Numbered from the stretch's first letter, positions 1 to 64,000 are shown. The stretch: DNA of 64,000 bases from an uncultured Gemmatimonadota bacterium (GCA_964626665.1 CAZVGK010000015.1:9443-73442); one strand, 5' to 3'. The notes: generated by a model from the letters alone, not told the origin. Made by a program: numbers and translations.

Positions 1-363
1 TCTGGCAAAGTAATCTCAGATGAAGACGCGGATCTCCTTACTGGTTTGGATGGCGATGGTAATCCCTCTTTCCTTCCCCCCACGGTGATAAAGGATATGG
101 GAGAGATGTCTATGGAGGAAGTGAGGGAGGCACCACCTAAGGGTGATTATTCAGATAAGGCCAAGGTAGAAAAAGGCCATACCTACTGCATAGTCACCAG
201 AGAGAGCCATTATGTCAAGTTTTTTGTGGATGAAAAGCCCACAGAGGCGATGAAACTAACCATTCGTTGGGTTTACCAATCCGATGGAAGCAGGGAGTTG
301 AACTCGCGGGCTGGTGTCATTACCAGCACTACCTGGGGAAAGATAAAAGCTCTTTTTAGATAG
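1..363 (+). CDS. 3' part of a probable secreted protein ending in a TTWGKIKALFR motif (5'-truncated by window edge)
   Basis: Frame is open from base 1; ends ...GVITSTTWGKIKALFR*. Confidence 0.75.
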   Translation, partial: SGKVISDEDADLLTGLDGDGNPSFLPPTVIKDMGEMSMEEVREAPPKGDYSDKAKVEKGHTYCIVTRESHYVKFFVDEKPTEAMKLTIRWVYQSDGSRELNSRAGVITSTTWGKIKALFR

Positions 364-760
364 TAAAGGGTTGTAGGTGTAATGATTTATCTCAAATGGA
401 GAGGGGATAATTTCTCTCTCCATTATTTTTTTTGAGCCCTTATCTAAATTACTCACAAATTTAGTATCGAAGGTTTTACTACTTTTCCACATTATAGTTT
501 GCACATTGCTACTTCAAGTGTCATTGCGAAGAGCTTAACGGCGAAGCAATCCCGTAGTCTCAACTTGAAAACGAATGGTTCCTTTCCCACTAAAACGAGA
601 TAACAGAACCCCCATTCTGCCACCTTCCTCTCTTGTCCTCAAGTGAGGGCATCTGACCGCTTACGAGGTCTCTGAACGGCATCTTATGAGCAATTCGGCC
701 TAATTGGTAATTGAAGGCTTGACCCCATTTCACCCCAAGCATCTCAGTTTGACAGAATGC

Positions 761-1027
761 CTATTTAGTTTTAGCTTCTATTTCTTGCCAGAAATCCTTA
801 TGCGATACACCACCAGTCTTTTGAATCTGCTGGCGACCACGAGCCAAAACGGCTTGAAACTTGGGCGAATAGGCCAATACTAGCCGATCTATCTCTTCCT
901 CATCGGTTACCCCTAATAATACGGCTACCGGTTTACCATTTTTGGTAACCACAATCGGCCCCTTTTCAGATTCCTTTAAGTAGGCACTAAGATGTGCTTT
1001 TATTTCGGCAATGGGTGCAATCTTCAT
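761..1027 (-). CDS. Phd/YefM-family antitoxin
   Basis: MKIAPIAEIKAHLSAYL...GPIVVTKNGKPVAVL is a typical Phd fold; GGAGG RBS upstream. Confidence 0.9.
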   Translation of the reverse strand: MKIAPIAEIKAHLSAYLKESEKGPIVVTKNGKPVAVLLGVTDEEEIDRLVLAYSPKFQAVLARGRQQIQKTGGVSHKDFWQEIEAKTK

Positions 1028-1092
1028 AGATTTACCTCCTCTCCGCCAATGAACAAGCGATTCCCTTGTTTAATACCTATAGCCAGAATAAT
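1024..1092 (-). pseudogene. 3' remnant of a RelE/ParE-type toxin gene
   Basis: Translates IILAIGIKQGNRLFIGGEEVNL*; stop overlaps the antitoxin ATG (ATGA); no 5' part, sequence switches to the GGGACAC element. Confidence 0.7.
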
Positions 1093-1564
1093 AAAATAGG
1101 GACACTTCCCATTTTTAAATCATTTTTCTTGCACTGCCATGTGATTTGGGTATCAATTTTCTTTGCCCAATTTTCACCAACAAGATTCTCATAAAACTGT
1201 ATCCCTTTGAGACGCCTTGCCTTTGAGAGAGACTCTTCCTTCCCGGCGAAAGGGAAAGCATAGTGAGCCCTGGCGGGAAAAATAGGAAGTGTCCTCATTT
1301 ATCCTTTAAAATAAGAGGTGGGAGGCGTCCCAAGCAGGTGAGGGCGCTGCGGATGTCCGCATTCCTGCGTTTACAACGCAAAGACCTAACGCCTCGGAAA
1401 GTACACCTGGAACCGATACTTGGTCTTCGGGCTTACCTCCCACCTGATAAAATCATAAGCTGCTATTTCTCCAAGTTCTTTCGACGGTTGCCAAGATAGC
1501 CAAGTCGAATAGGGTTCAAATCTAAATTTAACCCACATTGTTTGGGGTCTGGTTGAGCGAATAG

Positions 1565-1912
1565 TTATGCGGCCTTAATCCATTTTGCGAGCTTTTGCTT
1601 TAGTCTGAGGAGGCGATCCTGGTTTATTTGGCCCAATTTTCCAATGAGAATCTCTCCATCTACGACAGCGAGCCTGCTGGTTCGAATAACGCTTGGAAAT
1701 TTCAACCCAGATTGCAAGTGATCCGAATCTTCTGAAGTGATAACTTCATCCAGTTCAGGTAGTTGCTGATGAAGCTGGGAAGAAATCATGCAAATAAGCC
1801 AATCATCATATTCCCCAGGCAATCTGCGCAAAACAAGGACTGGACGAAACTTTCCGGCCTCTTGATCAGTTCGTAGAAACTTGAATAAAACAATTTGTCC
1901 TTCGGAAATCAT
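1565..1912 (-). CDS. PemK/MazF-family toxin
   Basis: GQIVLFKF..TDQ..GKFRPVLVL...CMISS...SGLKFPSVIRTSRL pattern. Confidence 0.9.
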   Translation of the reverse strand: MISEGQIVLFKFLRTDQEAGKFRPVLVLRRLPGEYDDWLICMISSQLHQQLPELDEVITSEDSDHLQSGLKFPSVIRTSRLAVVDGEILIGKLGQINQDRLLRLKQKLAKWIKAA

Positions 1913-2121
1913 GAGAAAATTTCCTTAAGATCATCCAGTGAATAGGGAGACTTTTCGTCTTCCATTCCTCGCATCGCAGAAGACAGAGAAAGGTCTGTCC
2001 AGTCTTTTCTCTCTTGTTTTTCTACATTTGAGCGTAGATATTCCACAAAATCAAGAACTTCTACCTGTTTAGATTCCGGCAATGCTTGTATATTTTTGAT
2101 AATCTTCTCTGCCAAGCTCAT
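1909..2121 (-). CDS. DUF2281-like antitoxin partner
   Basis: LPESKQVEVLDFVEYL motif; 4-nt overlap with the toxin start. Confidence 0.8.
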   Translation of the reverse strand: MSLAEKIIKNIQALPESKQVEVLDFVEYLRSNVEKQERKDWTDLSLSSAMRGMEDEKSPYSLDDLKEIFS

Positions 2122-2233
2122 ACTATCCCTCCAGTTTTACTTATAGTTATGGGACATAAATTGAATTGGATTCGAACCTTTAATTAGGGGGTTGTTCAAC
2201 AACAAAAAACTAATCCCTCTAACTTAATTCTCA

Positions 2234-2360
2234 AGATGACCCGGCCATCCCTGGTTGATGAACTGTAACTCAAGAATGCAAACTTGAGCGCTGCGGTTTT
2301 GTTCCTCCCGATTCCCCATCACCCCACTTCGTTCTGCGAGAGGGTTTTCTCTCTTCATCT
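2234..2360 (-). promoter_or_regulatory. Second copy of the GEMM (c-di-GMP-I)-like leader RNA, partly degenerate
   Basis: Minus strand CGCAGAACGAAG...ATCGGGAGGAACAAAACCGCAG...GGATGGCCGGGTCATC is homologous to 7546-7680; lies behind TTGACA-17-TAATTT. Confidence 0.45.
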
Positions 2361-2799
2361 TCAGGAGTTACGATAAAATTAGCAAATTATCTCCAATTTG
2401 TCAAGGACTTTTTACGATTTGCTCGGCCCATCATCTCTCGAAGTCGCGATAGATAACCAGGTAGGTGGAAATTCATTTTGGGACGTAGATGAACGCAGAT
2501 CCTCAAGATTTTAGAAATTTTTTTCCTGTCAGGGTTCCTGCCCTGACGGAAAGGGGGAAACACTGGACTCGTTGGTTCTCCTTTTTTTCGCTGTGGAAAT
2601 AGCCTCTACTTCAACAGAGTCAAGGGGCTCAGACCTCACAGTGTTCTGTCATTGCGAGGAGTGCAAGCTTTTGGACGACGAAGCAATCTCATTGGTGAGT
2701 TCCGTATGAATTGCAGGGACAGGGCTTCAACCCTGTCCAAGGAGATCAACCTTTCAGAAATCGAGTTTGCTCCTGTCTAACTCCCTTTAAATAGACAAC

Positions 2800-2871
2800 G
2801 TCTCACAACCAGGCTTATCTGTTGTTATGGAGCGCAGCTAAATAGCGGTCAGGTGGAGCGACTTGTTAGGT
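2800..2871 (-). repeat. Degenerate integron attC site
   Basis: Minus strand ACCTAAC-AAGTCGCTCCACCTGACCGCTATTTAGCTGCGCTCCATAACAACAGATAAGCCTGGTT-GTGAGAC directly after the toxin stop; RYYYAAC intact, GTTRRRY decayed. Confidence 0.7.
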
Positions 2872-2877
2872 TGTGCC

Positions 2878-3147
2878 CTATAGTTGAGATAATAATTTAT
2901 CATAATCCGAATGCGAGCCGATCCAAAACCATACCATTCCACTTTTTGTTCTCTGGCCGAGAGCACGATAACCTTTTGATACTCGTGCAGAGTAGATTGG
3001 GATGGTGGGATGCACTTGTTTAAACCGTAAGCTTGGATGCCACGGATTTTGCCTGAATTGTCTATACGCTCCCCGAGCTTGAACACGAACCCGCTCTGGT
3101 AATACGGAAAATGCCTTTCTAAATCTCCTTGTGGTTCTCGATTTCAC
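2878..3147 (-). CDS. RelE/ParE-superfamily toxin
   Basis: HPSLRFKQV...YSARVSKGYRALG...WFWIGSHSDYDKL. Confidence 0.85.
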   Translation of the reverse strand: MKSRTTRRFRKAFSVLPERVRVQARGAYRQFRQNPWHPSLRFKQVHPTIPIYSARVSKGYRALGQRTKSGMVWFWIGSHSDYDKLLSQL

Positions 3148-3362
3148 AGGGAATCTGGATCAAGTTCCTTTGTTTCCCCATTTCGGTCCTCCTCCATTGC
3201 CTCTGCAGCCAGCTTAGCGAGCGCATCCTGCGACTTGGAAAATGCTTGTTCCCAACGAGCCTCATCCTCCAGCTCTTCAAGGATAATAGTAGCGATGGCA
3301 TCTTGCTCAGCATCAGGAAGCCTTCCCGCCTTTTTCATTGCGCGTTCAAGTAACTTAGACAT
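3144..3362 (-). CDS. Cognate antitoxin
   Basis: Small acidic protein overlapping the toxin start (LPDAEQDAIA..ILEELEDEARW). Confidence 0.8.
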   Translation of the reverse strand: MSKLLERAMKKAGRLPDAEQDAIATIILEELEDEARWEQAFSKSQDALAKLAAEAMEEDRNGETKELDPDSL

Positions 3363-4076
3363 ACTGGTTTACCTCCTACTGAACATTTCTGTCCTCTCCT
3401 ATTCAGTGCATGGGATTTGCTAATTGCTCTTGAAGGAAAAAAAATAGGGACACTTCCCTTATTTTCTGTATCTTCAATCTTCTAACCCCACCATCTGCAA
3501 CCCTGAAGATCCCATTCCTCGCCACACCTGGGTCCAGACCTAAGCCAAGAAAGAAACAGGCCTGCTACCAATTTGCACCTTCGAAAGCCCGTTTATCCTT
3601 TGTTGAAGTATGGTCTTTAATCATTGGAGTCTTGTTCTTATAATAACAAATTGTATTCCCTTTGTCAAGGATCTTCTCGATTTGCTTAACTCAACTCTTC
3701 GTAAGTAGCCGTAACTGGCCGAGAAGGAAATTTCATTTTGAACGCAGATTGCTAGGATTTTAGGTATTAGCTTTCTGCGTTTATCGGCGAAATCTGCGTC
3801 CTGATTAAAGGTTCTCTCATTTTTTTCTTGTGTTATCAGAGTTCCTGCCTGCACTGACAGGTCCAACGAAGTGAATTTTGGTAGGGGTTGGATTTATCCA
3901 ATCCGCACCCCTTACGGGTTCGATAAATCGAACTCGTACATTTTAGTGCGACGTCAGGATTCCCAACCCTGCCATGAATTAAAAAACCTCCCGCAGATTC
4001 CAAATCTGCGAGAGGTTGCTCTCGAACCCCCGATCTACGATCTACGGTTCCTTTTAGTCCTTTTACTTGTGCCTTG

Positions 4077-7000
4077 TCACTTCAGTAAAATCATCTTCCT
4101 TGTCTCCACAAAATCCCCAGCTTTCAACCGATAAAAGTAAACCCCACTGGAGAAAGAACTTGCATCCCACCTGACCGATTTATATGCCGCCGTCTGTCTT
4201 CCATCTACCAAGGTTGCTACCTTCTGTCCAAGGACACCATACACTTCCAGCCTTACTTGACAGTCCCTTGGTATGCTATACCTGATCTCCGTAGTTGGAT
4301 TAAAAGGATTAGGATAATTCTGGGAAAGAGAAAAGCTCTCAGGCAACTTCTCAGTCCCATTATTGGAAATACCTACAAACAGGCAACTGGCCTCATTAGA
4401 ATACTCGCTCTCATTACCGGCAAAGTCAAAGGCAGAAACCTGATAGTAATAGGTGGCACCGCTGATGACCGCAGTATCACCGTAGAGTGTATCTATGGTT
4501 GTTCCTAGAAGGCTTAAGGTAGTATCTGGGTTAGTCCTTCTGTAGATGGCATAATAACGGAAGTCCTCATCTGGGATAGCATTCCAAACCAGGTTTATGG
4601 ATGTATCCCCTGAAGCGGCCATCAGCCCCTGGGGTGTTGAAGGGGCCAGGTTGTCTACCGAATAGCCACTGTCAATTTCGGAGACGAAGTAGACTAATGG
4701 TTCAGGAGTCATAGCGGAGATAAAGAATACTGACCAGCAAACACCTTCAACTGTGGAATCACACAGAGTAGGTGCAACGTAGTTGTATACCTCCTGTCCA
4801 CAGGCAGGCACGGCCAAGACATAATCCCAATCCCCTGGAGGGAAGGATTGCAAGGAAGGAATATTATCCTCTTTAGCCTCTTTACCAACCAATGCAACTG
4901 AGAGGCTGTCAATTCTTCTCCATAAGCAGTATTCTGTGATGGTAACCGTATCCCCTGGGCTATCGTATTCGGAGGCATACCAGGAGACTCTCACCTCCCG
5001 TCCCTGGTCATTGGGCACATCGGTGATAGATTTGATAATCGGCGGATTCCATACGGTATTGACGATGAAACTCCTCACCGGTATCCATTCCCCATACTCA
5101 AACCCATCATAGGCTCTTGCCCTCCACCAGTATGGCCATTCCTCCTCCAGGGGAACATCAACCTGCCAACTGGTGTAATCCGTCCCCTCCTGCACCCCAG
5201 TTACCGATGTAATAACGCTGTCCATAAGGCTATCGCTGTAAACCACGAAGCTATAGGTCAAGGTATCCCCCTCACCATCAGAGCTGTTGGAAACAATCAG
5301 TATTACTATGCTATCACCCAGGATTTGGCCGTCATAAGGGCTTAAGACTATTGGTATGGTGGGAAGGCTGTTCATCCTGAAGGATAGATTGGCCCAACTT
5401 GACCACAGTCCGCCACTATTCTTGACTTTTGCCCTCAAGTAGTAGATCTCCCCATCAACCAAGGAACTTCCAGCATAGGTTACAAAGGTGTCCGCACTGC
5501 TCGCCTCCCCTATATCCCACATCTCAGCAACCGTCCAGTCGTCATCAGTTCCTACCTGAACCTGGAAGGTAGCTTGAGCCAAAGTCCCTGGGTCGGAATA
5601 TGACCAGGCGATTAACGGGTTGTGAGTAATCAGATGTTCTATATCCTCCGAACCCCCAATGTCCAGATTGGAAATAAACGGGTGTGGGCTTTCACCCACC
5701 AGAACGGTGGTGAACTTGGTGGAATCCACATTAGAGGTTATGGTGACCATTTCCCCAACTGTAGCTCCAATGGATATACCTTCCACGCTGACGGAGTCTA
5801 TCAAAGCAGTTCCCCTGAATATGCCGGAGATGGAATCAGTTTCCGTAAGAGCAACACGAATACCCAATGTATCCGTTGAATCACTGGTTATTGTAACTGT
5901 GGTCTGGTTAACACAAATCGAATCGCTGTCTTCACCCTCAAGCTGGATATACATTGTCGCCCCGACCCACAGATCGATGGTTAAATCATCCGTGTAAGCG
6001 CCATCTGCTTTCAGCACCACACAATACACAGAATCCGGTTCACCTACTGTGGGAGAGGTAAGAATAGGATCATAAAGAACTTTCCCTAAGGTTAAGTCAT
6101 TATAGTAATCATAAATTCTGTCATCAACCGAATCTGTATTTGTTGTGCCCCACCAGTTGTAGGTGGCATCAATGTCATTACTGTTATTATGAAGGTAAAT
6201 CTCATATTCACCCTCGTTCACAAGATTGTTATAGTTTATCGTAGGCGTTGCGTCACCATAGCTCTGGCAGTAAATACCAGCCCCATTACCAGAAGCAGAA
6301 TTCGCAGTGATGGTGTTGCCGGTAATAGTTGGAGCTGCCCTGAAGCAGACAATACCACCCCCATTACCAGAAGCAGAATTCCCAGTGATGGTGTTGCCAG
6401 TAATAGTTGGACATGCGTTCACAAACTCGCAGAAAATACCACCCCCCGCATCAGCGGAATTCCCACTAATGGTGTTGTCGGTAATAGTTGGGGATGAATT
6501 GTAGCAGAAAATACCACCCCCCTCATCAGCGGAATTCCCAGTGATGGTGTTGCCAATAACAACAGTTGGGTTAGAACAATAGAGGTAAATACCACCCCCA
6601 TGTCGGCAAGTCCACCAATCGCCATTCCCAGTTATGGTGTTGCCGGTAATGGTGGGAGAGGACCAATCGCAGCAAATACCAGCCCCATCTGAAGAAGCAG
6701 AATTTCCAGTGATGGTGTTGCCAGTAATAGTTGGAGATGAAGACCCTCCGAAGTAAATACCACCGCCATAACTACCGGAATTCCCAGTGATGGTATTGTG
6801 ACTAATGAACGGTGAAGCGTTGTCACCATGGATTGCACCGTCGTAATTTGTCCCTGGGATATCTCCTCCATACTCAATCCTACAATACTCAACAATGCAC
6901 CCACTAACATAATTGCCCAGTGTATCCAAAACTACATCCACGCTGGTATCAACAAACTTGATACTTCCCCAGTCCCTTGGTTGTGGCGTTGCATTGTTAC

Positions 7001-7283
7001 TGGTGAAGACAATGCTATCTGTCACCGTCCCCCTGGCTATCAACTCCGCGCCAATATTAAGGGATAGTCCATCGTTGAATTTCACCGTCACCCCGGGCTC
7101 AATGGTCAAGGTTGCTCCATCGAGCACCTGCACTGTACCCACCACAATATAGGGACTCCCAGCGATCGTCCAGGTGGTATCAGAGGTGATATTGCCACTA
7201 ACCTCCGTATCGGCAATGGCTTGCTGAAGAGCAAAACTAAAGAGAAATATCATTGCAACGAAACCTACTGTTGCCTTTCTCAT
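4077..7283 (-). CDS. Secreted protein with right-handed beta-helix repeats, Fn3-like domains and a T9SS/FlgD-type C-terminal domain
   Basis: Signal peptide; repeated [18 protein letters not shown]-terminus [11 protein letters not shown]...GVYFYRL...RKMILLK. Confidence 0.9.
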
Positions 7284-7333
7284 CTTGTTCCCCTCCTTCC
7301 TATTTGATACGCTACCTATTTAGCGTTTTAAGC

Positions 7334-7384
7334 TCACTTCATCAAAACCATTCTCCCTGTCTCCACAAAATCCCCGGATTTCAA
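7334..7384 (-). pseudogene. Orphan last 16 codons of another CTD-bearing gene
   Basis: LKSGDFVETGRMVLMK*, homologous to [16 protein letters not shown] at 4077-4127. Confidence 0.75.
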
Positions 7385-7514
7385 TAAAGATAGGGACACT
7401 TCTCATATTTTTCTAGGCAAATTCGGGGAGCTGCCCATTTTGTATCCTCTAACAGTCCTCTCTAAGTCCGTCAGGGCAGGAACCCTGACGGCACAGGCGC
7501 TTTCAATGTGACGG

Positions 7515-7680
7515 AAAGGAAAAGCCAGCCTGCTTTAGCTCGATCCTTCGGCAGCCCGGCTATCCTGGGTTATTGAGCTCCGGCTCAAGAATGTATGCCC
7601 AAGTCCCGCGGCTTTGTTCCTCCCGATTTCCCCTCACCATACTTCGTTCTGCGGAAAAAATATGCTTTGTCGCCATCGGA
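7515..7680 (-). promoter_or_regulatory. GEMM (c-di-GMP-I)-like riboswitch candidate with overlapping intrinsic terminator
   Basis: ACAAAGCCGCGGGACT...GGATAGCCGGGCTGCCGAA matches the GEMM P3/P1 pattern; AGCCGGGCTGC can pair with downstream GCAGGCTGGCT followed by TTTTCCTTT; TTGACC-17-TATCTT promoter upstream; 5' half atypical. Confidence 0.55.
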
Positions 7681-7921
7681 ATCTTAATGAAGATAGTAAA
7701 TTAAATCCTCTTGGTCAAGGATTTTTTTGACGATTTAACTGAACCCCTCTAAAGTCGCCATAAAGCTGGTAGCACAGGACAATTCCATTTTTGAACGCAG
7801 ATGAACGCAGATTGCCAGATTTTAGGTATTGGCTTTCTGCGGGTATCAACGAAAACCTGCGTCCTGATTAAAGGTTCTCTCATTCTTAATTCTACATTCT
7901 ACATTCTTCATTCTCTCCTCC

Positions 7922-8662
7922 CTACGAGGAGAGCAGATCCTTAAGGATACGCAAAGCTTTAGAGGCTGGTTGTTGGATGAATATATCGGTGATAGCCTCC
8001 GTATATTCTGATTTTTCTATGTTTATCTCGATTATCTTTGCCCCTTGACTTTGGGCAATTTTAGGTATCATCCCTGCAGGATAGACCACCCCTGTTGTGC
8101 CAATGACCAGCATTGCCTGCAAGTTCTCCATCAACTCCCCAACCCCCTTCAATGCCTTGACCGGAATAGGTTCTCCAAAGAAGACGAAATCCGGCTTCAG
8201 TATGGTGCCACAAATTTTGCAGATAGGGGGAAAGTCCATCTGGGAAAGGTTTGCCTCTTGATATTCGTCACATCTGCGGCAATACAATAGTCTGGTGTTC
8301 CCGTGATATTCGATCACATTCTTGCTCCCAGCTTTGTAATGGAGGTTATCGATGTTCTGGGTGATTATGCCTTGGAGCAATCCCCTCTCCTCCATCCAGG
8401 CCAAGCTGAGGTGGGCGTCATTTGGTTGGACATCCTTTAGGAAGTCGTAGAATATCTTCTTGATGACCTCCCAGCATTCCTTGGGGTGTCTGTAGAAATA
8501 GTCCAATTCCAGAAGTCTGGGATCGTATTTGGACCAGAGCCCGTCCGGCCCTCGGAAATCAGGAACGCCACTCTCCACCGAGATGCCCGCTCCGGTGAAA
8601 GCCACTGTCTTATGGCTCTGCCTTATCAATTGAGCCGCCCTTTTTAACGCATTGGCCTCCAT
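7922..8662 (-). CDS. cobB: NAD-dependent protein deacylase (Sir2/CobB family)
   Basis: GAGISVESGVPDFRG, TQNIDNLH, HG, CxxC/CxxC, KPDFVFFGE. Confidence 0.92.
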   Translation of the reverse strand: MEANALKRAAQLIRQSHKTVAFTGAGISVESGVPDFRGPDGLWSKYDPRLLELDYFYRHPKECWEVIKKIFYDFLKDVQPNDAHLSLAWMEERGLLQGIITQNIDNLHYKAGSKNVIEYHGNTRLLYCRRCDEYQEANLSQMDFPPICKICGTILKPDFVFFGEPIPVKALKGVGELMENLQAMLVIGTTGVVYPAGMIPKIAQSQGAKIIEINIEKSEYTEAITDIFIQQPASKALRILKDLLSS

Positions 8663-8959
8663 TGATTTCGCGCCTCATCTTTGACTACCTATAAAAATTC
8701 ACCACGGATAACCACGGAATGACACGGAAAAATAGGGATCAGTAGTCAGTTTAGAGTAATCAAGAATTAGGAAGAATAGCGTAGACTTCATTCTCAATTT
8801 TCAATTGATAAGTCAGCTCTCAGCGGTTAGCACTCAGCTTTTGACTCTTGTCTTTCGTCCTTCGTCTCCTCTGATCTACGAGTAACGAGCTACGATACAC
8901 GATCTACGATGATTTTTTGGTTGCGGCTTTGCCACGCTGTGGGATTCTGGGGTGAGCCG

Positions 8960-9154
8960 TTACCTTAAGTTTCTGCGGATTTCCCCATTTGGTAACATAT
9001 TGTCTGGGTGGAATTCCCCTTTTTCCTCCATTTGGTAACGAATGCAGTTCTTATTGCCCACCAAGCAATAATTTTCCACCCAATACTTCTCCAATTTCCC
9101 TTCATCAGTGAAGTACTTGATGGGACAACTGTAATACCATTTGCATACCGCCAT
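8960..9154 (-). CDS. Small Cys-rich hypothetical protein
   Basis: GAAGGAG RBS; four Cys (CKWYYSCP...YC..GNKNCIRY) and HPDNMLPNG end. Confidence 0.7.
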   Translation of the reverse strand: MAVCKWYYSCPIKYFTDEGKLEKYWVENYCLVGNKNCIRYQMEEKGEFHPDNMLPNGEIRRNLR

Positions 9155-9417
9155 ATTTTTTGTTTGAATTTGTCTCCTTCGCTATTTGTAGTGCATAACG
9201 AGTACAAATCCGAAGCGAGACTGGGAATTACGTCTATCGGAACCAACGGCTTATTGCTGTCAGAGCTCCTGCCCGGACAAAAGAGATTCCTTTCCTGGGT
9301 ACGATAGTTTCTTTGACCTGCCTAAGGTTTGCAACACTCAAGATATTTTTCGGGATTTTCAATTTGGGCGTGACTCAATCTAGAGCCCGAAGTGGAGGAA
9401 GCACCGGATCTCTTTCT

Positions 9418-9551
9418 TATCACATCTTCTACAATCTTAATTTCTTCCACTATCAATCCGTACAATTGTAAACCACCTGATTGATCCGGTGTTCGATCAT
9501 GTCGGTTTGGCATTGAATTATCATCTCTTTGTGGCTTGTTTTCGCCGTCAA
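9418..9551 (-). pseudogene. Decayed, frameshifted copy of the RM gene's 3' end
   Basis: LTAKTSHKEMIIQCQTDMIEHRINQVVY / LYGLIVEEIKIVED versus LAVAKTPDEKTRLQRQIDATDQQIDRLVYELYGLTEEEIKIVEE. Confidence 0.75.
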
Positions 9552-9804
9552 GGTCATCGTATACCTGTCCCGCGATTTTGCGAGCAGCGGAAACATCGAT
9601 TCGAAACGGCGCGCAGCCTCGTCTGATTAACAGGTTCGGGTTCTATCAAAGTGCCAAACATTTTGAGAGGGAAATAAAGGACGTGGCGCAGATAAATTCC
9701 TATTGCCCCGTTTTCCCTCATTCCCTGCGAATTTAAAAAAAGATGTGCTGAATGTGTAGCTAGGCTACAGTGGACAAAGCAGCTTCCGCACACTCTTTTT
9801 ATCT

Positions 9805-12591
9805 CTACCGAAGGTTGCCCAGCAAGCCTTTCACCCAAGAGACTTGCTCGAGGTCATTCCACAACCAATCGTAGGCCAGTTCTGTTGCGGAGTTCGGGCG
9901 GAATATATCGAGACCTTCCTTGTGTAGCGTTACACCAATCCATTCGGCTGCCTCGGGGCGTAAGGAACGTACTCGATCAAAGCTTGTTTGAAGAATATCG
10001 GAGTCCGGGTAGTGAAGGTGTTCGCCGAGGTGGAGATCGACCGTAGTTTTGCTACCGTGCGGCAACGCCTCCAAATACCATTTGATAACGGGACCAACCT
10101 GGATTCCTTTATCCGGCTGCGGTGGGGCTACTATACCTACAAAGCGAGCAGGTAATGTTGCCGCTGTCTGCAGTCTATGTGTGAACTTCTGAAGCCACAT
10201 ATCAACGAGTCGCTGGTATCCCTCAAGCGCTCCCGCATATACAGCCTTCGCGCGAGTAAGTATCTGCTTGTCGGTATAAGGACTCCAAATCCATCCTCCG
10301 CTGAAGTCTCGGTCCGGTCCAGGCCAAGGACTACACAATTCTGTCTCGCCAGCCCCATGGAGGCGATTCACCTCCGCCCTGAATTGGTTAAGATCGTACC
10401 GCCGTCCGCCTGTGCCAACGGGACCAGCATCCTCTGGCAACCGGGAGAGACGTTCTTCGATTTCGGCGAGAGGGATGGGGCCGGGATGCAGTGATCCGCG
10501 TCCGGTAACCGCTAGTGCAGCTTGCCACACGGCTTCGCGCGCAAGGGGGCCCTTGCTAACCGGTAGTGCACGATGTTGCAACAAATTTGAGAGTGAGGAG
10601 ACGAGCTCATCAAGTGCCCATCGCCAAGCCCATGCCGGCTGGCGGCCAGGCCTAGCCCTCCGAAGCCTAGTCCAATTAGTTGATAATGAGCCAAAGACAT
10701 GAACGTCCGATGGTAACTCGACCACCTTAGCTAGATCATCGTCCCCACGATACCAGGCGGTTGTAAGCCACACCCCGCTTGTGTGTGCGCCAACTGACAG
10801 AAGCGTGCCATCCTTGCGAACTGGTGCAATCAACTGGGCGAGCGGGCCGATGCCACTTGTCCATGCTTGCATCGCTGTCCGTACTCGCTTCCCGCATTCG
10901 AGCGGCGGCGGTGGTGGCACGTCCTCCACAAGACCCCAACGCGCCAGTCCCTCGTTTACAATCTCAGCAGCGAGAGCAGGATGCCTCTCAGCGAGCGGCG
11001 CGAGCAGCTTCGATACTTGGTCGTGGTTGAAAGTACCAGCAAAGATGATGAATGGGTATCGCCAGTGCTCAAGTCGCTGAGAGTCGCTTATAAGAACTTC
11101 GGCCTTGGGAACACCGGCAGCCAGACTCTGCGCTGCAAACCACTGAGTCAAGATGGGTAAGGGAAAAGCAAGTGCTCCAGAGCGCTCGACGACCAATCCT
11201 GAATTTAAAAGCTGCTGCAACTCAGCTTTTGAGGCAACTTCTGCAGCGGAGACTGGTCCACCATTACGGTCAGTAGAAAGGCTCGCGAGCCGTTGTAGCA
11301 ACCAGTTGGCGTTGGTGAGGTTAACTTTCACTCGACTGAGGGCGCGCTCGACGAGACTTGACAACAACTCCCCTGTCGAGCGTGGCGCTCTCATGTCTTG
11401 CTCCCGCAGGTAAATACCCAGCAGCACGGCAAACAAGGGGCAGCGAACGGCGTCCTGAACCGATTTTGGCCAACTCCAAGCCGTGGATGCTGTGACCGGA
11501 TGTCCTGAAAACCGGCCAATGAGAGCATACGCTTCCGCTTCAGAAAGCTGGGGGACTTGAACAGCTTCCTCTGCTTCAGTAAGATTCGGGATTGGTCTAC
11601 TGGTGATAACTGTCTTAGTTTTTGGCCATGTACCGACAAGAACACGAGCTTCATTGAGCAACTCGGCAGCAAGACCAGTTCCGACCTCATCAGCTCCGTC
11701 GATGATGATCGCCGCACCTTGTATTTGCGGATTGCCTAAGCCACTAGCGGCTGCTTCTACAGCTTCTCTCAGCCGTTCTACAGCAGATCTCGCGTCTAGA
11801 TAGACAGGGACAGGGGTATTGGCGTTGTCTCGCGCTCTCATGACCGCGTCTTGAAGAAGGCGCTCCGCTGTCAGCGACTTGCCCACGCCGATTTCTCCTA
11901 TAAGTAGAAGAATCGGCTTCTCAGCGTGGGGTTGCAGCTCAGACCTGAGTGCCCCGACGGAGAGGTTGTCAGCAAGATTGGAAGCTTCGGCCCAAGGCAC
12001 TCCTGCAGCTTGCCAGCGCATGATGCACCGTGCCCTCGAGGCCCGACCGATCTCCTCTAACCGAGCGAGACGGCCGAGACCCCGCTTACCACGCATAGCC
12101 CACACGATTTCATCCCCCAAGGTCAAATCGAGCGCCTGTCGTAGGCCACCTGCTGCGGTCGTGTCAATCCACTTTGCCTGAGGCTTAACTTCTTGCAGCA
12201 AGGTTTTTGTCACCTCATCCTGTTGTTCTGCGGGTAGTTTCATCACCCATAAGCGACGGTTGCTGGCCAGCGCCTCGCGGATCTCCTTTTGAACTGGCTT
12301 CGTAGTCTTCTCCCCCACAAGCCATATTACGACATCAGCTTCCCGAACTTTGCGCAGGTAGCCCTCGTCGACAGGCTCCGAACTGGCAGGGGTGTACTCG
12401 AATGCCCACGAGGTCAGCCACGGGACGCGATTGAGCGTGTGGACTGTTTCTTGGCGCACTTCGTCAAGCTCTGGGCACATTACACTGCTCACAAACGCAA
12501 TTAGCGGCGGTTCGCCTGGCTTGATGGGTGGACGGCCGGAAACTGGACCTTTTTGCTCTTTCTCATATCTGGCATTTGGGCCTTTCATCAC
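9805..12591 (-). CDS. DUF4062-domain STAND/NACHT-like NTPase, possible defence protein
   Basis: N-terminal AFVSSVM..EL...R (DUF4062-like); Walker A GEIGVGKS; Walker B IIIDGADE; ITSRP; PLFAVLLG. Confidence 0.75.
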   Translation of the reverse strand: MMKGPNARYEKEQKGPVSGRPPIKPGEPPLIAFVSSVMCPELDEVRQETVHTLNRVPWLTSWAFEYTPASSEPVDEGYLRKVREADVVIWLVGEKTTKPVQKEIREALASNRRLWVMKLPAEQQDEVTKTLLQEVKPQAKWIDTTAAGGLRQALDLTLGDEIVWAMRGKRGLGRLARLEEIGRASRARCIMRWQAAGVPWAEASNLADNLSVGALRSELQPHAEKPILLLIGEIGVGKSLTAERLLQDAVMRARDNANTPVPVYLDARSAVERLREAVEAAASGLGNPQIQGAAIIIDGADEVGTGLAAELLNEARVLVGTWPKTKTVITSRPIPNLTEAEEAVQVPQLSEAEAYALIGRFSGHPVTASTAWSWPKSVQDAVRCPLFAVLLGIYLREQDMRAPRSTGELLSSLVERALSRVKVNLTNANWLLQRLASLSTDRNGGPVSAAEVASKAELQQLLNSGLVVERSGALAFPLPILTQWFAAQSLAAGVPKAEVLISDSQRLEHWRYPFIIFAGTFNHDQVSKLLAPLAERHPALAAEIVNEGLARWGLVEDVPPPPPLECGKRVRTAMQAWTSGIGPLAQLIAPVRKDGTLLSVGAHTSGVWLTTAWYRGDDDLAKVVELPSDVHVFGSLSTNWTRLRRARPGRQPAWAWRWALDELVSSLSNLLQHRALPVSKGPLAREAVWQAALAVTGRGSLHPGPIPLAEIEERLSRLPEDAGPVGTGGRRYDLNQFRAEVNRLHGAGETELCSPWPGPDRDFSGGWIWSPYTDKQILTRAKAVYAGALEGYQRLVDMWLQKFTHRLQTAATLPARFVGIVAPPQPDKGIQVGPVIKWYLEALPHGSKTTVDLHLGEHLHYPDSDILQTSFDRVRSLRPEAAEWIGVTLHKEGLDIFRPNSATELAYDWLWNDLEQVSWVKGLLGNLR

Positions 12592-15500
12592 TGCGTTGCC
12601 TCCTCCACAATCTTAATCTCCTCCTCCGTCAACCCGTATAGCTCGTAAACCAGCCGGTCAATCTGTTGGTCGGTGGCGTCAATCTGCCGCTGGAGCCGGG
12701 TCTTCTCGTCTGGTGTCTTGGCCACTGCCAGGCGCTTGTGCAATTCCAGCATCTGCTCTACCAGTTCCACCATTCGGTCGTGATGGGCTTTGTCAGAAAC
12801 CGAGGTCAAATCAAGGACAGGTATTGGAGTTGATTCTATGTATTGTTTGGAAAACCTGAAGTAACCACCACGCATCTGCGTACTTTTAGCAAAGACAATA
12901 GCTCCAAAAAGCCTGGAGTTCAGAATGCCTAACAAATAGGGAAGACTAATGGTTTCATCCAATGAGCGAATACCATAAAAAGGGCCGCCACCGCCACCTG
13001 TCATGTAAAGTTTTCGATCATCATAGATCACCGTTGGTCTTAACGCAAGGACTTGAATGATCAACTTAGGTTCTTCCATCTGTGTCAGATTTTGAGATCG
13101 CCCAAAGGCATACCATTTTTCATGATTCCACTTGCCTTTTTCTCGAGACCTTAGCGCCTTTTCATGAGATTTTAGATGAGCCCATGCATTTGGGAATTTA
13201 TCTTCAAAATCACCTTGTGATATAAGCGTTGCTTTCTTGTTCTGCAAATAATAAGGAAACAACATCCAGTAGGAAGTTTGGGGGAATCCATAGGGTGGAA
13301 TGGAACTCGGTTTTAAAAAACGGTGAAGAACCTGTGGTTCTATGTTGTGAGGGTTTTCAAATACGAAAACTCTATCAGCACCAGTCACGAGGCCTTGAAA
13401 TATTTTGCTTATGTCCCCCAACGTTACTGGCATCTTGTTCAACTCTTCGAAGAGATCCGATCCTTTTCCCACGATAAAATTCCATTCTGAAGCCAAAGTT
13501 TCCCCCGCATCAAATTTGCCCTCAGTCGCTTCTGCATTCGTTCTCCATGCTGTTAAGTTATCCACCCTGGCAAATTCAAATTGATTACAGATGGCCTTAT
13601 CTAAAAAGAGCAAGCAAGTATATGTTGAGGCTCCTGAAAATATCTGCTGCGCACCGAAATGAATGATCTTTGAAATATGTCTACCCTTGGAGAGGATTTC
13701 ACGTAGGGGCTCACCATACTTTGCATTGAAAAACTTGTGTGGCAAAATGTAGCCCATGCGACCTCGGTCATTGAGCAGTTGTAACGCTCGTTCCACAAAG
13801 ACCACATAAATGTCGTAATTTCCTATGGAAGCGGAGTAATAGTGTTGCTTGTAAAATTCTACCTCTGTGGGTGCCCACTCCCTCAACGCTTGAATCCGGA
13901 CATACGGTGGATTGCCGATTACTGCATCGAAGCCACCTGCCTTTATAATCTCTGGGAATTCCGTTTCCCAGTCAAAGACATTAATGCGGTAGCGTTCTTC
14001 CTCGGCGAGCAGGCTCATCTGCTGATTATCGTAAAAGTCGGGGCCGATGAGGGAGTTGCCGCATTTAATGTTATCTCCCAGATCGGGGAGTGCCCGCTCT
14101 CGCCAAAGCTTTTGTTGGCTTTCCAAGGTATCCTGGCTTTCCCCCTCCAAGACCTTGAGCAGGAGGTTAAGCTTGGTTACCTCCACGGCCTGACTGTCTA
14201 TATCTACACCGTAGATGTTGTTTAACAGAATCCGTTTCTTCTCCTGGGTGGTGAGCCACCACTGGCCGCCAGGGCCCTGGTAGATAGGGATCTGGGGTCG
14301 GGGGCCGGGGACCAAGGAGCGGAGGGCCCTGGCCGGGATTTTGCCCCTGAAATCCCTTGATGGGAGGAAGTGTTCCACATACCAGTCACGGTGGTAGTCC
14401 AGAAGATAGCTATAGGCACCGATCAAGAAGGAACCAGAGCCACAGGCAGGGTCTAAGATGCGAAGGTTGACTATCTGCTTAGGGTTTTTGCCGTTACACA
14501 ATTTTCCTAAAGTGTTTTCTACAATGTAATTCACGATATAGGTAGGTGTATAGTAAACTCCACCGGCTTTCTTCACCTCTGGTTTGTCCTCAACCTTGGC
14601 CTGATGCTTAGGGGTGAGCCTGATCACTTTTCCCAGGAACTGTTCGTAGACATTGCCCAGTATATCAGAACCAAGGACGGAGAACTCATAAGGGCTCTCC
14701 GGATAGTAGAGGAAGCGGATGATCTCCTTGAGCACTTTATCGTCAATTATGAGGGCTGGAGTGAGGTCATCCGGTGGTTCGGCCCGATCCCTTTCGGCTC
14801 GGAAATGGAAGAGGCCGGAGTTATATTTGTCATCGGCAAGGCCGTAGAGGTAGTTTAGGCGGGCATAGGTTTTTGTGCCGTTGAGCAAGGCCTGAAGCTG
14901 GCCATAGGTCTCAATGCCCCGATCCTCACACATCCGCAGGAAGATGATGCGGTCAATGGTGCGCTGCACAGCGAAATTAAGCTCCCTTACAGATAGGGTA
15001 GGGTTACGCAGGGCAATGTTGCGGGCCAGGGCATTACGCCACTGTTCTATCTCCTTTAAAAATTCCACATCAACCGGGGAGGTGCCTTTTTTCCCTTTGG
15101 TTGTCTCGGCAAAACGATCAAAGGAACCCTTTAAAACTGACTCCTTAGAAAAGATCTCGGCGATCTCGTTCCAACGAGTGGGATAATCTTTGTAGGACAG
15201 GTAGAAAATCCTGTCTATGCTTGGCCTGTCTGTTGGCTTGGGGCGGATGCGGCAGTCATAGACGGCAAACTCTTCAAAGTCGGTAAGTATGGAAAGGGGG
15301 AGCTTGGCGCTCCAGGCATAGCGGCGCAGTTGATAGGCAGGGCTTATATTCCCCTTAAGGTCAATGGCTGGTTTCTTCGCTTCCAAGAAGAATTTGCGAG
15401 CGCCACCAATGCGAAAGCAGTAATCCGGGGCCTTGGTGGCCCCACCAACCTTGATCGCATCCTCGAAGATAACATCCTTGTAGGCCTCGGCATAACCGGC

Positions 15501-15671
15501 CCTGTTGGAGACATCCCATCCCAATTTCTCAAAGAAGGGTTCGATGAACTCTCGCCGCACCTGAGCTTCGTTGTAGCCCAGGCTGCGGTAGGAGGATAGA
15601 TTCCTCTCAAACCGCTCTACCAGGTCCAGGATCAGACTGGGCACATCAATGTTTGATCTCTTATTGCTCAT
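12588..15671 (-). CDS. Type IIG-like fused restriction endonuclease / N6-adenine methyltransferase (Eco57I/TaqI-like)
   Basis: PDY...FFLEAKK nuclease; GVYYTP; ILDPACGSGSFL; VIGNPPY; TRD; C-terminal coiled coil. Confidence 0.92.
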   Translation of the reverse strand: MSNKRSNIDVPSLILDLVERFERNLSSYRSLGYNEAQVRREFIEPFFEKLGWDVSNRAGYAEAYKDVIFEDAIKVGGATKAPDYCFRIGGARKFFLEAKKPAIDLKGNISPAYQLRRYAWSAKLPLSILTDFEEFAVYDCRIRPKPTDRPSIDRIFYLSYKDYPTRWNEIAEIFSKESVLKGSFDRFAETTKGKKGTSPVDVEFLKEIEQWRNALARNIALRNPTLSVRELNFAVQRTIDRIIFLRMCEDRGIETYGQLQALLNGTKTYARLNYLYGLADDKYNSGLFHFRAERDRAEPPDDLTPALIIDDKVLKEIIRFLYYPESPYEFSVLGSDILGNVYEQFLGKVIRLTPKHQAKVEDKPEVKKAGGVYYTPTYIVNYIVENTLGKLCNGKNPKQIVNLRILDPACGSGSFLIGAYSYLLDYHRDWYVEHFLPSRDFRGKIPARALRSLVPGPRPQIPIYQGPGGQWWLTTQEKKRILLNNIYGVDIDSQAVEVTKLNLLLKVLEGESQDTLESQQKLWRERALPDLGDNIKCGNSLIGPDFYDNQQMSLLAEEERYRINVFDWETEFPEIIKAGGFDAVIGNPPYVRIQALREWAPTEVEFYKQHYYSASIGNYDIYVVFVERALQLLNDRGRMGYILPHKFFNAKYGEPLREILSKGRHISKIIHFGAQQIFSGASTYTCLLFLDKAICNQFEFARVDNLTAWRTNAEATEGKFDAGETLASEWNFIVGKGSDLFEELNKMPVTLGDISKIFQGLVTGADRVFVFENPHNIEPQVLHRFLKPSSIPPYGFPQTSYWMLFPYYLQNKKATLISQGDFEDKFPNAWAHLKSHEKALRSREKGKWNHEKWYAFGRSQNLTQMEEPKLIIQVLALRPTVIYDDRKLYMTGGGGGPFYGIRSLDETISLPYLLGILNSRLFGAIVFAKSTQMRGGYFRFSKQYIESTPIPVLDLTSVSDKAHHDRMVELVEQMLELHKRLAVAKTPDEKTRLQRQIDATDQQIDRLVYELYGLTEEEIKIVEEATQ

Positions 15672-15859
15672 TTTTTAGATAAGATGGACAGGATGGCAAA
15701 ATTGGGTAAGCCCTGTCAGCCTAATTTAATCTTAGATCCGATAGGGGAGGGGTTCTGCCGACACCAAACTCACCCTCTCCTTAGCCCTCCCCCATCAAGG
15801 GGGAGGAAATTGTTTGGGAGCCGTTAGTGGCTATCTCCATTTTGTAATTCGAAGCTTCG

Positions 15860-16531
15860 TCAGTCTTCCTCTATCAACTCCTCAGGAATCTCATCTATGG
15901 GGAAGAAGTACTTGAAATTATCAGGGCCCAACTTTGCCTCCAGCTTTTGCATAATTGCCTGCACATTATCATCTGGGCCACTTATATAAAATGGCTTTCC
16001 ATTTTTGCCAAATTCCACCTCGGTAATCTCTCCAAACTTATCTCTTTCCTCCAGGATATACTTGGACAGTTTGAAATCCTTTTGCGGCTTGAAGCCCAGC
16101 TCTGAGGCATAATCAATTGCCCCATAGATGATCTGATGGGCTAAGTCCACCGGACATTCAACGGGGTTTTGCTCCTGGTATATCTTAGCCTTCAAGTCCC
16201 CTTCATAATTCGACATAGAGAAGTTGGCATGGCAGAAGGTATTCTTCAGGCCGAGGCAGAATATATCTATCAGGTAGACTCCAAAAACGAGGTTTCCATC
16301 TGCTTGCTGGCGGGAGAGCAGGATGTTGGCCATTCCTCGCTCTTTCCAGGAAGCATTTATCAGACATTCATAAACGGGGTAATGGAGGGCATTGTAGATG
16401 ATGCTCTTGGGGGATAAATGAGTCCAGGCCGAGGAGAAGAGACCTTCCTTTTTAGCCTTTTTCTTCCTCAACTTGTCCTTTTGCCTCTTCTTCATCAGTG
16501 TCTTCTGCCTTCGCTTTTTGTCTCTTCCCAT
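15860..16531 (-). CDS. Conserved hypothetical protein
   Basis: Start MGRDKK with GGAGG RBS; GVYLIDIFCLGLKNTF, FGKNGKPFYISGPDDN. Confidence 0.75.
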   Translation of the reverse strand: MGRDKKRRQKTLMKKRQKDKLRKKKAKKEGLFSSAWTHLSPKSIIYNALHYPVYECLINASWKERGMANILLSRQQADGNLVFGVYLIDIFCLGLKNTFCHANFSMSNYEGDLKAKIYQEQNPVECPVDLAHQIIYGAIDYASELGFKPQKDFKLSKYILEERDKFGEITEVEFGKNGKPFYISGPDDNVQAIMQKLEAKLGPDNFKYFFPIDEIPEELIEED

Positions 16532-17161
16532 TTTTAGCCCTCCAGAAGGAGCAGTCGGTAAATCCAACCGTCCTTTTTTTAGGTTTTGTAACAGTTCACC
16601 ACGGATAGCCATAGATTTCACTGAATCTCTTTGGAACATTCACCCCGCACTTATGCATAAGTGCAGGGCGAATAAACGAATCTACACGGATAGATAAATT
16701 TACCACGGAACTGCAAAGCTTACCACGGAAATTCACGGAACCACACGAAAAAGAGCAAGTAAAAATTGAGAATTAAGAATGAAATTTATGCTGGCTATCC
16801 CCAATCCCTGTTTTTTTGTGCATAGTCCGTGGTTGTCCGTGGTGAAATTACCACAGAATCTCACGGAAAAAAGCAATTGAGAATTAAAAATTAAGAATTA
16901 AAACAGATTGCACGGATAGTAAAAAAGATACTTGAGGTCCCAGGCATTCTCCTGATATATACCGCTTCTCGCCTAGGCAGCCTGGAAAACTTTGCCCAAA
17001 TAAAAAGCTCTTACGAAATTGTAGCACAGGGGACAGGGACCGGCAGTCAGTGGTAAATAATCAGGAGTCAGCTGTGGTCGGTTTCCCCCAAGGTTGCTGC
17101 CCTTTGGTCAAAGAGTTTAGCAAATCTATCTCTGTTATATTGGGGCATTCTACGCTAACTT

Positions 17162-18061
17162 TTAGTTTCCCTTTTCTGATGTTTCCTCAAATGCCTTTTT
17201 CAATGCTGCCTTTTCTGTGATGGTGTATGCCTTGGCCAGCAGAAGGTTGAGGTTTTTATTTCCTATAGTGAAAGGGGACTTCCCCAGCCTCTTCAGGATC
17301 GGATTTTCCACCTCAGGTGGAGAGGGATCGACCACAAAGGAGTCCAGGGCCTTCCCGGCCAGCCAAAACTCCTCCGGGGATCCGCTAAAAGAGAGGACCG
17401 GCTCCCCCTTGGGGGGAGATTTTCCCTCCGACTTCGCTGTGGCCTCTGGCTGGACCTCGGTCCGTTTCTCCCGCAGGGTTTTAGTAATCTCTTCCTTTGT
17501 TCTGCCCCTCAGCTTGAAGATGAGGAATGGGTCCTCATCGAAGCGCTCTGCCAGAAGATAGTAGACAGCAGCGATATGCTTGCAGGGGTTAGCCCAATCA
17601 GGACAGGAGCAACTGGTGATCAGCTCCCTTCTTTTCTGGGGAAAGAGCGAAACCTTAGCCTGGGCAAAGGCCTCCTCTATATTTTGGGGCATCTCTCCAG
17701 CCAGCAACTTGGCCACAAATATGGCCTTGGATGTCATTGCATCTGCCACTTTATCCCAATTCTTATCGGAGAGGGGATGCAACTGAATCTTGACCGCATA
17801 GGGTTTTCGCCTCGTCCCCTGGACCTTGGCTATTACCTCCCCCTTTTCCACATCAATGGAGACCACCTGGCCTCTGCGGGCATAGGAACGTCCTCTGGTG
17901 AGCCTGGCCCCCATATTAAAGGACTCCAGAACGCCAATCCAACGTTTGGACCACCAGGTCTCGCCGATTTTTCCCCGTTGGCTTTTCGCCTTGATACCAT
18001 CCTTGACCTTCTTGGGCCTTGCCGGTGGGTAATATTGCCAGTAGCTATCCCATCGAGGCAT
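17162..18061 (-). CDS. SWIM zinc-finger protein
   Basis: CSCPDWANPCKHIAA; RLTRGRSYARRG. Confidence 0.92.
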   Translation of the reverse strand: MPRWDSYWQYYPPARPKKVKDGIKAKSQRGKIGETWWSKRWIGVLESFNMGARLTRGRSYARRGQVVSIDVEKGEVIAKVQGTRRKPYAVKIQLHPLSDKNWDKVADAMTSKAIFVAKLLAGEMPQNIEEAFAQAKVSLFPQKRRELITSCSCPDWANPCKHIAAVYYLLAERFDEDPFLIFKLRGRTKEEITKTLREKRTEVQPEATAKSEGKSPPKGEPVLSFSGSPEEFWLAGKALDSFVVDPSPPEVENPILKRLGKSPFTIGNKNLNLLLAKAYTITEKAALKKAFEETSEKGN

Positions 18062-18303
18062 ATTTCCCTCCTCTGGAGCTTAGCTCCTTTTGACCGCTAA
18101 CTTCTTTGCATTGGAATTGCCATAAAGTGTGCTGTCAGGAGTTACCTCCTGACAGCTCTTACAATAATAGACAGGATGGACACGATGAAAAAATCCCGTA
18201 AATCCTGTTCATCCTGTTAGAAAAACTCCACCGCAGGGGGCTAAGTTCACTCTGATCCCGTCTCTGCTTGCCTGGGTTGATAAGGAGTAACCTTTGTCGG
18301 TGG

Positions 18304-21300
18304 TTAATCACTGACTGCCTCCTTGCTCAGGGTAAAGACCTCCCTCAGTTGATTGGTGGAGAGTTCTGTGAGCCAGCCCTCGCCTGCGCCGATGATCTTT
18401 TCGGCTAGCTCCTTTTTTAACTCGATCATCTGGTCTATCCGCTCCTCCAGCGTGCCGATACAGACGAACTTGTGCACCTCTACATTCTTGGTTTGGCCAA
18501 TGCGGAAGGCCCGGTCGGTTGCCTGATTCTCCACTGCTGGGTTCCACCAGCGGTCGAAGTGGAAGACATGGTTGGCGGCAGTGAGGTTGAGCCCAAGTCC
18601 ACCAGCCTTGAGGGAGAGGATGAAGAGAGATGGCCCCCGGCGGTCATTCTGGAACCTTTCCACCATATTGTCGCGCTGTCTCTTGGGGGTGCTACCATAA
18701 AGGAAGATTACCTCGCATCCCAGTTTTTCTTGTAGATAACGATGCAATATACCCCCCATACTGGAGAACTGGGTGAAGATCAGGGCCTTGTCTTCCTCGG
18801 CGAGAACCACTTCCAGCATCTCCTCTAACCTCTTGAGCTTGCCTGAGCGTCCGAGGAGGATACTCCCATCCTGCAGGAAGAGAGCCGGATGGTTGCAGAT
18901 CTGCTTGAGCTTCATCAGGGTGGCCAGCACCAGTCCCTTTCGTTCGATCCCCTCTGAATTCTCTATCTTCTCCAGCATTTCCTTGACCACCGCCTCATAG
19001 AGCGATGCCTGCTCCGATGTGAGGTTACAGAAGACCTTCATCTCCATCTTCTTCGGCAGATCTTTGATGACCTTTGGGTCTGTCTTCAACCGCCTGAGCA
19101 CAAAGGGTTGGATTATCCTTCTGAGCGACTGAGCCCGTTGGGGATTTCTATACTTCTCAATGGGTAGGGCGAAATTGGTGCGGAAATCTTTGGCAGATCT
19201 AAGATAACCTGGGTTGAGGAACTCCATAATCGACCAGAGCTCGGAGAGACGGTTCTCCACAGGGGTGCCGGTGAGGGCTATGCGGTGGTTGGCCTTCAGT
19301 TTTCTTATGGCCTGGGTCTGCTTGGCAGATGGGTTCTTGATATTCTGTGCCTCGTCTAAGCCAATGTTCTCCCAGTGGACCGCGGAGAAGGTCTCTTGAT
19401 CTCTATAGGCCAAAGCATAGGTGCTGAGGACCAGATCATTTTTCTTTGCCTCCCTCTTAAAGGTTCTACCTGTGAGCCTGTTAGGACCATGGTGAACCAT
19501 AACCCTGAGCGAGGGGGCAAACCTCTCCACCTCCCTCTGCCAGTTGCCCACAACCGACATCGGGCAGATGAGGAGCGTGGGACCGGGCTTGGCCTTTTTG
19601 TTCTTCCTCTCGTGGAGCAGAAGGGCGATGAGCTGGATAGTCTTGCCCAGGCCCATATCGTCAGCCAGACAGGCACCAAGACCAAACTCTTTCAGGAATA
19701 CAAGCCAGCTAAGCCCTTTTACCTGATAGGGACGGAGTTTGCCTTGGAAGGCTCTGGGTGGTTTGAGTGGAGTTAACTGAACATCATCGGAGAGCCTTTG
19801 CAGGAGATCGTTTAACCTACCCTCGGCCACCACTCCCACCACGGGGAGGCCCACTGCCGGCTCCTGGCCACCAAGTCCGAGCCGCATAGCCTCACCCAAC
19901 TCCATCTGACCATCACCGTGCCTCTTCTGGAAGAAGGCAATGGCCGATTCGATCTCCTCCCGCCGCAGCTCTACCCACTCCCCTCTTACCTTAACTAAGG
20001 GGACTTTTAAGCTGGAGAGTTTCTCGAATTCTTCAGGGGAAAGGGTCTCCTCTCCAATGGCCACCTCCCAATCGTATGACACGATACCATTTAGGCCCAG
20101 AAGGCCGGAACTGGTTCCAGTGGAGGATTTTGGTAAGGTCAACTTCAGTTTAATCCCTACCTTATTTCTCCGTTTCTGCCACCAGGAGGGGAGGAGAAGG
20201 CCGAAGCCGCTCTCCTCTAAGAGGGGAGCTGACTGGCGGAGGAAGGCGTACGCCTTCTCGGTTTTCATCTTTAGTTCCACCGGCCTGGGGGTCTGCAGGC
20301 TTTCCTCAATGGTCGGGAAAAGCCGGGAAGCCCTCCCCAGGTCGGCTAAGAGCCTCTCCTGGGGGTTTTCAAACCTCCGCTTGAGGAAGGTAACCACCCT
20401 TGACCTTGACCTCCAGACCTTCTCTGCTGGAACAAGCAGGCTGCGATCGTCTTTGGCCTGAAGCCAGAAACTTATCTTCCATTCCTTTTCCTGGTCATCA
20501 ACTGGGGGGTCGAGCCTGAAACAGGTGCGAAAGGGAGCCCCTGAATCTGCGGGCTTGACCTGGCTCAGCCAGGGGCGAGCCTTTTCCAGGAAGGGGAGGA
20601 TCTCCTTGTCCGATGCCTTAATCGTCGGATCGGTAGAGCTCAGGGCTTCAAGCAATCTTTCTGCTAGGGTAGGCTTGTGGCCCTTACGGGGAGAAAAGAA
20701 CGATCCTGGGTTCAGGCTCCTGCGCACAAAGCCGTCCAGGGTGCGATGCAGAAAGCTCAAGAGGAGTTCTGAGGGTAGGGGGGACCTGCCAGGGAGCAAG
20801 CGACAAATAGGGGGCATTGCCTCGGTGAGGTAAAAGATTCTTTCAGCTTCCCCTCCCCCGATAACGGCTTCCCAGCGGGCCTGAAGGTATCGTTTGCCAT
20901 CCTCTATCTTCTCGCTGATTGTTGGCGCATACTGCCCTTTAATGATCAACTGCAAGGAGAATTTGGCTACTTCCATCCAAAAACGAAGGGAATCACTAAA
21001 GGCAACTCCGTGAGGAGATTGGCTGGACAGGGAAAGGAGGAATTTCAGAGCCAGGTCAGGATCTGCTTTCAGGAAAGGGACATCCCAGGGCAAGAGATCA
21101 GTCTCCTTCATAGTTTCCATAGGTTCCTCCCGAATTAACCAGGGGGAAGGAAGAGGTCCCTGGGGACTGGAGGGTAGAAGGATGGGAGTAACTTGCCAGG
21201 CTGCACTTTTCCAGGGAATCCGGGGAGAGAGATCCTCTAATGCTCCTTTTAGCTCCTCCTCGGCCAAGGCAAAAGGATGAAGGCGGGATCTTGGTTTCCT

Positions 21301-21405
21301 TGGCCGCCTTCCCTTCCGCTTTGAGGCAGAGGTTGGGAGGTCGGAGGATTCGGCCCAGAGGCCCAATTTGCCTGAGTTATCCCAGATGGAATGGAGAACT
21401 AACAT
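18304..21405 (-). CDS. SNF2-family helicase/ATPase
   Basis: LADDMGLGKT, DEAQNIKN, LTGTPVENRL, QATDRAFRIGQ. Confidence 0.95.
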   Translation of the reverse strand: MLVLHSIWDNSGKLGLWAESSDLPTSASKRKGRRPRKPRSRLHPFALAEEELKGALEDLSPRIPWKSAAWQVTPILLPSSPQGPLPSPWLIREEPMETMKETDLLPWDVPFLKADPDLALKFLLSLSSQSPHGVAFSDSLRFWMEVAKFSLQLIIKGQYAPTISEKIEDGKRYLQARWEAVIGGGEAERIFYLTEAMPPICRLLPGRSPLPSELLLSFLHRTLDGFVRRSLNPGSFFSPRKGHKPTLAERLLEALSSTDPTIKASDKEILPFLEKARPWLSQVKPADSGAPFRTCFRLDPPVDDQEKEWKISFWLQAKDDRSLLVPAEKVWRSRSRVVTFLKRRFENPQERLLADLGRASRLFPTIEESLQTPRPVELKMKTEKAYAFLRQSAPLLEESGFGLLLPSWWQKRRNKVGIKLKLTLPKSSTGTSSGLLGLNGIVSYDWEVAIGEETLSPEEFEKLSSLKVPLVKVRGEWVELRREEIESAIAFFQKRHGDGQMELGEAMRLGLGGQEPAVGLPVVGVVAEGRLNDLLQRLSDDVQLTPLKPPRAFQGKLRPYQVKGLSWLVFLKEFGLGACLADDMGLGKTIQLIALLLHERKNKKAKPGPTLLICPMSVVGNWQREVERFAPSLRVMVHHGPNRLTGRTFKREAKKNDLVLSTYALAYRDQETFSAVHWENIGLDEAQNIKNPSAKQTQAIRKLKANHRIALTGTPVENRLSELWSIMEFLNPGYLRSAKDFRTNFALPIEKYRNPQRAQSLRRIIQPFVLRRLKTDPKVIKDLPKKMEMKVFCNLTSEQASLYEAVVKEMLEKIENSEGIERKGLVLATLMKLKQICNHPALFLQDGSILLGRSGKLKRLEEMLEVVLAEEDKALIFTQFSSMGGILHRYLQEKLGCEVIFLYGSTPKRQRDNMVERFQNDRRGPSLFILSLKAGGLGLNLTAANHVFHFDRWWNPAVENQATDRAFRIGQTKNVEVHKFVCIGTLEERIDQMIELKKELAEKIIGAGEGWLTELSTNQLREVFTLSKEAVSD

Positions 21406-21533
21406 AGGGGAGGTAAGATTGGCAAGTCAATTTGAAACTACTATCTCGGACTTGGCTTATCATACAAATTTGCAGGGGATTTGACATAAAGCGGTCAGAT
21501 TAGGGGCTCTGACCGCTCGCTTTTGATAAAGAG

Positions 21534-21607
21534 CGGGGTCGACCGGACTTGAACCGGCGATCTCTGGCTTGACAGGCCAGTGTGTTAACCAACTACACCA
21601 CGACCCC
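21534..21607 (-). tRNA. tRNA-Asp(GTC)
   Basis: GGGGTCG acceptor, CTGTCAA anticodon loop, GGTTCAAGTCC T-arm; CCA not encoded. Confidence 0.95.
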
Positions 21608-22026
21608 ATATATAAAAATTGGGACATACGGCCGATAGGCTTCGTTCAAGGAAAGATAATATGTCTCCTCTTAATTAGCAAGCTTTTTTTCTCCCCCTTC
21701 AAAAGACACTCAGTGAGGTAGAAGGCCTGATGGTCAGGGGAATTAAGCGGATACTTAAAACTCTAAAGAAAAGAACACTGATCCGTTCCCAAAGGGCCCC
21801 TAATCACATCGAGATAGGGTTCCCCGGCCTATGTAAATTGTGACTTGGCGTTTCGGAATTCCTAAGAATTCCGAAACGCCGGGGGTTGTTTGAAGGGGGT
21901 ATGCCTCCTTCAAAGGTGACAGCGGAGCAATCCGAGCAGGCGGAGGATTACGGAGCGCCATAGGGCCGGTGAGGCCCTCTGGAGAAGTTAGCGACCGAAG
22001 GGAGCTAAGTTCGAACTCAGGGTCAG

Positions 22027-22101
22027 TGGGCGATACTGGATTCGAACCAGTGACCTTCTGCTTGTAAGGCAGACGCTCTCCACCAACTGAGCTAATCGCC
22101 C
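22027..22101 (-). tRNA. tRNA-Val(TAC)
   Basis: GGGCGAT acceptor, CTTACAA loop, GGTTCGAATCC. Confidence 0.95.
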
Positions 22102-22138
22102 CGAGCTTGATTAGCCCAACAAACTATAAAGAAGAAAC

Positions 22139-22414
22139 TCAGCTTCCTTCGCTGGACTCCGTTTTCCTGAGCTTTTTCTTCCCCCTGGCCACAATAGCGA
22201 TCGGGATGATCACGCAGTAGGCCCCCACAAGGAGGATGGGAGCCAGAGTAATAGATCCTAGGTTTAAAGCAATATAACCAATAATCAGGATAAAAATCCC
22301 GATGGCCATAAGAAGCCTGTTCTTGGAAGTGAATACTTCCTTTACTGCTGGCCTCTTTGGTGGAGGGGTTCTTTTCTCCTTTGGGGCAGCTTTGGTAACC
22401 TTCGGTTTAGCCAT
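22139..22414 (-). CDS. Small membrane protein (DUF3098-like)
   Basis: Basic N-terminus, two TM helices, SITLAPILLVGAY. Confidence 0.7.
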   Translation of the reverse strand: MAKPKVTKAAPKEKRTPPPKRPAVKEVFTSKNRLLMAIGIFILIIGYIALNLGSITLAPILLVGAYCVIIPIAIVARGKKKLRKTESSEGS

Positions 22415-23131
22415 AATGGTTAAATTTAAGCTTTTCATGGCTGAATGTCAAGGGAAAATGGTGGGGTTTCTGGCTGAAAACACCACAAATTTATATCGAA
22501 AATAGGGTGTAGGCAGCGAATATGAACAAATAGCCATCTTCATAAGGCAACTTCTTAAAATTTGTGTCAAGTTTTGGGGCCTGAAGAAAGAGGTGGACAA
22601 TGAGCTTAGACCCAGGCTCCTTGGCTTCAGTTTTTTCATTCTTAATTCTAAATTCTTCATTTTACATTCGAAGCTTCGCTAGAACAGGATAAGCCAAATC
22701 AATCATAGATTTCAATAGGGTTGGCTTGTCGTTCTCCGGATAAACGACAAAATCGAAGGGGGAATTCTGTTGGGGAAATGCCATCTCTCCTAAGGGGCAG
22801 GGCAACTAACATCATCAAAAAATCAGTGAGTCAATCAAACCCATCATTAGTTCCTGAACAGACATCCTCTAACTTTCAAAAAATCTTATTCTATGCACGA
22901 ATTTAACCTTGACAAAGAAAATGCGGTTTCGTAAATTTATCAAAGATGGTTATCCAAGTTTCTAGGAAATTTTATCAATTGGCTTTAACAGAAGATTAAA
23001 TTCTAAACCGGAGATACAGGCAGAACAGTAAACTTATTCGACCTCAGTAGACAAAAGCATCCTAAATGATGACGCACTTGCCAATAATGCCTTTGATCTA
23101 AAAGATTATCTGGAGAGAAAGGAGGAGTTTT

Positions 23132-23611
23132 ATGCTGAGAATTGACCCGAAGTGGCATGAAACCAAGGAGACCTTGCTTGGAAAGGCTATTGAGTCTCCC
23201 CAACAGAGGGTAAGGGAACGATTTATCTGTCTCTTCCTGGTAGCTATTGGCATACCGGCCGTAGAAGTGGGAAAATTGATTGGCAGAAATCGAATGACTG
23301 TTGCTTCCTGGGTAAATAGCTTTAACCAGAAGGGACCGAAGGGTGTCACCCCTCTGTATCGGGGCAAATCGAGGAGGATCCTTACCGAGGATCAATTAAT
23401 CAAGTTGGGACAGGTAGTGAGAAGGTCTCCGAGGAATGCTGGATTTGAGAAAGTTCGCTGGAGCATAGACCTTTTGGCTGCTTTCATTGAAAGGGAGTTT
23501 GGTAAGAAGGTGCGGAACTCGACAATTCGAAGCTATCTTCGCCAGTCGGGTTTGGGGGCCAAGACTCTTCGCAGGAGAAAAGGCAGGATTAGGAAGCAGA
23601 AGACTTCCTGA
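23132..23611 (+). CDS. Helix-turn-helix protein resembling the IS630 transposase N-terminus (no DDE domain)
   Basis: GRNRMTVASWVNSFNQKGPKG...LTEDQL...RWS..LL..FIEREFG; strong RBS. Confidence 0.75.
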   Translation: MLRIDPKWHETKETLLGKAIESPQQRVRERFICLFLVAIGIPAVEVGKLIGRNRMTVASWVNSFNQKGPKGVTPLYRGKSRRILTEDQLIKLGQVVRRSPRNAGFEKVRWSIDLLAAFIEREFGKKVRNSTIRSYLRQSGLGAKTLRRRKGRIRKQKTS

Positions 23612-23860
23612 GCTTTAATCGAGGTTTTAATCCGAGTATCTTTTTGGAAGTAACCCTCGTTTGGTGATTACATTGGAGTTTTGTATGGGGGGCAACTAAG
23701 TTTTATAGTTGCCCCCCAATTGAAACTTAACCTCCTTAGTCAGCAATTTAACAATTTAAATAGGTGTTAGCATAGACGAGGGGGCTGCCTTTTTATTAAA
23801 ATCCTGGGGAGCGTAGGAGATCAAATAGGAAGTCCCCTCAAAACCAAAGGAGGTGAAAAA

Positions 23861-24733
23861 TTGAAAGGGAAAATTATTATCTGGATAGGTTTTTTGTCCT
23901 TTGTATCCTTGTTTGCGACCTACCCCTTAGCAAATGCCCAAGAGGAAGTGCTAAGCAAGACCCATCGGGAAGCCTTGCAAAGATATAACCAAGGGGTAGA
24001 GTATGTAAAATCTAAGGATTATGACAAGGCCATTGCTGAGTTTAAGGAATCTCTTCAACTGGATCCCCAGTATGCTCAGGCCCATTATGCATTAGGTTTG
24101 GCCTACAGGAAAAAGTCCAACTTCAAGGAGGCCATTTCAGAATACAGCCGGGCGGTGGAAATAGATTCCAGTTTTGCCGATGCTTACTATAACTTAGGTC
24201 TGGCCTTAAGAGAGACAAAAAATTATAAGGAGGCCGTTTCCGCCTTCGAAAATGCAGTGAAGGTCGATTCCACAAATTATAAGGCTTGTTTTAGCTTGGG
24301 GTTAACCTATTACAATCTAAAAAAGAATAAAGGGTCCATAAGGGCTTATGAAAAGGCATTGAAGATAAAACCCGATTACTATCGGGCCTATTATAATTTG
24401 GGAGTTGTCTATAGTAAGGGCGGGAAATTATCTCAAGCTATAGTTCAATACAAGAAGGTGACAGAAATTAAGCCCAGCCACTTTAATGCCCATTATAGAA
24501 TGGCCGATGCCTATAACCAATTGGGCGAATATGATAAGGCAGTAACTGCTGCCCAGAAATCTCTGAAATATAAATCAAACTACGCTCCTGCTCTGGTGGC
24601 TTTAGGGGAAGCCTATGAGAAGTTGGGAAAGATTCAGAAGGCCATTGACGAATTTCAGAAGGCAGCCAAAAACAGTAAATGGAAAACATACGCTGAGTAT
24701 AAGATAAAGATACTTTCCGAGGAAAACCAATAG
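23861..24733 (+). CDS. Secreted TPR-repeat protein
   Basis: Signal peptide plus tandem AYYNLG-type 34-aa repeats. Confidence 0.9.
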   Translation: MKGKIIIWIGFLSFVSLFATYPLANAQEEVLSKTHREALQRYNQGVEYVKSKDYDKAIAEFKESLQLDPQYAQAHYALGLAYRKKSNFKEAISEYSRAVEIDSSFADAYYNLGLALRETKNYKEAVSAFENAVKVDSTNYKACFSLGLTYYNLKKNKGSIRAYEKALKIKPDYYRAYYNLGVVYSKGGKLSQAIVQYKKVTEIKPSHFNAHYRMADAYNQLGEYDKAVTAAQKSLKYKSNYAPALVALGEAYEKLGKIQKAIDEFQKAAKNSKWKTYAEYKIKILSEENQ

Positions 24734-24802
24734 AATAGTTGACTTGCGCCAGGAAACCCGCAGGCAGAACCTGCGGGTTTCTCTTAAGAACTGCACGAAG
24801 AG

Positions 24803-26539
24803 ATGATAAAACTAAAGGAAGTTTCTTATAGTTATCAAACAAAGGCGGGAGGATCTGTCTCTGCCCTTAAAGGGGTGGACCTGAGCATCGGGGAGGGGGA
24901 GAGGTTAGCAATTATTGGGCCAAATGGTTCGGGCAAGACGACCCTGGCCTGTTGCCTGAATGGGCTTCTGCGTCCCACCCACGGTGAGGTAAGGGTGGAT
25001 GGTTTCCCAGTGGGTGATCAATCATCCACCTACCAGATCCGCAGGTTAGTAGGGATGGTCTTTCAAAATCCCGATAATCAAATAATCTCCACCACTGTAG
25101 AGAGGGAAATAGCGTTTGGGTTGGAGAATATTGGTCTGCCAGCAGAGGAGATAGGGAAGAGGGTGAAGTGGGCCTTGCAAACTTTCGGCTTGGAGGAATA
25201 TAGGGATTTCAGTCCCTACCATCTCTCCGGAGGTGAAAAGCAAAGGCTCGCTCTGGCTTCTGTTCTGGCTATGAGGCCTAAATATCTCGTCCTGGATGAA
25301 CCCACTTCTCTACTGGACCCCATTGGCCGCCAGGAGGTAATCCAAGTCATATCTCAATTAAATAATTTGGGCATCTCCAGCCTTGTTCACATAACCCAGT
25401 TTCCGGAGGAGGCCCTGCTCTCTTCCAGGCTAATTGTCCTCTATCAGGGAAGAATCTTATTGGATGGAGCTCCTGAGGATGTTTTCTCCCAAAGGGAGGT
25501 TCTCAGAAGGATTGGCCTCAAACCGCCGCCCCTTATGGAGTTCGTTGAGGAGCTTAGGGAGCAAGGCATTTGGCTGGAAGGCTCCTTATCCAGGAGGCCA
25601 GAGGAGCTTTTGCAGGTTCTCCTTGAGCTAAAGGGCAGGGAAAGCCTTAAAGGCAAAACATTCTTTCCTGAGGAAAAGGTGGTTCGGCCAACGGTTGTAG
25701 AGACGAAGTCGCTCCGTTACATCTATAACCCGGGTCTTCCCAATCAGAAGGAGGCTTTAAGAGGGGTGAACCTGAGGGTGGGGGAGGGGGAGCTTATTGG
25801 CCTGATAGGCCCAACCGGGTCAGGGAAGACAACCTTGGCCCAACATTTTAATCTCCTTCTAACCCCCACCTCGGGTTTGGTTTCTCTCTTCGGCCAGAAG
25901 TTGAACGGGACTAACCTGCATGCCGTGAGAAAAGAAGTTGGATTTCTCTTTCAATTTCCAGAAAAACAACTATTTGAGGAGACTGTCTATAAGGATGTGG
26001 CCTTCGGCCCCAATAACCTGAAGCTTCCTCAGCAGAAGATAAAGGAAAGGGTGCAAGAATCCCTGGAGATGGTTAAGTTAAACTATGATCAGTTTGCCTC
26101 TCGTTCCCCCTTTAGCCTGAGTGGAGGCGAACAGAGAAGGGTGGCCCTGGCTGGAGTGCTGGCGATGGAGCCTCAGCTCATCATCTTAGATGAGCCCACA
26201 GTGGGCCTTGATCCGGCGGGGAGCGACCTTGTAGCCGAAATCTTAAAGGAACTTCACCTCTCTGGCAAGACGGTGATCCTTATCTCCCATAATTTGGATT
26301 TCGTCTTTAGCCTGACCAACAGGGTTATCGCTCTTCAGCGGGGCAAAATCTATGCTCAGGGGCCGCCAGAGAGTTTTATGGATGATGAGGAGACCTTGCC
26401 TGGATTAGGCCTAAATCTGCCATCACTTAACTATATGCTATTTCTTTTGCGTAAAGCCGGATTTGGAATCGAGGTTACCCCATCCTCAGTCCAGGATACG
26501 GCAAGCCAGATAGCCGAGCAATTGCAAAAAACTGCTTGA
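24803..26539 (+). CDS. Fused ECF-transporter ATPase (EcfA1-EcfA2)
   Basis: Two ABC domains (GPNGSGKT, GPTGSGKT), FQNPDNQ and FQFPEKQLF, LSGGE twice. Confidence 0.9.
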   Translation: MIKLKEVSYSYQTKAGGSVSALKGVDLSIGEGERLAIIGPNGSGKTTLACCLNGLLRPTHGEVRVDGFPVGDQSSTYQIRRLVGMVFQNPDNQIISTTVEREIAFGLENIGLPAEEIGKRVKWALQTFGLEEYRDFSPYHLSGGEKQRLALASVLAMRPKYLVLDEPTSLLDPIGRQEVIQVISQLNNLGISSLVHITQFPEEALLSSRLIVLYQGRILLDGAPEDVFSQREVLRRIGLKPPPLMEFVEELREQGIWLEGSLSRRPEELLQVLLELKGRESLKGKTFFPEEKVVRPTVVETKSLRYIYNPGLPNQKEALRGVNLRVGEGELIGLIGPTGSGKTTLAQHFNLLLTPTSGLVSLFGQKLNGTNLHAVRKEVGFLFQFPEKQLFEETVYKDVAFGPNNLKLPQQKIKERVQESLEMVKLNYDQFASRSPFSLSGGEQRRVALAGVLAMEPQLIILDEPTVGLDPAGSDLVAEILKELHLSGKTVILISHNLDFVFSLTNRVIALQRGKIYAQGPPESFMDDEETLPGLGLNLPSLNYMLFLLRKAGFGIEVTPSSVQDTASQIAEQLQKTA

Positions 26540-26589
26540 CAACTGAAGTTCAATGGATAAATATAGGGGAACTTAAAAAGGAGGAACGG

Positions 26590-27219
26590 ATGAGGTGCAA
26601 AACTATTTGTTTAATTCTGTTTCCTGTTCTTTTTCTGGGAATGGCTGTCCCCAGGGCATCTGGAATTACAGGCCTCGGCTTTGGCCTGAGGGGTGGAATT
26701 ATATCCAGTCTGGATGATCCGAATACAGATGAATCAATTGATAACCTTCCCTTCATTGGAGCCCATCTGAAGATAGGCACCCTGCCCATTATTGATTTCG
26801 AAGCGGATGTGTCATATGCCAAAAAGAGCTATAAACCAACTATAAAGGTGATCGTAGGAGGTATCACAGTTGAGAAGAAAGTGGAAACTGACTATCATGA
26901 CCTTTCTCTGAACGCCTCGGCCAAATACGGTCTTCCTCTCTCTCTGGTGGTGGTAAAACCCTATATCGGAGCAGGGATGGGAGTTCATCTTTTGGGATCC
27001 ACCCTGCATATCATCGAAGGGCAAGATATTAGAGGTGAAGAGATAAAGCCCGATTTTTCCTCCAGCAAGAACGGATACCACTTCTTGGCTGGCCTGAAGT
27101 TCCATATCCCAATGATTCCCTTTGACCTCTTTGCCGAGGGGAGGTATACGGTTATTCAAACCACACCAAAGACAAAATACAACTCCATTTACGCTGGGTT
27201 TACCCTGAATCTGCCTTGA
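26590..27219 (+). CDS. Outer-membrane beta-barrel protein
   Basis: Signal peptide; amphipathic strands KPYIGAGMG, LFAEGRY, YAGFTLNL. Confidence 0.8.
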   Translation: MRCKTICLILFPVLFLGMAVPRASGITGLGFGLRGGIISSLDDPNTDESIDNLPFIGAHLKIGTLPIIDFEADVSYAKKSYKPTIKVIVGGITVEKKVETDYHDLSLNASAKYGLPLSLVVVKPYIGAGMGVHLLGSTLHIIEGQDIRGEEIKPDFSSSKNGYHFLAGLKFHIPMIPFDLFAEGRYTVIQTTPKTKYNSIYAGFTLNLP

Positions 27220-27317
27220 GTTTGAGGATTTAACGGTGGAATTATCTGAGCGGTCAGACCTTCTGATCTGACGGAGGCAGAGCGGGTTTCTGCCACCTCG
27301 TTTTTAGTTGAGGGGGG

Positions 27318-28244
27318 TTAACGACGGGATAACGGACAGGTAGGAAAAGAGAGGTTCTTAAGGTGTTTGGCTATGAGGGAGTTTAAATACTCCCTCTTCT
27401 TTTTCTCGTTATACATTATGGCAAACCTTTCGGCGTTGTATCTGCTCCCCCAGTAATATCTTGACCAGACAAAAAGATATAGTGCTGATCCCTCGTAATA
27501 ACGTCTGTCCTTTATCGCCTTCAAGGTAAGGTAGCCGAGGGTGCTATTTAAAATCGCCGAGATTAACCCTTGTTCTATCTTTCCGCAGTAGATCTGCCCT
27601 GCCCCAGGCAAAAATGTGGAGAGCCAATTAGCCACTTGGGGTGATCTTCTGGGCAGATCCAATCCTTGTCTTGATTCCTGCACCAATAAAGATGCCTGGT
27701 AGCTATAGAAGTTTTTGACTTTCCCTTTTGCTGTTTCTGCAAATTCATTACAGGCTCGCTCAAAATTGTATTCCGAGAGTAAGTTCCACCCCTTCCAGAA
27801 CCTAAGCTCTGTGATCTGACTATCCTTTTGCGAATAGGTCAAAAGATCGTTAAACTCCAATTCAGCTAAGTTGTTCTTACCTTCCCTCATATAGGATTTG
27901 GCCAAGGTGAGTTGTGCCTCGCATTTCACATTAGAAAGGGCCTTCTCATCATTTAGTATCCCCTTTAGATAGTTTCTGCCCAATTCTCCGTTCCCCGTAG
28001 CCAAGTGACTCAATCCAATTTTGTATCTGGTATACGAAACCAACTTGCTCTGGGGATAGAGCCAGCCAAACCGTAGATATTCTGTTATTGCGGCCTCGTA
28101 AATCCCCTTCTGGAAAAGTGACTGAGCAGAGGAGTAGACCTCAGATTCTGATTGAGCCTGACACAACCCCTGCACAGGCCCAGCTATGATTAGCAGAAGC
28201 AAAATTAGCGGAGCAGTCGCCTTAGCTGCCAAGGGATTACTCAT
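27318..28244 (-). CDS. TPR protein with C-terminal membrane (TM2-like) segment
   Basis: BamD-like TPRs; STFLPGAGQIYCG. Confidence 0.75.
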   Translation of the reverse strand: MSNPLAAKATAPLILLLLIIAGPVQGLCQAQSESEVYSSAQSLFQKGIYEAAITEYLRFGWLYPQSKLVSYTRYKIGLSHLATGNGELGRNYLKGILNDEKALSNVKCEAQLTLAKSYMREGKNNLAELEFNDLLTYSQKDSQITELRFWKGWNLLSEYNFERACNEFAETAKGKVKNFYSYQASLLVQESRQGLDLPRRSPQVANWLSTFLPGAGQIYCGKIEQGLISAILNSTLGYLTLKAIKDRRYYEGSALYLFVWSRYYWGSRYNAERFAIMYNEKKKREYLNSLIAKHLKNLSFPTCPLSRR

Positions 28245-29514
28245 TGCCTATATCTACCTCTTTGAGTTTCCCCTCTATTTGGTTCTGGAGGCAGTTTTGT
28301 GCCTGATCGTTGAATATTTTAGCCCCCTTAATGGAGCCGTAGATGTCCCCGGAATAGAAAAAGAGGCTCATTGCTCCAAAAATGAATGATTGTGAGGGGT
28401 GGTGATGAAGATAATAATATCTGCTGGCGTAAGCAGTTCCAGCTATTAGCATAAACGAGTAAAATGCATCCCCAAATCTCCGGCAATATGCCCTTCCCGA
28501 TCCCGGAAGCAGGGATGAAAAAAGGCCAGCCAGTGCCGAATTTCTCTGGGGAAGGCTCTCTCCCTTCTGAGTTAAGTTAGCAATCTCCCAGAAATGGTTT
28601 GCCCTACTATGGTCGGGAGGGAAATTGGCCATTTTTTTAAAGATGAGAGAAGCTTTATGCCAATCCTTTTTTCTCAACCAGGACCAGCCGATCATATAAT
28701 CCAACTTCGACTGCCAATCCTTGGATTTTACCTCATTCCTTAACTGCGTAAAGATATGAATTGCTCGCTTATAGTCGCCCAAGAGGAAATAGGAATATCC
28801 CAGGTGAAACTTTACCTGCTTGATTAGTTTCCCTTGCGGATAAATCTTCTCCCATCCTTTGGAGTGGTCTATAGCCGAGCGGTATCTCCCCTCTTTCTGT
28901 AGACAGATCCCTATTTTAAAATTTGCCTCCTCGGCTCGAGGAGCCTGAGGGGATAGGTAGATAAACCTTTGATATTCGGTGTAGGCTCGGCGGTAATCTC
29001 CCATCCGGTAAAGATACTCCGCAAATCCCCAGATCCCAGCAGGTTGATAGCTGTTTGGCTTTCCCAGGGGAAGGGGCTCCGTTAGCTCGGATTTTTTGGA
29101 GGGGACTTCAGGTTTCTGTTTCCCCCAAAGGAGGTGGTTTTCCACCGGGTCATAGAGGTGTCTTTTATCATTCGCCAAAGGATAATGACCCCTGGCCCAA
29201 TAGTTGCACCTTTGCAGCCTATCTGGGGTCATCAAAAGACCTCTTAAAGCCCCATACCTTTTGAAGGCCTGGAAGGAGAAGTGAGAACAGGTGGGGTGGA
29301 AGTTACAGGCAGGCACGGACTGAGGAGAGAGAACTTTCTGGTAAAATCTAATTGCCCCCAAGGGGATGAGGGCAAAAGGTGAGGTTCCTTTTGCTCTTGG
29401 CGCATTTAGGGAGTCCCCTGGGAAGGCTCCCATAGCTTTGGCTCCTCCTGGAGATAAGAGGAGCCCCAATAGACAAAGGGAGATTATTCCCTTTTTGCTG
29501 GCCGTTGTCCTCAT
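28237..29514 (-). CDS. YidD-like domain fused to TPR and TM2-like domains
   Basis: IRFYQKVLSP...CNFHPTCSHF..QAFKRYGA..G..M..DRLQRC; then TPRs and SLLPGSGRAY. Confidence 0.8.
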   Translation of the reverse strand: MRTTASKKGIISLCLLGLLLSPGGAKAMGAFPGDSLNAPRAKGTSPFALIPLGAIRFYQKVLSPQSVPACNFHPTCSHFSFQAFKRYGALRGLLMTPDRLQRCNYWARGHYPLANDKRHLYDPVENHLLWGKQKPEVPSKKSELTEPLPLGKPNSYQPAGIWGFAEYLYRMGDYRRAYTEYQRFIYLSPQAPRAEEANFKIGICLQKEGRYRSAIDHSKGWEKIYPQGKLIKQVKFHLGYSYFLLGDYKRAIHIFTQLRNEVKSKDWQSKLDYMIGWSWLRKKDWHKASLIFKKMANFPPDHSRANHFWEIANLTQKGESLPQRNSALAGLFSSLLPGSGRAYCRRFGDAFYSFMLIAGTAYASRYYYLHHHPSQSFIFGAMSLFFYSGDIYGSIKGAKIFNDQAQNCLQNQIEGKLKEVDIGNE

Positions 29515-29583
29515 CTATAAGGAGAGAGGTAAGGAATATCATCCTTACCTCTCTCATCATCAGGTTAAATTGTTGATTTTAAT

Positions 29584-30027
29584 CTACTTCTTAAGCTTCT
29601 CCTCTTCCTCAATCTGGGTCATTGTCTGGCCATTTAAGGCCTCTATGCTAATCATAGCAATGGAGACCCAGTTCACTACAGGGACCAAAAGTAACCACTC
29701 CTTGGTCCTGATCTTTCTCTTTTTTAGCTCATTGCCCACCCGGGGGCCAATACAGACATTTGCCAAACAGCCCCCTGGACCGGCTGCTTTCCACCCCTCC
29801 GATCCAGACCAGACCAGACCAGCAGGGCTAAAGACTAACCTAACCCATTCTACAGTCCTCACCTGTTGCCCTTCATTCAACTCCAGGCCAACCCTGGGCC
29901 CCAAACAGCAGCTCGCTAGAAATGGGCCAACGCCTCCCTTCTTGTCCTGATCCTGAGTAACAGCCGCAGCATAGCTAAATTGGGCTAAAAAAAGCAGAGT
30001 CAGACCAGCAACAATAAATTTCTTCAC
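29584..30027 (-). CDS. Exported/membrane hypothetical protein with an internal duplication
   Basis: Signal peptide; CxGPRVGxEL..RTxEW occurs twice. Confidence 0.8.
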   Translation of the reverse strand: MKKFIVAGLTLLFLAQFSYAAAVTQDQDKKGGVGPFLASCCLGPRVGLELNEGQQVRTVEWVRLVFSPAGLVWSGSEGWKAAGPGGCLANVCIGPRVGNELKKRKIRTKEWLLLVPVVNWVSIAMISIEALNGQTMTQIEEEEKLKK

Positions 30028-30045
30028 CTTTTCACCTCCTTTCCA

Positions 30046-30858
30046 TCACCCCTTGGGAGTGATAATCTTAGCCTTCTTGGGGGGAATAAACTCAAAATTT
30101 TTATCAGGTATGGGTTGGTTCAACCTCACCCGGGAGAAGTTGTCCGTCTCCTCCAGGATTTCCCCCTGATAAATTGACCTTGTCAATACTCTATTGGGGA
30201 ATAAGAGACTGTCCCCATACAGGGAGTAATCTTCATATTTTGTCTGGCTGACCAGGTTTCCCTCTAAATCGAATATCTCATAAGCCAGAATTACCCATTT
30301 CTTGGGGTCTATCTTAATTAAGATCTTAGAGATGAGTTCCCCTCCAGATTTCGGCTTTGCGGAGACAACCAAATCCCCATTGAGGGTATCAAATAGGGAA
30401 AAGCTGAACCCCTCCCTAAGCTGGTCAAACACATTGAGACCTATCAGCCCCTCTATGCCCAGTGCCTCCCTCTCAAACCTATTCATCCTGGCAATGTGGA
30501 ACTTTAGGACTACATTCTCCTCTACATTGTCCACCCAACAGAGCGAGTCATTGGAGCAAACGATCTGATGGGGGTTAGCGAATTCCACATAGGAGCAATG
30601 AGGCCTCTTTATCAAAAACCTCCCTTTTATGCTCTGAGTATTCCCGCCACCCTGGATGTTTCTGCTTATCATCCCTCCGATGGTTTTTATCTTAGCGTAT
30701 TGCTCATTTACCATTTGGATAATGTGTTCAACCTCCTGATCAGCCAGCAAGTTAGAGGAAGGTGAAAAAAGGAGACCAATGAGCAGAAACAGGATTGGCA
30801 ATCCCTTGGCAAGCCGCCCCTTTGGAGGGGGGATCTTTTTCCATAAGCAGAAATTCAT
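30046..30858 (-). CDS. LolA-like outer-membrane lipoprotein carrier/sorting protein
   Basis: GRFLIKRP...PHQIVCSND...F..VRLNQPIPDKNFEFIPPKKA. Confidence 0.75.
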   Translation of the reverse strand: MNFCLWKKIPPPKGRLAKGLPILFLLIGLLFSPSSNLLADQEVEHIIQMVNEQYAKIKTIGGMISRNIQGGGNTQSIKGRFLIKRPHCSYVEFANPHQIVCSNDSLCWVDNVEENVVLKFHIARMNRFEREALGIEGLIGLNVFDQLREGFSFSLFDTLNGDLVVSAKPKSGGELISKILIKIDPKKWVILAYEIFDLEGNLVSQTKYEDYSLYGDSLLFPNRVLTRSIYQGEILEETDNFSRVRLNQPIPDKNFEFIPPKKAKIITPKG

Positions 30859-30985
30859 TCTTCGCTCTCGTCAGGTATAGAAATTAAGATTTTAACAGGT
30901 TAAAATGTGATTGTCAAGGTTTTTCTTTGGTTTTTTCAAGAATTGATTTGCCCTCAAAGTTATTCCACTTTATCTTAGCCTCAGG

Positions 30986-31582
30986 ATGGATGACGAATAT
31001 CTTACCATTAAGGGTTTAGCCCAAAGCGAGATAAAGGTTAAGGGTTCCCGGTTTATCGCCACAGCTAAACCTGTAGGGACCGAGGGGGAGGCCAAATCCT
31101 TTCTTCAACGGGTGTCCGACGAATTCCGAGATGCTACTCACAATTCTTATGCTTACCGGCTAAAGGAAGGGGTCTTTCGGTTTAGCGATGCCGGAGAACC
31201 CTCTGGAACTGCCGGGAAACCCATCCTGAGTGCGATCGATTCTCAAGGCCTGACCGATCTGGCCCTGATAGTCACCCGGTATTTTGGCGGGACAAAACTG
31301 GGTGTGGGAGGTCTCATCAGGGCCTACCATCAGGCTACCCTATCTTGCCTTCAGAGGGCAAAGGTAATCACCGCCTACATAACCGAGACCCTAACTCTGG
31401 AGTTCCCTTACGATCAAACGAATACGGCTAAAAGGTTGTTGAGCCAGTTTGGGGCTGAGTCAATCGAAGAGGAATATTCTGATAGGGTGAGGATGACTGT
31501 AACGGTGAGGAGATCCTTCCTCGATAAGTTCCAAAGGGCAATAACTGAAGCCACTAATGGAAGGGCAGAGATTACATTTTGA
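30986..31582 (+). CDS. yigZ: YigZ/IMPACT family protein
   Basis: KGSRFIA, ATHNSYAY, SDAGEPSGTAGKP, RYFGGTKLGVGGL. Confidence 0.93.
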   Translation: MDDEYLTIKGLAQSEIKVKGSRFIATAKPVGTEGEAKSFLQRVSDEFRDATHNSYAYRLKEGVFRFSDAGEPSGTAGKPILSAIDSQGLTDLALIVTRYFGGTKLGVGGLIRAYHQATLSCLQRAKVITAYITETLTLEFPYDQTNTAKRLLSQFGAESIEEEYSDRVRMTVTVRRSFLDKFQRAITEATNGRAEITF

Positions 31583-32475
31583 TGTCATTGGTCTGGGGAT
31601 TGCCCCTCTTGATGTATCAGGCATTCTTCCCAGATATCCCTCCTTAGATGAGAAGACCGAATTTACCCAAACTTCCATTCATGGAGGAGGGCCAGTTCCC
31701 ACGGCAATGGTTACCCTGGTTAGGCTGGGGGCTAAGGTTTCCTTTGTGGGCAAAATAGGGAATGATCCCAATGGAGTTCTGGTGAAAGAGGAGCTGGAAA
31801 GAGAGGGAGTGAATACCTCCCAGCTTATCATTGACCCAAAAGCCGAGACATCAGTGGCCTATATTTGGATTGATGGCAAAAGTGGAAAGAAGACCATAGC
31901 TCTGGACAGGACGAGCATCTCTGCTCTAAAACCTCAGGAGTTGGACAGGGAGCACATCACCTCCGGCAGGTTCCTCCATCTTGATGGAAGGGAAACTGAA
32001 GCCTGCTTAAGGGCGGCCCGGTGGGCAAGGGAGGAGGGAATTAGGGTGGTGCTCGATCTGGGTAGCTTAAGGCCAAAGTTGGAGTCCATCCTCGGCTTAA
32101 CTGATTATCTGATAACCTCAGAGAGGTTTGCCCAGGCCTACACCGGGTTGATCGATCCTAAGAAAGCCGCCCAAGCCCTTTTCCAGCCTCATTATCAGGC
32201 TGTGGTAATCACACTTGGGAGAGAGGGGCTCGCTGGGCTACTCACCTCCTATAACCATATATCAACCTCCTTTTGCGGTCAAGGTTGTCGACACCACCGG
32301 AGCCGGGGATGTCTTTCACGGAGCCTTTATCTACAGTCTGCTACAGGGTTGGAACCTGGCCAAGGCCCTGAAGTTCTCCAGTGGAGCAGCTGCCTTGAAG
32401 TGCACCAAAATTGGAGGAAGGGAGGGTATCCCTACCAGGGATGAGGTGGAAAGGTTAATCAGGGAAAATGGTTAA
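31557..32475 (+). pseudogene. PfkB-family carbohydrate kinase, frameshifted near 32214
   Basis: N-terminal part in the 31557 frame up to VVITL; LGERG...VVDTTGAGDVFHGAF continues in the 32215 frame. Confidence 0.85.
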
Positions 32476-33349
32476 GAAGAAGTTGGCCAAAGAGAGGGCC
32501 AACCAGGCTAAGGAACTTCTCACTAAATGTAAACTCTGTCCGCGAGACTGTAAGGTTAATAGACTCAAGGGTGGAATGGGAGTTTGTGGCGGGGGAAAGT
32601 TGGCTCGGATAGCAAGTGTTGCTCCCCATTTTGGAGAGGAGAAGGTGTTGGTGGGCAGACATGGGTCTGGGACGATCTTCTTCGCCGGTTGTGGCCTAAG
32701 GTGTAGTTTCTGCCAAAACTACCAGATTAGCCATCTTAACCAGGGGAAGGAGGTTTCCGCTGCCAAGCTCGCTGAGGAGATGCTCTATCTCCAATACATT
32801 GGCTGTCACAACATAAACCTGGTTACCCCCACACATTTTCTTCCTCACATTATTAAAGCTTTGGGAATTGCTTATTCGAAGGGGCTGGAGCTGCCCATAG
32901 TTTACAATTGTGGCGGCTACGAGTCACTGGAGGCCCTGGAGCTTCTGGATGGGTTGGTGGACATCTATATGCCCGATTTGAAGTTCACAGATCCTGGGGT
33001 GGGGGAAGAGCTCTCCCATGCTGCAGACTATTATCCTGTGGCCCAGAAGGCGATCAGGGAAATGCATCGCCAGGTGGGTGACTTAGAGGTTGATGGGGAA
33101 GGGATAGCCCAAAGGGGGCTCCTTCTCAGGCACCTTGTCCTTCCCAATGGAGTTGCCGGAACCCAGGAGGCGATGAGGTTTATCGCCCAAGAGGTTTCGG
33201 TTAACACCTATGTAAACATTATGGACCAATACCGTCCCTGTTATAAGGCCACGGAGAACCCTCAGCTCAACCGCCGGATAACAAAGGAAGAGTATCAGAA
33301 GGCTCTGGAGATAGCCAGAGGCTATGGCCTTCACAGGTTCGCAGATTAA
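32468..33349 (+). CDS. Radical SAM protein, PflX-like
   Basis: CKLCPRDC; CGLRCSFCQN; HNINLVTPTH; RHLVLP. Confidence 0.9.
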   Translation: MVKKKLAKERANQAKELLTKCKLCPRDCKVNRLKGGMGVCGGGKLARIASVAPHFGEEKVLVGRHGSGTIFFAGCGLRCSFCQNYQISHLNQGKEVSAAKLAEEMLYLQYIGCHNINLVTPTHFLPHIIKALGIAYSKGLELPIVYNCGGYESLEALELLDGLVDIYMPDLKFTDPGVGEELSHAADYYPVAQKAIREMHRQVGDLEVDGEGIAQRGLLLRHLVLPNGVAGTQEAMRFIAQEVSVNTYVNIMDQYRPCYKATENPQLNRRITKEEYQKALEIARGYGLHRFAD

Positions 33350-33986
33350 ACCAGCTCCGTTCTTGGCTTCCTCAGATATATACTCCGAACGGTCATAGCT
33401 TAAGCATTTTCGGGATTTCTTTTAACCGCAAAGAACGCAGAGATCGCAAAGGATTTTACTCTGTGGGTCTTGCGTCTTCTTCGCGAACTTTGCGGTTAGA
33501 AAACGCAGATTATACCCGTGTAAAGTATACAAGGGATATTCTACCACGCTTTAGCGCAGGGTCTTCCTGAGCCGTCAGTTGCCCTCCTCTGACGGCTCGC
33601 CGCAAAGGATGTGCGTTAATCTGCGTCCCATAGAGTCCGTCTGAAGCGAGCTAAGTTCAGTGTAGGGGTTCGATTCATCGAACCCGCAAGACGGTCGGAT
33701 AAATCCGATCCTTACGAAGATTTTCTCCCACCCTTTACCCCATCCATTCATAAATTCGTAGGTAACATCTCAGGTCGCCGAAAGTTTTTATTGCAAGGAC
33801 AGAGGAAAGCGGACAGGCATAAGGTTTCTCCCTACAGAACTCCGTCAGGGCAAGGGGCCTACCAGCACAGAAAATCCAGAGGATCTGCGTTAATCTGCGT
33901 CCCACAGAGTCCACCCGCAGGACATTAAGTTCTTCTCGGGGGAACCATTCGGCCTTGGTAATCGTCTATTCTTATGAGAGAGGCAA

Positions 33987-34496
33987 ATGAGATCTGACAA
34001 AATGATTATAGAGGCTGTTTTAACGGGAGATAAAGAGGCGTTCGCAGAGATTGTGAACCGATATAAAGATCCGCTCTTCAGATATCTCCTCTCCTTGGGG
34101 GCCCAGATGGAAGAAGCAAGAGATTTAGCTCAGGACTCCTTTTTCAAGCTTTTTCTCACCCTGGAAAATTTTGGCTTTCGCTCAAGCCTCTACACTTATC
34201 TCTGTCGCATAGGCAGAAATCTGCATATCGACCGAGTAAGGAGGCAAAGGAGGGAAAGAGAGGTAATTGGGTATTGGGTGGATTGCCATCAGCCTAAAAT
34301 ACCCCAAAAGATGGAGCTCCTTGAGGCCCTTTCCCGCCTGCCCCCTGAACAAAGGTTGGTTATGGACTTCTTCTACATTCAGGGATACAAACAGAGGGAG
34401 ATTGCTGAGTTATTGGGGATACCCACAGGGACGGTGAAGTCAAGGATAGACAGGGGATTAAAGAAGTTGAAAGGTATATTAAATGAAGAGACTTAG
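33987..34496 (+). CDS. ECF sigma-70 factor
   Basis: ARDLAQDSF region 2; EIAELLGIPTGTVKSRI region 4. Confidence 0.92.
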   Translation: MRSDKMIIEAVLTGDKEAFAEIVNRYKDPLFRYLLSLGAQMEEARDLAQDSFFKLFLTLENFGFRSSLYTYLCRIGRNLHIDRVRRQRREREVIGYWVDCHQPKIPQKMELLEALSRLPPEQRLVMDFFYIQGYKQREIAELLGIPTGTVKSRIDRGLKKLKGILNEET

Positions 34497-34683
34497 AGAA
34501 TTAAAGGTTCATAAACTGGATGGGAATTTTACCTCCGAGGTAATGGCTAAAATAGAGTTGGCCCAGAGGATGAAGGGTTTGTATACATTTTCTCGGATAG
34601 GGAGAACTTTAGCTTCCTATGGCTTTGGCCGTATGGTTCGAAGGAAGGTAGTTAGAAGAAGAATCTTAATTCCAAGGAGGTAG
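34483..34683 (+). CDS. Small protein overlapping the sigma gene, possible anti-sigma
   Basis: Overlapping start; NFTSEVMAKI resembles anti-sigma N-termini. Confidence 0.55.
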   Translation: MKRLRELKVHKLDGNFTSEVMAKIELAQRMKGLYTFSRIGRTLASYGFGRMVRRKVVRRRILIPRR

Positions 34684-34687
34684 AGAA

Positions 34688-35428
34688 ATGTTAAATTTTG
34701 CAGAGGTTATTGAGAAGGTTCCTCAGAGGTTGCCTCAGATAGAGGTAGAAAAACCCCCAGAGAGGGAGATAGAGCTTCTCATCAAAGGTGATCCTTCCTT
34801 TATGAACAGATTCCAGTATGGGGACGAATATATCTGGTGCGATTATGACTATCCCTCAAAGGAGCTGAGCCAGGTTAGCCTCTGCCAGGTGGGGGGACCG
34901 ATGCTGGTTAATGGAGAGGAAACCTTTGAGCTCTGGATAAGGGGTTACAACCCAAAAGGGGAGAGGTCAGATGAATCCTGGTGGTATCATGCGGTCAAGG
35001 GGGAGAAAGTAGATACCCTTCTCTTTGTAAGCAAAGACAACGAGGGAAAGGGAAAGGTTGAGGAAACCGAAATTAGCTTCCCTTTGCGGGTGAGGACAGG
35101 CCAGAGATGGAAGTCAAAGGAGGTTTATCATACTGGTAGGTTACACAGAGAAAGTGAATCTCAGGAAGAGGTTGATGGCCCCTATCTGGTTAAGTTTGGA
35201 GAGACCGAGGAGGAGTGTATAAGGTGGCTGATGGCTGGCCACGGAGAGGGGAGAAAGGACCTGGCTGAGGTTTTTATCTCCATTAAATCCGGGATTACTT
35301 TCCTTTTCCGCAGATACAACGGCTCAGGGTGGGACAATCTAAGGGAGCTAAAGGATTCCCCTAAGGTTAACTACGGTGGGGAGGATTATCTTCTCTGGTA
35401 CTGCTCGATTCCGTTCAGAGGCATTTAG
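34688..35428 (+). CDS. Hypothetical protein in the ECF operon
   Basis: AGGAGG RBS; 246-aa soluble ORF. Confidence 0.8.
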   Translation: MLNFAEVIEKVPQRLPQIEVEKPPEREIELLIKGDPSFMNRFQYGDEYIWCDYDYPSKELSQVSLCQVGGPMLVNGEETFELWIRGYNPKGERSDESWWYHAVKGEKVDTLLFVSKDNEGKGKVEETEISFPLRVRTGQRWKSKEVYHTGRLHRESESQEEVDGPYLVKFGETEEECIRWLMAGHGEGRKDLAEVFISIKSGITFLFRRYNGSGWDNLRELKDSPKVNYGGEDYLLWYCSIPFRGI

Positions 35429-35636
35429 CCTGAACCGATACGGAAATACCACAAGATTTGAACTTTGGCGATTTATGCATCTCTTGTAGGGATAAACCTT
35501 CAGGCCTGTCCGCTCTCCTCCGTTGTTCCGAGAGGGTGGGGGCTATGGAGTACGTCAATTCCTGTTGACGCATGCTGTGACAGAAGTCACAGCACTCCAA
35601 AATTATGGAGCGAAGTGAAAAGGATGTGACAAAAAT

Positions 35637-36119
35637 TTAGCCATTGCAGAGTTGTCTGTGAGGACATCGGCGACAGGCAAAGCCCTTGCGGGTCCATCTT
35701 TTTAAAAGTGGGAGGAATAGGGATAGCCCAAAGATGATCAGCCAGTGGAGGTTCCTCTGGGTAAGTAATTTGAAAAGGGCTAAGAGAGAGGGTAGTACCC
35801 AGATGAGAGTTAAAAGCAAGGCAAAGTGAAGGCTAAAGGCAAAATCCTTCTCTTTACCCCGGGGGAAGAGAAAGGCAGCGACCTTTCCCCATCCTATCTG
35901 GCACCTTTTCCCATACCAATAACAATTTCGGCACCTGGAGAGAGGAAGAATAACTAAAACACCAAAAACGGCATAGATGGAGTAGACAATTGCTGCCATC
36001 TGGTTTAATCTGTTGAAGATATAAAATCCCAGGGCGAAAATGGAACCACAGATTATCCACCTGAGGATGATCAATGCCCAAGGATATGCCTCCCTGGGGA
36101 GTCTTTCCTCTCCCTCCAT
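35637..36119 (-). CDS. Cys-rich membrane protein
   Basis: Four TM segments; CRNCYWYGKRC and CRRCPHRQLC. Confidence 0.75.
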   Translation of the reverse strand: MEGEERLPREAYPWALIILRWIICGSIFALGFYIFNRLNQMAAIVYSIYAVFGVLVILPLSRCRNCYWYGKRCQIGWGKVAAFLFPRGKEKDFAFSLHFALLLTLIWVLPSLLALFKLLTQRNLHWLIIFGLSLFLPLLKRWTRKGFACRRCPHRQLCNG

Positions 36120-36356
36120 TTGTTTCCTCCCTTCTTTTATAAAAGCTTGAACACGAATTCCACGAATAGACAAATGGCACGAATTCTAATTGACTCGGCT
36201 TTCAGCGTTCAGCCTTCAGCACTCAGCTTTTAACACCGAGGTGGCAGAACCCCGATTCTGCCACTCTCCCTTAATCGCCGTCAGGTGAGGGCACCTGACG
36301 GCTCGTCTATTCCTGTGGATTCGTTTATTCGTGCCATTTGTGTTCCAAAGCTTCGA

Positions 36357-39300
36357 CTATTTTATGAGGAGAAGTTTACGTACCCCTTGAAAATCCCCGG
36401 CCCTGAGCCGACAGAAGTAGATGCCGCTTGCTAACCCTTTGGTATTCCATGTAACTGCCTTATATCCTGGGGTTTGTTTCCCATCCACCAATGTGACTAC
36501 CTTCTGCCCAAGGATGTTGTAGATTTCCAGGCTGACCGCTGATCGCTGACCTGTGCTCGGAACGGCATCGCTGACAGCCGGGATGGCGTAGCGGATGAGG
36601 GTGGTGGAATTAAAGGGGTTGGGGTAGTTCTGAAAGAGGGTAAAAAAGGTCGGGAGCTTCCTCCCGCTGACCTCACTTTTTACCCCCACTGAATAGTCTA
36701 CATAGGATACTTTTACATCATCAATATACCAACCTGCCCTGGTGCCTGAGCCATTTGAGCCAAACTGCCACCTGATAACCGCCGTATCGCCCTCTCCTAA
36801 ATAGGGTGAGAGGTCAACTTTGGCCTTCTCCCAGAAGCTATGGTTACCTGTATAGCACCGTTGTCCCGGTATGCCAGAGTTGTCTAAAGGAACCCAACCC
36901 TGAGGATAAGGATCTTCGGGATCGATGATCTGCCAATCTCCCCCGTTTACCGAGATCTTCAGATTACCACCATCCGCATCCTGGCAGTCATACCAGTGCC
37001 AGAACTCCAAGGTTGCCTTAGAGGAGTTGGGGATGGGTAGCTTAGGGGAATCAAGGATAGAATTGGAGTTATTAGAGTAGGAACCATCTAAGGATGTTGC
37101 CCAGAGGTTAGAGTCGCTGTGGGCCCCGCTCGGGCCATATTGGGGCTTTCCCCATTGCCAATTGCCAGAGGGGAAGAGTGCTCCGCTGTCTGAGTCAAAA
37201 TCGGAGAAATAGATATAGACCCTTGGATAAAGAACAAGGTCTATGCTCGTCGTTTCCTCATAAGATATGGTTACCTCAGATATAAGGGTATCCTCATACC
37301 CTTCCTTTGAGGCCCGCAGGGTATAGCTTCCTTGGTAGAGCCCATCCAGATGCCAATTGCCATCAGCAGAGGTGGTATCTGCTGCAGAAAACGCTCCCGA
37401 AGTTAGGGTTACTACAGCCCCTCCATCATTGGGTCTACCCCTCAAATCAACCATTCCGCGGATCATACCTTGGGGTTCCCCTTCCTTTGCCAAAAGATAG
37501 AAACAGGTGTTTTCCAAGAGGTCCTTTCGCTGCAAGCTATCCGTAAGGGCAAGGAAGTTGAAGCTATAGAAGACTATCTGCCCACCTTGCGGATCTGGGG
37601 TGGGATCATAGACCAAGACACCAGCATCACCATCATTGCACTGATAGACCACAAAGGCATCCCCAGCGGGGACCGATGCATCCTGGTCCCCCCAGTCAAA
37701 GGGATCAAAGGTTATCCCCAGGGTAGAAGGCAGCCTGTTGGGATAATTGGCAATGGGATGATCGCTGAAGGAGCCAACCTGGTTTAAATCCCCCGCTTCG
37801 TCTCCTTCCCATCCCGTTATATGGAGGACACTTTGGGCAAAGGAGGGATATTTCGGATCCACGCAAGAGTCATAGCCCAGCTCTCCCCCTTCAATAAGCA
37901 GTTTGCCCCCGCTTGCCACATAGCTTTCCAAGGCATCCCGATAAGATGAGATTACCACGGGGCTTTGATCCTGTCCATCGCTCCAAATGATGAAAGGATA
38001 ATTACTCCAATTGGACGGATTTGTAGAAGAGGATGGTTCCAATTTGGCATTGAGGTTCAGCTCCCGTAAATATTGGACGATAGTCTGCGCTGCTCCCTTT
38101 GCCTTTGTCTTCTCCCATTTTTTGTTTGTCGCGCCCCCCCTGACATTTACAAGCCCCTGCTTCCCTGTTTCATCGTCAATTACCAGAATGCTATCTGCAA
38201 ATGGGAGCATCCCAAAATCCTCTTTCAGGCTATCCTCCCCAAACGAAACAGTTGTTGTCCGAGGAAGATGCAGCCAGGAACTGACTTTAAAAGTATAGCC
38301 GAAGTAGGGAAGTTTTACAGAGAAGCTCCCCCCCTGTGTGGAGTCCGTTTGGATGGTAGCGTAAAGTTGTGGTCTTTCCTCTCTGGTAAAGACGCGGACA
38401 GTGGCGTTCAGCGGTTCACCAGTGGAAGAATCATAGACTACCCCCTCAACCTTTCCTTGAGAAGCAGAATTCAAGCATAAGGCGATGTCGTTTACATTAT
38501 GCCTTAAAAGGATAGCTGTTTTCTTTGGACTGTATCCAAACATTTCCAGGTAGAGATCATATACCCCAACGGGGAGTTTCTCTTCTACTTGAAACCTACC
38601 CCTGCCATCGGTATCCAGTTTGAAAAGGGGAGAAACCGAGGATGTATCAGCTCCTCCGGGGAATCCCAGGATTTGCACCCCGCTCAGGGAGTCTTGGCTG
38701 AGACTGTCGTACACAACACCCGATAGCCACCCATACACTTCGGTCACTGGGATGTCCTTTTGATAAATCTTAAAGCCGGACTTGGCGATCGCACACTTGA
38801 GACTCCCTACGGTATCAGGGAGAACCTCCACCTCTGTGGCATAGCCCGAAGTATAGACGCTTGTATTCACCCCACATCCCCTGGCAAAGAGGGAAAAGCC
38901 TGGGTTCCATACCTGAGCCTGGATCTCCCCGGCAATATCTGGAGTCAAGGCATTAATCAGCCAGATAGAGGGGACAAAGGCAGAGATGGAGGGTGAAGTA
39001 AGAGTTAAACCACCTATGATTATAATCGAATCTGCAAGCAGATCATAAGCATCCCCTATCTTCCTGCCCTTGACCATAAGAACCTCCCCATAGGGAGGGT
39101 AAACCATAAGGGATGCTTCCCCCAGGCTATTAGTGGTATCCACAAGGGAAATTCCCCAACCCGAAATGGTAACCTCCACATCCGGTATGGGTTGAGCCGT
39201 TCCCTCGTCCAAAACCTTAACTTCCACCTGAGTAGAGGTGTTTATGGGGATGGAGTCCGGGCTAACAGTTGATATTGCGGGGGAGATAACCTCTACCATC

Positions 39301-41306
39301 CCGATATAGGGCTTAAAGTTGTGTTTGGTAACCGTCACATAGAGGGTTCCTGGAGAGGAGATTTGGGGATAAATTCCCACATTGGCATAGCCCCCTTGGG
39401 AATAAGCTACCCCGTAAGTTATACCATCTTTGTAGAGGGTTACTAAGGCGCTGTCCTGGTCTACAGCCATCTCCATTGTCTGGACAAGGAGAGGAAGGGT
39501 GTCGTTGTATGAAACTACAAAGGTACCAGGAGCTCCAATAAAAAGGTCCAAGGATGGTTCCCCCAAGAGGTTATAGACCTCAAAGTAGTATTTGACATTT
39601 GCTGCCAGCCCATAATACTGGAAGATCTTCAATTTCGCTCCATTGGTCATCCCCGAGAGGGTATGCAGACCTCCACCAAAGCCTGATAGATAAAGCCCTC
39701 TCTCCAAAACATCGTCCTCGTCCCAGTAGGTGTAATTGGAAGCTCCCCAGAAGCCCACTCCTCCCTTATCCTTGGCCCTTAACCATTTTTCACCGAAGCA
39801 AACCGAAGAGTTGTAGGTTCCTGTTAGGCAGGCATTGCTGATCACAAAGGGATACATCCCCTGGTTGGTTAGGCTTGTTATATTGGAGCCACCATACCCC
39901 GGATCTTGCCAGGTAGTTACGCTTCCATGCCCGGAATAGTTGACCCAGACCTGCCCCCAATTGAGAGCGGAGTCTATGTTGCTTGTCGATCCCCCAAAGT
40001 GGGAATAGACCCTCGTGGAAAGGACTCCCAAAGGCTCAAAATAGGTGAGGGCCATCTCATTGTGAGTTCCCTCCGTAAGGTTATGATTTTCACTTGAGGC
40101 AATGAACGTGGCCCGGGAAAGCCAATCCGTTTGAAGATTTTCCAGCTTCTCAAAACTAAGTATCTTGTCCACGATATTCCCGGCTTCATTGGAAATCTTT
40201 ACCGATAAACGGCCAATGCCGATGTCGGGGAAGAGATCGGAGCCATCCACCGTGGAATAATAAAGATCCGTGGCTTTTGCCGTGTGTCCCTCTAAGGGGT
40301 ATCTGCCGGAATAGGGCTGAATATAGGCGGATGCCACTCCAGACGTATCCCCTTCCCCCACCAGGAGGACATAAGCGGGAGGATTTTCCCAATTGTAATA
40401 AGCATTGCTGATAAATGTTCTTATGCTTGCCGTATCCGAGCCTATCTCCGATGTCCTCACCATAACAGTTGAGAAGCCCCTCTTACCAATCCACTCTTTT
40501 AAGGGCTGAATCTCTTCCCAGAAATCATCGGCAGTAATGATCAGGTAGCCCTTTGGAGATGTTTTCGGGAAGAAGCCTTCATAGGTGCCATAATTTATGA
40601 AACTGTTTTGGACCAGTTTCTCCCAGGAGGGTGAGTAGAGTCTTTTCAAATTGGCCTCTGTAGAGGAAATATCTGATCCCAGGAGGTTAATTTGCAGTTT
40701 AAGCTGAGTAATTAGCTTCACCTGTGCTTTCCCGGGATTATAGATTAGGGGGAAAACCTCCAGGGTGATAAATCTGTGTCCCCTTATCACCCCTTCTGGG
40801 CCTATCCTCACAGGCTTCTCAGGGGAAAAGACGTCTTGGGAATAGAAGGAATTATCGATGGAAAACTTGCTTGGCGTATCGATGTCCTTTCGCCTGGAAG
40901 GCTGAGACGGGAGAATGGGATATTCCAACCCCAGATCAGTTAATCTATATTCCTTTATGGAAGAAGAGACTATCTGCAGGGAAGGGGTAGCCCCATAAGG
41001 GATCTCCACAAGTTCCCTGATAACGGGAAGTTTAGGTCTGCCGACCTCTCTGTTGAAGCCATATCCAGGAAAGGAGATTTCGCTGAATTTTCCGCCCTTG
41101 GTGGAGACAACTTCATAGCTCAACCCTTTTACATCTATCTCCAAACTGATGGCCGTGGGGTCAGATCTGACCAAAGACACCCTTGGTTTCTCAGGGGAGG
41201 TGATGCCCTGGGGTGAGAACCATCCTCCTTGTGCTTCTCCCAAAAGAAAAAAGGACAAAGCAACAAATAGGAAACCAACCAATCTTTTCGTCCTAAACAA
41301 TTCCAT
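36357..41306 (-). CDS. Gingipain-like C25 cysteine peptidase with propeptide, carboxypeptidase-regulatory-like domains and CTD
   Basis: VGRPKLP propeptide; [37 protein letters not shown]-terminus. Confidence 0.92.
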   Translation of the reverse strand: MELFRTKRLVGFLFVALSFFLLGEAQGGWFSPQGITSPEKPRVSLVRSDPTAISLEIDVKGLSYEVVSTKGGKFSEISFPGYGFNREVGRPKLPVIRELVEIPYGATPSLQIVSSSIKEYRLTDLGLEYPILPSQPSRRKDIDTPSKFSIDNSFYSQDVFSPEKPVRIGPEGVIRGHRFITLEVFPLIYNPGKAQVKLITQLKLQINLLGSDISSTEANLKRLYSPSWEKLVQNSFINYGTYEGFFPKTSPKGYLIITADDFWEEIQPLKEWIGKRGFSTVMVRTSEIGSDTASIRTFISNAYYNWENPPAYVLLVGEGDTSGVASAYIQPYSGRYPLEGHTAKATDLYYSTVDGSDLFPDIGIGRLSVKISNEAGNIVDKILSFEKLENLQTDWLSRATFIASSENHNLTEGTHNEMALTYFEPLGVLSTRVYSHFGGSTSNIDSALNWGQVWVNYSGHGSVTTWQDPGYGGSNITSLTNQGMYPFVISNACLTGTYNSSVCFGEKWLRAKDKGGVGFWGASNYTYWDEDDVLERGLYLSGFGGGLHTLSGMTNGAKLKIFQYYGLAANVKYYFEVYNLLGEPSLDLFIGAPGTFVVSYNDTLPLLVQTMEMAVDQDSALVTLYKDGITYGVAYSQGGYANVGIYPQISSPGTLYVTVTKHNFKPYIGMVEVISPAISTVSPDSIPINTSTQVEVKVLDEGTAQPIPDVEVTISGWGISLVDTTNSLGEASLMVYPPYGEVLMVKGRKIGDAYDLLADSIIIIGGLTLTSPSISAFVPSIWLINALTPDIAGEIQAQVWNPGFSLFARGCGVNTSVYTSGYATEVEVLPDTVGSLKCAIAKSGFKIYQKDIPVTEVYGWLSGVVYDSLSQDSLSGVQILGFPGGADTSSVSPLFKLDTDGRGRFQVEEKLPVGVYDLYLEMFGYSPKKTAILLRHNVNDIALCLNSASQGKVEGVVYDSSTGEPLNATVRVFTREERPQLYATIQTDSTQGGSFSVKLPYFGYTFKVSSWLHLPRTTTVSFGEDSLKEDFGMLPFADSILVIDDETGKQGLVNVRGGATNKKWEKTKAKGAAQTIVQYLRELNLNAKLEPSSSTNPSNWSNYPFIIWSDGQDQSPVVISSYRDALESYVASGGKLLIEGGELGYDSCVDPKYPSFAQSVLHITGWEGDEAGDLNQVGSFSDHPIANYPNRLPSTLGITFDPFDWGDQDASVPAGDAFVVYQCNDGDAGVLVYDPTPDPQGGQIVFYSFNFLALTDSLQRKDLLENTCFYLLAKEGEPQGMIRGMVDLRGRPNDGGAVVTLTSGAFSAADTTSADGNWHLDGLYQGSYTLRASKEGYEDTLISEVTISYEETTSIDLVLYPRVYIYFSDFDSDSGALFPSGNWQWGKPQYGPSGAHSDSNLWATSLDGSYSNNSNSILDSPKLPIPNSSKATLEFWHWYDCQDADGGNLKISVNGGDWQIIDPEDPYPQGWVPLDNSGIPGQRCYTGNHSFWEKAKVDLSPYLGEGDTAVIRWQFGSNGSGTRAGWYIDDVKVSYVDYSVGVKSEVSGRKLPTFFTLFQNYPNPFNSTTLIRYAIPAVSDAVPSTGQRSAVSLEIYNILGQKVVTLVDGKQTPGYKAVTWNTKGLASGIYFCRLRAGDFQGVRKLLLIK

Positions 41307-41525
41307 TTTCATCTCCTTTGCTGAGTTGTTCCTTAAGATAAGCAATTGCTCAGAGTTTTTCAAGAAGTTTTATCTCAGACAATAGGTGAAAACACCAAGT
41401 GACACCGAAACCACCGAAATATCAGGAAATTATAAACCTGATTTGTCGGGAGGTTTTTAAGCGAATCCCCCCAGTTTTCTGTTATTACTCAGGTTACATT
41501 ATAGTCAACACATAGGCATTCCAAT

Positions 41526-41615
41526 TGTCATTGCGAGGAGCGTAGCGACGAAGCAATCTCATAGTCTAAACCCCCGTTCGAAGGTTTAGATTGCTTCGCT
41601 GCGCTCGCAATGACA
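41526..41615. repeat. Palindromic element TGTCATTGCGAG...GAAGCAATC / GATTGCTTCG...CTCGCAATGACA
   Basis: Full copy here; half copies near 519-553, 2647-2690 and 43614-43642. Confidence 0.85.
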
Positions 41616-41768
41616 TGTAATCTTTTTAGTGACCCCAATAGTATTTCGGTGTTTAATGAACAATTTGTGTAAAAGGGGGTGAACTGCAAAAAAATACAAC
41701 AAAATACCACAAAATCCTTGACATACGAGATCGTATTGATTACTTTTTTTTAAAAAAAGGCGGGATGT

Positions 41769-42239
41769 ATGACTTCAAAACAGAGGGCAAAGGATTTGAA
41801 GCTGCTGACTGCAGGCGAGATAGCCAATATCCTGAGGATGAACCATCAAGTTATCCTGCGGAAACTACAAAGCGGCGAGATTGAAGGCTACAAGTTAGGA
41901 AAGGACTGGAGGATTGAGGAGGAAAAGTTCTGGGAGTGGCTACAAAGCAAAGGCAATAGGCTGCTTGCCAAAGATGAGAGGGCGAAGACCATTCAGACAT
42001 TTTTCAAAAACGGGAAGTTAGTTAGCCTTCCAGCTAAGAGAAAGAAGAGGTTGTATGTATTGGAAAGGATTTGGCAGGATTTCTCCCGTAACAGGGTCTA
42101 TAGTGAAAGCGATGTGAATGAGATTATTTTGCGGTATTACGACGATTTCTGCACCATCAGAAGGGAGCTGGTTGACAATGGCTTTATGGTCAGATCAGGT
42201 GGTAAATACAAGGCAGTGGCCGGGAAACAAAGCCTTTAA
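41769..42239 (+). CDS. Excisionase-like HTH plus DUF2087 protein
   Basis: LLTAGEIANIL...GYKLGKDWRI; LPAKRKKR...YSESDVN...DFCTIRRELVD. Confidence 0.85.
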   Translation: MTSKQRAKDLKLLTAGEIANILRMNHQVILRKLQSGEIEGYKLGKDWRIEEEKFWEWLQSKGNRLLAKDERAKTIQTFFKNGKLVSLPAKRKKRLYVLERIWQDFSRNRVYSESDVNEIILRYYDDFCTIRRELVDNGFMVRSGGKYKAVAGKQSL

Positions 42240-42461
42240 CTTTTCAACAATTTTCTTTGCTTAAAGCATAATCCGGCTATTCTCCTCGGGAATACCTTCC
42301 CCTTTTGACGATTACCCCCTCGGTTAACGGCAAGGCGAAGAGTAGGGGCCAAAAAACCAAAGCCAATTGCAACCAGAAAAGGGGCCTGACATTCCCACCT
42401 CCATTTATTACTCAGGCCACTTGTCCATGGGCCCCTTTTACCTCAGCCAGAGGCCCATAAA

Positions 42462-43430
42462 CTATTTGGCCAAAATTGAGGCCAGATTATAGAGACCTTT
42501 ATCCAGCCTTTTCTTCTTCTCCCAGGATTCATTTAAAGGGGTAAGGACTACCCTCCCATTTACCTCCCCTACCATCTTGTCCTTCTCCCCTTTGGTCAAG
42601 GCCTCTACCGCCGCTGCTCCTAACCTGCTGGCCAAGACCCTATCTCTGGCAGTGGGCCTACCGCCTCTTTGTATATGGCCCAAGACTACCACCCTAAAAC
42701 CCACGCCTATAGAAGATTTGATCTCCTTAGCAATCTGGAAAGCCCCACCAGCTTCATCCCCCTCTGCCACCACCACAATAGCACTTGTTTTCCCCTTTTT
42801 CTTACCCTCAGTTAACCTTTTACAGATAGCAGGTAGGTCTGTTTTGACCTCCGGAATCAGGATTTCCTCTGCTCCCCCACCTATTCCCACTTCCAAGGCA
42901 ATAAAACCGGCTTTCCTACCCATCACCTCTACCAGGAATATCCTTTCATGGGCGGCTGCCGTATCTCTGATCCTGTCTATGGATTCCAGGGCAGTGTTCA
43001 CCGCGGTATCATACCCTATGGTATAGTCACTGCCATAGATATCATTGTCAATGGTGGCCGGAACGCCAATTGCCGGCGTATACCACTCCACAAAGAGGTC
43101 ATGTGCCCCGCGAAAGCTACCATCCCCTCCAATCACTATCAGACCCTCAACATTGGCCTCACCCAATTTCAGGGCAGCCATCTTTCTTCCCTCCTTAGTG
43201 GTGAACTCCTGAGAACGTGCCGTTTCCAGTATTGTCCCTCCCCGTTGGATAATGTTAGAGACCGATCTCATCGTCATAGGGAAAAGCTCACCGGCAATCA
43301 GGCCGGCATATCCCCTCCTTATCCCCATCACATCCAGATCGTTATATAAAGCCATTCTTACCACTGCCCGCAGGCAAGCGTTCATCCCCGGGGCATCTCC
43401 GCCACTGGTTAAGACGCCAATCCTCTTCAT
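42462..43430 (-). CDS. pfkA: ATP-dependent 6-phosphofructokinase
   Basis: TSGGDAPGMNA, GGDGS, TIDND, EVMGR, LGHIQRGG. Confidence 0.97.
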   Translation of the reverse strand: MKRIGVLTSGGDAPGMNACLRAVVRMALYNDLDVMGIRRGYAGLIAGELFPMTMRSVSNIIQRGGTILETARSQEFTTKEGRKMAALKLGEANVEGLIVIGGDGSFRGAHDLFVEWYTPAIGVPATIDNDIYGSDYTIGYDTAVNTALESIDRIRDTAAAHERIFLVEVMGRKAGFIALEVGIGGGAEEILIPEVKTDLPAICKRLTEGKKKGKTSAIVVVAEGDEAGGAFQIAKEIKSSIGVGFRVVVLGHIQRGGRPTARDRVLASRLGAAAVEALTKGEKDKMVGEVNGRVVLTPLNESWEKKKRLDKGLYNLASILAK

Positions 43431-43802
43431 TACAGCCTCCTGATGTATTATTACTTAGGACACATTATATAGTTTCTGTCTGAATTTGTCATTCCCGCAC
43501 GCCGTTAGCGGGAATCCATTGCTGAATTCAAGTAGATTCCGGCTTAAAGATTGCCGGAATGACAGGAAATATGGGTATTTCCGGACAGACACTATATAGT
43601 TTACACATTATTGGGATTGCTTCGCTGCGCTCGCAATGACATGTAATCTATTTATTGCCCTTAGTGGTATCTTTTGTTCGTTGCCTGTTCCTGCTATCTA
43701 ATGAGAGGATAATAGCAAAAGATAGGGGAGATGTCAAAAAGATTCTCACCCCACCGAAAATCCCCTTGACCTTAGGGGGATGAGAGGGTATTATTCACGG
43801 CG

Positions 43803-46211
43803 ATGGCTATGGGTAAAAGGGGAAAGGGCCCTTATTTGGTGGTCCACGGACATTTTTACCAACCCCCACGGGAAAACCCCTGGACAGAGATGGTGGAGAG
43901 GGAGAAAACCGCTTTCCCCTATCATAATTGGAATCAGAGGATCTCGCACCAGTGTTACCGGCCGAACTCCGCGGCACGCATAGTGGATGGAGAGGGAAAG
44001 ATCTTGGATATAGTCAACAACTACTCCCTGATGAGTTTCAACTTTGGCCCCACCTTGTTAAGCTGGCTTGAGGATAATGACCCCGTAACCTATCTTAGGA
44101 TATTAGAGGCAGACCGGAGGAGCATTGCCCTCCGCTCCGGGCATGAAAACGCCCTGGCCCAGGTCTACAATCACCTGATTATGCCCTTAGCTATCTACAG
44201 GGATAAGTGGACCCAGGTGAGATGGGGGATTGAGGATTTCAAATTTAGGTTTGGCAGGGAACCGGAGGGGATGTGGCTCCCGGAAACGGCGGTAGATGAA
44301 GAGACATTATCCGTCTTGGCGGAAAATGGGATTAAGTTCACCATTCTGGCTCCCCATCAAGCCAAAAGGGTAAGAAGGATTGGGGGAATGAGGTGGAGAA
44401 GGGTGACCTCTGAATCCTTAGATACTACCAAGGTCTACAGATGTTTCCTCAAGGGGCAGCACATTGACATCTTTTTCTATAATGGTCCCATCTCCTATGA
44501 GATAAGCTTTGGAGACTTCTTAAAGAATGGCGAGCTCCTTGCCCAGAGGCTGAGGGAAGCCCTCAGGCCCAGGGATAAGGGAAAACAACTTATCCTTGTG
44601 GCCACAGATGGGGAGACATTCGGCCACCACAAACCATTTGGAGAGATGGCCTTAGCCTATATCCTAAGCAGGGAGGTTGCCCAAAAGGGTTTGAGGGTAA
44701 CGAATTTAGGGCAATTTGTTGAGGAGAACCCTCCCCAATGGGAGGTAGAGATCGATGAAGGGCCCCGGGGAGAGGGGAGCTCCTGGAGCTGCAGCCACGG
44801 GGTAGGGAGATGGAAGGAGGATTGTGGCTGCTCCACGGGGGGGCAACCCCACTGGAATCAGGGTTGGAGGAAATCCTTGAGGGAGGGGTTGGACTGGTTA
44901 AGGGACAAATTGGCCGCCATCTACGAAAGGGAAGGGGGAAAATACTTGAGGGATGTTTGGCAAGCAAGGGATGAATATATCAAGGTTATCCTGGATAGAA
45001 GCCCCAAAAATGTAAATAAATTTTTTAAAAAAATTCAAACCTATCCTTTAAATAAAGATGAAAAAATCAGGTGTCTTAAACTGTTAGAGATACAAAGAAA
45101 TGCCATGTTGATGTTCACCAGTTGTGGCTGGTTCTTTGCCGATATATCTGGATTGGAGTCGGTGCAGATACTAAAATATGCTGCTCGCGCCGTTGAATTG
45201 GCCAAAGATCTCACCCAGAAAGATCTGGAGAAGACTCTGCTTCAATTTCTGCGAAAGGCAAAGAGCAACCTCGAGAAGTACGAGGATGGGGAGAAGATCT
45301 ACCTCAAGCAGGTGAAACCAATTGCCGTCCCTCCTCAAGTTGTTATGGCTAATTATGCCCTCAGGCTCCCCTTTCGCTGGGAAAAGAGGAAGGAAATAAA
45401 AATTTCCTCCTATCAAATAGCGGATAGAGGGGGTCGGACTAAAAGGCTGGGGCGGGAAAAATTTGCCTGGGGAAAGGCAAATTTAGAGAGCCTCTTAACC
45501 AGGGAGGAGGAGAGTTTTCTCTATCTAACCCATTTTCAAAGAGAGGGAAGACTTGACTGCTGGATTAAGAGATCGAATGAAGCGGATTGGCCACAAACCC
45601 CTGACCCTGAGCAGCTTATCTCTCAGGTTAAGGGAGAAATGGGCTGGAAGAGCTGCACCCCTCAGGACCTTTCTGCGGAGTGGAGGGAGGAAATCTTAGG
45701 TTATCTGCAGGAGGAGGCGTTAAAAGAGGTCAATCGGAGCCTGCGCCGGATATATAAGAGAAACCTTGGTTTGATTAAAAACCTGCAGGAAAATGGGGGG
45801 GGAGTTCCTCAGATCTTTAGGCAATTGGCTTCCTTTTTGCTCATCCTGCGCTTGGAAAAGGGAATAGAGGGGATGAGGGGGGATTTTGAGAAAAACTTCC
45901 GGCGGATTGTTCAGCTCCATTCTGATATGGAGAATTTTGGCTATCTCCCACCCCAGGGAAGATTAGAGCCCCTTTTCTCCGAGCCCCTCTCTGCCAGGGT
46001 GAAGAACTTGGTTCAGAACCTCTCCCTCAGGGAGATTAAGAGGATAGATAAACTTTTGGATCTGGCGGATCAATGGGGGTTGCAGCCGGATTTAAGGGGG
46101 GTTCAAGAGGATTTTTATCCTCTATGGAAGGGGAGAATCCGGGCGAAAGGGACGAGAAACCGCCAACGACACTTGAACGGATTAGCGGAGAAACTCGGTT
46201 TCAGTGTTTAG
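43803..46211 (+). CDS. Glycoside hydrolase family 57 protein (DUF3536)
   Basis: HGHFYQPPRENPW, GMWLPET, ATDGETFGHH, SWSCSHGVGRW, MFTSCGWFF. Confidence 0.93.
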   Translation: MAMGKRGKGPYLVVHGHFYQPPRENPWTEMVEREKTAFPYHNWNQRISHQCYRPNSAARIVDGEGKILDIVNNYSLMSFNFGPTLLSWLEDNDPVTYLRILEADRRSIALRSGHENALAQVYNHLIMPLAIYRDKWTQVRWGIEDFKFRFGREPEGMWLPETAVDEETLSVLAENGIKFTILAPHQAKRVRRIGGMRWRRVTSESLDTTKVYRCFLKGQHIDIFFYNGPISYEISFGDFLKNGELLAQRLREALRPRDKGKQLILVATDGETFGHHKPFGEMALAYILSREVAQKGLRVTNLGQFVEENPPQWEVEIDEGPRGEGSSWSCSHGVGRWKEDCGCSTGGQPHWNQGWRKSLREGLDWLRDKLAAIYEREGGKYLRDVWQARDEYIKVILDRSPKNVNKFFKKIQTYPLNKDEKIRCLKLLEIQRNAMLMFTSCGWFFADISGLESVQILKYAARAVELAKDLTQKDLEKTLLQFLRKAKSNLEKYEDGEKIYLKQVKPIAVPPQVVMANYALRLPFRWEKRKEIKISSYQIADRGGRTKRLGREKFAWGKANLESLLTREEESFLYLTHFQREGRLDCWIKRSNEADWPQTPDPEQLISQVKGEMGWKSCTPQDLSAEWREEILGYLQEEALKEVNRSLRRIYKRNLGLIKNLQENGGGVPQIFRQLASFLLILRLEKGIEGMRGDFEKNFRRIVQLHSDMENFGYLPPQGRLEPLFSEPLSARVKNLVQNLSLREIKRIDKLLDLADQWGLQPDLRGVQEDFYPLWKGRIRAKGTRNRQRHLNGLAEKLGFSV

Positions 46212-46756
46212 CATTATGTAGATGGCTTGTGAGGTCAGACATTTATCTTTGGGGGATACTATGGTCAGATCAGGGGATCTGATCGCGCAACTGTGCGATA
46301 TTTAAGGCACCAGCGAAGCTTCGCCTTCCCGGCCCGGGAGGGGCAAACCGTCAAGGTAAGGCAACTTAAACTGGGCGAAGCTCCGAATTTGAAATTGAAA
46401 AATGCAAAGGGTAAAAGTGAATCTTCCCACCCACAGAGCAGGCATTCACGACACTTCCCTCCCCCTTGATGGGGGAGGACTAAGGAGAGAGTGAGAATTA
46501 TCTCCGATTCCCCCCTGACCCTGACCCTCTCCCACCAGGGGAGAGGAAACTATAAGGATGTCATTCATCCCCGTTTACAGAACTGGGCATTCTGATATTT
46601 TCAATTTACAATTGCTGGCTGCAAACTATTGCCTCAAATTTTAAGAGTTGCCTTTCGAAGCCGGCTAATATTGGCTCTTATGTTATGAATTGGTGGAGGC
46701 CGGAAAAAATCCTTGACATTCACCGTTGCACGAATTATTTTAGGGTTTAACGCGGT

Positions 46757-46833
46757 GGGGCTGTAGCTCAGCTGGGATGAGCGCTTGTCTGGCAGACAAG
46801 AGGTCACGGGTTCGATCCCCGTCAGCTCCACCA
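46757..46833 (+). tRNA. tRNA-Ala(GGC)
   Basis: GGGGCTG acceptor, CTGGCAG loop, GGTTCGATCCC, CCA end. Confidence 0.95.
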
Positions 46834-47191
46834 ATTTATTTCAGATGATTTGGAACATTTTTGCAACCTTCTCCTTCCTGATCAAATTTATCCTTTACGA
46901 AGGCCTTAGTGGTCTATGGGCTGGGTTTTGTGCCTGCATCTCCCTTTCCATCTGCTTGGCCGGATTTCTCCTTCTCCTCTGGCTGAAGCTCAGGAGGGAA
47001 CCATCCCCCCAACTAAGCCTCAAACTGGCTTATCATTCCTCTAAGCGCCATTCCAATTGACCATATTTAGACCAGATTACCCTGTTTGAATAGCAAGGGC
47101 TCTCCTCGCCGGTGAGGTGGACATCCTTGATCATCCACCTAAATACCCTTTAAAAGCTGGCTATCTCTGTCCTTCCTCCCAAAATATAGGT

Positions 47192-47207
47192 TGGCATAAA
47201 ATTTGCA
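47192..47207 (+). promoter_or_regulatory. Sigma54 -24/-12 promoter candidate upstream of the MltD-like gene
   Basis: TGGCATAAAATTTGCA (GG-N10-GC). Confidence 0.55.
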
Positions 47208-47362
47208 TTATCAACAACAGGTAGATAGGTCTTGGTTAAGCGTGGGCCATATTCGGATCAACCCAAGGGGTTTCTCTAAAGAGACTTTCGCATTGAAACC
47301 CCAAAAAAGGGTTGACAAGGGAAAATGGATATAGTATTTTGAACTTTTGCCGGGAGGGAAAA

Positions 47363-49192
47363 GTGAGTCTCAAAAAACTTCCCCCTTTATTGCCTCTCTT
47401 TTTTCTGTTTATCGGCTGTTTCTCGCTCCCGCAGCGGAGCATCAAAGAGGAGAAACTCCCTCCTCCACCTCTTCCGCAAGTTAAATTAGGGGAGGATGAG
47501 TTTGCTCAAGGGGAACTGCAGAGGGCAAGAGGGCTTTATGCTTTGGGGGTGAGGGCGATTGGCGAACGGAAGTGGGACAAGGCACAAGAGCACTTTGAAA
47601 AAGCCATAGAGATCTTAGTTGATCTGGATTTGGATGAGGAGCACCCCCAATTGGTGGGCCAGTTTGACCTTCTTCTCAATCAGATCTCCAGCGATTACCG
47701 GCGGGCCTTAGCCTCCATTGAGGAGTTGCCCCCTGGGATTTCCGTCTCTGCAGTGATGGAACGGCTCCAGGAGATGAAGATCTCCCATAAGGAGATAGAA
47801 TCTCTCTACTTCCCGCTATTTGACCCCACTCGTTACGATTTTCCCGTTTGCTGGAATGAAGAGGTGAAAAGGTGTATCCATTTCTACCAAACCACTGGTC
47901 GGAAACCCTTTGTTGCCTGGTTGAAGAGATCCGGGAAATATGTCTCTATGATGAGGGAGATCCTTAAGGAGGCAGGGTTGCCACAGGATTTGGTGTACCT
48001 TGCCCTCATAGAAAGTGGATTCAACCCCTATGCTTACTCCTGGGCCCGTGCTGTGGGGCCCTGGCAGTTTATCTATTCAACTGGCCGACTCTTTGGCTTG
48101 CAGAGAAACTGGTGGATGGACGAGAGAAGGGATCCAGAGAAGTCAACCAGGGCTGCGGCCGCTTATCTTTCGGAGCTCTATCAGGAGTTTAAATCCTGGC
48201 CTTTAGCCATTGCGGCCTACAACTGCGGAAAGGGGAGGGTCCACCGGGCTATCCGTAAATTTAAGACGAGGGACTTCTGGTCATTGCCCCTTCCCAGGCA
48301 GACCAGAAATTATGCCCCCTCCTATATGGCAGCTACTATAATCGCCAAAGACCCAGAGATATATGGTTTCAACATAAAGGTAGACAAGCCCCTTTCCTGG
48401 GATCTCGTCTGGGTGGATGGATCAACTGACTTGCGGGTAGCGGCAAAATGTGCGGGGACCACCTATAAAAGGATTAAGGAGTTAAATCCTGAGCTTTCCC
48501 GTTGGTGTACTCCCCCGCGGATCAAGAGATATGCGCTGCGGATTCCCGCTGGCAGGAAAGGGATGTTTGAGGCCAACTATTCGCGGCTTCCTGCAAAGAA
48601 GAAGGTTGTCTGGGACAGACACAGGGTCAAAAGAGGGGAGACCCTTTCCCAAATAGCTGAAGAATATCATACTTCTGTCTGGGCGATTGTCGATGCCAAT
48701 TCCTTGAAGAACAGACATCGGATCATCGCCGGGGATTACCTGCTCATCCCAGTTCCCCCATCCCGCAGCTCTCGTGTAACCCATACGAAAAAGGGTGTTC
48801 CCACTCCCTCCCAGCAGGGCAAGAAGATTGTCTATAAGGTAAAGAAGGGGAATACATTGAGCCAAATTGCCGCAGAGTTTGGGGTGAAGAGCGGGGACTT
48901 GAGGAAATGGAACGGGTTACAGAAGGGTAGGTTTATCTATCCCGGACAGGAGCTTGGTATCTGGGTAGAGCCGGGTTTCCGGCGCTTATCCTCTAACTTG
49001 GAGGAAAGTGACGGAAAGGGCAAGGAAAAGTTGATTTATGTTGTACGCACCGGGGATACCCTTTGGGATATTGCCCGCGGATTTGGGGTAGAGGTGAAGG
49101 ATCTCTGCCGTTGGAATGACCTCCACCCCAGACAGAGGATCTACCCAGGGGAGAAACTCCAGATTTTTGTGCAAATGGACAAAACCCTGTAA
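47363..49192 (+). CDS. MltD-like lytic transglycosylase with three LysM domains
   Basis: LALIESGFNP, AVGPWQF, AAYNCGKG; three LysM repeats; lipoprotein-like signal. Confidence 0.9.
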   Translation: MSLKKLPPLLPLFFLFIGCFSLPQRSIKEEKLPPPPLPQVKLGEDEFAQGELQRARGLYALGVRAIGERKWDKAQEHFEKAIEILVDLDLDEEHPQLVGQFDLLLNQISSDYRRALASIEELPPGISVSAVMERLQEMKISHKEIESLYFPLFDPTRYDFPVCWNEEVKRCIHFYQTTGRKPFVAWLKRSGKYVSMMREILKEAGLPQDLVYLALIESGFNPYAYSWARAVGPWQFIYSTGRLFGLQRNWWMDERRDPEKSTRAAAAYLSELYQEFKSWPLAIAAYNCGKGRVHRAIRKFKTRDFWSLPLPRQTRNYAPSYMAATIIAKDPEIYGFNIKVDKPLSWDLVWVDGSTDLRVAAKCAGTTYKRIKELNPELSRWCTPPRIKRYALRIPAGRKGMFEANYSRLPAKKKVVWDRHRVKRGETLSQIAEEYHTSVWAIVDANSLKNRHRIIAGDYLLIPVPPSRSSRVTHTKKGVPTPSQQGKKIVYKVKKGNTLSQIAAEFGVKSGDLRKWNGLQKGRFIYPGQELGIWVEPGFRRLSSNLEESDGKGKEKLIYVVRTGDTLWDIARGFGVEVKDLCRWNDLHPRQRIYPGEKLQIFVQMDKTL

Positions 49193-49204
49193 CCAAGGAG
49201 GAAG

Positions 49205-50095
49205 ATGGCAAAAAAGGGCGATTGGGCAGCAGGGATCATCATTGGCGTAAGCTTCCTGTTGGTGGGAGCCCTATTCCTCTTGATGTTGATTGGGCTTGCC
49301 GGTCAGAGGGGAACCCTCAACCTGCCAAGCTGGGGGAAGAAGATAGCCCTGGTTGAGGTAAATGGAGTCATCAATAACCCGCAGCTTATTGTGAAACAGA
49401 TTAGGTCTTACAAAAAGGACGACTCTGTTCTTGGAATGGTCTTAAGGATTAACAGCCCAGGGGGAGGGGTGGCCGCAGCCCAGGAGATTTACGAGGAGCT
49501 GCAAAAGTTCAAGGAGGCTGGGAAAGGGTTGGTAGCTTCCTTCGGTTCTGTGGCTGCATCAGGAGGTTACTATATTGCCTGTGCGACAGATTCCATAGTA
49601 GCCAACCCCGGATCCATTACAGGCAGCATCGGGGTTATTTACGAGTTCCCCAATGCTCAAGAGCTATTAAAGAAGATCGGATTGAGATTTGAAGTTGTGA
49701 AAAGTGGTAAGTATAAAGATATTGGCTCCCCCTCCCGAAAGTTAACTCCGGAGGAGAGGAAGCTCCTGCAATCCGTGATAGATGATGCCTACAATCAGTT
49801 TATCGGGGCCATCTGTCAGGGAAGAAACCTGAATGAGACTAAGGTAAGAAGGATAGCTGATGGAAGGATATTCACGGGGAACCAGGCCAAGAAGATAGGG
49901 TTGGTGGACCGGTTAGGAGATTACCACGATGCTATCCTTCTAGTGGCCAGGATGTGTGGAATAAGGGGAGAGCCGAAGACGGTTAAGTTAAGGAGAAGGA
50001 GGCCGGGAATCCTTGATCTCCTTTTCAGCAAGCTCAAACTCTGGGGACCGGAGGGGAATTACAGAACCCCCAGCTTACAATACAGGTTTCAATGA
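49205..50095 (+). CDS. sppA: Signal peptide peptidase SppA (S49)
   Basis: RINSPGG, AASGGYY, TGSIGV, KSGKYKD. Confidence 0.95.
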   Translation: MAKKGDWAAGIIIGVSFLLVGALFLLMLIGLAGQRGTLNLPSWGKKIALVEVNGVINNPQLIVKQIRSYKKDDSVLGMVLRINSPGGGVAAAQEIYEELQKFKEAGKGLVASFGSVAASGGYYIACATDSIVANPGSITGSIGVIYEFPNAQELLKKIGLRFEVVKSGKYKDIGSPSRKLTPEERKLLQSVIDDAYNQFIGAICQGRNLNETKVRRIADGRIFTGNQAKKIGLVDRLGDYHDAILLVARMCGIRGEPKTVKLRRRRPGILDLLFSKLKLWGPEGNYRTPSLQYRFQ

Positions 50096-50320
50096 GGTTT
50101 CCCTGTATCTCCCCATGAGTTCTTGAATCTTAGCTCTTACAGAACCCAAGGTTCTAAAAGCCTCTCGCCTGATTAAAGACCAGAGGGGAGGTAAGATATT
50201 ATTGCCTTTGTGGGAACACGATTTTCGTTGGGGGCAGGCTCCTCCGGAGTTACCCCTTGTTCGCTCGGTAAAAGCAGAGACTGAGCATCTGCGGTTAACA
50301 CCTAAAAAGGAGGTTCAGCA

Positions 50321-50596
50321 ATGACCAAGGCTGACTTGGTAAGGGAAGTGGCTGAGGAGACGGGGTTTACAAAATCCGATACGGCGCTGATGCTAGAGGC
50401 CTTTCTTCAAGCAATCAAAAACGGCTTGAAGAAACACAAAAGGATAGATATTAGGGGCTTGGGTAGTTTGGGGGTAAAAATGAGGAAAGCCAGGCAAGCC
50501 AGGAACCCGCGCACTGGTGAGGCAGTTCCAGTTCCCAAAAGGTATGTGCCGGTTTTCAAGGCTTCCAGAAAGCTAAAGACCCTGGTGGCCAAGTAA
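50321..50596 (+). CDS. HU/IHF-family DNA-binding protein
   Basis: MTKADLV...ARNPRTGEAV...PVFKAS. Confidence 0.95.
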   Translation: MTKADLVREVAEETGFTKSDTALMLEAFLQAIKNGLKKHKRIDIRGLGSLGVKMRKARQARNPRTGEAVPVPKRYVPVFKASRKLKTLVAK

Positions 50597-50826
50597 GAGT
50601 GCACTTTTTCTAGTAGAAGCAGGGCAGATGGCTGCCCTGCTTCTACCAATTATCCCAAATTATGCATTAAACACCGAAAATCGCTGAAATTCCAAAAGAT
50701 CCAAAGAAAGGATTTCACCTAAAAAATGAAATGTTACTTTCTGCAAATCCCTGATATTTCAGTGGTTTCGGTGTCATTTAGTGTTTTCTCGCATAATCTA
50801 GGGTTAAATATCGAGGGGAGGGAAAA

Positions 50827-50995
<169 letters not shown>

Positions 50996-51006
50996 CTCTC
51001 ATCTCT

Positions 51007-51090
51007 GCCGAAGTGGCGGAACTGGTAGACGCGCTGCGTTCAGGGCGCAGTGCCCGTATGGGTGTGGGGGTTCAAATCCCCCCTTCGGCA
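51007..51090 (+). tRNA. tRNA-Leu(CAG)
   Basis: GCCGAAG acceptor, TTCAGGG loop, long variable arm. Confidence 0.95.
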
Positions 51091-51711
51091 CTGTTGTCCT
51101 TTAATGGATAGGACCAATGAGGATTTAGGGACATAAATGGTTCAATCTCCTTTTTTGGTAGGGTTCATTGTGCAAATGGGGCTTTCACTCAGTTTTACAT
51201 GGGTTTATACCAATTGGCCATAGATCAAAAATCTTCCTCTAAAAATAGCTTGACAAGTGGATTTGCAGGTGTTAATCTTCATTTGGTTTGTTTTACCTTT
51301 ATATCTTTTGATTTAAAAATCGTAGCGTAGCACAATTAGCATGTCTTGCCTTGGTGTATGAAGCGATGTTTTCCTAATACCTGGTAGAAGGAGTTAATAA
51401 ACAAGGTAGTTAATCGACATCCTTTTATGATTCCAATCTTAATGCCCATTCGAGGTTCACCATCTCGTTAAGAGATGTAAAAAAAACTATATATGGACCG
51501 GCATCGAAAATTCAGTTAAAGAGGAGCGGCGCACACCCGAGCGGAGCGGCTTTGCTTGTGGTTTGGAAACCACCAAAGCCTGCATAGAAAGGGGGCGATC
51601 AAACTACTATGTGGCTCCTTGATCTACTCGTTAGCTTATTAGGTAAAGGCGGCGATACTGATTGGTAATAGCTTTTCGATGTCGGTCCATTTTTTGTTCA
51701 CCACTTATCTC

Positions 51712-52385
51712 ACCGCAAAGCCGCCAAGTTCGCAAAGGAAATAAAAAAGCAAAAGCGAAATAAAACGAATGGTTAATAACTTTTAAAAAACTTTGCGTCC
51801 TTTGCGCCTCTGCGGTTAATCTGTCCCACCGCAAAGCCACTAAGATCGCAAAGGGGGGAAAACAAAAGGAAGGAGGAATGATTAAACGAGAAGATGAATT
51901 ATCAAATGAAATTATTGGATCAGCAATCGAAGTGCATCGGCATTTAGGGCCAGGATTGCTTGAATCTGCTTATGAAGAATGTCTCTGTCGAGAATTTGCT
52001 ATTAATAATATTGTCTTTGAAAGACAAAAGCCTCTTCCTATAAATTATAAAGGGATAAACTTGGACTGTGGTTATAGACCTGATCTCGTTGTAGAGAAAT
52101 TGGTAATTGTAGAATTAAAGACGATCCAACAAATCGAGGCTATACATCAAGCACAACTTTTGACATATTTGAAATTATCGAATCTAAAACTGGGGTTATT
52201 AATCAATTTTAATGTTCCAGTTTTAAAGGATGGGATAAAGCGATTGGTTAATAATCTTTAAAAAACTCTGCGTCCTTTGCGGTTAATCACTTATCTCACC
52301 GCAAAGACGCCGAGATCGCAAAGGAAATAAATGAAATAATTGGTTAATAATCTTTAAAGCTTTGCGCCCTTTGCGCCTTTGCGGT
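51712..52385. repeat. Three tandem ACCGCAAAG...CTTTGCGGT palindromic units, the middle one enclosing the GxxExxY gene
   Basis: Units 51712-51816, 51828-52283 and 52298-52385; further copies at 33425-33496 and about 58113-58174. Confidence 0.85.
51878..52261 (+). CDS. GxxExxY protein (PD-(D/E)xK nuclease-like)
   Basis: EVHRHLGPGLLESAYEECL...DLVVE..VIVELK...AQLLTYLK...GLLINFN. Confidence 0.95.
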   Translation: MIKREDELSNEIIGSAIEVHRHLGPGLLESAYEECLCREFAINNIVFERQKPLPINYKGINLDCGYRPDLVVEKLVIVELKTIQQIEAIHQAQLLTYLKLSNLKLGLLINFNVPVLKDGIKRLVNNL

Positions 52386-52400
52386 GAATTATTTCATCCA

Positions 52401-53756
52401 ATGAAAGAACTGCCTAAACCAGCCCAAATCTATATCTCCGGGATAATACTAATTGGCCTTGCCTATCTCGGCTACTTTTCCCAAAAGATGGTCCTCCCCC
52501 AGTGGTGGGAACTTCTCTTTTGGGCAGCACTTATTATTTTAACTAAACTCCAGTCCATCCCACTGCCGAGAGGAGGGGCCACGATGACCGTGTCATCAGC
52601 TCTCTACTTTGCCCTCATTCCCCTTTATGGTCCCGTTGTCACCGCCTGGTTGGCAATTCCTGGCGATGTAGTTTTGAATGGTATAATAAAGAGGAAACCC
52701 CTTTATAGGGTTGAATTCAACGCCCTGCAACTCGTCATCTCCATCGGCCTAGCTGGATTGATCTACCAACATCTTGGGGGTCAATTTATGCCCACCAACT
52801 ACAGCAGAATCATTTTACCATTCACTTTTTCCGCCATAACCTTCTTTCTGGCAAATACCGTTTTAGTGAGCATAGCTATCCACCTAATGGAGAAGATATC
52901 AACCTTGCGGATATGGTGGGTGAATTACAGTTGGACATCTGTGGACCTTTTAGCCCTTGGCCCTCTGGGTTTCCTTTTGACCCTGGTCTACATCCAAATT
53001 GGTCCCTGGGCAGTTTTCATCTGTATTGCCCCCATAATTCTGGCCCGATACTCCTTCAAGCTCTATACGGATCTTCGCCAATCTTATATCAACTCCATTA
53101 CCGCTTTATCTGCCGCCTTAGATGCCAGCGATCCCTATACCCACGGTCACTCCAACCGAGTGGCGGAGAACGCCGAGAAGGTAGCCAGGCAGATGGGGCT
53201 TTCCGAGGGGAAGATCGAAAGGGTAAAATTTGCGGGACAGTTGCATGACATCGGAAAGATAGGCCTTGATGTTAATATCCTTAATAAACCTGGCTCTTTA
53301 AATAACCAAGACTGGGAGGAGATGAAAAAGCATCCGGCCAAAGGTGCTGAGATAGTGAAGGGACTTAAGCCACCCATTTATGACATAGTTATGGCTCATC
53401 AGGAACATTATAATGGAGCAGGCTACCCGGCAAAACTAAAGGAAGACCATATACCTATAGAGGCTCGTATAATCCATGTCTGCGATGCTTTTGAGGCGAT
53501 GACCTCTGACCGACCTTACCGTTTTGCCCTTCCCCTTAGCCAAGCCGTCGACGAGTTGAGAAGGGAATCGGGAAAGCAATTTGACCCTAAGGTAGTGGAG
53601 GCCTTTCTCAAGTTAATGGAGAAGAGCGAGCTGATAATCGAGAGTGAGCGTAAACACAAGTTTACCGAGATAAAGAAAGGCCTCAGTAAAGACCTCATAG
53701 TCCTTAACGAAGCTTCACCTTCCCGGCCACAGGACGGCCAGACCACCCTGGAATGA
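52401..53756 (+). CDS. Membrane-bound HD-GYP phosphodiesterase
   Basis: Multi-TM N-terminus; DPYTHGHS, LHDIGK, HQEHYNGAGYP, DAFEAMTSDRPY. Confidence 0.92.
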   Translation: MKELPKPAQIYISGIILIGLAYLGYFSQKMVLPQWWELLFWAALIILTKLQSIPLPRGGATMTVSSALYFALIPLYGPVVTAWLAIPGDVVLNGIIKRKPLYRVEFNALQLVISIGLAGLIYQHLGGQFMPTNYSRIILPFTFSAITFFLANTVLVSIAIHLMEKISTLRIWWVNYSWTSVDLLALGPLGFLLTLVYIQIGPWAVFICIAPIILARYSFKLYTDLRQSYINSITALSAALDASDPYTHGHSNRVAENAEKVARQMGLSEGKIERVKFAGQLHDIGKIGLDVNILNKPGSLNNQDWEEMKKHPAKGAEIVKGLKPPIYDIVMAHQEHYNGAGYPAKLKEDHIPIEARIIHVCDAFEAMTSDRPYRFALPLSQAVDELRRESGKQFDPKVVEAFLKLMEKSELIIESERKHKFTEIKKGLSKDLIVLNEASPSRPQDGQTTLE

Positions 53757-54147
53757 GGTGGCAGAAGCACTCTCCCGGTGCTGGTAGGGCTCCTGCCCTG
53801 ACGGAAGATAGAATCTTCTACCCGACTTTAGTCGGGGTCTTTAGGGCTTAAGCCCTTTGGAATGCTGTGACTCCTGTCACAGCATCTGTCAACAGGAGTT
53901 ACCACACTCCATAATAACCCGCACTAAAGTGCGGTAGAATCTACGTCTGTCTGCGTGAACCTGCGATTTCTACCCGGTTTAGCCGAGGGTTTCCTCACCA
54001 CGGATAACCACGGAATCACATAGAAAGATAGGGATCGGGGGTCAAGAATAACCGGCATAAACCCCATTTTTAATTCTCAATTCTCAATTCTCAATTGCCT
54101 TCGCATTGTTACCCTGCAAAAAAAATTCTGAGAAGATCAAAAAAAGC

Positions 54148-54176
54148 TTGACAGGAAGTGATTTTAGCCTTATATT
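54148..54176 (+). promoter_or_regulatory. Sigma70 promoter for the small secreted protein / activator pair
   Basis: TTGACA-17-TATATT. Confidence 0.6.
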
Positions 54177-54398
54177 TACACTTGAAATTTGAAATAGCCC
54201 ACAAAGTTGCGGGTTTTTTGTGCTGGTAGGGCTTTTGCCCTGACGAACAAGGCTTTTTGTGGGATGGGGAGAAACTCTAATCGAGGTTGAGGTAGCAGAA
54301 CAGGGTTCTGCCACTTCGGTTGTTGCAACCAATAGTTTTTTATTCTTAATTCTACATTCTTCATTTTACATTCAAAATTCACTGTGAGGTGAGATAAG

Positions 54399-54725
54399 AT
54401 GAATAGAAAAATATGGGTTGGTTTGCTGGTCTTGGCCTTTATGCTCGGTTCTGTGAGTGGCTTCTGGTCAAAGCCAGTGGTGGCTAATACAGGTTCAGAA
54501 CGCAGGGTTATGCTCTGCGCCGCTGAGCCGTGGCATAACGATTTATATCAATCAGGCAACCCTACTCCTCCTGATACTTCAGGATTGAGCACCACTGAAA
54601 ATCAGGTCAAGCTGCAAAATGCCCAGCAGAGTTCTCCCCCTAACAAGACTGATTCCAGAGCCAGGAACCTTTTCTACCGCATCCTTCATACTCTCTGGGG
54701 AGTAATCTTCCTTGAATCCTTCTGA
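54399..54725 (+). CDS. Small secreted protein, candidate signalling-peptide precursor
   Basis: GAGGTG RBS; signal peptide ending PVVA; AAEPWHND; low-complexity linker; amphipathic C-terminal helix. Confidence 0.8.
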   Translation: MNRKIWVGLLVLAFMLGSVSGFWSKPVVANTGSERRVMLCAAEPWHNDLYQSGNPTPPDTSGLSTTENQVKLQNAQQSSPPNKTDSRARNLFYRILHTLWGVIFLESF

Positions 54726-54737
54726 GAGGAGCCCAAG

Positions 54738-57737
54738 ATGAAAGCCAAAAGTCACGGTTCCAAGGAAATGCTGAAGCCAGCCGATGAGCTCTTCCAGGGG
54801 GGCGAGATTGTTCGGGCATTGGAAGGCTATCAGAGGGTAAGGGAGGAATATGGCTCATCAGTGGATTCCACCACTTTGAATCTACTGAGGAGGAAGGAGC
54901 TTGAGTGTCTGTATAGGTTGGGTAGGTATGAGGAATCTCTGGAGTCCATAGAGGAGTTAAGATCTGGCTATGAGTCAGAGGGGGACAAAAGGCAGTTAGG
55001 CTGGTTGCTTTTTGTGGAAGCATTTTGTCTCCTGCAACTATCCAGGTTAGAAGAAGGGAAAAAGGCGGGTGAGGAAGCAAGGGCACTGCTGGAGAATACA
55101 GCCTACAACTTGGAATATGGTCTTGCCTTGAAAACTTTAGCCAACATCCACATAGGCTTGGGTGATTTAAAGGAAGCCAAGAGGTTATTGATGCATAGCC
55201 TCTCCGCCTTTAGTAGGGTTTCTCCTTTGCCTGAGAGGAAAGTCGTCAGCGCACAGAACCTTCTGGGTCAGGTATGTTTTATGAGGGGTGAGACCAAGGA
55301 GGCGTTGGCGCATCTTAACGAGGCTCTGGGGCTTTGTAGGGAGGGGGGCAGCAAAGCCCAAGAAGCGATGGTCAAGGGCAACCTCGGAACTGTGCATCGT
55401 CGCGCTGCTGTAGATTGGCCACTTGCCTCTAAGCTGTTGAGGTCGAGCCTGAAACTCTATGAAGAGTTGGGTAATGACTTAGAGATTTCCAGGGGAGCCA
55501 CCGCCCTGGCGAGGCTTTACATCCTCCAGAGGAGATGGGACGGAGTGTCTGAACTCTTAAATCGGGCCAAGAGATTAGCCGAAGAGGGTGATTATCAGAG
55601 GGAGCAGGCGATGGTTGAGGAGACAAGGGGCTGGCTGGAGATAGCCCTGGCTCAGCGGGAGGGCGGCTCCCATCTGAAACTTGCTGAAGAGGCTCTGCTC
55701 AAGGCCCTGCAGATTGGCTACCGGATAGCCCCAGAGGGTGATGTGGTGATGGAGGCAAGTGAGAGGTTAGGCTGGGTCTGTCTTATGCGGGGGAGTCTGG
55801 ATGGTGCTTTAAGCTATGGGGAGAGAAGCCTGAGGCTTGCCCGGCGGGTAGGCTCTGTTTATGACGAGGGCTTGGCCCACAGGCTCTTAGGAGCAATATA
55901 TGAGGCCAAAGAGGAGAGAGGAAAGGCAAGAGATCATTTTGCCCGGAGCATCTCCCTCTTGGAGAAGGCAGAGGCCCAATATGACCTAGCCGTCAGTCTC
56001 CTTTATAGTGGCAAGGTTTTGGTTGAGGATGGGGGGACTCGTTCAGAGGGATTTGGACAGATACTTCAGGCCAGGAAAATATTTGAGACCCTCAAGGTCA
56101 GCTACTGGTTGGGGAGAAGCTGGATAGAGGAGGCCAGGGGAAAGGTTCAGGGGAGGGATTTTGACAAGGCATCCCAATGCCTGGCCACTGCTAAGGAGGT
56201 TCTGAAGGGTTCAGGGGAGAAGGAGGCACTGAAGGAAATTGTCGGGGTGAGGGCTGAATTGGATGGGATTGCGGCTAAAGTTTCCCTCAGCGTAAAGGAG
56301 GAGATTAACCTCTTGGAGGAACTCAGTCAGCCCTCCAATAGTCTTGATAGCCTGTTGAAGGCCTTGATGAAGAAAAGCTCTGCGGAGAGGGCCATTATTG
56401 GTGTGCGGGGATCTGTTGGTGGGTTTGAACTCAAGGCATATCGGGCAATAGATGAAGCCAAAGCCAGGAATCTCTTAGACAAGATAGGTTCTCTGAATGG
56501 GGATCTGCTTAGACCCCGGATACCTATCTTCTCCAGCTTGGTCCCGGAGGATTCAAGGCTCATCTCTTTGAAAGGGGAGGAGATGGGCTCTCTGATGATG
56601 GTTCCCTTGGGGATGGATGAGGAACTTGACGGCCTGCTTTATGTTGACCGGCTCTCTAATAAGCCTTTTCAGCAGAAGGACTTGAATTTCTTCGTTCTCT
56701 CAGCGGGACTTATCCAGCTTAAGGTAGCAGAGCTACAAAAGGAAGAACTGAAGAAGGAGGTAAAGAGTCTAAGGGAGAGGTTGGAGGAGAAGTATGGCTT
56801 TGGGAACATAGTCACCCTCAACCCTAAGATGGAGCAGGCTCTAAGAACCGCCCAAAGCTTCAGGGATTCCGATCTTCCCATTCTCATCCAGGGGGAGACG
56901 GGGACCGGGAAGGAGCTTATGGCCAGGGCCATTCACTATAGCAGCCAGAGGAGGGGCAAGAGCTTTGTGCCGGTAGACTGTGCTGCCTTCACCGATACCC
57001 TCTTGGAGAGCGAGCTCTTTGGCCACAAGAAGGGTTCCTTCACCAATGCCATAACCGATGAGAAGGGTCTCTTTGAGGAGGCTCAGGGAGGGACTCTCTT
57101 CCTGGATGAGGTGTTCAATGCCAGTGAAGAGTTGCAGGCCAAGCTTCTCAGGGTATTAGAGGAGATGGAGGTAAGGAAGATAGGGGAGACAAAGGCCCGG
57201 AAGGTGGAGGTGAGCATAATCTCGGCCACCAACAAGAACTTGGAGAGGATGGTAAAAGCTGGTAAGTTCCGCAAGGATCTCTACTACAGGCTAACAGGGG
57301 TAGAGATAAAGCTTCCCCCCCTAAGGGAGAGGAAGGAGGATATCCCGCCGCTCGTCTATCATTTCCTGGGACTTTCCGCTCAGAGAAGGAAAGATGAGGT
57401 AAAGGGAGTAACCCAGGAGGCGATGGATCTTCTCACTGCCTATGATTGGCCGGGGAATGTGAGGGAACTGAAAAACGAGGTAGAGAGAGTAGCTATCCTG
57501 GCCGAAGGTGGCTGGATCACCCCAGCGGTATTGTCAGAGGGGATAAGGGCAGGAGAGTTGGATGAACAGGATCTTTCACTAAACCTTGAGGTAAAGGGAA
57601 CGTTAAAGGAGACGGAAAAGAGGATCATTCAAGAGGCGATAAGGAAAGCGGGGGGTTCGAAATATCAGGCTTTAAAGCTATTGGGGATGAGTAAAAGCAC
57701 ATTATATCGCAAGGTCAAGGAGTATAGGATAGATTAG
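54738..57737 (+). CDS. TPR-GAF-AAA+-Fis sigma54-dependent activator
   Basis: About 500 aa of TPRs, GAF-like segment, GETGTGKE, ESELFGHKKGSFTNA, LFLDE, WPGNVRELKN, C-terminal HTH. Confidence 0.93.
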   Translation: MKAKSHGSKEMLKPADELFQGGEIVRALEGYQRVREEYGSSVDSTTLNLLRRKELECLYRLGRYEESLESIEELRSGYESEGDKRQLGWLLFVEAFCLLQLSRLEEGKKAGEEARALLENTAYNLEYGLALKTLANIHIGLGDLKEAKRLLMHSLSAFSRVSPLPERKVVSAQNLLGQVCFMRGETKEALAHLNEALGLCREGGSKAQEAMVKGNLGTVHRRAAVDWPLASKLLRSSLKLYEELGNDLEISRGATALARLYILQRRWDGVSELLNRAKRLAEEGDYQREQAMVEETRGWLEIALAQREGGSHLKLAEEALLKALQIGYRIAPEGDVVMEASERLGWVCLMRGSLDGALSYGERSLRLARRVGSVYDEGLAHRLLGAIYEAKEERGKARDHFARSISLLEKAEAQYDLAVSLLYSGKVLVEDGGTRSEGFGQILQARKIFETLKVSYWLGRSWIEEARGKVQGRDFDKASQCLATAKEVLKGSGEKEALKEIVGVRAELDGIAAKVSLSVKEEINLLEELSQPSNSLDSLLKALMKKSSAERAIIGVRGSVGGFELKAYRAIDEAKARNLLDKIGSLNGDLLRPRIPIFSSLVPEDSRLISLKGEEMGSLMMVPLGMDEELDGLLYVDRLSNKPFQQKDLNFFVLSAGLIQLKVAELQKEELKKEVKSLRERLEEKYGFGNIVTLNPKMEQALRTAQSFRDSDLPILIQGETGTGKELMARAIHYSSQRRGKSFVPVDCAAFTDTLLESELFGHKKGSFTNAITDEKGLFEEAQGGTLFLDEVFNASEELQAKLLRVLEEMEVRKIGETKARKVEVSIISATNKNLERMVKAGKFRKDLYYRLTGVEIKLPPLRERKEDIPPLVYHFLGLSAQRRKDEVKGVTQEAMDLLTAYDWPGNVRELKNEVERVAILAEGGWITPAVLSEGIRAGELDEQDLSLNLEVKGTLKETEKRIIQEAIRKAGGSKYQALKLLGMSKSTLYRKVKEYRID

Positions 57738-57738
57738 G

Positions 57739-57945
57739 TTCCTATTTTTGGGAATAGCCCCATTTTTGGGAATTTGATTTATCTTCTTATTTCAAAGCGA
57801 GTTTCGGACTTAAGGAGTCCCATTACTGGGACTCTTTTTTATTGTTTAGGCAGAGCTCTAATAAATGTATTCCGTAACTTCTTGATTTCAAACGGTTTAA
57901 TGGACAGACATTTGTGGCACGCTTTTCGCAGGCATAAATTATGCA
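57739..57945 (+). promoter_or_regulatory. Sigma54 promoter region: three palindromic UAS-like sites, IHF site, tandem -24/-12 boxes
   Basis: YCCYA-N4-TGGGA at 57739-54, 57757-72 and 57817-32; AATCAAGAAGTTA (minus strand, 57875-87); TGGCACGCTTTTCGCA 57915-30 and AGGCATAAATTATGCA 57930-45. Confidence 0.7.
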
Positions 57946-58588
57946 GGCTGAGGGTTTGGCCTTCCCCATCGGAAGGTTTTTCCTTCTCCTACGCCTGTTT
58001 ACTTTCCTCCAAAAGGGCAGGTGGGACAGGGCGAAAGTCCTGTCCTACCTGGGTGAGGGAATAAAAAAAGGTGGCAGAACCCCATTTTGCCAAAGAAGGG
58101 AGAGTTTTATTTCCTTAGCGCTCTTAGCGTCTCTGCGGTAAGTTATTAACCGCAAAGTCGCAAAGGACGCAAAGCTCACCAAGCCAAAGGCAAAAATGGG
58201 AAATTGGAAAATAAGAACATGGAAGTTGAAAAGAGCTGATAGCTGACTGCTGGAAACCGACCCCTGAGAACTGTTATATTAGGATTCGTGCCATTCGTTC
58301 ATTCGTGGTATTCGCGTTTAGGGCCTTTTCATTTTCAATTCTACATTCTTAATTCTCAATTGAATTCCCTTGGTGGGTGAGTAAGCTTCCGTATTTCTCC
58401 CGTGGCTTTGTGCGGGGGCAGAAAGCCCACCTGAGAAAAACCTTCACTTTAAGCAGAAAATTCAGATACGAGCCAAATTCAAAGTGTCTACGCTCCTTGT
58501 GGATGTTATCATCCACAAAAATTTCTTCCGTCAGGGCAGAGGACCCTATCACCTATAACCTATCACCTCTTTGGGAGGAGTTTGCCTT

Positions 58589-58750
58589 ATGGAATCTGAT
58601 GATGGTAAAAAACCGAGGCCAAAAATGAGCCTGGAACTTGACCAGGAGGAGCCACCGAAGAAGAAGGGATTGTGGCAAAAGCTCATCGAGGTGGCCGAAA
58701 GGCTTACCAGGGAGGAAGAGGGAAGAAACAGGGATCCGAGTGACTGGTAA
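58589..58750 (+). CDS. Small charged hypothetical protein (53 aa), not in the ORF track
   Basis: GGGAGGAG RBS; MESDDGKKPRPKMSLELDQEEPPKKKGLWQKLIEVAERLTREEEGRNRDPSDW*. Confidence 0.55.
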   Translation: MESDDGKKPRPKMSLELDQEEPPKKKGLWQKLIEVAERLTREEEGRNRDPSDW

Positions 58751-58944
58751 AGGGAATCTGCTATAAACTCCTTGACCTGGGAGATTGTGGGGAGTATAAA
58801 TTTGTGAGGCACACCTTACCAAGGGGGTGCAATTATGGAACAGATAAGATTTTTGGCGTTAGTGTTTGTATGGGGCATAGGTGAACAAAGCCACATACAG
58901 CAGTTTTACTCCAAGATAAATTTAGTTGAAACAAGGAGGAAGAA

Positions 58945-61128
58945 ATGCGTAAGATCAGTATAGGATTTATATTCTTGGCAATTATTTTGGCCCTGGCCGC
59001 TATTCCCCTATATGCCTCAGGTGCGGGGGACTACAAACTTGGGTTGACCTCGGTAAATCATGGAGAGGCCGAGCTTGTTGAAGATTCGGGTTTAAGGCAT
59101 CACATAGTATCAATTAAGGATATGGTTATTGATACGATGACCTGGACCAATGGCATCCCCTTTGCTGATTTGAGCCAATATTTGACCCCTTATGATAGCA
59201 CGGTAAATTGGTTTAAGCCTCTTGCCCCCTGTTCCCTGTATGAAATTGGAGGTATGTTTGCCAGCTCAGGGACTGCAAAGCTATTTGTCTGCAAATATGG
59301 ATACTCCTCCAGTGATTTCTCCTTCCCCTGGCCAGTAACCGATAATGAGTTGCCCCAGGAGATTCTTTGGACCGTTTCTGGAACAGGTGGTTGGGAAGAG
59401 AAGGATTTTAGGGAATATCCTTCAGATCAAGGATTCATCTTACAATTCCCAGGGGATAGCCTCTTCGCGGTAGGTTTTGGGTCTGACAGTGAGGCAGGGC
59501 CTCACATCTTTTATGACGATTATAGCCTGCACCCTGTGATCTATCCTGATGAGAATGGTGTATATCACTGTACTTCCCATTGGGGATTTACTTGGGGGCA
59601 CGACGGGAGTTGGGGCCCTCGCATTTTTTATCAGCGGCCCCCCAATCCTATGCCGATTTGGTGTCCTGAGCTTAATATGAGGGCAATTGTGAACTATTAT
59701 GAGGGTGTTCCTCCCTTCTTACAGGTTCTGAGGCAGAGGAGCAATACCTGGTTGAGGGAGAACATCAAGATAACTGCCTTGATGTTCGATTTTGATGGTT
59801 GGATCGCTGAGGCTACCTTGCATTATACCATGAGTGGTTCGGGAGATACAGCGGAAGTCCCTATGGTGCTATCCAAGGAAAAGAAAGGTAGCTACACCAC
59901 AGCTACCGGTTATCTTCCTGGTCCATTCTCTGTCGGTGATACGATAATCTACTGGTGCACCTGTGTGGACAACGATGGCAATTCTAACAGATCGCCATGG
60001 TCGGGGGAGGAAGTTAGATCTTTTATCATCAAGGAGCCGCAGAATCCAGGGGCAGGGATACTCCTGGTAGGAGATGGGAATGTTAGTAAGCAGAGGGCAG
60101 GGTATTATGAAGATTTGCTGGATAGGTTAGGCTACTCCTATGAGCCCACCTGGTTTACCGAGGAGAATTATGGGATAGACAGCTCGGTTGTCCTCCACAC
60201 CTATGAGGGAAAGGCATGGGATGCTATAATCTGGTTTGGCTGGGGATGTGGATACCTGCCTCAGCCGGATGGTTTGGAGGTTGATCATCCGCTCATCAGG
60301 TATCTGGATGGTGGAGGGAAGCTTTTTCTGGCTGATCAGGACTATTTCTGGAGGAAAGGTATAGAGACTGGGGTAGAGGTCAGTTTTGAGCCTGGGGGGT
60401 TTGCCTATGACTATCTGGGGGTTCAATCCTGTGTTAGCGATCCCAATATGCAGGATACTATCAGCCTTGGGGATACAACACTTTACGGTGTAGATGCAAG
60501 CGACCCTGTATCTGGCAGTTTCTATGATGATTCTGTGGAGCTACATTCAAGCTGTATAGGGGTTGCCAACTGGGCTGATTATACCCAGGCTACAAAAGAG
60601 GGAGTAGACATCTTCAAGGGAGGAGAAAGCGGAGAATACAGTGGCACCAGGTTAGGTGGTCCCAAAGGGTTTAAGACGGTCTTTCTACCCTGGTGTTTTG
60701 AAGCAATCGTTGACTGTGCGGATACAGGCACTCTCACCCCCCAGGCGGATACCCTGATGTGGAATATTCTCCATGATTGGTTTGAGCTGGAAGGTGTGCA
60801 GACAATTAGGCCTGGGTTTGTGCCTCGCTCTTTTTCTCTTTCCCAGAACTACCCCAATCCGTTCAATTCGACCACAGCTATCAGCTATCAGTTGTCAGTT
60901 GTCAGTTGTCAGCGGTCAGTTATCAGCTTAAAGGTTTACAACATCTTGGGAAAGGAGGTAAAAAAGCTGGTGGATAAACCACAGAAAGCAGGCTATTATG
61001 AGGTGACTTGGGACGGAAGGGATGATTCTGACAAGGAGGTGGCCAGTGGAGTATACTTTTGTAAGTTAAAGGTGCAAGGTGATAGGTCAAAGATAACAAA
61101 AGCAAGGAAGATGGTTTTGCTAAGGTAG
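58945..61128 (+). CDS. Secreted protein with FlgD/T9SS-type CTD
   Basis: Signal peptide; [10 protein letters not shown]...WDGRDDSDKEVASGVYF. Confidence 0.88.
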   Translation: MRKISIGFIFLAIILALAAIPLYASGAGDYKLGLTSVNHGEAELVEDSGLRHHIVSIKDMVIDTMTWTNGIPFADLSQYLTPYDSTVNWFKPLAPCSLYEIGGMFASSGTAKLFVCKYGYSSSDFSFPWPVTDNELPQEILWTVSGTGGWEEKDFREYPSDQGFILQFPGDSLFAVGFGSDSEAGPHIFYDDYSLHPVIYPDENGVYHCTSHWGFTWGHDGSWGPRIFYQRPPNPMPIWCPELNMRAIVNYYEGVPPFLQVLRQRSNTWLRENIKITALMFDFDGWIAEATLHYTMSGSGDTAEVPMVLSKEKKGSYTTATGYLPGPFSVGDTIIYWCTCVDNDGNSNRSPWSGEEVRSFIIKEPQNPGAGILLVGDGNVSKQRAGYYEDLLDRLGYSYEPTWFTEENYGIDSSVVLHTYEGKAWDAIIWFGWGCGYLPQPDGLEVDHPLIRYLDGGGKLFLADQDYFWRKGIETGVEVSFEPGGFAYDYLGVQSCVSDPNMQDTISLGDTTLYGVDASDPVSGSFYDDSVELHSSCIGVANWADYTQATKEGVDIFKGGESGEYSGTRLGGPKGFKTVFLPWCFEAIVDCADTGTLTPQADTLMWNILHDWFELEGVQTIRPGFVPRSFSLSQNYPNPFNSTTAISYQLSVVSCQRSVISLKVYNILGKEVKKLVDKPQKAGYYEVTWDGRDDSDKEVASGVYFCKLKVQGDRSKITKARKMVLLR

Positions 61129-61210
61129 CTTAAATTCAGAGAGGAGAAGAGAGCAATGACAGACAAGGATTGGTTGATGAATGTGGAAAATGAGACAAGG
61201 GGAGGTAAAG

Positions 61211-62641
61211 ATGCCTATTAGAAGAAAGCTTTTGAGGGAAATTGTTCTTGTGGTCTGTTTCTTTATCTTGATTTCCCAAAGTCTCCTCTTCGCCTGGACA
61301 ACGCCGGTGAATATCTCCAATACCACAGGACACTCAAGATTCGCTTCATTAGCCGTGGATAGATATGGTCATATTCATGTGGTTTGGGAGGATGATACTT
61401 CAGGGAACAACGAGGTTCTCTATTGCTTCTCTGGTGGAGAGGCCTGGCATCCCCCTGTCAATGTCTCCAACGACCCAACGGACTCGGAAAGATCGGACAT
61501 AACGGTGGATGCCCTGGGACAACTCCATGTGGCCTGGAAGGATCACCAGTCCGGGGAGATATACTGGACTTTTTACGATGGAACTTCCTGGTCTTCTCCG
61601 GTGAATATCTCCAACAATCCCGGTTACTCCACCTGCCCCAGTTTAGCGGCTGATGATTCAGGCAGGGTCTATATTGTTTGGCACGACATCGGGGGGGGGC
61701 AATCTGACATCTACTTCAGTAGCTACGATGGGACCTCCTGGTTAACACCGCAGAATGTCACCAATGATGCGCTGGACTCTGCCTATCCCGATATAATCGT
61801 TGACTCCAAGGGATATGTGCATTTGGTATGGATGAACTATGGTTTGGACATAGAGGCATATTACTCGAAATACGATGGGATATCCTGGTCAAGTTGGGTT
61901 AATGTCTCTAATCTTGAAGGATACTCCTGCGATCCAAAGATAGCCCTGGATTCTCAGGATCATCCTCATGTGGTCTGGGAGGAACGTGAGCACGGTTACG
62001 AGGTTTATTACACCTATTTCGATGGAGAGGATTGGACTGTTCCCTATAAACTTTCCCGGACAAATAGCTACCGTCCTGCGTTAGCGCTTGATTCTGAGGA
62101 CAGAGGCCATGTAGTATGGGGTGGAGCAAGTAATGAGATATACTACACCTTTAGGAGCGACACTTCCTGGTCTGTGCCTTTTGATATAGCGGATACGTCT
62201 GGGAGAAACTGCTTATGTCCAGATATAGCTATAGATTCAACCCATCTTCATGTAGTATGGACTAAAGCCATTGATCGGACTCGTGCTGAGATTTACTACA
62301 GCAGCCATAAGTTGAGTGGAATAGAGCCAGGGCGGTGGAGGCCATTTCCAAGGGGGTATAAGCTGGAACAGTGTTATCCCAATCCGTTTAATGCAAATAC
62401 AGCTATCAGCTATCAGTTGTCAGTTGTCAGCGGTCAGCGATCGGCAGTCAGCTTAAAGGTTTACAACATCTTGGGAAAGGAGGTGAGAACCTTAGTTGAC
62501 CAGGAGCAAAGGGGGGGAAGGCATCAAGTGATCTGGGATGGAGGAAACAATCAAGGAAAGGAGGTGGCCAGTGGAGTATATCTTTACCGGCTAAAGGCCG
62601 GCGAATTTACCGCAGCAAGGAAGATGGTTTTATTAAGGTAG
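61211..62641 (+). CDS. Secreted beta-propeller (BNR/sialidase-like repeats) protein with FlgD/T9SS-type CTD
   Basis: Repeated WSSPVNISN...P.LAVD..G..HVVW units; CYPNPFN CTD. Confidence 0.88.
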   Translation: MPIRRKLLREIVLVVCFFILISQSLLFAWTTPVNISNTTGHSRFASLAVDRYGHIHVVWEDDTSGNNEVLYCFSGGEAWHPPVNVSNDPTDSERSDITVDALGQLHVAWKDHQSGEIYWTFYDGTSWSSPVNISNNPGYSTCPSLAADDSGRVYIVWHDIGGGQSDIYFSSYDGTSWLTPQNVTNDALDSAYPDIIVDSKGYVHLVWMNYGLDIEAYYSKYDGISWSSWVNVSNLEGYSCDPKIALDSQDHPHVVWEEREHGYEVYYTYFDGEDWTVPYKLSRTNSYRPALALDSEDRGHVVWGGASNEIYYTFRSDTSWSVPFDIADTSGRNCLCPDIAIDSTHLHVVWTKAIDRTRAEIYYSSHKLSGIEPGRWRPFPRGYKLEQCYPNPFNANTAISYQLSVVSGQRSAVSLKVYNILGKEVRTLVDQEQRGGRHQVIWDGGNNQGKEVASGVYLYRLKAGEFTAARKMVLLR

Positions 62642-62667
62642 GTTAAGTTAAAGAGGAGGAAGGAACA

Positions 62668-64000
62668 ATGAGAGCGCAGAGAGTATTCATCACAGCCTTA
62701 TTAGGGATCATAGTGGCCCTGCTGATGGTCCAGGCCTCTCTGGCCAATGATCCCAAGCAGGTAGGGGTATTGATTTGTGGGTCTGAGGTAGGGTTTGCTA
62801 AGGCTGATTCATCCAAGGGGCTGTGGCCGGTGAAGGAGGAGGAAGGAAGATTGGTGACTGAGTTCTGGAATGATAGCTATTTGATGTGGGAGATACTCTA
62901 TCTGAACCAATTTGATAATGATAAAATCCATGTGCTCTATGGAAAGGGAAAGGACTATCCGTCAAATTGGCGTCGTTACCAGGCTCCAGAAGAAATTGGT
63001 GAGATCACCGACACTTCCGCCTACCCCTCCGATGTGGCCAACATCTTCACCTCGTTGGCCGAGGGGAATCCTGAACAGGGGATAGAGCCAATGACCGATG
63101 AGGATCTTCTCTTCTGCTGGACATTTGACCATGGGGCAACGGGTTCCACATTCAGGATCCTGGATTCCTCAGAGCCGGAGGATCCCCAGGCGGTTGGAAA
63201 GTGTCATTACCGGACCGGTATGGCCTATAGCCTTTTGGAGGGACCAGTGGTAGAATGTGGGATAGCGATTTCAGGGAATTATGCTTATGTTACCTCCGGC
63301 TTTCGGGGGGTCTTAGTATTGGACATCTCTGATCCTCAAAACCCCAGGAGGATAGGTCGCTATGGCTGGGGATTTAAAGATGCCTACGACATAGCGGTTA
63401 GGGATACCTTAGCCTATGTAGGCCTGAGGTATTGGAAAAATCCTCCTTTTAAGGCTTATCTCGACGTTCTTAATATCTCGGATCCAGAGAACCTCCAACA
63501 AGTTGGCTCAATTTATCTTGGAACTGGTAGCATTAGGTCTGTTTCTATCCAGGATACCTGTGCCTACTTAGCTGCTCCTGCAGGCCTTTCTGTTGTAGAT
63601 ATCTCAGATCCCACCCATCTAAGTGAGATAGGATCTTGCCCACTGCCGCAAGCCGGGATGGGAGTTGATATCGCAGGCTCTTATGCCTATGTGTCTATCG
63701 GGATAAGCTCTTTTTATATAGTGGATATCTCCGATCCTCAAAATCCTTTGAGCCTGGGCTCCTGTTCAACTGAATCTGGGACTCATAAGGTTGCTGTCTC
63801 TGGGGAATATGCCTTTGTAACGACTTTGGAAGGGGTGAATGCCATAAGCATTGCCGATCCTGATAGTCCCTTTGTAGTAGATTTTTTGCGATTGCCAGCT
63901 CAGGCACGGGATATAGCGATTTCAGGCGGGAATGCTTATGTTGCTGATTTTACAGGTGGGGTTCAGATAATAGATATCTCTGACCCGCAGAACCTTACCC
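62668..64000 (+). CDS. Secreted protein with clan CD (C13/caspase-like) peptidase N-terminal part followed by LVIVD repeats; runs off the window
   Basis: GAGGAGG RBS; signal peptide; EFWNDSYLMWEIL...IHVLYGKG...LLFCWTFDHG; repeated LVLDISDP / YAYV units; frame open to the window end. Confidence 0.8.
   Translation, partial: MRAQRVFITALLGIIVALLMVQASLANDPKQVGVLICGSEVGFAKADSSKGLWPVKEEEGRLVTEFWNDSYLMWEILYLNQFDNDKIHVLYGKGKDYPSNWRRYQAPEEIGEITDTSAYPSDVANIFTSLAEGNPEQGIEPMTDEDLLFCWTFDHGATGSTFRILDSSEPEDPQAVGKCHYRTGMAYSLLEGPVVECGIAISGNYAYVTSGFRGVLVLDISDPQNPRRIGRYGWGFKDAYDIAVRDTLAYVGLRYWKNPPFKAYLDVLNISDPENLQQVGSIYLGTGSIRSVSIQDTCAYLAAPAGLSVVDISDPTHLSEIGSCPLPQAGMGVDIAGSYAYVSIGISSFYIVDISDPQNPLSLGSCSTESGTHKVAVSGEYAFVTTLEGVNAISIADPDSPFVVDFLRLPAQARDIAISGGNAYVADFTGGVQIIDISDPQNLT

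Follow-up and report, generated by a model that had tools for sequence, protein, structure and literature searches.

A conserved gene pair of an exported tryptophan-motif protein and a TPR-GAF sigma-54 activator, resembling an undescribed signalling cassette in an uncultured Gemmatimonadota bacterium

A small exported protein with a tryptophan motif and a sigma-54 activator with TPR and GAF domains form a strictly conserved gene pair across two distant clades. The window, a 64,000-nucleotide stretch of DNA from an uncultured Gemmatimonadota bacterium, holds one such pair together with a sigma-54 promoter and genes for cargo of the type IX secretion system (T9SS); all features described here lie on the + strand. 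The locus looks like an undescribed signalling cassette in which peptide sensing by TPRs would be joined to a sigma-54 output. The main reading, to which a probability of roughly 40% is given, is that the locus is one copy of a multi-copy cassette whose exported motif peptide is re-imported and read by the TPR activator. Even if peptide return is wrong, the small-protein family and a family of 53-aa proteins encoded downstream remain new, conserved parts of a sigma-54 circuit. For a large class of enhancer-binding proteins that is so far uncharacterised, the conserved pair provides a concrete candidate ligand that can be tested, and it offers a first handle on when uncultured salt-marsh bacteria make type IX secreted proteins. 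In a broader and rather unlikely version of the main reading, such cassettes would form the equivalent of RRNPP peptide communication in diderms and be widespread in uncultured lineages.

The two genes are arranged as an operon. A sigma-70-type promoter-like site (TTGACA, 17 nt, TATATT; 54148..54176), called from its consensus match, stands ahead of them; 11 of its 12 hexamer positions are matched, and it is the best such site within 53700-59000. The small ORF (54399..54725, 108 aa) ends 12 nt before the activator ATG at 54738 (54738..57737, 999 aa), exactly as the earlier note had read the junction, and some of the paralogous pairs overlap. The junction RNA has no special structure (z +1.38), with 185 of 200 shuffles folding equally well or better. 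The operon ends in a terminator-like hairpin (57812..57837) of 11 pairs, then a T-run, TTTATTGTTT. In several paralogous modules, a similar hairpin with a T-run can be read by eye immediately 5' of the sigma-54 site.

The pair is present in multiple copies. Three genomes of one genus contain 6, 13, and 5 copies of the small ORF, and four genomes of the sister family lack it. A TPR activator lies directly 3' of the small ORF, on the same strand, in 23 of the 24 copies, and the strong TPR-activator matches in the three genomes (6, 13, and 4) correspond one to one with the small ORFs. A distant clade of TPR-GAF activators, ∼26% identical in the TPR part, displays the same arrangement: 18 of 19 full-length metagenome loci carry an upstream same-strand ORF of 79-121 aa with a hydrophobic N-terminus and the motif [P/S]W[D/E] at residue 24-35, just past the signal peptide, and the signal-peptide ORF of the 19th carries PFD in its place. 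The expectation that a signal-peptide ORF bearing a conserved xPW motif would precede homologous activators is thus borne out in both the genus and the distant clade. The details of the pair vary between the clades. In the distant clade, the gap between small ORF and activator is 18-157 nt, the motif is 2-6 residues past the predicted cleavage site as against ∼15 in the window's clade, the C-terminal segment stops short of the stop codon, and the hydrophobic segment is often followed by a variable tail; in the window's clade, a conserved Trp/basic C-terminal segment reaches the stop codon. No sigma-54 site or T9SS cargo adjoins the pair in the distant clade, indicating that the output part is lineage-specific. 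Among the best 150 matches, at least 68 clusters of TPR-sigma-54 activators can be distinguished at 50% identity.

The small protein, characterized by its ORF, hydropathy, family alignment, and an AlphaFold2 model, begins with a predicted signal peptide (residues ∼1-29, 54399-54485). The call rests on our own calculation of hydropathy and cleavage-site pattern: the N-terminal hydrophobic segment has a KD15 of 2.42, and VVA preceding NTG gives a small-x-small pattern. Across 53 family members the segment has a mean KD15 of 2.5, with small-x-small sites before the mature part. The motif AAEPW lies at residues 41-45 (nt 54519-54533), and no columns other than its A42, P44, and W45 are invariant among the 53 members. 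The same motif is present in all 6-13 paralogues of a genome, and the residues after the tryptophan are the sole part around the motif that varies among subfamilies. Residues 23-65 are left without structure in the AlphaFold2 prediction, and the position of the motif in this region fits the expectation for a short linear motif. A disordered low-complexity linker leads from the motif to a basic-aromatic helix at residues 83-104 (54645-54710; AlphaFold2), which is conserved in the family. The predicted signal peptide, AAEPW segment, and unstructured linker that the earlier note had described are all present in this ORF. Lengths are 102-118 aa in the six copies of the bacterium's own genome and 101-122 aa in 52 of the 53 aligned members. 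The family consists of 91 clusters, none with a Pfam domain or a name, and Pfam and NCBIfam profile searches with the window's copy gave no match.

The activator was annotated with Pfam, NCBIfam, and AlphaFold2, which confirm the cytoplasmic protein with about 500 aa of TPRs, a sigma-54 AAA+ domain, and an HTH that the earlier note had proposed; neither a signal peptide nor a membrane segment was apparent from its sequence. Its TPR superhelix (residues 1-492, 54738-56213; Pfam and AlphaFold2) matches TPR_12 (95 bits, six stretches) and TPR_MalT, and the AlphaFold2 model of residues 1-690 (pLDDT 89.5) places 25 helices across residues 2-492, giving a sensor of ∼12 TPRs in a module of ∼490 aa. 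A long helix (residues 495-530) leads to an alpha/beta domain at residues 536-645 (56343-56672), which is GAF-like: the GAF domain of the earlier note stands as a modelled fold, but the Pfam score of the window's copy is below the cut-off (19.1 bits vs 22.4), while GAF_3 passes in a paralogue (28.2 vs 27). The AAA+ sigma-54 interaction domain (residues 692-857, 56811-57308; Sigma54_activat PF00158, 219 bits) is followed by an AAA lid (AAA_lid_14) and by HTH_8 (residues 955-996, 57600-57725; 40.6 bits). Walker A is at residue 719, and a variant loop, GSFTNA, occupies the GAFTGA-type position at residue 766. The AAA+ domain with its GAFTGA-type loop and the C-terminal Fis-type HTH place the protein among the sigma-54 enhancer-binding proteins of the NtrC family, and Pfam detects no receiver domain.

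Foldseek comparison of the TPR sensor with the PDB returned TPR domains of LGN/Pins (with Inscuteable, NuMA, or Frmpd) as best matches (E ∼1e-9), in structures solved with bound partner proteins or peptides. LGN/Pins is the closest fold of the sensor TPRs, and no homology is claimed beyond the TPR fold. LGN ligands may carry a Glu-Pro-Glu motif. The best 50 of at least 500 matches comprise LGN/Pins, APPBP2, TSK, OGT, APC, and SKI, with no RRNPP receptor (Rap, NprR, PlcR, PrgX, AimR, or Rgg) among those 50, such that kinship with these receptors is not seen.

The sigma-54 promoter that the earlier note had placed directly downstream of the activator was recovered by consensus match as TGGCACGCTTTTCGCA (−24 GG/−12 GC; 57915..57930), with one mismatch to TGGCAC-N5-TTGCW. 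Its position is kept in the modules, 14 of 21 having a sigma-54 site 175-303 nt past the end of the activator frame. The genome has one rpoN and only 22 strict sigma-54 sites on both strands of its 3.17 Mb, which, together with the near-universal pairing in the genus, puts the arrangement far beyond chance. Directly after the promoter, RNA folding reveals a strongly structured leader with several hairpins (57935..58130; MFE −81 kcal/mol, z −4.33, 0 of 200 shuffles as stable). The sequence class of the leader is common to modules C12, G001_C111, and G001_C98, and an Rfam search of it returned no family. The first ORF of the sigma-54-driven unit (58589..58750), overlooked in the first reading and recognized by its conserved copies, encodes a highly charged protein of 53 aa that lacks a signal peptide and ends in DPSDW. 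The modules of the three genomes hold 13 copies, all preceded by a ribosome-binding site of the GGAGG type, and 11 of the 13 end in (P/L/W)-x-D-W. The ORF has no Pfam match above the cut-off and none in NCBIfam.

The genes that follow encode secreted proteins. A 727-aa protein (58945..61128), whose N-terminal 632 aa belong to no family, and a 486-aa BNR_4-repeat protein (61181..62641) each carry a C-terminal T9SS type A sorting domain (TIGR04183, 28.6 and 34.9 bits vs 23). A third, an LVIVD-repeat protein with a signal-peptide-like N-terminus (62668..64000), is cut by the end of the window and contig. Two of the three downstream proteins are thus T9SS type A cargo; at least three with C-terminal sorting domains had been proposed, and the C-terminus of the third lies beyond the contig end. 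The description of one downstream protein as peptidase-like found no Pfam or NCBIfam support in the window. A Peptidase_C25 protein is present in a paralogous module. The T9SS translocon is encoded in the genome (SprA_N, 128.7 bits).

In the proposed mechanism, the sigma-70-type promoter would drive a two-gene operon for a Sec-exported, disordered small protein and a cytoplasmic TPR-GAF-AAA+-HTH activator. The xPW(D/E/S/H) motif of the small protein, tryptophan-acidic and near the mature N-terminus, would be recognised by the TPR superhelix as its cognate ligand, most probably on a peptide that is cleaved off the exported protein and re-imported. Binding of the peptide would switch the activator ATPase on or off at the downstream sigma-54 promoter, from which the structured leader, the 53-aa charged protein, and the type IX cargo genes would be expressed. 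The output of secreted proteins may in this way be coupled to an event outside the cytoplasm, namely that the small protein is exported, is processed, or accumulates, a logic akin to that of RRNPP systems, except that the output runs through sigma-54 and the host is a diderm. This model assigns no role to the conserved basic-aromatic helix at the C-terminus of the small protein. Were the motif alone to carry the signal, its identity in all paralogues of a genome would imply cross-talk between parallel channels. In a broader and rather unlikely version, Sec-exported Trp-acidic proteins would be pro-signals whose peptides return to TPR-GAF sigma-54 activators across many uncultured lineages, with 6-13 channels per genome here, each gating its own T9SS cargo operon. 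In this version, the 53-aa protein could mimic the peptide inside the cell and exert feedback at the TPR site to which the peptide binds. A role of the cassette in quorum sensing or cell density is conjecture.

A receptor-ligand relationship between the small protein and the activator is plausible. When the mature form of the small protein was co-folded with the TPR-GAF part, the score was 0.44 (runs 0.49, 0.44, and 0.39), compared with 0.00 for the best of three controls; the runs share at least 28% of contacts, and the partner pLDDT is at least 31. Of 80 solved complexes, 58 reached the mark, as did 2 of 110 mismatched pairs; only 7 of the 80 complexes, but both of the passing mismatches, reached it with a score of 0.60 or less. 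A pass of this weak class is wrong more often than right unless the guess was likely beforehand. On the side of uptake, the 99.65%-complete genome has no match to an SBP_bac_5/OppA-type binding protein (PF00496) and no PTR2 transporter, and hence lacks the classical import route of RRNPP systems. It encodes one oligopeptide transporter of the OPT family.

The absence of OppA is in line with an explanation that needs neither re-import nor Opp, namely that the TPR superhelix binds the small protein prior to export and Sec removes it, making the small protein a secretion-coupled anti- or co-activator and the activity of the activator a report of export capacity or backlog. The logic is like that of FlgM/sigma-28 or ExsE. 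Pairing, motif, and the weak co-fold evidence serve this explanation equally; the tight gene coupling, 12 nt here and overlaps in paralogues, suits proteins that meet during synthesis; the products of the regulated genes are themselves exported by Sec and T9SS; and the short distance between motif and cleavage site in the distant clade means that TPR binding there would compete with export. It is nevertheless unlikely, as Sec export is constitutive and fast and would make a poor switch, the motif of the window's clade is set well back from the cleavage site, and a search among longer proteins turned up no fusion of the small protein to the activator, although the latter is weak evidence. To our knowledge, no Sec substrate acts in such a manner. 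The two proteins could also be partners without direct binding, a somewhat unlikely arrangement in which the small protein acts only in the periplasm or on the membrane, for example as a ZraP/CpxP-like accessory or chaperone-like factor or as a protease substrate, while TPR and GAF sense something different, be it a small molecule, the 53-aa protein that ends in DPSDW, or some further protein. This would suit a cytoplasmic activator beside a predicted exported protein, a GAF domain that offers a separate ligand site, a 53-aa protein that lacks a signal peptide and in 11 of 13 copies likewise ends in an acidic-Trp tail, and a co-fold result of the weak class. However, strict adjacency in two clades of such low identity would be difficult to account for unless the two proteins were closely linked in function, no histidine kinase or anti-sigma-like membrane sensor is present among the tabulated module ORFs of at least 200 aa, and inspection of ORFs of at least 100 aa and of intergenic distances found the 53-aa ORF absent beside distant-clade pairs.

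Small export-signal ORFs directly upstream of the gene that they regulate are also characteristic of the secretion monitors SecM, MifM, and VemP. By analogy, the C-terminal segment of the small protein would stall the ribosome unless its N-terminus is pulled through Sec, and nascent-chain stalling would set translation of the activator downstream. The layout fits, with an export signal, a variable linker, a Trp/basic C-terminus that extends to the stop codon, and a 12-nt gap or overlap. Yet the invariant element is the N-terminal PW motif rather than the C-terminus, the distant clade has gaps of 18-157 nt, a C-terminal segment off the stop codon, and often a variable tail after the hydrophobic segment, the junction RNA has no special structure, and the downstream gene encodes a transcription activator and not a secretion factor. 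Assignment to the arrest-peptide class was rejected on these grounds, and stalling is very improbable.

For the preferred reading of a re-imported peptide, the nearest comparison is RRNPP. In the signature described in PMC10075063, a Sec-secreted propeptide of 10-100 aa and a TPR-containing receptor of 250-500 aa are encoded by direct neighbours, and cytoplasmic receptors paired with a secreted propeptide are presented as a distinguishing feature of Gram-positive Firmicutes and of the mobile elements of these bacteria. The cassette resembles the RRNPP(A) systems (Rap-Phr, NprR-NprX, PlcR-PapR, AimR-AimP) in having a small Sec-signal protein beside a cytoplasmic TPR regulator of neighbouring genes, and shares with the signature the predicted Sec secretion, the receptor TPRs, and the gene adjacency; it departs in length, the propeptide at 108 aa marginally and the receptor at 999 aa. 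In contrast to RRNPP, the gene order is reversed, with the small gene upstream of the receptor gene, the motif is near the mature N-terminus and identical in all paralogues, and the output consists of GAF, sigma-54 AAA+, and HTH_8 in a diderm host with T9SS and no OppA-type protein. Rap-Phr is likewise multiplied into many paralogous pairs per genome.

Other systems share single features with the cassette. In the literature searched, no comparable system and no TPR/secreted-propeptide sensor feeding sigma-54 was found. ZraP-ZraSR and CpxP-CpxAR combine a small periplasmic accessory protein with an envelope-stress regulator, and ZraR is a sigma-54 activator; a model named ZraR was encountered in the NCBIfam search. 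As in the cassette, a regulator is genetically coupled to a small exported protein, and the Zra output runs through a sigma-54 activator, but there the signal passes through a membrane histidine kinase, of which the tabulated module ORFs of at least 200 aa are devoid, and the small protein here is disordered and unrelated in sequence. The TPR domains of kinesin light chain, as described in PMC5450233 and PMC6214655, recognise tryptophan-acidic and tyrosine-acidic determinants, an analogy confined to the fold and to the type of ligand proposed here for the TPRs. In the PEP-CTERM/exosortase system, a family of proteins with C-terminal sorting signals is under a dedicated sigma-54 activator, PrsR, according to PMC1569441. 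The cassette is similar in placing a sorted-protein family downstream of a dedicated sigma-54 activator and differs in its T9SS type A domain, a TPR-GAF sensor in place of a receiver domain, the lack of a partner kinase, and its multiple copies. The NCBIfam model TIGR02915 was among the weak matches.

The cassette is formed by two genes on the forward strand: a 108-aa ORF at 54399-54725 and, 12 nt after its stop codon, the ATG of a 999-aa sigma-54 activator at 54738-57737. Both this gene pair and the features that the earlier note had ascribed to the small protein are borne out. The N-terminus is hydrophobic (KD15 2.42) and runs into VVA|NTG, residues 41-45 read AAEPW, and an AlphaFold2 model built on a 53-sequence alignment (mean pLDDT 63) predicts helices at 3-22 and 83-104, with residues 23-65 unstructured. 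The protein matches no Pfam or NCBIfam family. A family profile run against 5.8 billion proteins collected 91 clusters of about 100-120 aa, none with a Pfam domain and with 'hypothetical protein' as the sole name. In an alignment of 53 of the 91 clusters, A42, P44 and W45 are the only invariant columns; the motif is the same in all paralogues, and subfamilies differ only in the residues after the tryptophan. Fused or longer forms were absent at E up to 0.001, which is weak evidence, and the Protein Atlas gave a top score of 0.83, a lead only, and no named cluster. Two further readings of the small protein were dropped. The cysteine that might mark a lipoprotein stands three residues ahead of AEPW, a long way from the hydrophobic core, and other members have Met, Glu or Asn in its place. 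For a C-terminal membrane anchor, the best KD18 averages 0.57 in the window's clade. In a distant clade, whose activators are about 26% identical in their TPR part, 14 of 15 distinct proteins stay at a KD19 of 1.4 or less and the remaining one reaches 1.74. All these values fall short of the usual transmembrane range.

The TPRs, sigma-54 AAA+ and HTH domains claimed for the activator are recovered by Pfam as six TPR_12 stretches, TPR_MalT, Sigma54_activat (219 bits), AAA_lid_14 and HTH_8. The GAF domain claimed with them scores 19.1 bits in the window copy, below the cut-off of 22.4, and passes in a paralogue (GAF_3 28.2 against 27; GAF 26.5 against 22.4). In a structural model of residues 1-690 (pLDDT 89.5), residues 2-492 form 25 helices, a long helix follows, and 536-645 fold as an alpha/beta domain. 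The enhancer-binding part is an ordinary member of its family, in a genome that encodes 16 full sigma-54 activators and a single rpoN. By Foldseek, the TPR superhelix is similar to LGN/Pins domains whose structures include partner proteins (E about 1e-9). The invariant asparagines of the TPRs occupy what we take to be the ordinary NxLG positions of TPR_12-type repeats, and their reading as a peptide 'Asn ladder' was dropped as not diagnostic. In an exhaustive profile search, 68 of the best 150 representatives (50% identity) have both a Walker A motif and a GAFTGA-like loop C-terminal to the TPRs, showing that this architecture is common. Some of these proteins (P0164, P0172, P0181, P0184 and others) form a subclass of about 780-815 aa that is matched mainly at profile positions 29-505 and seems to be without a GAF-like domain.

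The module is real and conserved. The source genome (3.17 Mb, 99.65% complete) encodes five paralogues of the small protein, and the gene of each lies directly 5' of one for a long TPR activator; in one case a contig end truncates the activator. In GTDB the phylum comprises seven genomes, three of one genus and four of the other family. The small ORF occurs in 6, 13 and 5 copies in the three and in none of the four. A TPR activator lies immediately 3' on the same strand in 23 of the 24 small-ORF loci, the unpaired locus being a truncated copy that overlaps a cargo gene, and strong TPR-activator matches (6, 13 and 4 per genome) correspond one to one with the small ORFs. Many of the modules lie at contig ends, as is expected for repeated cassettes. 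At one locus (L052, contig C20 of genome G002) the small ORF and the activator share a frame with a single TGA between them, and on G002 contig C161 and G001 contig C98 two ORFs make up the activator; errors of sequencing or assembly could account for these cases, as could decay of the copies.

The TPR part also matches distant TPR-GAF-sigma-54 proteins at 24-27% identity. The sample of this distant clade, protein P0106 and its relatives on metagenome contigs, comprises 19 loci with a full-length activator. At 18 of them a same-strand ORF of 79-121 aa lies 18-157 nt upstream of the activator gene, with a hydrophobic N-terminus (KD12 2.6-3.7) and [P/S]W[D/E] at residue 24-35, 2-6 residues past the probable cleavage site; at the 19th, the signal-peptide ORF carries PFD where the motif sits. 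Nearly all homologous activators of the two clades have the upstream signal-peptide ORF with a PW-type motif that the earlier note had proposed to look for. Once mature, the small proteins of the distant clade are strongly acidic, and they too have a hydrophobic-aromatic segment close to the C-terminus. The pairing predates the genus. Neither a sigma-54 site nor type IX secretion system (T9SS) cargo adjoins the distant pairs, so what is conserved is the gene pair, with an adjacent output that is lineage-specific. A related-locus search with a four-sequence TPR alignment returned four loci, one of them a weak cyanobacterial TPR match.

Searches of open-access full text turned up no account of an exported small protein that is paired with a sigma-54 activator sensing through TPRs, and the module is apparently undescribed. 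The RRNPP criteria (PMC10075063) are a propeptide of 10-100 aa, a Sec signal, a receptor of 250-500 aa, TPRs and adjacency. The cassette shares the predicted Sec signal, the TPRs and the adjacency, whereas both proteins fall outside the stated lengths. Because of these lengths, and with no RRNPP receptor among the best 50 of at least 500 Foldseek matches, the pair is not classed as an RRNPP member; it may work like one. The earlier interpretation is partly supported. For the TPR_12-like repeats of kinesin light chain, a tryptophan with acidic neighbors is established as a kind of ligand (PMC5450233, PMC6214655), and the Trp-acidic motif of the small protein and the TPR_12 repeats of the activator are alike in this respect. 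For an EPE motif of LGN ligands no paper was found, and it is given no weight here.

The signalling mechanism is put forward as a well-posed hypothesis. Lacking both a signal peptide and a membrane segment, the activator has to work where RNA polymerase and DNA are, whereas export is predicted for the small protein. The two could be linked in three ways: through a returning peptide, by binding before export, or with no direct contact. The favored reading, at a probability of roughly 0.4, is that the small protein is the cognate ligand of the activator and returns as a peptide. Direct contact is favored by the position of the motif in a disordered stretch of the AlphaFold2 model, by the likeness of the TPR superhelix to LGN/Pins domains and by the kinesin light chain ligands. 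Co-folding, which had been suggested as a check, lends it weak support: the mature small protein with activator residues 1-690 scores 0.44 (runs 0.49, 0.44 and 0.39) against 0.00 for the best of three controls. Of 80 solved complexes, 58 attain the mark, as do 2 of 110 mismatched pairs; at 0.60 or under lie only 7 of the 80 complexes and both passing mismatches. Agreement between runs is at least 28% of contacts and partner pLDDT at least 31; the contacts themselves are not reported.

One OPT oligopeptide transporter is encoded, which speaks for a returning peptide, but the genome has neither an OppA-type protein nor a PTR2 transporter. That all paralogues share the motif and differ only after the tryptophan counts against a simple quorum-sensing code, and the C-terminal helix of the small protein has no place in a reading based on a returned peptide. 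A linkage of the two proteins without binding is rather doubtful, and binding before export, which would share the evidence for contact, is less probable still. That the small ORF encodes an arrest peptide is highly improbable: the distant clade does not fit, the junction has no structure (z +1.38), and what is invariant lies in the N-terminal part.

A sigma-70-like site, matching at 11 of 12 positions, is located at 54148-54176, a terminator-like hairpin at 57812-57837 and the sigma-54 promoter claimed 3' of the activator, TGGCACGCTTTTCGCA, at 57915-57930. The output, too, is conserved within the genus: a like site follows the activator in 14 of 21 modules, always 175-303 nt past the end of the activator reading frame (counted from the second fragment in two frame-broken activators), and strict sites number only 22 genome-wide on both strands. 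The seven modules without the site include one with just 38 nt of downstream DNA, one with a degenerate TTGT variant and one in which a site comes 3.8 kb farther downstream, in front of its 53-aa ORF. Another of the 22 strict sites, TGGCATAAAATTTGCA at 47192-47207 (+), lies about 100 nt 5' of an ORF of 626 aa (47312-49192). The 196 nt 3' of the promoter have a much more stable fold than shuffled sequences (z -4.33, 0/200), and no Rfam family is matched within 53700-59000 (E up to 1).

A 53-aa ORF (58589-58750, +) with a GGAGG site, missing from the earlier list, sits in the gap between this promoter and the first cargo gene, which starts only at 58945. Its family counts 13 copies in modules of the three genomes (G000, the source genome, G001 and G002), the window copy and 12 others, of 48-60 aa with a strong ribosome-binding site and about half charged residues; 11 of the 13 end in (P/L/W)-x-D-W. 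Such an acidic-Trp ending is reminiscent of the PW(D/E) of the exported protein, and the 53-aa protein could, as an idea only, be a second, intracellular TPR ligand. At least three secreted proteins with a C-terminal sorting domain had been proposed downstream. Two of them, of 727 and 486 aa, match the T9SS type A sorting-domain model as ordinary cargo, and the T9SS translocon SprA is encoded in the genome; the third, an LVIVD-repeat protein, runs off the contig, and its proposed peptidase likeness is unsupported, since with E allowed up to 10 the first 200 aa match no family. The earlier observation is confirmed except in two small details. Genes 3' in the modules encode T9SS sorting domains, BNR_4 repeats, a beta-helix and, in the module on contig C12, Peptidase_C25. 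The cargo of the window (contig C15, 58945-62641) and of contig C39 (locus L009, 7660-11117) look like close paralogues, the first cargo proteins having nearly identical N-termini by eye; the two activators share only 31% identity, which suggests that cargo operons and regulators were reshuffled or converted.

The sequence ATTTTTGGGAAT occurs twice in direct orientation, with starts spaced by 21 nt (57738-57775), directly 3' of the activator stop codon and about 150 nt 5' of the sigma-54 site; the pair may be the enhancer of the window copy. In the module on G000 contig C41, and likewise at loci L049 and L055, a 14-nt palindrome lies about 120 nt 5' of the -24 element; the two closer orthologues of these three have it as CGTCAATTTTGGCG, the third in the flipped form CGCCAAATTTGACG, and it is a candidate enhancer site for the C41 activator subfamily. 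These three orthologous modules also share a near-invariant element of about 70 nt directly 3' of the sigma-54 promoter (C41, about 6150-6270, -), followed in C41 by a terminator hairpin and no same-strand downstream gene. A core copy occurs in the window at about 58375-58430, in a region without an Rfam match, and two copies on contig C10; the element has the appearance of a small RNA under sigma-54 control. Short dispersed repeats abound in the intergenic DNA that surrounds the cassette (53778-53803, 54220-54245, 54065-54109, 54341-54385, 58330-58374 and 58071-58090), comprising GTGCTGGTAGGGCT..GCCCTGACG, runs of AATTCTCAATTCT and palindromes like GTGGCAGAACCCC..TGCCAC, which are REP-like elements.
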